Below the pieces are notes generated by a model. That model searched no databases. It saw nothing but the letters and a program-made list of their open reading frames with translations, and was not told the origin of the DNA. Made by a program: the position numbers and the translations under genes. Positions 1 through 20,000 of a stretch of 20,000 nucleotides of DNA are shown here, one piece after another (the stretch's first letter is position 1; the number at the start of each line of letters is the position of its first letter). The DNA is taken from IMG/VR virus record IMGVR_UViG_3300032304_000757; one strand, written 5' to 3'. This DNA is from an uncultured virus (IMG/VR IMGVR_UViG_3300032304_000757). Taxonomy: Duplodnaviria > Heunggongvirae > Uroviricota > Caudoviricetes.

Positions 1-9
1 ATATTAAAA

Positions 10-30
10 TCTCCTTGTGGGTTATTTATA
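10..30 (-). promoter_or_regulatory. T4-type late promoter (TATAAATA, 23-30) plus Shine-Dalgarno (AAGGAGA, 10-16) for a leftward gene starting at the window edge
   Basis: Plus-strand tatttata at 23-30 reads TATAAATA on minus, the exact T4 late consensus. tctcctt at 10-16 reads AAGGAGA on minus, followed by TTTTAATAT running off the edge. Confidence 0.6.
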
Positions 31-33
31 TGG

Positions 34-39
34 TAAATA
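34..39 (+). promoter_or_regulatory. TAAATA late-promoter-like box upstream of iscU
   Basis: ggTAAATAtc lies ~20 nt before the ATG at 59, back-to-back with the minus-strand box at 23-30. Confidence 0.5.
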
Positions 40-58
40 TCATGAAGGATATGTAAAA

Positions 59-448
59 ATGGCTTATTCAGACAAAGTTATTGATCACTATGAAAATCCA
101 CGCAACGTAGGTAGCTTTGCTAAAGACGAGGACGGAGTAGGTACCGGCATGGTTGGTGCTCCTGCTTGTGGCGATGTAATGAAACTACAAATAAAGGTAG
201 ACGAAAATGGCATCATCCAGGATGCGAAGTTTAAAACGTACGGCTGTGGCTCAGCGATCGCGAGCTCGAGTTTGGTTACTGAATGGCTCAAAGGAAAAAC
301 TCTTGACGAAGCCGGAACAATTAAAAACAAAGAAATAGCCGAAGAACTAGCCTTACCTCCAGTAAAGATACATTGCTCAATCTTAGCTGAAGATGCTATT
401 AAAGCCGCAGTAGCTGACTATAAATCCAAACATGATATCAATAACTGA
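59..448 (+). CDS. iscU: Fe-S cluster scaffold protein IscU (129 aa)
   Basis: MAYSDKVIDHYENPRNVG N-terminus; three conserved Cys (GAPACGDVM, YGCGSAIAS, KIHCS); LPPVK HscA-binding motif. Start moved from 17 to ATG 59, which follows AAGGA and matches the canonical IscU start. Confidence 0.97.
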   Translation: MAYSDKVIDHYENPRNVGSFAKDEDGVGTGMVGAPACGDVMKLQIKVDENGIIQDAKFKTYGCGSAIASSSLVTEWLKGKTLDEAGTIKNKEIAEELALPPVKIHCSILAEDAIKAAVADYKSKHDINN

Positions 449-755
449 AATTGCTGCCTGTAAAGTAAAAGAATCCCTTGTTCGTCGAGGCAAAGGATTT
501 GGAATCAAAGTAGGTGTAAAAACCACTGGGTGTTCAGGACTAGCGTACACTATAGAGTATGTAGACAATCCTAACGAACACTGTATGGAACATCACGATG
601 TAAACGGAGTAAGAATTTACATAGACCCAAAACATAGACCGTATTTGTACGGCACAACTATGGATTGGACTAAAAAAGGTTTAAACGAAGGATTCGATTT
701 TATTAACCCCAACGAAAAAGATCGTTGTGGGTGTGGTGAATCTTTTCGAGTATAG
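432..755 (+). CDS. iscA: A-type Fe-S carrier IscA (HesB family, 107 aa)
   Basis: TTGCSGLAY and C-terminal NPN...CGCGESF motifs; directly follows and overlaps iscU. Confidence 0.95.
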   Translation: MISITEIAACKVKESLVRRGKGFGIKVGVKTTGCSGLAYTIEYVDNPNEHCMEHHDVNGVRIYIDPKHRPYLYGTTMDWTKKGLNEGFDFINPNEKDRCGCGESFRV

Positions 756-852
756 AACACCTACCTTAGGACCGGTACTAGTTACCGAAGGTGTGCCCGG
801 CTGCTGGGCTGTAGTTAGTAGGAGTCGTGCCCAAACGCTACTGAAGTGAGCA
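756..852. ncRNA. Candidate structured RNA containing segments complementary (plus) or identical (minus) to conserved rRNA sites; family unknown
   Basis: Fills the whole gap between two convergent stop codons. 53/97 nt are G+C (55%) in an otherwise AT-rich window. Stems: ACACCT 757-762/AGGTGT 789-794, CGGTA 773-777/TACCG 783-787, GCCC 795-798/GGGC 806-809, GTAGT 811-815/GCTAC 837-841. No U-tract after the stems. CTACCTTAGGACCG 761-774 is the reverse complement of 23S rRNA 1920-1933. Confidence 0.6.
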
Positions 853-1140
853 CTAATTTTTCCCCACAGGCAGTGTAGAACTAGCAGGCATATCCCATAT
901 AGCTTTACGTTCCACTGCTTTTCTTTTGGCAAATCGTTTAGCATCACAATTAGAGCAAACATGAAAATAGTTGTTGCTTAGTCTACGGTAATCTATTTGC
1001 TTTAGATCTCTTTCAAATGTATCGTTACAATTATCACAGCGAAACAAAGCCACAGTTTTAGATCGTGAATACGAATGTTTCACACCAAGTTTGCTGGTGC
1101 GTATATATTCCAGTGTACGGATTTCTTTCTTTAAGAACAT
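853..1140 (-). CDS. Small basic zinc-ribbon protein (95 aa), function unknown
   Basis: Two CxxC pairs (FRCDNC, HVCSNC); Lys/Arg-rich. ATG at 1140 preferred over 1185 because the longer start would overlap both TAAATA boxes in the intergenic region. Confidence 0.8.
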   Translation of the reverse strand: MFLKKEIRTLEYIRTSKLGVKHSYSRSKTVALFRCDNCNDTFERDLKQIDYRRLSNNYFHVCSNCDAKRFAKRKAVERKAIWDMPASSTLPVGKN

Positions 1141-1145
1141 AAAGT

Positions 1146-1151
1146 TATTTA
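1146..1151 (-). promoter_or_regulatory. TAAATA late-promoter-like box for the zinc-ribbon gene
   Basis: Minus strand reads TGTAAATAACTTTATG; the box ends 5 nt before the ATG at 1140. Confidence 0.5.
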
Positions 1152-1175
1152 CATTCGGCTTACAAAATTTTGGGC

Positions 1176-1181
1176 TAAATA
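1176..1181 (+). promoter_or_regulatory. TAAATA late-promoter-like box for the structural operon
   Basis: gcTAAATAtc ~30 nt upstream of ATG 1213; Shine-Dalgarno GGAG at 1202-1205. Confidence 0.55.
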
Positions 1182-1212
1182 TCAATTATAAGGTATTCAA
1201 CGGAGTTCTCTA

Positions 1213-4200
1213 ATGTCAAGAAAAGAAATTAATATTGGTATCGAAGGTAATGACGGTACAGGCGACAGTATTCGCGACTCGTTCCAAAAAGTCAATCAAA
1301 ACTTCACAGAGCTATATGCTATCCTAGGTCAAGGCGGAAAACTGTCATTTATTGGTCTAGATGATGTTGAAAAAGACAGAGCTCTTAAAGAGTACAGAAC
1401 TGCTGACAATAATAGAATTTTAGTTGTTGATGCTGAAGGCGAACAAATTGTTTTTAAAGAACTAGTAGGTTCTGAAACTATTATTGTTAATCAAAGTTTT
1501 CCAGGACAAATTCGACTAAGTTCTCTAGCATCAGCATTGATCAACGACCCTGATCCAACATTACAAACTAACTTAAATGCTAACTTTAAACGACTAACAA
1601 ACGTAAGTGAAGCTACAGAAGACTCTGATGCTTCTACAAAAGGATATGTAGACACCAAACTTAGTTTAGATGGCACTGATTCTGAAGATGTCAGCGGCAA
1701 TGCTAGGCCCGATTGGGGAGTAATGCGTGGCCCATTGGTCCTATCTAGAAATCCTATCGAATCAGACGACCTAGAATATAACGGTCTTGTTGCTGCTACC
1801 AAAGCCTACGTTGATAGTAAGACATTTATCAGCCAATATAACATCTATGTAAGTCCGTTAGGTCAAGACGAACGCACAGATATTCCTCAAAATCAGATAG
1901 GAAGATCAGAAGCCACAGCATTTGCCAGTGTTCAAAGGGCCTGCGAAGTAGCTGAAGAACTAGTAAACAATGCTCCGTTGGAGCTAGGACCGTATCAAAA
2001 GATATTAACCTATGCTAACGGAACAAAGATATGCCAAGTTGTATCTGTTGAAGAATCAGAACTTTCAGGACTTGGTTGTACCGCCGAAGCTAGAATGGGT
2101 ATTGACGATGTTGGCTCACCATTCCAGATTCTTATTGCCGGTACCGGATATCAGAAAGATGACATCCTTGCCCCAACAGGCGGAACTTTCTTAGGACAAG
2201 AAGCACAGTTTAGAGTTATTGCTGTTGACTTTGCTGGATCTATTTTACAATTAGCAATCAATGAAGATGCCGACGGAGTAAAACAAAACGGTATCTACAG
2301 TATTTTACCTGCTAGCCACATAGACAACGATTATTTACTGCTGTCTGGTGGATCTGGATCAGGTACTGCTCGTGTACGTGCACGCTGGAAAGTAACTCAA
2401 ATTGATGTTACCGATACTGGCGAAGGTTATACTTCTGCTTCAGTAATTTTTACAGGTGGCGGCGGTACTGGCACTGAGGCATTTATTACAGAAATCGGCG
2501 GAGAGATTAAAGAAATCACTGTATCCAAACCAGGTATAGGATATACCAGTGTTCCATCAGTTGATGTATTTTTACCAAGATTGTTAATTACCACCGAAAG
2601 ACTTAATACAGATTTCTTAGATGATATTCGAGAAGGTCAGGCCCTACGAGGTGAAACCTCAGGTGCGTTGGCAAGAATTGTTCAACACGACGGAGCACTC
2701 GATGAAGATGGTAATGAAATTTTTGAAATTGAGATTTTAAATGGTGTTTTTCAAATCGGTGAAAGTGTAAAATATTCTGACCTAACTAGAAATATTCAAA
2801 TTACCATTCATGCTGAAACAGGTATCTACTACGAAAACTATCCATTAAGACTAGCAGAAAACGTTACTCTACGTGGTGACGATCTTCGTAGAACAATCAT
2901 TAGACCAAAACCAGGCATTAGCCAATCACCGTGGGCTAGAGTTTTCTTTAGAAGAGATACAGTAATTGACGGTCTGCGAGTAACTGGTTTTGAATACGGA
3001 TATCAATATCTTACTGATCCATTAGACTACTCTAGTCAACCAAAAAACAACGATCAAATGGATGTGTTGTTGTGTAACGATGCCACACGTGCATCAGAGT
3101 TATCATTCCAGGGCCACGGTGGTTTCGTAATGGTTCTAGACCCTAGCGGTCAAATTCTTTCTAAATCACCGTACTTTCAAACCGGTACTAGTTTTGCTAA
3201 AAGCACAAACGAAAAACAATTTGCTGGTGGACAATACATTGACGGGTTCTCTGGAAACCTAGAAGGTATTCTATTAGGAAACGTAGCTGTTGATCCTAGC
3301 GATCCAGCATACATTCCATCCGAACCTTCAACCCATCAAGAATATGAAAAAGTAATCATTGGTGGGTTGCTTCGTGAACCTAGCCTACCAACTTCGTTTG
3401 ATGTTAACGATCAATTGTATCGAATCACGTTGACAAATAGAGTTGAAACAGATTTATTTGATGCTAAAATTTTATTAGAAAGAAACAGAAGATTTATTCA
3501 AACAGAAACAGTTTCTTTTGTTAACGGAGAGTTTCCAACTTTAGATTTTGATGCTGATAAGTGTTTTCGAGATGTTGGATTACTTGTTGATGCGGTTGTT
3601 GAAGATGTTATATATGGAGGTTTTCTAAATAGCACCGAAGCAGCTCGACTTTACTTTGTAGGCGGTAATACCGTTGTGTCAGGTCAGGTTACTGAAACAG
3701 TAGCAGCCGTTGTCAAGGCTAAAGAAGTTGCTGTTGCTGTTATTACTCAAGATCCCGATTATGCTCGAGTTGGTACAGTAGATCAAACATTTTTGCCGGC
3801 ATACCCAAACGGTGGTGATGCTCAAGCAGTGGTAGAACAAGCATTTGATCTTATTGCTAATATTATCGAATATGGTGAATCAATCTACAAGGCTAAGAAT
3901 CTATTACAGACTAATAAAGAAATTATTCAAGCCGAAACTATTGCTTACCTAGATGCTCTTTACCCAACATTAAATTACGATAGAGACACCTGTTATAGAG
4001 ACGTTGGATATATTATCGATGCATGGTCTATTGATATATTCGGCGATTATAATAATTCAGTACGTGCCGGATATGCCTATTACAAACAAGGCACTAGAAT
4101 TATTCCAGATTCTGGACCTCAGAGTCAGTTAGCAGAAACAATTGACGGTATCGAATACGCTGCGTTATTGGCCAAACGAATTGTTAAAAATATAGCATTA

Positions 4201-7200
4201 GGAGGATTGGTTAGAACCGCAAAAACATTTAACCCAACTGCTAACATTGATTTAACTGCTAACACTATAACAATTTTAGATCACGGCTTTAAGAGCGGAT
4301 CCAGAGTCAAGTATAGCAGCGGCGGCGGGAACTCTATTGTTGTTGACAATTTAGATGACGAGAATGGCGATCCTATTGACGATCTAAACGATTTAGTTTT
4401 CTATGTGTTTGTTGTCGACGGAGACAATATTCAACTAGTAGAAAATCTTCCATTATTAATTGCCAAAGAAAAAGGTGTTAGTACATCTATCGAATTAAAC
4501 ATAGTTGGCACCGGTAGCGGAACTACTCATACATTAGAATACTTTCAAGTTACTGACCCGGAATTAGTAGTATCTGATATTACAGATTCTGGTGTTGAAG
4601 CTGCTATCGACAATGCTACAACTTATATAACAACGTTAATATCAGGTGATAGCGGCGGCGTTCCTGGAATATATCCGCAGTACGAATGCGTGTTAGATAG
4701 TGATTATATTGGCAGTGGGAACGGTGTTGTTGGAAAAGTTACACTAAGCACAGCTGGTAATAAATCTATGCTAGGTAACGACTTTACACAAGTTAACGAC
4801 ATGGGCTACGGTATTTTCTGTAATAACAACGGCCTAAGTGAACAGGTGTCTGTGTTTACCTACTACTGCTACACTGCGTTTTATTCATTGAACGGTGCTC
4901 AGATTCGATCACTAAACGGTTCATCAGCACACGGAGTATTTGGTCTTAAAGCTGAAGGTAATGATCCTAACGAAATTCCAGACACAGTATTCTTAAAATT
5001 TCCAATGATTCAGATTGCTGAAGCCTACGAGGATCTTCCGTTAGAAATTGAAAATGCTCGCAACGGCGAATCAATTTGGGTAACCAACTACAGTTATTTG
5101 CCTAGAGCAGGTTGTATTGTTGATATCGATCACACTGGTGATCGTACTGACACTATCAATCCAGTAGCATCTGTTGTTGCTGGTATTAGATACGAAATTG
5201 CCACATTAGGCTCAACAGACTGGAACGCTATTGCTGACACCAGCGGAATTGTTTATGCTGTCGGTGATCAGTTTACCACCGTAGGAGCTGGCAACGGTGA
5301 CGGTACTGTTTATACATTAACTACCGCTGGTCAGCGATCATATGTTGTCGAAACCGTTAGTATTTCTGGATTGCCCGATGGAGTTGCTAAACTACAATTG
5401 AGCACTGTGGCAGCTAATGCTGGTCTTGTTGTGTATGTTAAACCAGGAAAGCCAGTTGTTATTAGAAGCAACGAAGAATTTGTTCTAGGTGATAAAGAGG
5501 AAGTTGTAGCAGTACGTCCTTCCACTGCATTGATCTTTGATGAAAACAGAGGTACAGCAATCCGACTATTGAGCTTTAACCAATACGACGAACCAGATGC
5601 TGGGCCAGACGATCAAATTATTACAACTCGAGATGGTTATCAATATGTTAAACTAACCATTCTAAAAGATACCGAAGCGTTTGATTTGCCAACCGGGTTT
5701 GGCGAAGTTGGTGATGATAGAGTTATCGTACAAGCGTTGAACTTTAGAGATTCTAAACGTGTGGTTTTCCCAACTACCGGCGCTACTATCTATGACGGAT
5801 CAACCACAGGCACTGGCGGAATGATATTTGGTTATCAAGATTCCATGTACGAAATAACTGATTACCAAGTTAACAATTTAGATCCTAATAATATATTTGG
5901 TGTTATTAGTTTTAAAAACATTACTAACCCGTTAGCTGAAGCTAGAACTTATACAATATCAGTTACAGGATCATTACCTGCTCAAGTTGCTACTACTACA
6001 GATCATAATTTATCTGATAGTAGACGAGTAAAAATTAACGGTTCTAACTTTTATGTTAAAAACGTAATTAGTAATGTAACACACGGACCACTTAGCGGTA
6101 CAAACATATTCCCAGCAACAGGAGGCGGTGCTAGTGCTACTTTTACCATCACTAGAACCAACGATATCAGCTACGCTGGAATAGCAATCAACACCGCTGG
6201 TACTGGTTACGATATTGGCGATACAATTAAAATTTTAGGTACCAGCCTAGGCGGAACAAGTCCTGAAAACGATGTTCTCATAACTGTTAACGACATAGGC
6301 GGAAGCGGAGATATTACCGAAGCAATTATATCTAGAGGCATTGCTAAACAAGTCAGAATGGAGTTACAACTGTACTCAGACGAGGAGTTAACGATTCCTG
6401 TCAACTCAAGTGCGTTAGGAGTTGACACTTCTATGGATGTACTAGGCGGATTAACATATTCACCACTAGAAGCAAACGGCACCAATGTATCATTTGATGC
6501 TGGTATTAGAGCAGGAGCAACAGGCACTGTTACTGTTAACATTTCTACAATGCGAGCAACAGGACATGACTTCTTAGACATTGGTACTGGTTCATATGCC
6601 GATACTAACTACCCGAGTAACATTTTTGGAGAGCCGGCTAACGAACCCGATGTTGAAGCACAAGTAGTTGAAGTAACAACAGGTCGTGTGTTCTATGTAA
6701 GTACTGATCAAAACGGTAACTTCAAAGTTGGTGACTTCTTTGCTGTTGACCAAGGCACTGGTAAACTTACACTCGATGCTAAGATTGACTTGAAAGGTAT
6801 TGACTCTCTCAAGTTACGTTCTGGTAATGAGATTTTTGAATTTACCAACGACATCACTATGGGCGGTGAAGGTGCTGCTGACCCTCAAGCTGTTCCAACA
6901 GAATATGCTATTAGAAGTTATATTGACAAACGACTAGGTCTTAACCACTTTGGTGTGAGAGTGACTGACGGTCTAAGAGGTCCAGGTTTCCTAGCACTCG
7001 ACGGCTCGTTGGCTGTTAAAGGTACCATAGAAATGGACAATAATACTTTACGTAATCTGCCTGCTCCAAGAAAAGGTGCCGTCGGGGATACTGAAGCGGT
7101 ACCTAAGTTCTATATGAGACTAGGTAACCTAGAAGATAGTCCAGAATACTGGAGACCAGCAGAAGGGTTGCCAACCTATGCAATTCAAAGAGCTGATATT

Positions 7201-8835
7201 TTAGCATTTACCGGCGACGGTACAACATTTAGTCATGCCACGATGACAGGTGCGTTGACATTTACTTTAAACAATACAACACCTAACGATCCGTTTATTG
7301 TATCAACAATCAACGATAACGTTATTGTCAATGACGATGTTAACTACGATGCTGCTATTTTACAACACAAACTGAGATTAAATTATATCCGCGATACTGC
7401 TGCTGATGGATTTGTTATCACAGCGTATACCACTGTTGGAGCGCCATCTGGCCATACTAGATTTACTGCCAACGGTCACGGCATTGCTGAGAATGACAGC
7501 ATCGAAATTGCTGGCGAAACTACAGGAACACTCACTGGTATTAACAAACGTTGGAAAGCTGTTAATATTACTACAAATACCTTCGATGTGCCTATCACAG
7601 GTCTTACAGGTGTTCTAAGTGGCAATGCCAAAGTAAGAGAACCTGGAATACTTAGCGGTGCTAAGACTTCTGAATTCCAAGTATCAGCTAACGGTTTCCT
7701 ACAATTAAGAGCATCAAGTAGTGTATCGACTGGTGTTACATTTGATAAACTTGCGTATATTGATCCTGCGGTATATGATGCTACAGACGAAACATCGTAT
7801 GCTGGCGGTGGTACTAAACTACTAGGTAGACGTGCTTTACCAACATCAGGTAGTGTAATAGGACAACCGGTGCCTATTGATGCTAGAACTATTATAAGAG
7901 ACGGTTTTGGTATATCTAAGTTTGATGTGCCATTAGAAGGAGTGTTGGCAAGAATTGATTTAAGTAATGATCCAACTGACGTTAGTTTTACATCAATTGG
8001 TTACGGTTCTGCTAACAGTGGAAACGATCTAGTTCGTAGAGATGCCAGCGGCGATTTTAGTGCGAATGCAGTAACTGTTAATAGTTTACTGTCCAACGGT
8101 AATATTACTATTGTTACTGCTCCGGCAGATGTAGCTAGTCCTAAAGGCATTAGGATGACTATCAATAGCACTACCGCTACTGTTTTGCAGAGAGCGGTAG
8201 AAGCTTCATCTGACAATGCTTACAAGACTGTGCTAAGAAACGGCAATGGTGGAAACGGTATTGTTATTGTTGACGGTAACAGTAGTACAAACAAACATAC
8301 CGACTATTATGCCGACGAGCATCGATTCTATGACGCAACCGGTGGGTCTGGTACTATTGCTCTCGGAAGTGGTATTTTAAAATCAAATAGCGGATCTGGG
8401 GCTGTTGTTCAAGGTAGATGGACATTAGATGCTGGTGCTTACTTCCAAGCTACATGGGCCGACTTGGCAGAATGGTATTCGTCAGATAAAGAGTACCAGC
8501 CAGGCACTGTGTTAGAGTTTGGTGGTGATGCCGAAGTTCGTGCTTCAAGCAAACAAGGTACTACGAGAGTAGCTGGTGTTGTAACAACTAATCCAGCATT
8601 CGTAATGAACCAAGGCTTAGAAGGCACAAGAACATGCGTGGCACTTCAAGGTCGCGTTCCATGTAAAGTAGTAGGCAAAGTACAAAAAGGTGATTTAATG
8701 ATCACAAGTTCAATCCCGGGAGTTGCTGTTTCATCAGGCGAGGTCGCACAACCTGGCACCATTATCGGTAAAGCATTACAAAATTATGACAGCGATCATA
8801 TTGGTTCGATAGAAGTTGCTGTAGGGAGATTATAA
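1213..8835 (+). CDS. Giant virion structural protein (baseplate wedge/tail fibre-spike), 2540 aa
   Basis: N-terminus [30 protein letters not shown] resembles the T4 gp9/gp10 N-terminal motif. Pectin-lyase-like beta-helix cap motifs ([24 protein letters not shown]...[13 protein letters not shown]), GxGY repeats and TKxYVD motifs. C-terminal ADLAE...GVVTTNP...[11 protein letters not shown]...IIGKAL domain resembles intramolecular-chaperone/peptidase G2-type fibre ends. Confidence 0.85.
   Translation: [2540 protein letters not shown]
3460..4200 (+). repeat. Two protein-level repeats with a CxRDVGxxxDA core inside the giant protein
   Basis: [17 protein letters not shown]...[13 protein letters not shown] (Cys codon 3562) and [17 protein letters not shown]...[13 protein letters not shown] (Cys codon 3991), 143 codons apart. 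Confidence 0.85.
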
Positions 8836-8837
8836 GA

Positions 8838-9743
8838 ATGGCACAGAGAACATTATCAATAACACCCCCAGTAACTTGGGAAAAATTTGGCGGAGAGACC
8901 GAATCAATCTTTGCCAAGATCAATGACAACTTTACTGAACTATATCTCAGTATTGGAGGTTCGGGGGTTGACTTAACATCACTCGGATCTAGTTTAATCC
9001 CAAACTTTGATGAAGATCACGACCTAGGATCTAGTAGTAAAAAATGGGATAACATTTATGTAAGTTCAACAGGGTTACACATTGGAACTGCTGTAATTAC
9101 TTCTACGGGCAGTATTGTAGATCTACCATTAGGTTCGACTATCGGTGGTGTTCCTCCTGACGTACCTGACGATCTATCAGTCACATCAATAGAACTAGAT
9201 TCAGGAGTATCAGTTAACAACATCAGCTCAGATACTACCTTTGGTGTAGATGTTGATAATTCTACGTTATCTACCAAGTTAGCAATAAAAACCTATGTTG
9301 ACAACGAAATACCAACAGACATTAATCAGTTATCTGATGTTGATAGTCTCCTTGGAGCAGCTTTAGAAAGCAGAACAACTGCTGTCGGAACTACTAGTGG
9401 GTTAGCAAACAATGCTTCAGAAAATTTAACTGTAGTAGGTTTTAAGAGTTATGCGTTGTTAAAAATATCAACCAATAGAGCCTCATGGATAAGAGTGTAT
9501 ACTTCGCAGGCTGCTAGAACTGCTGACACTTCAAGATTGATTACTGATGACCCATTACCTGGATCTGGAGTTATTGCTGAAGCTATTACAGACGGGTTTA
9601 CTCCAGTATTAATATCTCCAAGTATCATCGGTTTCAATGACGAAACTATACCTACATCTGACATTTATATTAGAGTAACCAACACATCAGGTACTACCGG
9701 GTCTGTCACCGTGACATTATTTTTGATAAAATTAGAGGCTTAA
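8838..9743 (+). CDS. Putative tail fibre/baseplate-associated structural protein (301 aa)
   Basis: FAKINDNFTELY N-terminal motif shared with the giant protein; IPxxDExxDLGxSxKKWxxIY module; STKLAIKTYVD motif; Ser/Thr-rich. Confidence 0.7.
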   Translation: MAQRTLSITPPVTWEKFGGETESIFAKINDNFTELYLSIGGSGVDLTSLGSSLIPNFDEDHDLGSSSKKWDNIYVSSTGLHIGTAVITSTGSIVDLPLGSTIGGVPPDVPDDLSVTSIELDSGVSVNNISSDTTFGVDVDNSTLSTKLAIKTYVDNEIPTDINQLSDVDSLLGAALESRTTAVGTTSGLANNASENLTVVGFKSYALLKISTNRASWIRVYTSQAARTADTSRLITDDPLPGSGVIAEAITDGFTPVLISPSIIGFNDETIPTSDIYIRVTNTSGTTGSVTVTLFLIKLEA

Positions 9744-9744
9744 C

Positions 9745-11400
9745 ATGTCCGAAATAGATCGTTATGAATTTATAGTGACTCTTAAAAATAGAGAGGATCT
9801 ACCTAATTTCTATGACGACATGGAAACTCCTGGCGGCGATTTATACATTCCCGATCGTGCTGTAGCTGTGGCCAGCAGAAGACATATCAGCAGAAATACT
9901 CATTATTATCTCACAGAACAAGAAGCAGATTTATTAAAAAATGATACTCGAGTATTGGCAGTATCTAGATTGCCTAGAGATCTTGGCATGGTACCTATTT
10001 CACACTGGCAGCAGACTGGAAAATTTGAAAAAAGTACTGCTGTTCAATCCACTGATAAGAATTGGGGATTGGCTAGAATTGTTAATGGAGTTCAAACTGA
10101 CAATTGGGGCAACAATGGACTTTTTAACGAATTACAAACTTCCATAATTACTGATTCAGCAGGCGAGCACGTGGATGTTGTAATCGTAGATGCCCATATA
10201 AATCCCAATCATCCCGAATTTGCTGTCAACGAGGACGGCACCGGCGGAACCAGGGTTATTCAATACGACTGGTTTCAGCATCAGACAGAGGTCGGATTGA
10301 GCGGATTAGGAACATACAGTTACACTAGTTTTAGTAGTAATCATGGCACACACGTAGCAGGAACCGTGGCAGGCAATACTCAGGGGTGGGCTAGAAAATC
10401 TAATATTTATTATATGGAATTTAATTACAACCCATTTTCTCAACCAGATGGGTGGGCAGTATATCTATTTGATTTTATTAGAGCATGGCACAACAGCAAA
10501 CCAATTAACCCAATCACTGGACGCAGAAATCCCACTGTGACCAATAACAGCTGGGGATATAGTTATGGTTCTATTTCCCTAAGTGGTATTACTAGTGTGA
10601 CCTATCGCGGAGCAACCACTAACTTAACTGGTTTGACTACCGCAGCTAAAAAAATTCAGTTAGAAAACAATGGTGTTCCTGTGCCAGCTTCAACGTTTCT
10701 GTTTAGGACGCCAGCAAGACTCTATGCGTTAGATGCTGATGTAACTGATGCGGTTGAAGACGGAATTATCGTAGTGGCATCAGCTGGCAACAGTTATTGG
10801 AATATGACCGACGACCCTAATCATCCAGATTACAATAACAACGTGTTTGACGGCGGAGTGCTTTATCATTCCAACGGTTCTAGTCCGGGTGCGGCAGAAG
10901 GTGCTATCTGCGTAGGTGCGTTAAGTACTTTTACCCAAGAATATAAAGCAAATTTCAGCAATTATGGCGATAGAATAGATATCTGGGCACCTGGACAAAA
11001 TATAATATCAGCTGTTTTTAATTCCACGGCAGCTCAAGAGTTTGGTATTTCACTGGCTGATGACCCGAGAAATTCTGCTTTTAAAATAGGATCAATATCA
11101 GGTACCAGTATGTCTGGACCACAGGTAGCAGGAGTAATTGCTTGCATGATGAGCAGATATCCTAACTATACTCCAGAAGAATTGTACAATTATTTAATTG
11201 CCAATGCTAAAACAGGCCAGATAGGAACCACCAACGGAAATCATGGAGATTATACAAATATCAGAGATAGTGTAAACAACTATCTGTATTTTCCAGTAGA
11301 AAGAGCACAACAAGGCACAGCTTTTCCAGACGTTAGCTACGATCTACGTCCAACCACAGGCAACATATATCCTCGACTACGTATTAGAAGACGCGGATAA
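9745..11400 (+). CDS. Subtilisin-like serine protease, peptidase S8 (551 aa)
   Basis: Catalytic motifs in the correct order: VDVVIVD (Asp), NHGTHVAGTVAG (His), VASAGNS (oxyanion Asn), ISGTSMSGPQVAG (Ser). Also FSNYG..IDIWAPG. N-terminal propeptide-like region, no signal peptide. Confidence 0.93.
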   Translation: MSEIDRYEFIVTLKNREDLPNFYDDMETPGGDLYIPDRAVAVASRRHISRNTHYYLTEQEADLLKNDTRVLAVSRLPRDLGMVPISHWQQTGKFEKSTAVQSTDKNWGLARIVNGVQTDNWGNNGLFNELQTSIITDSAGEHVDVVIVDAHINPNHPEFAVNEDGTGGTRVIQYDWFQHQTEVGLSGLGTYSYTSFSSNHGTHVAGTVAGNTQGWARKSNIYYMEFNYNPFSQPDGWAVYLFDFIRAWHNSKPINPITGRRNPTVTNNSWGYSYGSISLSGITSVTYRGATTNLTGLTTAAKKIQLENNGVPVPASTFLFRTPARLYALDADVTDAVEDGIIVVASAGNSYWNMTDDPNHPDYNNNVFDGGVLYHSNGSSPGAAEGAICVGALSTFTQEYKANFSNYGDRIDIWAPGQNIISAVFNSTAAQEFGISLADDPRNSAFKIGSISGTSMSGPQVAGVIACMMSRYPNYTPEELYNYLIANAKTGQIGTTNGNHGDYTNIRDSVNNYLYFPVERAQQGTAFPDVSYDLRPTTGNIYPRLRIRRRG

Positions 11401-11403
11401 ATA
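11398..11403 (+). promoter_or_regulatory. TAAATA late-promoter-like box overlapping the protease stop codon
   Basis: gaTAAATAtt ~20 nt before ATG 11423. Confidence 0.5.
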
Positions 11404-11422
11404 TTAGAGAGAAACAAAGACT

Positions 11423-12142
11423 ATGGCTATAGAAACAGTAAACCTAGGAAATTTAGTTAACGACGGGCTCGGTGACGATCTACGCACGGCGTTTCAAAAG
11501 GTTAATAACAGCTTATTATCCTTAAACAGCGAACTGGTGTTATCAGGTCGAAGCCTAGGTGACGGCGCTGCTGTTTATAAAAGAAAATCAAATGCTAGTG
11601 GGGACACAACAATAACTCCCGAAGTAAATGCTGATAGATTAGAATTTAGATCAATTAAAGGATCAGCTAACGTAGTTGTAACAGAAAACTTAAATGATGT
11701 TACTATTTCTAGTCCGTTACAAAATGTGTTTACTAAAGTTTCAGTTCCCGAAGCTAGTATTATTATCGGAGCAGATACCTCCGATACTACGCTAACTCTA
11801 ATAGGTGGTATTAACACTTCGTTGGCAGTCAATGGTAAAACTATTACAATTAACACAGATCCTGTAGGAAATATTCTTTTACAAGACTTAGATTTAAACA
11901 CAAACGATATTATCGGTACCGGTAATATAACAATTAACGGAAACATAACTGCTAATAACTTTAGCGGAGACCTTTGGGGCTATAATGGTTTTGAATCAGT
12001 GAGTGCGTTGTATTCATTTGATTTTGGAACTTATACAAATGTGTTCAACAATGCTCTACAATTTATTGTTTCCAATACTGACTTTGATATGGGGACTATC
12101 TTAACCCCAACTGATCTAGAAATAGATCTCGGCACGTTTTAA
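11423..12142 (+). CDS. Structural protein with gp9/gp10-like N-terminus (239 aa)
   Basis: VNLGNLVNDGLGDDLRTAFQKVN N-terminus; LDLNTNDIIGTGNITINGNI fibre-like beta repeat. Confidence 0.75.
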   Translation: MAIETVNLGNLVNDGLGDDLRTAFQKVNNSLLSLNSELVLSGRSLGDGAAVYKRKSNASGDTTITPEVNADRLEFRSIKGSANVVVTENLNDVTISSPLQNVFTKVSVPEASIIIGADTSDTTLTLIGGINTSLAVNGKTITINTDPVGNILLQDLDLNTNDIIGTGNITINGNITANNFSGDLWGYNGFESVSALYSFDFGTYTNVFNNALQFIVSNTDFDMGTILTPTDLEIDLGTF

Positions 12143-12155
12143 CGGAGAATTATAA

Positions 12156-13526
12156 ATGGCTCTAAGATTAAAAAGAGGAACAACAGCTGAAAGATTAACT
12201 TACACTCCACTCAATGGAGAACTAGTTTATGATTCGGATCAAAAAGCGATCTATATAGGAGACGGAGCCATAGTAGGCGGAAAACTATTAGCTAGCGGTG
12301 GAACAATTATCGATGACATTATTCTTAATGGAAATGACATCACAGGCTCGGGTAACATTGACATAACTGGCGATATAGACGTTGCGGGTAATATTCATGC
12401 TACTGGAAATATTACATCTGACGGCACTATTACATTAGGTAACAACAATGCCGACGCAGTCGAATTCAAAGCAGAAATAATTTCTAATATTATTCCAGAT
12501 GTTGACGAAACCTATGATCTAGGAACAAGTTTAAAGAAATGGAATACCATTTATGCTAATGTAATCGAAGCCACTGATGTAAATGGCAACACTAACGGAT
12601 TTCACACCGGCGATGTTGAGGGCTCTATACGTGCTAATGATTCGTCATTATTAGTTGATGCTACATCAGGAAGAATTGTAGGACCTGTATTTGCCAATGT
12701 TACAGGCAATACTGCCGGTACACATACTGGCAACGTGATTGGTAACGTGCTTGGTGATGTCAACGGTAACGTAGACGGTGTAGTCACAGGAACATTTATT
12801 GGAGCAGTATCGACACCAGACGGTACTGTTATTTTTGATACTAGATCTTCTGGTGATATCACTTTGCCAGCTAATTTACTAGGCGATGTTTATGGTTCAG
12901 TATTTGGTGATAACTCAACTAGACTTATCGATGCCGATGCTAACATTATTAATACCGACGGCACAGTTATCGAAATTGTTCCAACTGTCAACGGAGCATA
13001 TCGAGTTGGTACTAGAGAAGCAAGATTTTCAGTGTTACACTTAGCTAATGGTGTTAACATCGACGATCGACACATAAGAATAGAAAGTAATAAAATTTCA
13101 GCATGGGGCGGTATTTCACATAACGTCGAAGTTACAACAACACTAAGTGCAGATATTCTCGAGGGTGTTCCTACAACTAATTTTACCGTTACATCTGGGT
13201 CGGGTATTAAACCCGGAGCTAAATTTTATCTAAACGGAACCAGCGAGATAACCGTTAGTACCGTTGTAGGGGGCACAGTAACTACAACTGGTTTGTTTAC
13301 ACCATCAGGCAACTTACTGGGCCAAACTGTTAAATTTTATAATCCATCATCGCCAACTCCAGGCGTTACATTTAGAGATGTAGCACCTGTTACATCAAAA
13401 GGTCTTAACGGTGACAAACCAGGAATGGTGTTTGCCAACGCAAATTACATTTACTTTTGTATAGCAAATTGGGACGGAACAAGTGATATTTGGGTTAGAA
13501 CACCAGTAGTGGTAGCAACATTCTAA
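12156..13526 (+). CDS. Putative tail fibre protein with Mtd_N/hyaluronidase-type N-terminal domain (456 aa)
   Basis: LRLKRGT...TPLNGELVYDSD...IYIGDG N-terminus; G-N/D-V-x tetrapeptide repeats (GNVIGNVLGDVNGNVDGVVTG); Shine-Dalgarno GGAGA upstream. Confidence 0.75.
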   Translation: MALRLKRGTTAERLTYTPLNGELVYDSDQKAIYIGDGAIVGGKLLASGGTIIDDIILNGNDITGSGNIDITGDIDVAGNIHATGNITSDGTITLGNNNADAVEFKAEIISNIIPDVDETYDLGTSLKKWNTIYANVIEATDVNGNTNGFHTGDVEGSIRANDSSLLVDATSGRIVGPVFANVTGNTAGTHTGNVIGNVLGDVNGNVDGVVTGTFIGAVSTPDGTVIFDTRSSGDITLPANLLGDVYGSVFGDNSTRLIDADANIINTDGTVIEIVPTVNGAYRVGTREARFSVLHLANGVNIDDRHIRIESNKISAWGGISHNVEVTTTLSADILEGVPTTNFTVTSGSGIKPGAKFYLNGTSEITVSTVVGGTVTTTGLFTPSGNLLGQTVKFYNPSSPTPGVTFRDVAPVTSKGLNGDKPGMVFANANYIYFCIANWDGTSDIWVRTPVVVATF

Positions 13527-13536
13527 GGAATCATGA

Positions 13537-16110
13537 ATGGCACTGTCTTGGATAACTCTCCCGGGATCTCTGGGCACCATAAACGAAAGAGACAGGCAAT
13601 CTATACAACTACTTGCCTCGTCGACTCGGGGTCCGATAACATTTTCATTACAGGCAGGCACATTACCAAAGGGTCTAAGATTAGAAAATAACGAGATCCT
13701 TGGTACTCCGTTGGAGGTTTCAAAACCAACTACCAGTAGATTTGTTATTAGAGCCAACGACGGAGTAGAAAGTAAAGATCAAACATTTAGTATCTCCGTC
13801 GAAGGGTATGACGAACCACGTTGGGTAACCAGCGAAGGTCTATTACCGGTTGGGCCAAATTCTACTTTCTTTGTGTTAGACAATGACAAGGTAGATTTTC
13901 AACTTGTTGCTCTAGACCCAGATATCCCGGCCGGTGATACTATTGAATATTATGTTCCCTACAACGGCGGTGAGTTACCTCCCGGACTATCACTTTCAAA
14001 GTCCGGCAGAATAACAGGGTTCACTGATCCAATATTTGCGTTGGAATATAAAATTTACAGCGGTAATTATGATTTAAATCTGTTTGATTCTGAACCATAC
14101 GATCTAGGCACTAGACCAATCAACGGTTTTGACAGTTTTACATTTGACGAAAGAACATTTGACTACTTTGATGAAACTGGATTTCCAAGAAGACTAACTA
14201 GATACTATCAATTTACAGTAGTAGCCACAGACGGACTATTTGAAGACCGTCGATCGTTTCAAATATATGTAGTCAGCGAAGATTTTCTACGATCAGACAA
14301 CACTATAATGCAGGTCGGTACAGGTATATTCCGTGCCGACAATACCTACATAAGAAAGCCTATTTGGATCACTGAACCAAATTTAGGCATCCGACGTGCC
14401 AATAATTATGTAACAGTATACCTCGATGTGTTTGATCCTCCGTCGATGCCAGGATACATTTCGTATCGATACGAAACAATTAATCCAGAGTTTAGTGGTA
14501 AAGCTATTAGAATCTTTCGTGACGAAACAGATTATATTGAAATAGATATAATTCCCGCAGTATCTGGGACTACAGGTATTCCAAGAAGAAATCAAAAATT
14601 TGTTGTAGCAACTGTATATAATTTTTTAGACAGTAGTCTTGGAACATACACTATTACTAATGTAGAAAAGATCAGCGGCTACTCCGCTCGATACGGCATT
14701 ACGTTTGATCCTAGCCTTGGAGATCGTGTTATCGAAGGCGCTGAAATAATTTTCGGTGACGACAGTATCCTTCCACCAGGTCTAACACTAGACACTATCA
14801 CTGGAGAATTGGTAGGGAATTTGCCGTACCAACCAAGAATAACAAAAGATTATAGATTTACAGTTAGTGCTATTAACACCTATGACAACGGAGTTGCCGT
14901 ATCAACACCAAGAACATTTAGCCTACAGGTACTAGGTGAAATTGAAAGCGGTATTGAATGGATATCCGATAGAAACATTGGATCAATTAGTCCTAATAAA
15001 GACAGTATGCTCTACGTCGAAGCGATATCTAAACTAGGTGGAAAAAATATTTTATATTCGCTTAGATCAGGGGATCTTCCTCCCGGGTTACGACTACTAC
15101 CGTCTGGGGAAATTTACGGCAAGGTAAATCAGATTGGTACCGAAACCGTATCAGGCATTACACGATTTTACAACTGGGACGGAAGTTCTGCTCGTGACTA
15201 CACCACAACAACATTTGATAGTAATCTAACATCATTTGACAGAGTGTATACATTTGTAATTGAAGCTAGAGACATTCTTAATTATTCAGAGACTGCTAAG
15301 ACATTTCAAATTACAGTTCAAACACAAGCAGATATCATCTATAGTAATTTATATTTTAAAGCATATCAGAAAAGATCTAAGAGAGATGTCTGGAATAACT
15401 TTATTTCAGATTACTCTGTTTTTGAACCTGAGAAAATTTATCGATACGGTGACCCGGCATTTGGTGTACAAGACGAAATAAAGATGTTAATGTTTGCTGG
15501 TATTGAAAGCAATAATGCTGAAACATTTATTCAAGCAATCAGCAGAAATCATTATTTTAAAAGATTAAGTTTTGGTAGTATAAAAAAAGCTGTGGCTAAA
15601 GATCCCATTACTCAAGAAGTTGTCTATGAAGTAATATATGTAGATATCATCGATTCATTAATTAAAAATAATAAAAGCATTTCTGATGTAGTTAGCTTAC
15701 GTGATAATATAAACAGTAAATTTTTAGTTAACAACACTAGAATAAATGTCAGCAGCGATATTCCATTAGCTAGCGACAGCGATTACCAGCGTGTGTTTCC
15801 TAACTCTATTAAGAACATGCGTAAAAAAATCAAAGGTACTGGTCTACGAGATCGATCATACTTGCCATTGTGGATGAGAAGTATTCAAGAAGATCAATTT
15901 GCTGAGCCAGGATTTGTTAGTGCATTACCATTATGTTTTGCTAAACCGAACACAGGTGATGACATTATTTTGAACATAAAGAAAAACGGATTTGATTTTA
16001 AGATTTTAGACTTTGAAGTAGATCGGTATGTTATTGATTCTTTAGACGGTGAGTTAGAGGATAAATATCTCGCATTTCCTACTTTTGAAGCAGACAGATT
16101 TAGACAATAA
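13537..16110 (+). CDS. Virion/baseplate-type protein with four putative Ig (He_PIG-like) domains (857 aa)
   Basis: Four LPxGLxL...GxI/LxG motifs (TLPKGLRL, ELPPGLSL, ILPPGLTL, DLPPGLRL), each followed by F-x-V/I-x-A strands. Confidence 0.75.
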   Translation: MALSWITLPGSLGTINERDRQSIQLLASSTRGPITFSLQAGTLPKGLRLENNEILGTPLEVSKPTTSRFVIRANDGVESKDQTFSISVEGYDEPRWVTSEGLLPVGPNSTFFVLDNDKVDFQLVALDPDIPAGDTIEYYVPYNGGELPPGLSLSKSGRITGFTDPIFALEYKIYSGNYDLNLFDSEPYDLGTRPINGFDSFTFDERTFDYFDETGFPRRLTRYYQFTVVATDGLFEDRRSFQIYVVSEDFLRSDNTIMQVGTGIFRADNTYIRKPIWITEPNLGIRRANNYVTVYLDVFDPPSMPGYISYRYETINPEFSGKAIRIFRDETDYIEIDIIPAVSGTTGIPRRNQKFVVATVYNFLDSSLGTYTITNVEKISGYSARYGITFDPSLGDRVIEGAEIIFGDDSILPPGLTLDTITGELVGNLPYQPRITKDYRFTVSAINTYDNGVAVSTPRTFSLQVLGEIESGIEWISDRNIGSISPNKDSMLYVEAISKLGGKNILYSLRSGDLPPGLRLLPSGEIYGKVNQIGTETVSGITRFYNWDGSSARDYTTTTFDSNLTSFDRVYTFVIEARDILNYSETAKTFQITVQTQADIIYSNLYFKAYQKRSKRDVWNNFISDYSVFEPEKIYRYGDPAFGVQDEIKMLMFAGIESNNAETFIQAISRNHYFKRLSFGSIKKAVAKDPITQEVVYEVIYVDIIDSLIKNNKSISDVVSLRDNINSKFLVNNTRINVSSDIPLASDSDYQRVFPNSIKNMRKKIKGTGLRDRSYLPLWMRSIQEDQFAEPGFVSALPLCFAKPNTGDDIILNIKKNGFDFKILDFEVDRYVIDSLDGELEDKYLAFPTFEADRFRQ

Positions 16111-16113
16111 ATA
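16108..16113 (+). promoter_or_regulatory. TAAATA late-promoter-like box overlapping a stop codon
   Basis: caaTAAATAcc ~21 nt before ATG 16135, with GGAGA Shine-Dalgarno between. Confidence 0.5.
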
Positions 16114-16134
16114 CCTATACGGTGGAGATAAAAG

Positions 16135-16725
16135 ATGCCAACAATAAGTAATATTAACGCAACAGCAATTGACGAATCATATCCAGTTGCTGGAGTAGAC
16201 AACGATACCCAAGGATTCAGAGATAACTTCTCTTACATTAAAACTGCGTTAAGTACTGCTAAAACAGAAGTTGAAGGGTTACTTAACAACACAGCAAAGA
16301 TTGACACAGATAATAACTTTAATGAAAAGTTTTTATCAAACGCAGTGTTCAAACAAAATCAAGATAGTTTAAACAACTACGGTACTGGATCCGGAATTAA
16401 TAATAGAATTACAATTAATTTTGGTAATGCCGATTATCAAGTATATCGATTAAATGACGATGTCACATTTGAATTTGAAGGCTTTTCAAATAACAATGTT
16501 AACAAAGTTACAATCGAACTACTATCAGACGGTGGCACATATAATACAGCATTTTTTACTGACGGTGCGTATCCGATTAAGAAAAGCAGTAATTTTCCAA
16601 CATCACTGACAGTTTCTAGCACTGCTAATCCAATTTTGATTGAAGTTATTACTAGATCAAAAAGCCAAGACCCGGGCTTACTGGGAAGAATTATTTTCCT
16701 AAACTATCTAGGATCATTCGCATAA
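16135..16725 (+). CDS. Hypothetical phage structural protein (196 aa)
   Basis: Good Shine-Dalgarno; YPVAGVDNDTQGFRDNFSYIK followed by a short coiled coil, loosely reminiscent of the N-termini of neighbouring fibre proteins. Confidence 0.65.
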   Translation: MPTISNINATAIDESYPVAGVDNDTQGFRDNFSYIKTALSTAKTEVEGLLNNTAKIDTDNNFNEKFLSNAVFKQNQDSLNNYGTGSGINNRITINFGNADYQVYRLNDDVTFEFEGFSNNNVNKVTIELLSDGGTYNTAFFTDGAYPIKKSSNFPTSLTVSSTANPILIEVITRSKSQDPGLLGRIIFLNYLGSFA

Positions 16726-16967
16726 TGTTTCACCCACTCGAAGGAGATCTTAGCCAATTAAAGGACTCTGAAGTAGAGGCCAAGCTAGTTGAATTGACTA
16801 GAAAATACTATCAAGCATCAAGATTAGGTAACCCTGATCTCTTGACACAGATATCAACTTTTGTTACAATATATAGAGATGAGTTGCGAAAAAGACAAGC
16901 AAAACTAATGTCGTCTACTAATAATGTAACTAATGAGGATTTGGGTCAGTTGATCAATGTTGACTAA
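16725..16967 (+). CDS. Hypothetical protein (80 aa, helical)
   Basis: TAATG stop-start coupling with the upstream gene; fills the gap to the next gene. Confidence 0.75.
   Translation: MFHPLEGDLSQLKDSEVEAKLVELTRKYYQASRLGNPDLLTQISTFVTIYRDELRKRQAKLMSSTNNVTNEDLGQLINVD
16842..16870 (+). promoter_or_regulatory. Sigma70-type promoter inside the 80-aa gene
   Basis: TTGACA (16842-16847), 17-nt spacer, TACAAT (16865-16870), with extended -10 TG at 16862-16863; ~85 nt upstream of the DnaE-fragment ATG. Confidence 0.7.
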
Positions 16968-17430
16968 TACAGAAAATAATCTAATACAAGGTATATTAAA
17001 ATACGGTCCAGATATTTTGGAGGACTGCCTTGTGGAAAAAACAAATCCAAATATTGAAAATTATTTGGAAAGAATAGCAGTAGAGAAACTGTTATATCCT
17101 CAACCAATGCTGTCAGAACCTGTTGGCAGGAATTGGTTTATACCTAAAGAATACCAAAACTTAGATATTGAAGAATATTTAATTACTCAATGTCCGAAAG
17201 AAAATTATCAAAGAGTAATTGATGAAATTACTCTGTTTAACAAATACGATATGATAGATGTGCTACGAGTTATGAAATATCTAGTAGATACCCTGAGAAA
17301 AAACAACATAGTATGGGGAGTTGGGCGAGGAAGCTCCGTTTCTAGTTACTGTTTATATCTAATAGGGATACATAAAATAGATAGTATAAAGTACGATCTT
17401 CCTATATCGGACTTTTTCAAAGGAGAATAA
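16957..17430 (+). CDS. Stand-alone fragment of DNA polymerase III alpha subunit (DnaE-like, 157 aa)
   Basis: RVIDEITLF...YLVDTLRKNNIVWGVGRGSSVSSYCLYLIGIHKIDSIKYDL matches the DnaE GxGRGSxxxSxxxYxLGIxxxDPxxxxL segment. The ORF ends before the catalytic PDIDxD motif. Confidence 0.85.
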   Translation: MLTNTENNLIQGILKYGPDILEDCLVEKTNPNIENYLERIAVEKLLYPQPMLSEPVGRNWFIPKEYQNLDIEEYLITQCPKENYQRVIDEITLFNKYDMIDVLRVMKYLVDTLRKNNIVWGVGRGSSVSSYCLYLIGIHKIDSIKYDLPISDFFKGE

Positions 17431-17431
17431 C

Positions 17432-17653
17432 ATGGGAAAAACATATAGAACTATGCAGGGCAAAGAGATTGACATGGAGAAACTTGCCCTAGTAAATGAA
17501 TTAACTCCAGCTGTAGGCAACGCAAGAGTAAATGCTCGCGGCGATGAACTAGGCCCTGGCGGTAAGATTGTTAAAAAGCGTGAAGAAATTGTAGCAGAAT
17601 ACTACGAAAAAAATTCTAAGAGTGTAAAAGCAGAAACCAAAGCAAAGGAATAA
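17432..17653 (+). CDS. Hypothetical protein (73 aa)
   Basis: AAGGAGA Shine-Dalgarno; tight packing; AVGNARVNARGDELGPGG segment. Confidence 0.8.
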   Translation: MGKTYRTMQGKEIDMEKLALVNELTPAVGNARVNARGDELGPGGKIVKKREEIVAEYYEKNSKSVKAETKAKE

Positions 17654-17654
17654 T

Positions 17655-18014
17655 ATGGCTGCGTACGAACCAAAAAAAATAAAACTCAAAGCTATTCATG
17701 ATAATGTTCTAATTACTGACATGGAATTTGGAGAACAAAAAACTAGCTCAGGTATTATTTTAAAGTCCGATGACGGTAAGGTACACGGTATTAAGCCTCG
17801 GTGGGGACAGGTGTACAAAGTTGGACCCGAACAAACAGATGTTAAAGAAGGTCAATGGGTCCTTATTGAGCATGGTCGATGGACTAGGGGATTAGATATC
17901 GACGACGGTGAAGGTGTTAAAACTATCCGCAAGGTTGACATATCCTGTATGTTAGCAGTATCTGATGAGCCACCGTCATCAGATGAAATTTACATTCCGC
18001 TAGTTAATACCTAA
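17655..18014 (+). CDS. GroES/Cpn10-like co-chaperonin (119 aa)
   Basis: LKAIHDNVLI...EQKTSSGIIL mobile loop...GQVYKVGP...VKEGQWVL matches the GroES pattern. Confidence 0.85.
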   Translation: MAAYEPKKIKLKAIHDNVLITDMEFGEQKTSSGIILKSDDGKVHGIKPRWGQVYKVGPEQTDVKEGQWVLIEHGRWTRGLDIDDGEGVKTIRKVDISCMLAVSDEPPSSDEIYIPLVNT

Positions 18015-18256
18015 TGGGTTTTAGAAAAAGTTGGGACCCAGCCAACATCGCGAATCAAATTCGTTCGTTGTCTCGTGAATGTTCTAGCTTGTACAATGAC
18101 GGGTTTACATCGTTTGAATGTAAAAAAGATCTATTACTGATTAAAAAATTAGTTGACGACGCTCTAGCCGACGCCCCAAACTTTGGTGAAATGGAGGAGA
18201 GATGGTTGAAAGAACAAGAACAAAAGCGTATAATTAAAATCCTCAAGGAGAAATAA
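18014..18256 (+). CDS. Hypothetical protein (80 aa)
   Basis: TAATG coupling at both ends. Confidence 0.75.
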   Translation: MGFRKSWDPANIANQIRSLSRECSSLYNDGFTSFECKKDLLLIKKLVDDALADAPNFGEMEERWLKEQEQKRIIKILKEK

Positions 18257-18621
18257 TGTCTAACCCATTTCGCGATCAAGAAAAGTTTATGCGGGCGTGT
18301 GATCAGACCGTAGGTGAATTTAATCAAAATCAATTTAATATGTATCTTGGATTGATTGAGGAAGAAGCAAAAGAGCTAGCAGTTGCTATCAACAATCACG
18401 ATAAAATTGAAACACTCGATGCACTAATTGATATTTTAGTTGTTACCGTAGGTACTATTCATTCAATGGGAGCAGATGCTGAGGGTGCTTGGAAAGAAGT
18501 TATGTCAACTAACTTTGCCAAGATTGACAAAGACACTGGCAAGGTACGCAAACGTGAGGATGGCAAGGTCCTTAAACCTCTGGGCTGGGTAGCTCCAAAT
18601 CTAAAACCATTTGTTAAATAA
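18256..18621 (+). CDS. MazG-like/PRA-PH-like all-alpha NTP pyrophosphohydrolase (121 aa)
   Basis: LIEEEAKEL...ETLDALIDILVV acidic metal-binding motifs; EVMSTNFAK...REDGKVLKP C-terminus. Confidence 0.85.
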   Translation: MSNPFRDQEKFMRACDQTVGEFNQNQFNMYLGLIEEEAKELAVAINNHDKIETLDALIDILVVTVGTIHSMGADAEGAWKEVMSTNFAKIDKDTGKVRKREDGKVLKPLGWVAPNLKPFVK

Positions 18622-18637
18622 ATTAGCCAATACTTAG

Positions 18638-18665
18638 ATAGGGCCTTGACTGGCCCTATTTTTTT
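18638..18665 (+). terminator. Rho-independent terminator
   Basis: ATAGGGCC-ttgact-GGCCCTAT perfect 8-bp stem followed by a T-run, 16 nt after the stop at 18621. Confidence 0.85.
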
Positions 18666-18674
18666 CTGTATAAT
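18646..18674 (+). promoter_or_regulatory. Sigma70-type promoter for the clamp loader-dCMP deaminase genes
   Basis: TTGACT (18646-18651), 17-nt spacer, TATAAT (18669-18674). Confidence 0.8.
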
Positions 18675-18711
18675 AAAAATATAATTCTGAAATTAACAAA
18701 GGACTAAAAGA

Positions 18712-19629
18712 ATGAAAGAACTATGGGTAGAAAAATACCGTCCTAACACAGTAAGCGGTTATGTGTTTAGAGACGGGCATCAAAGAAAACAAGTTGAAAC
18801 TTGGATTAAAGATGTAAGCATTCCGCATCTATTACTCAGTGGTAGTGCTGGTATTGGTAAAACTACCCTAGCAAAGATTCTTATTAACGAACTAGGCATT
18901 GAAGATTACGATGTACTAGAAATTAACGCATCACGTACTAACTCTGTAGATGATGTACGTGATAAAATTACAAACTTTGTCCAAATGATTCCGTTTGGAC
19001 CTTTTAAGGTGGTATTGTTAGATGAAGCTGATTATCTTAGTCCGAATGCTCAGGCAGCGTTACGTGGGGTCATGGAGGAGTATCATGCGACTGCTCGTTT
19101 CATCCTCACCTGTAACTACCCTAATCGCATTATCCCTGCTTTACACTCACGATGTCAAGGATTTCACGTTGAGCGAACGGATATTACTGAGTTTACCGCT
19201 CGTGTTGCTACTATTCTTGTTGAAGAGAATGTTGAGTTCGATCTTGAGACGCTAGACGATTATGTTAAAGTAACTTATCCGGATCTTAGAAAATGTATTA
19301 ACTTGACTCAACAAAATGTCAACGAAGGAAAACTTCTGGCACCGAGCAAAGGCGACCAAGGCGAATCCGATTGGAAGTTTGAAATGGTTGCGTTGTTTAA
19401 AGCAGGAAAAATTTCCGATGCTCGTAAAATGCTTTGCGGAAAACTACGTGCTGAGGAAATGGAAGAAGTCTATCGTTGGTTATACGACAACTTAGAAATT
19501 TTCGGTGAAGAGGCAAAACAAGACTCTGCTATTCTTATTATCAAACAAGGGTTAGTTGATCACACATTGATTTCAGATCCAGAGATCAATCTGTCTGCTA
19601 CATTAGTTAAACTTGCTAAATTGATCTAA
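18712..19629 (+). CDS. Sliding-clamp loader AAA+ subunit (RFC small subunit/T4 gp44-like, 305 aa)
   Basis: LWVEKYRP (RFC box II), Walker A GSAGIGKT, EINAS, Walker B LLDEAD, AQAALR, and SRC arginine-finger motif. Confidence 0.95.
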   Translation: MKELWVEKYRPNTVSGYVFRDGHQRKQVETWIKDVSIPHLLLSGSAGIGKTTLAKILINELGIEDYDVLEINASRTNSVDDVRDKITNFVQMIPFGPFKVVLLDEADYLSPNAQAALRGVMEEYHATARFILTCNYPNRIIPALHSRCQGFHVERTDITEFTARVATILVEENVEFDLETLDDYVKVTYPDLRKCINLTQQNVNEGKLLAPSKGDQGESDWKFEMVALFKAGKISDARKMLCGKLRAEEMEEVYRWLYDNLEIFGEEAKQDSAILIIKQGLVDHTLISDPEINLSATLVKLAKLI

Positions 19630-20000
19630 TGAAATTTAAATTTATTCAACTGTATATGGACTGGGCTGAACGTTGTTCAAAACTTAGTCATGCTATGCGA
19701 TTACAGGTTGGTGCTGTTATTGTAAAAGATGACTCAGTTATCAGTTATGGATACAACGGCATGCCGGCCGGTTGGGATAACAACTGCGAAGATAAAGTAT
19801 TCGATCCCGGAGCAGGTGGTTGGTTGAGTCCTGATGAAATTGTAGAACGATACCCTTATGAAGAATGGCATGCGGAGGCAGAACGTAATATCAGATATGG
19901 ATTAAAAACAAAACCAGAGGTGTTACATGCGGAATCTAATGCAATCGCAAAACTAGCCAGGTCTAATAACAGTGGTGTTGGTGCTACTATGTTTATTACC
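19629..20000 (+). CDS. dCMP deaminase (ComEB/T4 cd-like), 3' end truncated by window; absent from the ORF track
   Basis: Hand translation from ATG 19629 (TAATG coupling): MKFKFIQLYMDWAERCSKLSHAMRLQVGAVIVKDDSVISYGYNGMPAGWDNNCE...VLHAESNAIAKLA...GATMFIT. VGAVIV, GYNG and HAExNAI are family motifs. Confidence 0.93.
   Translation, partial: MKFKFIQLYMDWAERCSKLSHAMRLQVGAVIVKDDSVISYGYNGMPAGWDNNCEDKVFDPGAGGWLSPDEIVERYPYEEWHAEAERNIRYGLKTKPEVLHAESNAIAKLARSNNSGVGATMFIT

Follow-up and report, generated by a model that had tools for sequence, protein, structure and literature searches.

A conserved, uncatalogued structured RNA of large phages, probably antisense to one junction of 23S rRNA

What occupies the short gap between an iscA-like gene and a convergent reading frame in an uncultured phage, and does it address the ribosome? 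We studied this locus in a window of 20,000 nucleotides (the whole stretch of DNA that was analysed; IMG/VR record IMGVR_UViG_3300032304_000757), which is a piece of a large phage genome. An earlier note had read positions 795-852 as a mosaic of conserved ribosomal functional sites, a multivalent RNA with words complementary to four centres of 16S and 23S rRNA. Our analysis places these positions in the back half of a small folded RNA at 756-852, which is one member of a conserved, uncatalogued family of structured phage RNAs. The element and its direct neighbours are:

59..448, plus strand: iscU/NifU_N gene (Pfam PF01592, E 1e-53)
432..755, plus strand: iscA-like gene directly upstream of the element (Pfam PF01521), not a fixed partner of it
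756..852, plus strand: the whole structured RNA, arranged as P1/L1 - P2/L2 - P3/L3 - 3' tail; lone hit of covariance model R1
853..1185, minus strand: convergent small Cys-rich viral ORF, function unassigned

The element occupies the whole 97-base gap that separates the iscA stop codon from the convergent ORF, beginning at the base right after that codon. Beyond this group of iscU, iscA, element and convergent ORF lie tail and baseplate-type genes and genes for a subtilase, GroES, a clamp-loader-type AAA protein and a dCMP deaminase. The iscU and iscA genes (59-755), whose frames overlap, are phage-encoded Fe-S cluster assembly genes, and the search with IscU gave no close relative pointing to a host. 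The convergent ORF has no match in Pfam or PHROG, its closest Atlas clusters being unnamed viral proteins; in many relatives, as judged by eye, its homologue directly adjoins the iscA stop and the element is absent. Further along the window, the subtilase gene (9745-11400) sits among structural genes, a GroES-like gene stands alone at 17655-18014, and the match of a 157-aa ORF at 16957-17430 is confined to a portion of the DNA polymerase III alpha NTPase domain (PF07733).

To collect relatives, we ran pattern scans, seven on viral contigs and one on metagenomes, together with an iscA scan, and called members with a profile that includes the loop L1. Among the matches listed, this profile search found members in 102/120, 120/120, 90/112, 112/120, 95/119 and 54/119 of the pattern-scan loci, at 4/80 iscA loci and at none of 120 pattern hits in cellular genome contigs; likewise, none of 151 cellular genomes of one order carried a copy. 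Weaker hits were then included, and seven loci were removed, four of them manually and three because contig ends truncated them; the family comprised at least 308 unique members. Covariance model R1 matches the window once, at 756-852 on the plus strand (model positions 1-90), with the window itself being part of the training alignment.

The carriers are a clade of large uncultured phages of about 200-350 kb. One strong copy is present in each of five phage records (238-353 kb). Of 46 further records, 26 of them picked because they had the element, 32 have exactly one match, at different places. Among 20 records picked by iscA, two have the element adjoining iscA and three clearly, one doubtfully, elsewhere; the remaining 14, all fragments that are 18-60% complete, are without it, and both iscA-picked records of more than 90% completeness carry it far from iscA. 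A second copy (L1032, G015 C1:76943-77016) was seen in a complete 353-kb phage; it has the pseudoknot core without the anti-H69 loop L1 and contains a 10-nt complement of 23S 1927-1936. A weak hit in G036 (E 0.011) was set aside as not recognisable as a family member.

Rfam 15 gave no hits in the window and nothing overlapping 756-852 at E up to 10, six divergent members drew only unrelated sub-threshold hits, and the Rfam ribozymes matched neither the element nor the divergent members. Cultured phages showed no DNA match apart from one 25-nt chance hit. Neither Rfam nor the literature searched yielded a natural RNA that pairs with the functional core of bacterial 23S rRNA. The motif was not found in the text passages and six supplementary files of PMC10690425 (Fremin et al. 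2023), three further files of which may list it, and PMC10085705, in the passages searched, held nothing relevant; the motif could stand, without the interpretation given here, in the supplements of PMC10690425 or PMC5737381 (Weinberg et al. 2017).

The fold is built from the following parts:

757..762/789..794, plus strand: P1 (757..794 with the inner hairpin), from fold prediction
773..777/783..787, plus strand: P1b, inner hairpin from the fold, absent from the shortest members
795..798/806..809, plus strand: P2 hairpin with the 7-nt loop L2 (799-805); all four pairs covary, 98.8% of cells paired
811..841, plus strand: P3, with outer stem 811-815/837-841, inner stem 821-822/831-832 and loop L3 at 823-830 (class 2); outer and inner pairs covary
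844..852, plus strand: 3' tail, second strand of the pseudoknot (800-802/849-851 and 803-805/845-847, with 848 bulged)

Covariation was judged in an alignment of 80 sequences picked for diversity, in which variants are over-represented; a noisy automatic parser served solely to pick the sequences. Across P2, P3 and the pseudoknot, 91.5% of cells are paired and 237 cells are changed on both sides, values reached by none of 500 shuffles, and structures slid along the alignment drop to 30-48% paired. The pseudoknot itself has 93.3% of its cells paired. Its pair 801/850 turns from C-G to G-C in 14/80 sequences, further compensatory changes occur at 800/851, 802/849 and 803/847, and the last U of L2 lies opposite a tail A in 80/80. 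P1 is less strongly supported than P2, P3 and the pseudoknot: among the matches listed, L1 is enclosed by a helix of at least 4 bp in 82% of 281 members versus 62% with swapped arms, and of at least 5 bp in 48% versus 21%.

The loop and the tail change together in two separate collections. For the counts we used scans anchored on L1 and L3 that leave L2 and the tail free, with three chance hits removed by hand, and not the scans that fix loop or tail, which make both look invariant. Among the matches listed, 147 of 222 members have both strands canonical, 67 both changed, seven the loop only and one the tail only; after clustering at 85% (n=149) the corresponding numbers are 98, 45, 6 and 0. 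Even where loop and tail are both entirely different, they pair, at -8 to -14 kcal/mol, compared with about -5 kcal/mol for the canonical duplex, which is among the weakest of the family. A pooled energy test of cognate versus non-cognate combinations was uninformative (38/65 types), because its parser had scattered the canonical loop over many types and let chance hits through. Folded alone under a model without pseudoknots, the window element does no better than shuffles (z 0.73). Because of this covariation, comparative analysis identifies P2, its loop and the 3' tail as an H-type pseudoknot that forms the structural core of the RNA.

The structural part of the earlier note thus fared well. 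Its GCCC/GGGC hairpin is P2, its stem at 811-815/837-841 covaries, and its expectation of a structured RNA agrees with stems that covary while loops are conserved. It had also suspected a pseudoknot between the hairpin loop and the 3' end; one exists, in another register than the proposed TGCT 802-805/AGCA 849-852, which is no better than shuffles. The G-U pair 799/805 becomes superfluous once the loop sits in the pseudoknot. Two deviating groups were observed. Six members (L575, L1061, L1105, L1106, L1118, L1144) form a subfamily that lacks the pseudoknot; they retain L1 and L3 and carry a small hairpin similar to 23S helix 67. Three others (L717, L759, L772) combine L1 and a variant pseudoknot with no recognisable L3 word.

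With the fold at hand, we turned to the four ribosomal words, taking E. coli rrnB (L001) as reference rRNA. As matches they are correct: 798-807 is an exact complement of 16S 518-527 (h18, the 530 loop), 818-826 of 16S 337-345 (h14) and 845-851 of 23S 1099-1105 (GTPase-associated centre), and 827-836 complements 23S 2490-2498 (peptidyl transferase centre, PTC) with one extra C. Their number was compared with 3000 dinucleotide shuffles of 795-852, conserved rRNA positions being 9-mers shared by E. coli and at least 5/6 other 23S or at least 4/5 other 16S sequences. The outcome was mixed. The 12 matches of at least 7 nt are ordinary against a shuffle mean of 9.7 (p 0.27), as are the three at conserved positions (2.05 expected, p 0.33), the coverage (p 0.13/0.24) and the longest match of 10 nt (p 0.12; at conserved positions p 0.021). 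The presence of two matches of at least 9 nt at conserved positions is unusual (2 versus 0.10, p 0.002; one of 16 statistics computed). The shared polarity that had been emphasised is partly a matter of selection, for across the whole element 27 matches of at least 7 nt are antisense and 18 are sense, one of the latter reaching 11 nt.

In the homologues, the words should be invariant on the multivalent reading and instead vary at all four sites, an outcome that the earlier note had itself named as refuting its reading. Among the matches listed, the h18 word is kept in 145/222 members (77 lack the 16S 9-mer), the GTPase-centre word in 154/222 (68 lack the tail match), the h14 word in 9/308 and the PTC word in 1/308, the window itself. 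Within the L3 class of the window, the h14 word occurs in 9/74 members and its last 6 nt, two of which belong to the stem, in 73/74, again among the matches listed; both the h14 and the PTC word run across stems and variable bases. Of 25 divergent loops, not one retains 8 nt against h18, and at best they match rRNA as well as shuffles do (6.4 versus 6.1; 7.1 versus 7.2) in a set where one of 26 loops was unparsed and three were mis-parsed. Because loop and tail change in a compensatory manner and divergent loops match rRNA like shuffles do, the 16S 518-527 and 23S 1099-1105 words are, on comparative grounds, the two strands of an internal pseudoknot helix. The matches to 16S h18, 16S h14, the PTC and the GTPase centre are most likely by-products of the pseudoknot or chance, and the reading of the element as a mosaic of ribosomal sites is unsupported.

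A different complementarity emerges when the front half of the element is included:

761..774, plus strand: L1, 14-nt exact complement of 23S 1920-1933 (3' strand of H69 and H70); longest-match p 0.0007 against shuffles
779..785, plus strand: P1b segment complementary to 23S 1910-1916 (loop side of H69), its core conserved
825..830, plus strand: core of the class-2 L3, a weak 6-nt complement of 23S 1964-1969, tied with two other 23S sites

When L1 was left free in the search, 185/194 members kept a run of at least 10 nt to 23S 1917-1934 and all 194 kept at least 8 nt, among the matches listed. Variants of L1 are not preferentially wobble-compatible, and eight members have a pair-breaking U to C. 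The 4-nt core of the P1b segment is kept in 177/219 members with a long P1b, or in 210/219 if wobble-compatible change is allowed (among the matches listed).

The second loop, L3, falls into four classes of 221, 74, 7 and 3 members, with three of the 308 lacking an L3 word; in class 2, to which the window belongs, the loop is identical in 74/74 (both counts among the matches listed). Over the complete 16S and 23S rRNA, the best Watson-Crick site of class 1 is 23S 1930-1937, abutting the L1 target (p 0.0015 within 23S 1930-1980), and that of class 3 is 1968-1976 (p 0.00035); the class-2 match to 1964-1969 reaches p 0.028 against a random loop (duplex p 0.066) and the class-4 target is not significant (p 0.14). 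The region 1930-1980 was picked after the matches were seen. For class 3, 28/28 members (extra or overlapping) have a run of 8-11 nt, 7 nt of which the search pattern had prescribed. According to the Rfam consensus, the targets lie in the unpaired linkers that flank H71 on both sides and in the adjoining H67 strand. The 23S target positions are universally conserved.

Among the matches listed, L1 extends over 1931-1932 in 61/74 class-2 versus 32/221 class-1 members, counts that are uncorrected for kinship. Within a lineage with variant L2 and tail, 35/35 members keep L1 (33 with at least 11 nt) and 31/35 keep an 8-9-nt L3 match, among the matches listed. In cofolding with the window element, 23S 1901-1976 was the best of 214 rRNA windows, and 16S 461-536 ranked third, 2.8 kcal/mol behind. 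We also observed that 16/222 members, the pseudoknot-less subfamily among them, have an additional 7-mer that complements the other strand of H67, at 1828-1834 (among the matches listed). Across the family, two loops are complementary to one 23S region, helices 69-71, and the RNA is not multivalent for four ribosomal centres. A phage-encoded sense partner was also sought: a pattern for copies of the GTPase centre hit five places in 23 records, and on visual inspection none looked like rRNA. In five records, two copies of the L1 9-mer occur in sense orientation.

How is the element carried in the genomes? It follows iscA in 4/80 iscA relatives, where it is there or gone as one block. The upstream genes differ among members (70 of 155 scanned): IscA 4, ferritin 4, SNase 4, dCMP deaminase 3, others 4 and none 51. 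Among the matches listed, a same-strand gene precedes the element in 164/197 members at a median of 1 nt, a same-strand gene lies downstream in 159/197, a promoter-like site follows in 44/197 compared with 6/1051 background windows, and the 3' flank is U-rich in 158/281. The downstream genes start 7-70 nt from the element and are unrelated across members. The element behaves like a relocatable single-copy gene that would be co-transcribed with any upstream gene. As had been suggested earlier, the plus (antisense) strand is likely the RNA: its stems contain 109 G-U versus 29 A-C cells, or 51 versus 29 without the G-U pair of the pseudoknot. Two sequencing runs considered for signs of expression consisted of contigs, probably of DNA, and contained elements of relatives.

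We consider it rather probable, from sequence comparison, that the element is a small plus-strand phage RNA that uses its pseudoknot as a scaffold and offers two loops to domain IV of the host 23S rRNA. It would be read as part of the transcript of the upstream gene and released from it, and the H-type pseudoknot would hold L1 and L3 in place. L1 would then pair with 23S 1920-1930/33, with the short P1b segment for 1910-1914, and L3 with the single-stranded linker beside helix 71, at 1930-1937 in most members, at 1968-1976 in class 3 and probably at 1964-1969 in class 2. Since H69-H71 are folded in the mature subunit, such pairing in trans with domain IV would be easiest on 50S that is free or immature and in which H67-H71 remain flexible. 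The relevant passages of PMC3737534 describe H67-H71 as unstable in 45S precursors and H69 as forming bridge B2a, and translation is inhibited by a synthetic PNA directed at H69 (Kulik 2017, cited in PMC12828698). During infection, 50S would likely be sequestered or mature late, with bridge B2a affected; a protective or recruiting role may also be considered. A bolder version, in which the scaffold with its swappable loops clamps the H69-H71 junction from two sides as a natural RNA-only anti-association or assembly-checkpoint factor and, at its boldest, the opened canonical pseudoknot reaches the 16S 530 loop as well, has in our judgement slightly less than an even chance.

Several other explanations were weighed against this proposal. 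L1 and L3 might be conserved for binding of a protein or ligand or for catalysis, with the complementarity being chance or the relic of an origin in an inverted stretch of 23S rDNA. A pseudoknot bearing invariant loops is a typical sight in aptamers and ribozymes, and the 5' half of the element does read like a degraded reverse complement of H69 (duplex over 1906-1933). We nonetheless regard this as unlikely: a relic does not predict that unrelated L3 classes land on different stretches of one junction, no compensatory change links L1 to L3, and the pseudoknot bases are freely exchanged. The earlier note had already argued that this is not captured rDNA, and we agree, as the matches are short and out of order and the stems covary independently of rRNA. 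Internal pairing of L1 with L3 was rejected for want of compensation across classes, and a DNA-level decoy of a homing site because L1 and L3 lie 24-60 nt apart and the stems covary as RNA. It is distinctly improbable, to our mind, that the canonical pseudoknot opens to bridge the subunits, either through L2 binding the 16S 530 loop or through loop and tail binding 23S 1070-1076 and 1099-1105. L2 indeed also complements 23S 1070-1076, 23 nt from the match of the tail, the 10-nt h18 match is by itself uncommon (p 0.0017 for the 11-mer concerned), and the canonical combination is the commonest one although its duplex is so weak; yet the loss of the 16S and tail words and the shuffle-like divergent loops described above speak against it, as the scarcity of the h14 and PTC words does against a multivalent RNA.

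The strand and the genomic setting bear on two further readings. Were the minus strand the RNA, it would carry the same words in sense and could act as a decoy, its rRNA-like epitopes attracting rRNA-binding proteins or nucleases; some A-C cells on the plus strand are in line with this, particularly when the pseudoknot G-U pair is left aside. The overall excess of G-U, the close same-strand upstream gene and the U-rich 3' flank argue otherwise, and the rRNA pieces, being out of order, would not reconstitute H69-H71, so that we see very little prospect for a decoy. Slighter still is the chance of an element acting in cis on its mRNA, either as a SAM/SAH-like riboswitch or as a tether behind the stop codon that captures the 50S of the terminating ribosome. 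Its position directly behind a stop codon, the frequent same-strand downstream gene, the H-type pseudoknot and loop and tail words presumably like those of SAM/SAH riboswitches would suit such a role. Against it stand the lack of any Rfam SAM/SAH match at E up to 5, most similar variants included, the varying pocket bases, the unrelated neighbours, the single copy per genome, the convergent gene in the window and the separate promoter-like site that follows. We therefore retain the antisense proposal as our preferred reading.

If the binding is true, phages would control host ribosomes or their assembly through an RNA. The family offers natural variants for such a case, with four L3 versions, many pseudoknot sequences and members without pseudoknot, L1 or L3. 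The negative result on the four words removes the 16S 530-loop and GTPase-centre claims, which would misdirect experiments.

Among known systems, the element recalls loop-presenting antisense RNAs of the CopA/CopT, RNA I/RNA II and OxyS-fhlA type. In both, variable stems show conserved loops complementary to a target, with two loops for neighbouring target segments; conserved exposed segments complementary to one target amid covarying stems are found here for L1 and for L3 classes 1 and 3, and weakly for class 2. Unlike these RNAs, the element has host 23S rRNA as its predicted target instead of an mRNA or primer, is built on a pseudoknot scaffold and is not encoded opposite its target.

The likeness to the SAM/SAH riboswitch is one of topology only. 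Loop and tail words of some members, L942 and L971 being closest, are presumably similar to those of this riboswitch, with no Rfam match. As far as the available part of PMC7367207 describes it, the riboswitch, like the element, forms an H-type pseudoknot by pairing a short hairpin loop with a 3' tail; its ligand pocket is more than 97% conserved, a loop U is free for the ligand and its pseudoknot strand holds the ribosome-binding site of the downstream gene. In the element, by contrast, loop and tail are replaced in 67/222 members (among the matches listed), the last loop U always faces the tail A, there is no Shine-Dalgarno or start-codon logic, P1 and P3 are extra arms, and a convergent gene or unrelated downstream genes follow. 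Ribosome-associated ncRNAs such as the Haloferax Val-tRNA fragment (from a portion of PMC11009984) are likewise small RNAs on a ribosomal subunit, binding being predicted for the element; the fragment is a tRNA piece at the decoding site of the small subunit, whereas the element would be a viral gene antisense to 23S. A further comparison is the anti-helix-69 PNA (Kulik et al. 2017, cited in PMC12828698), which base-pairs against 23S H69 and inhibits translation. The PNA is man-made and unstructured, whereas the phage RNA is natural and, by its predicted pairing, would add a second loop for the H70/H71 linkers.
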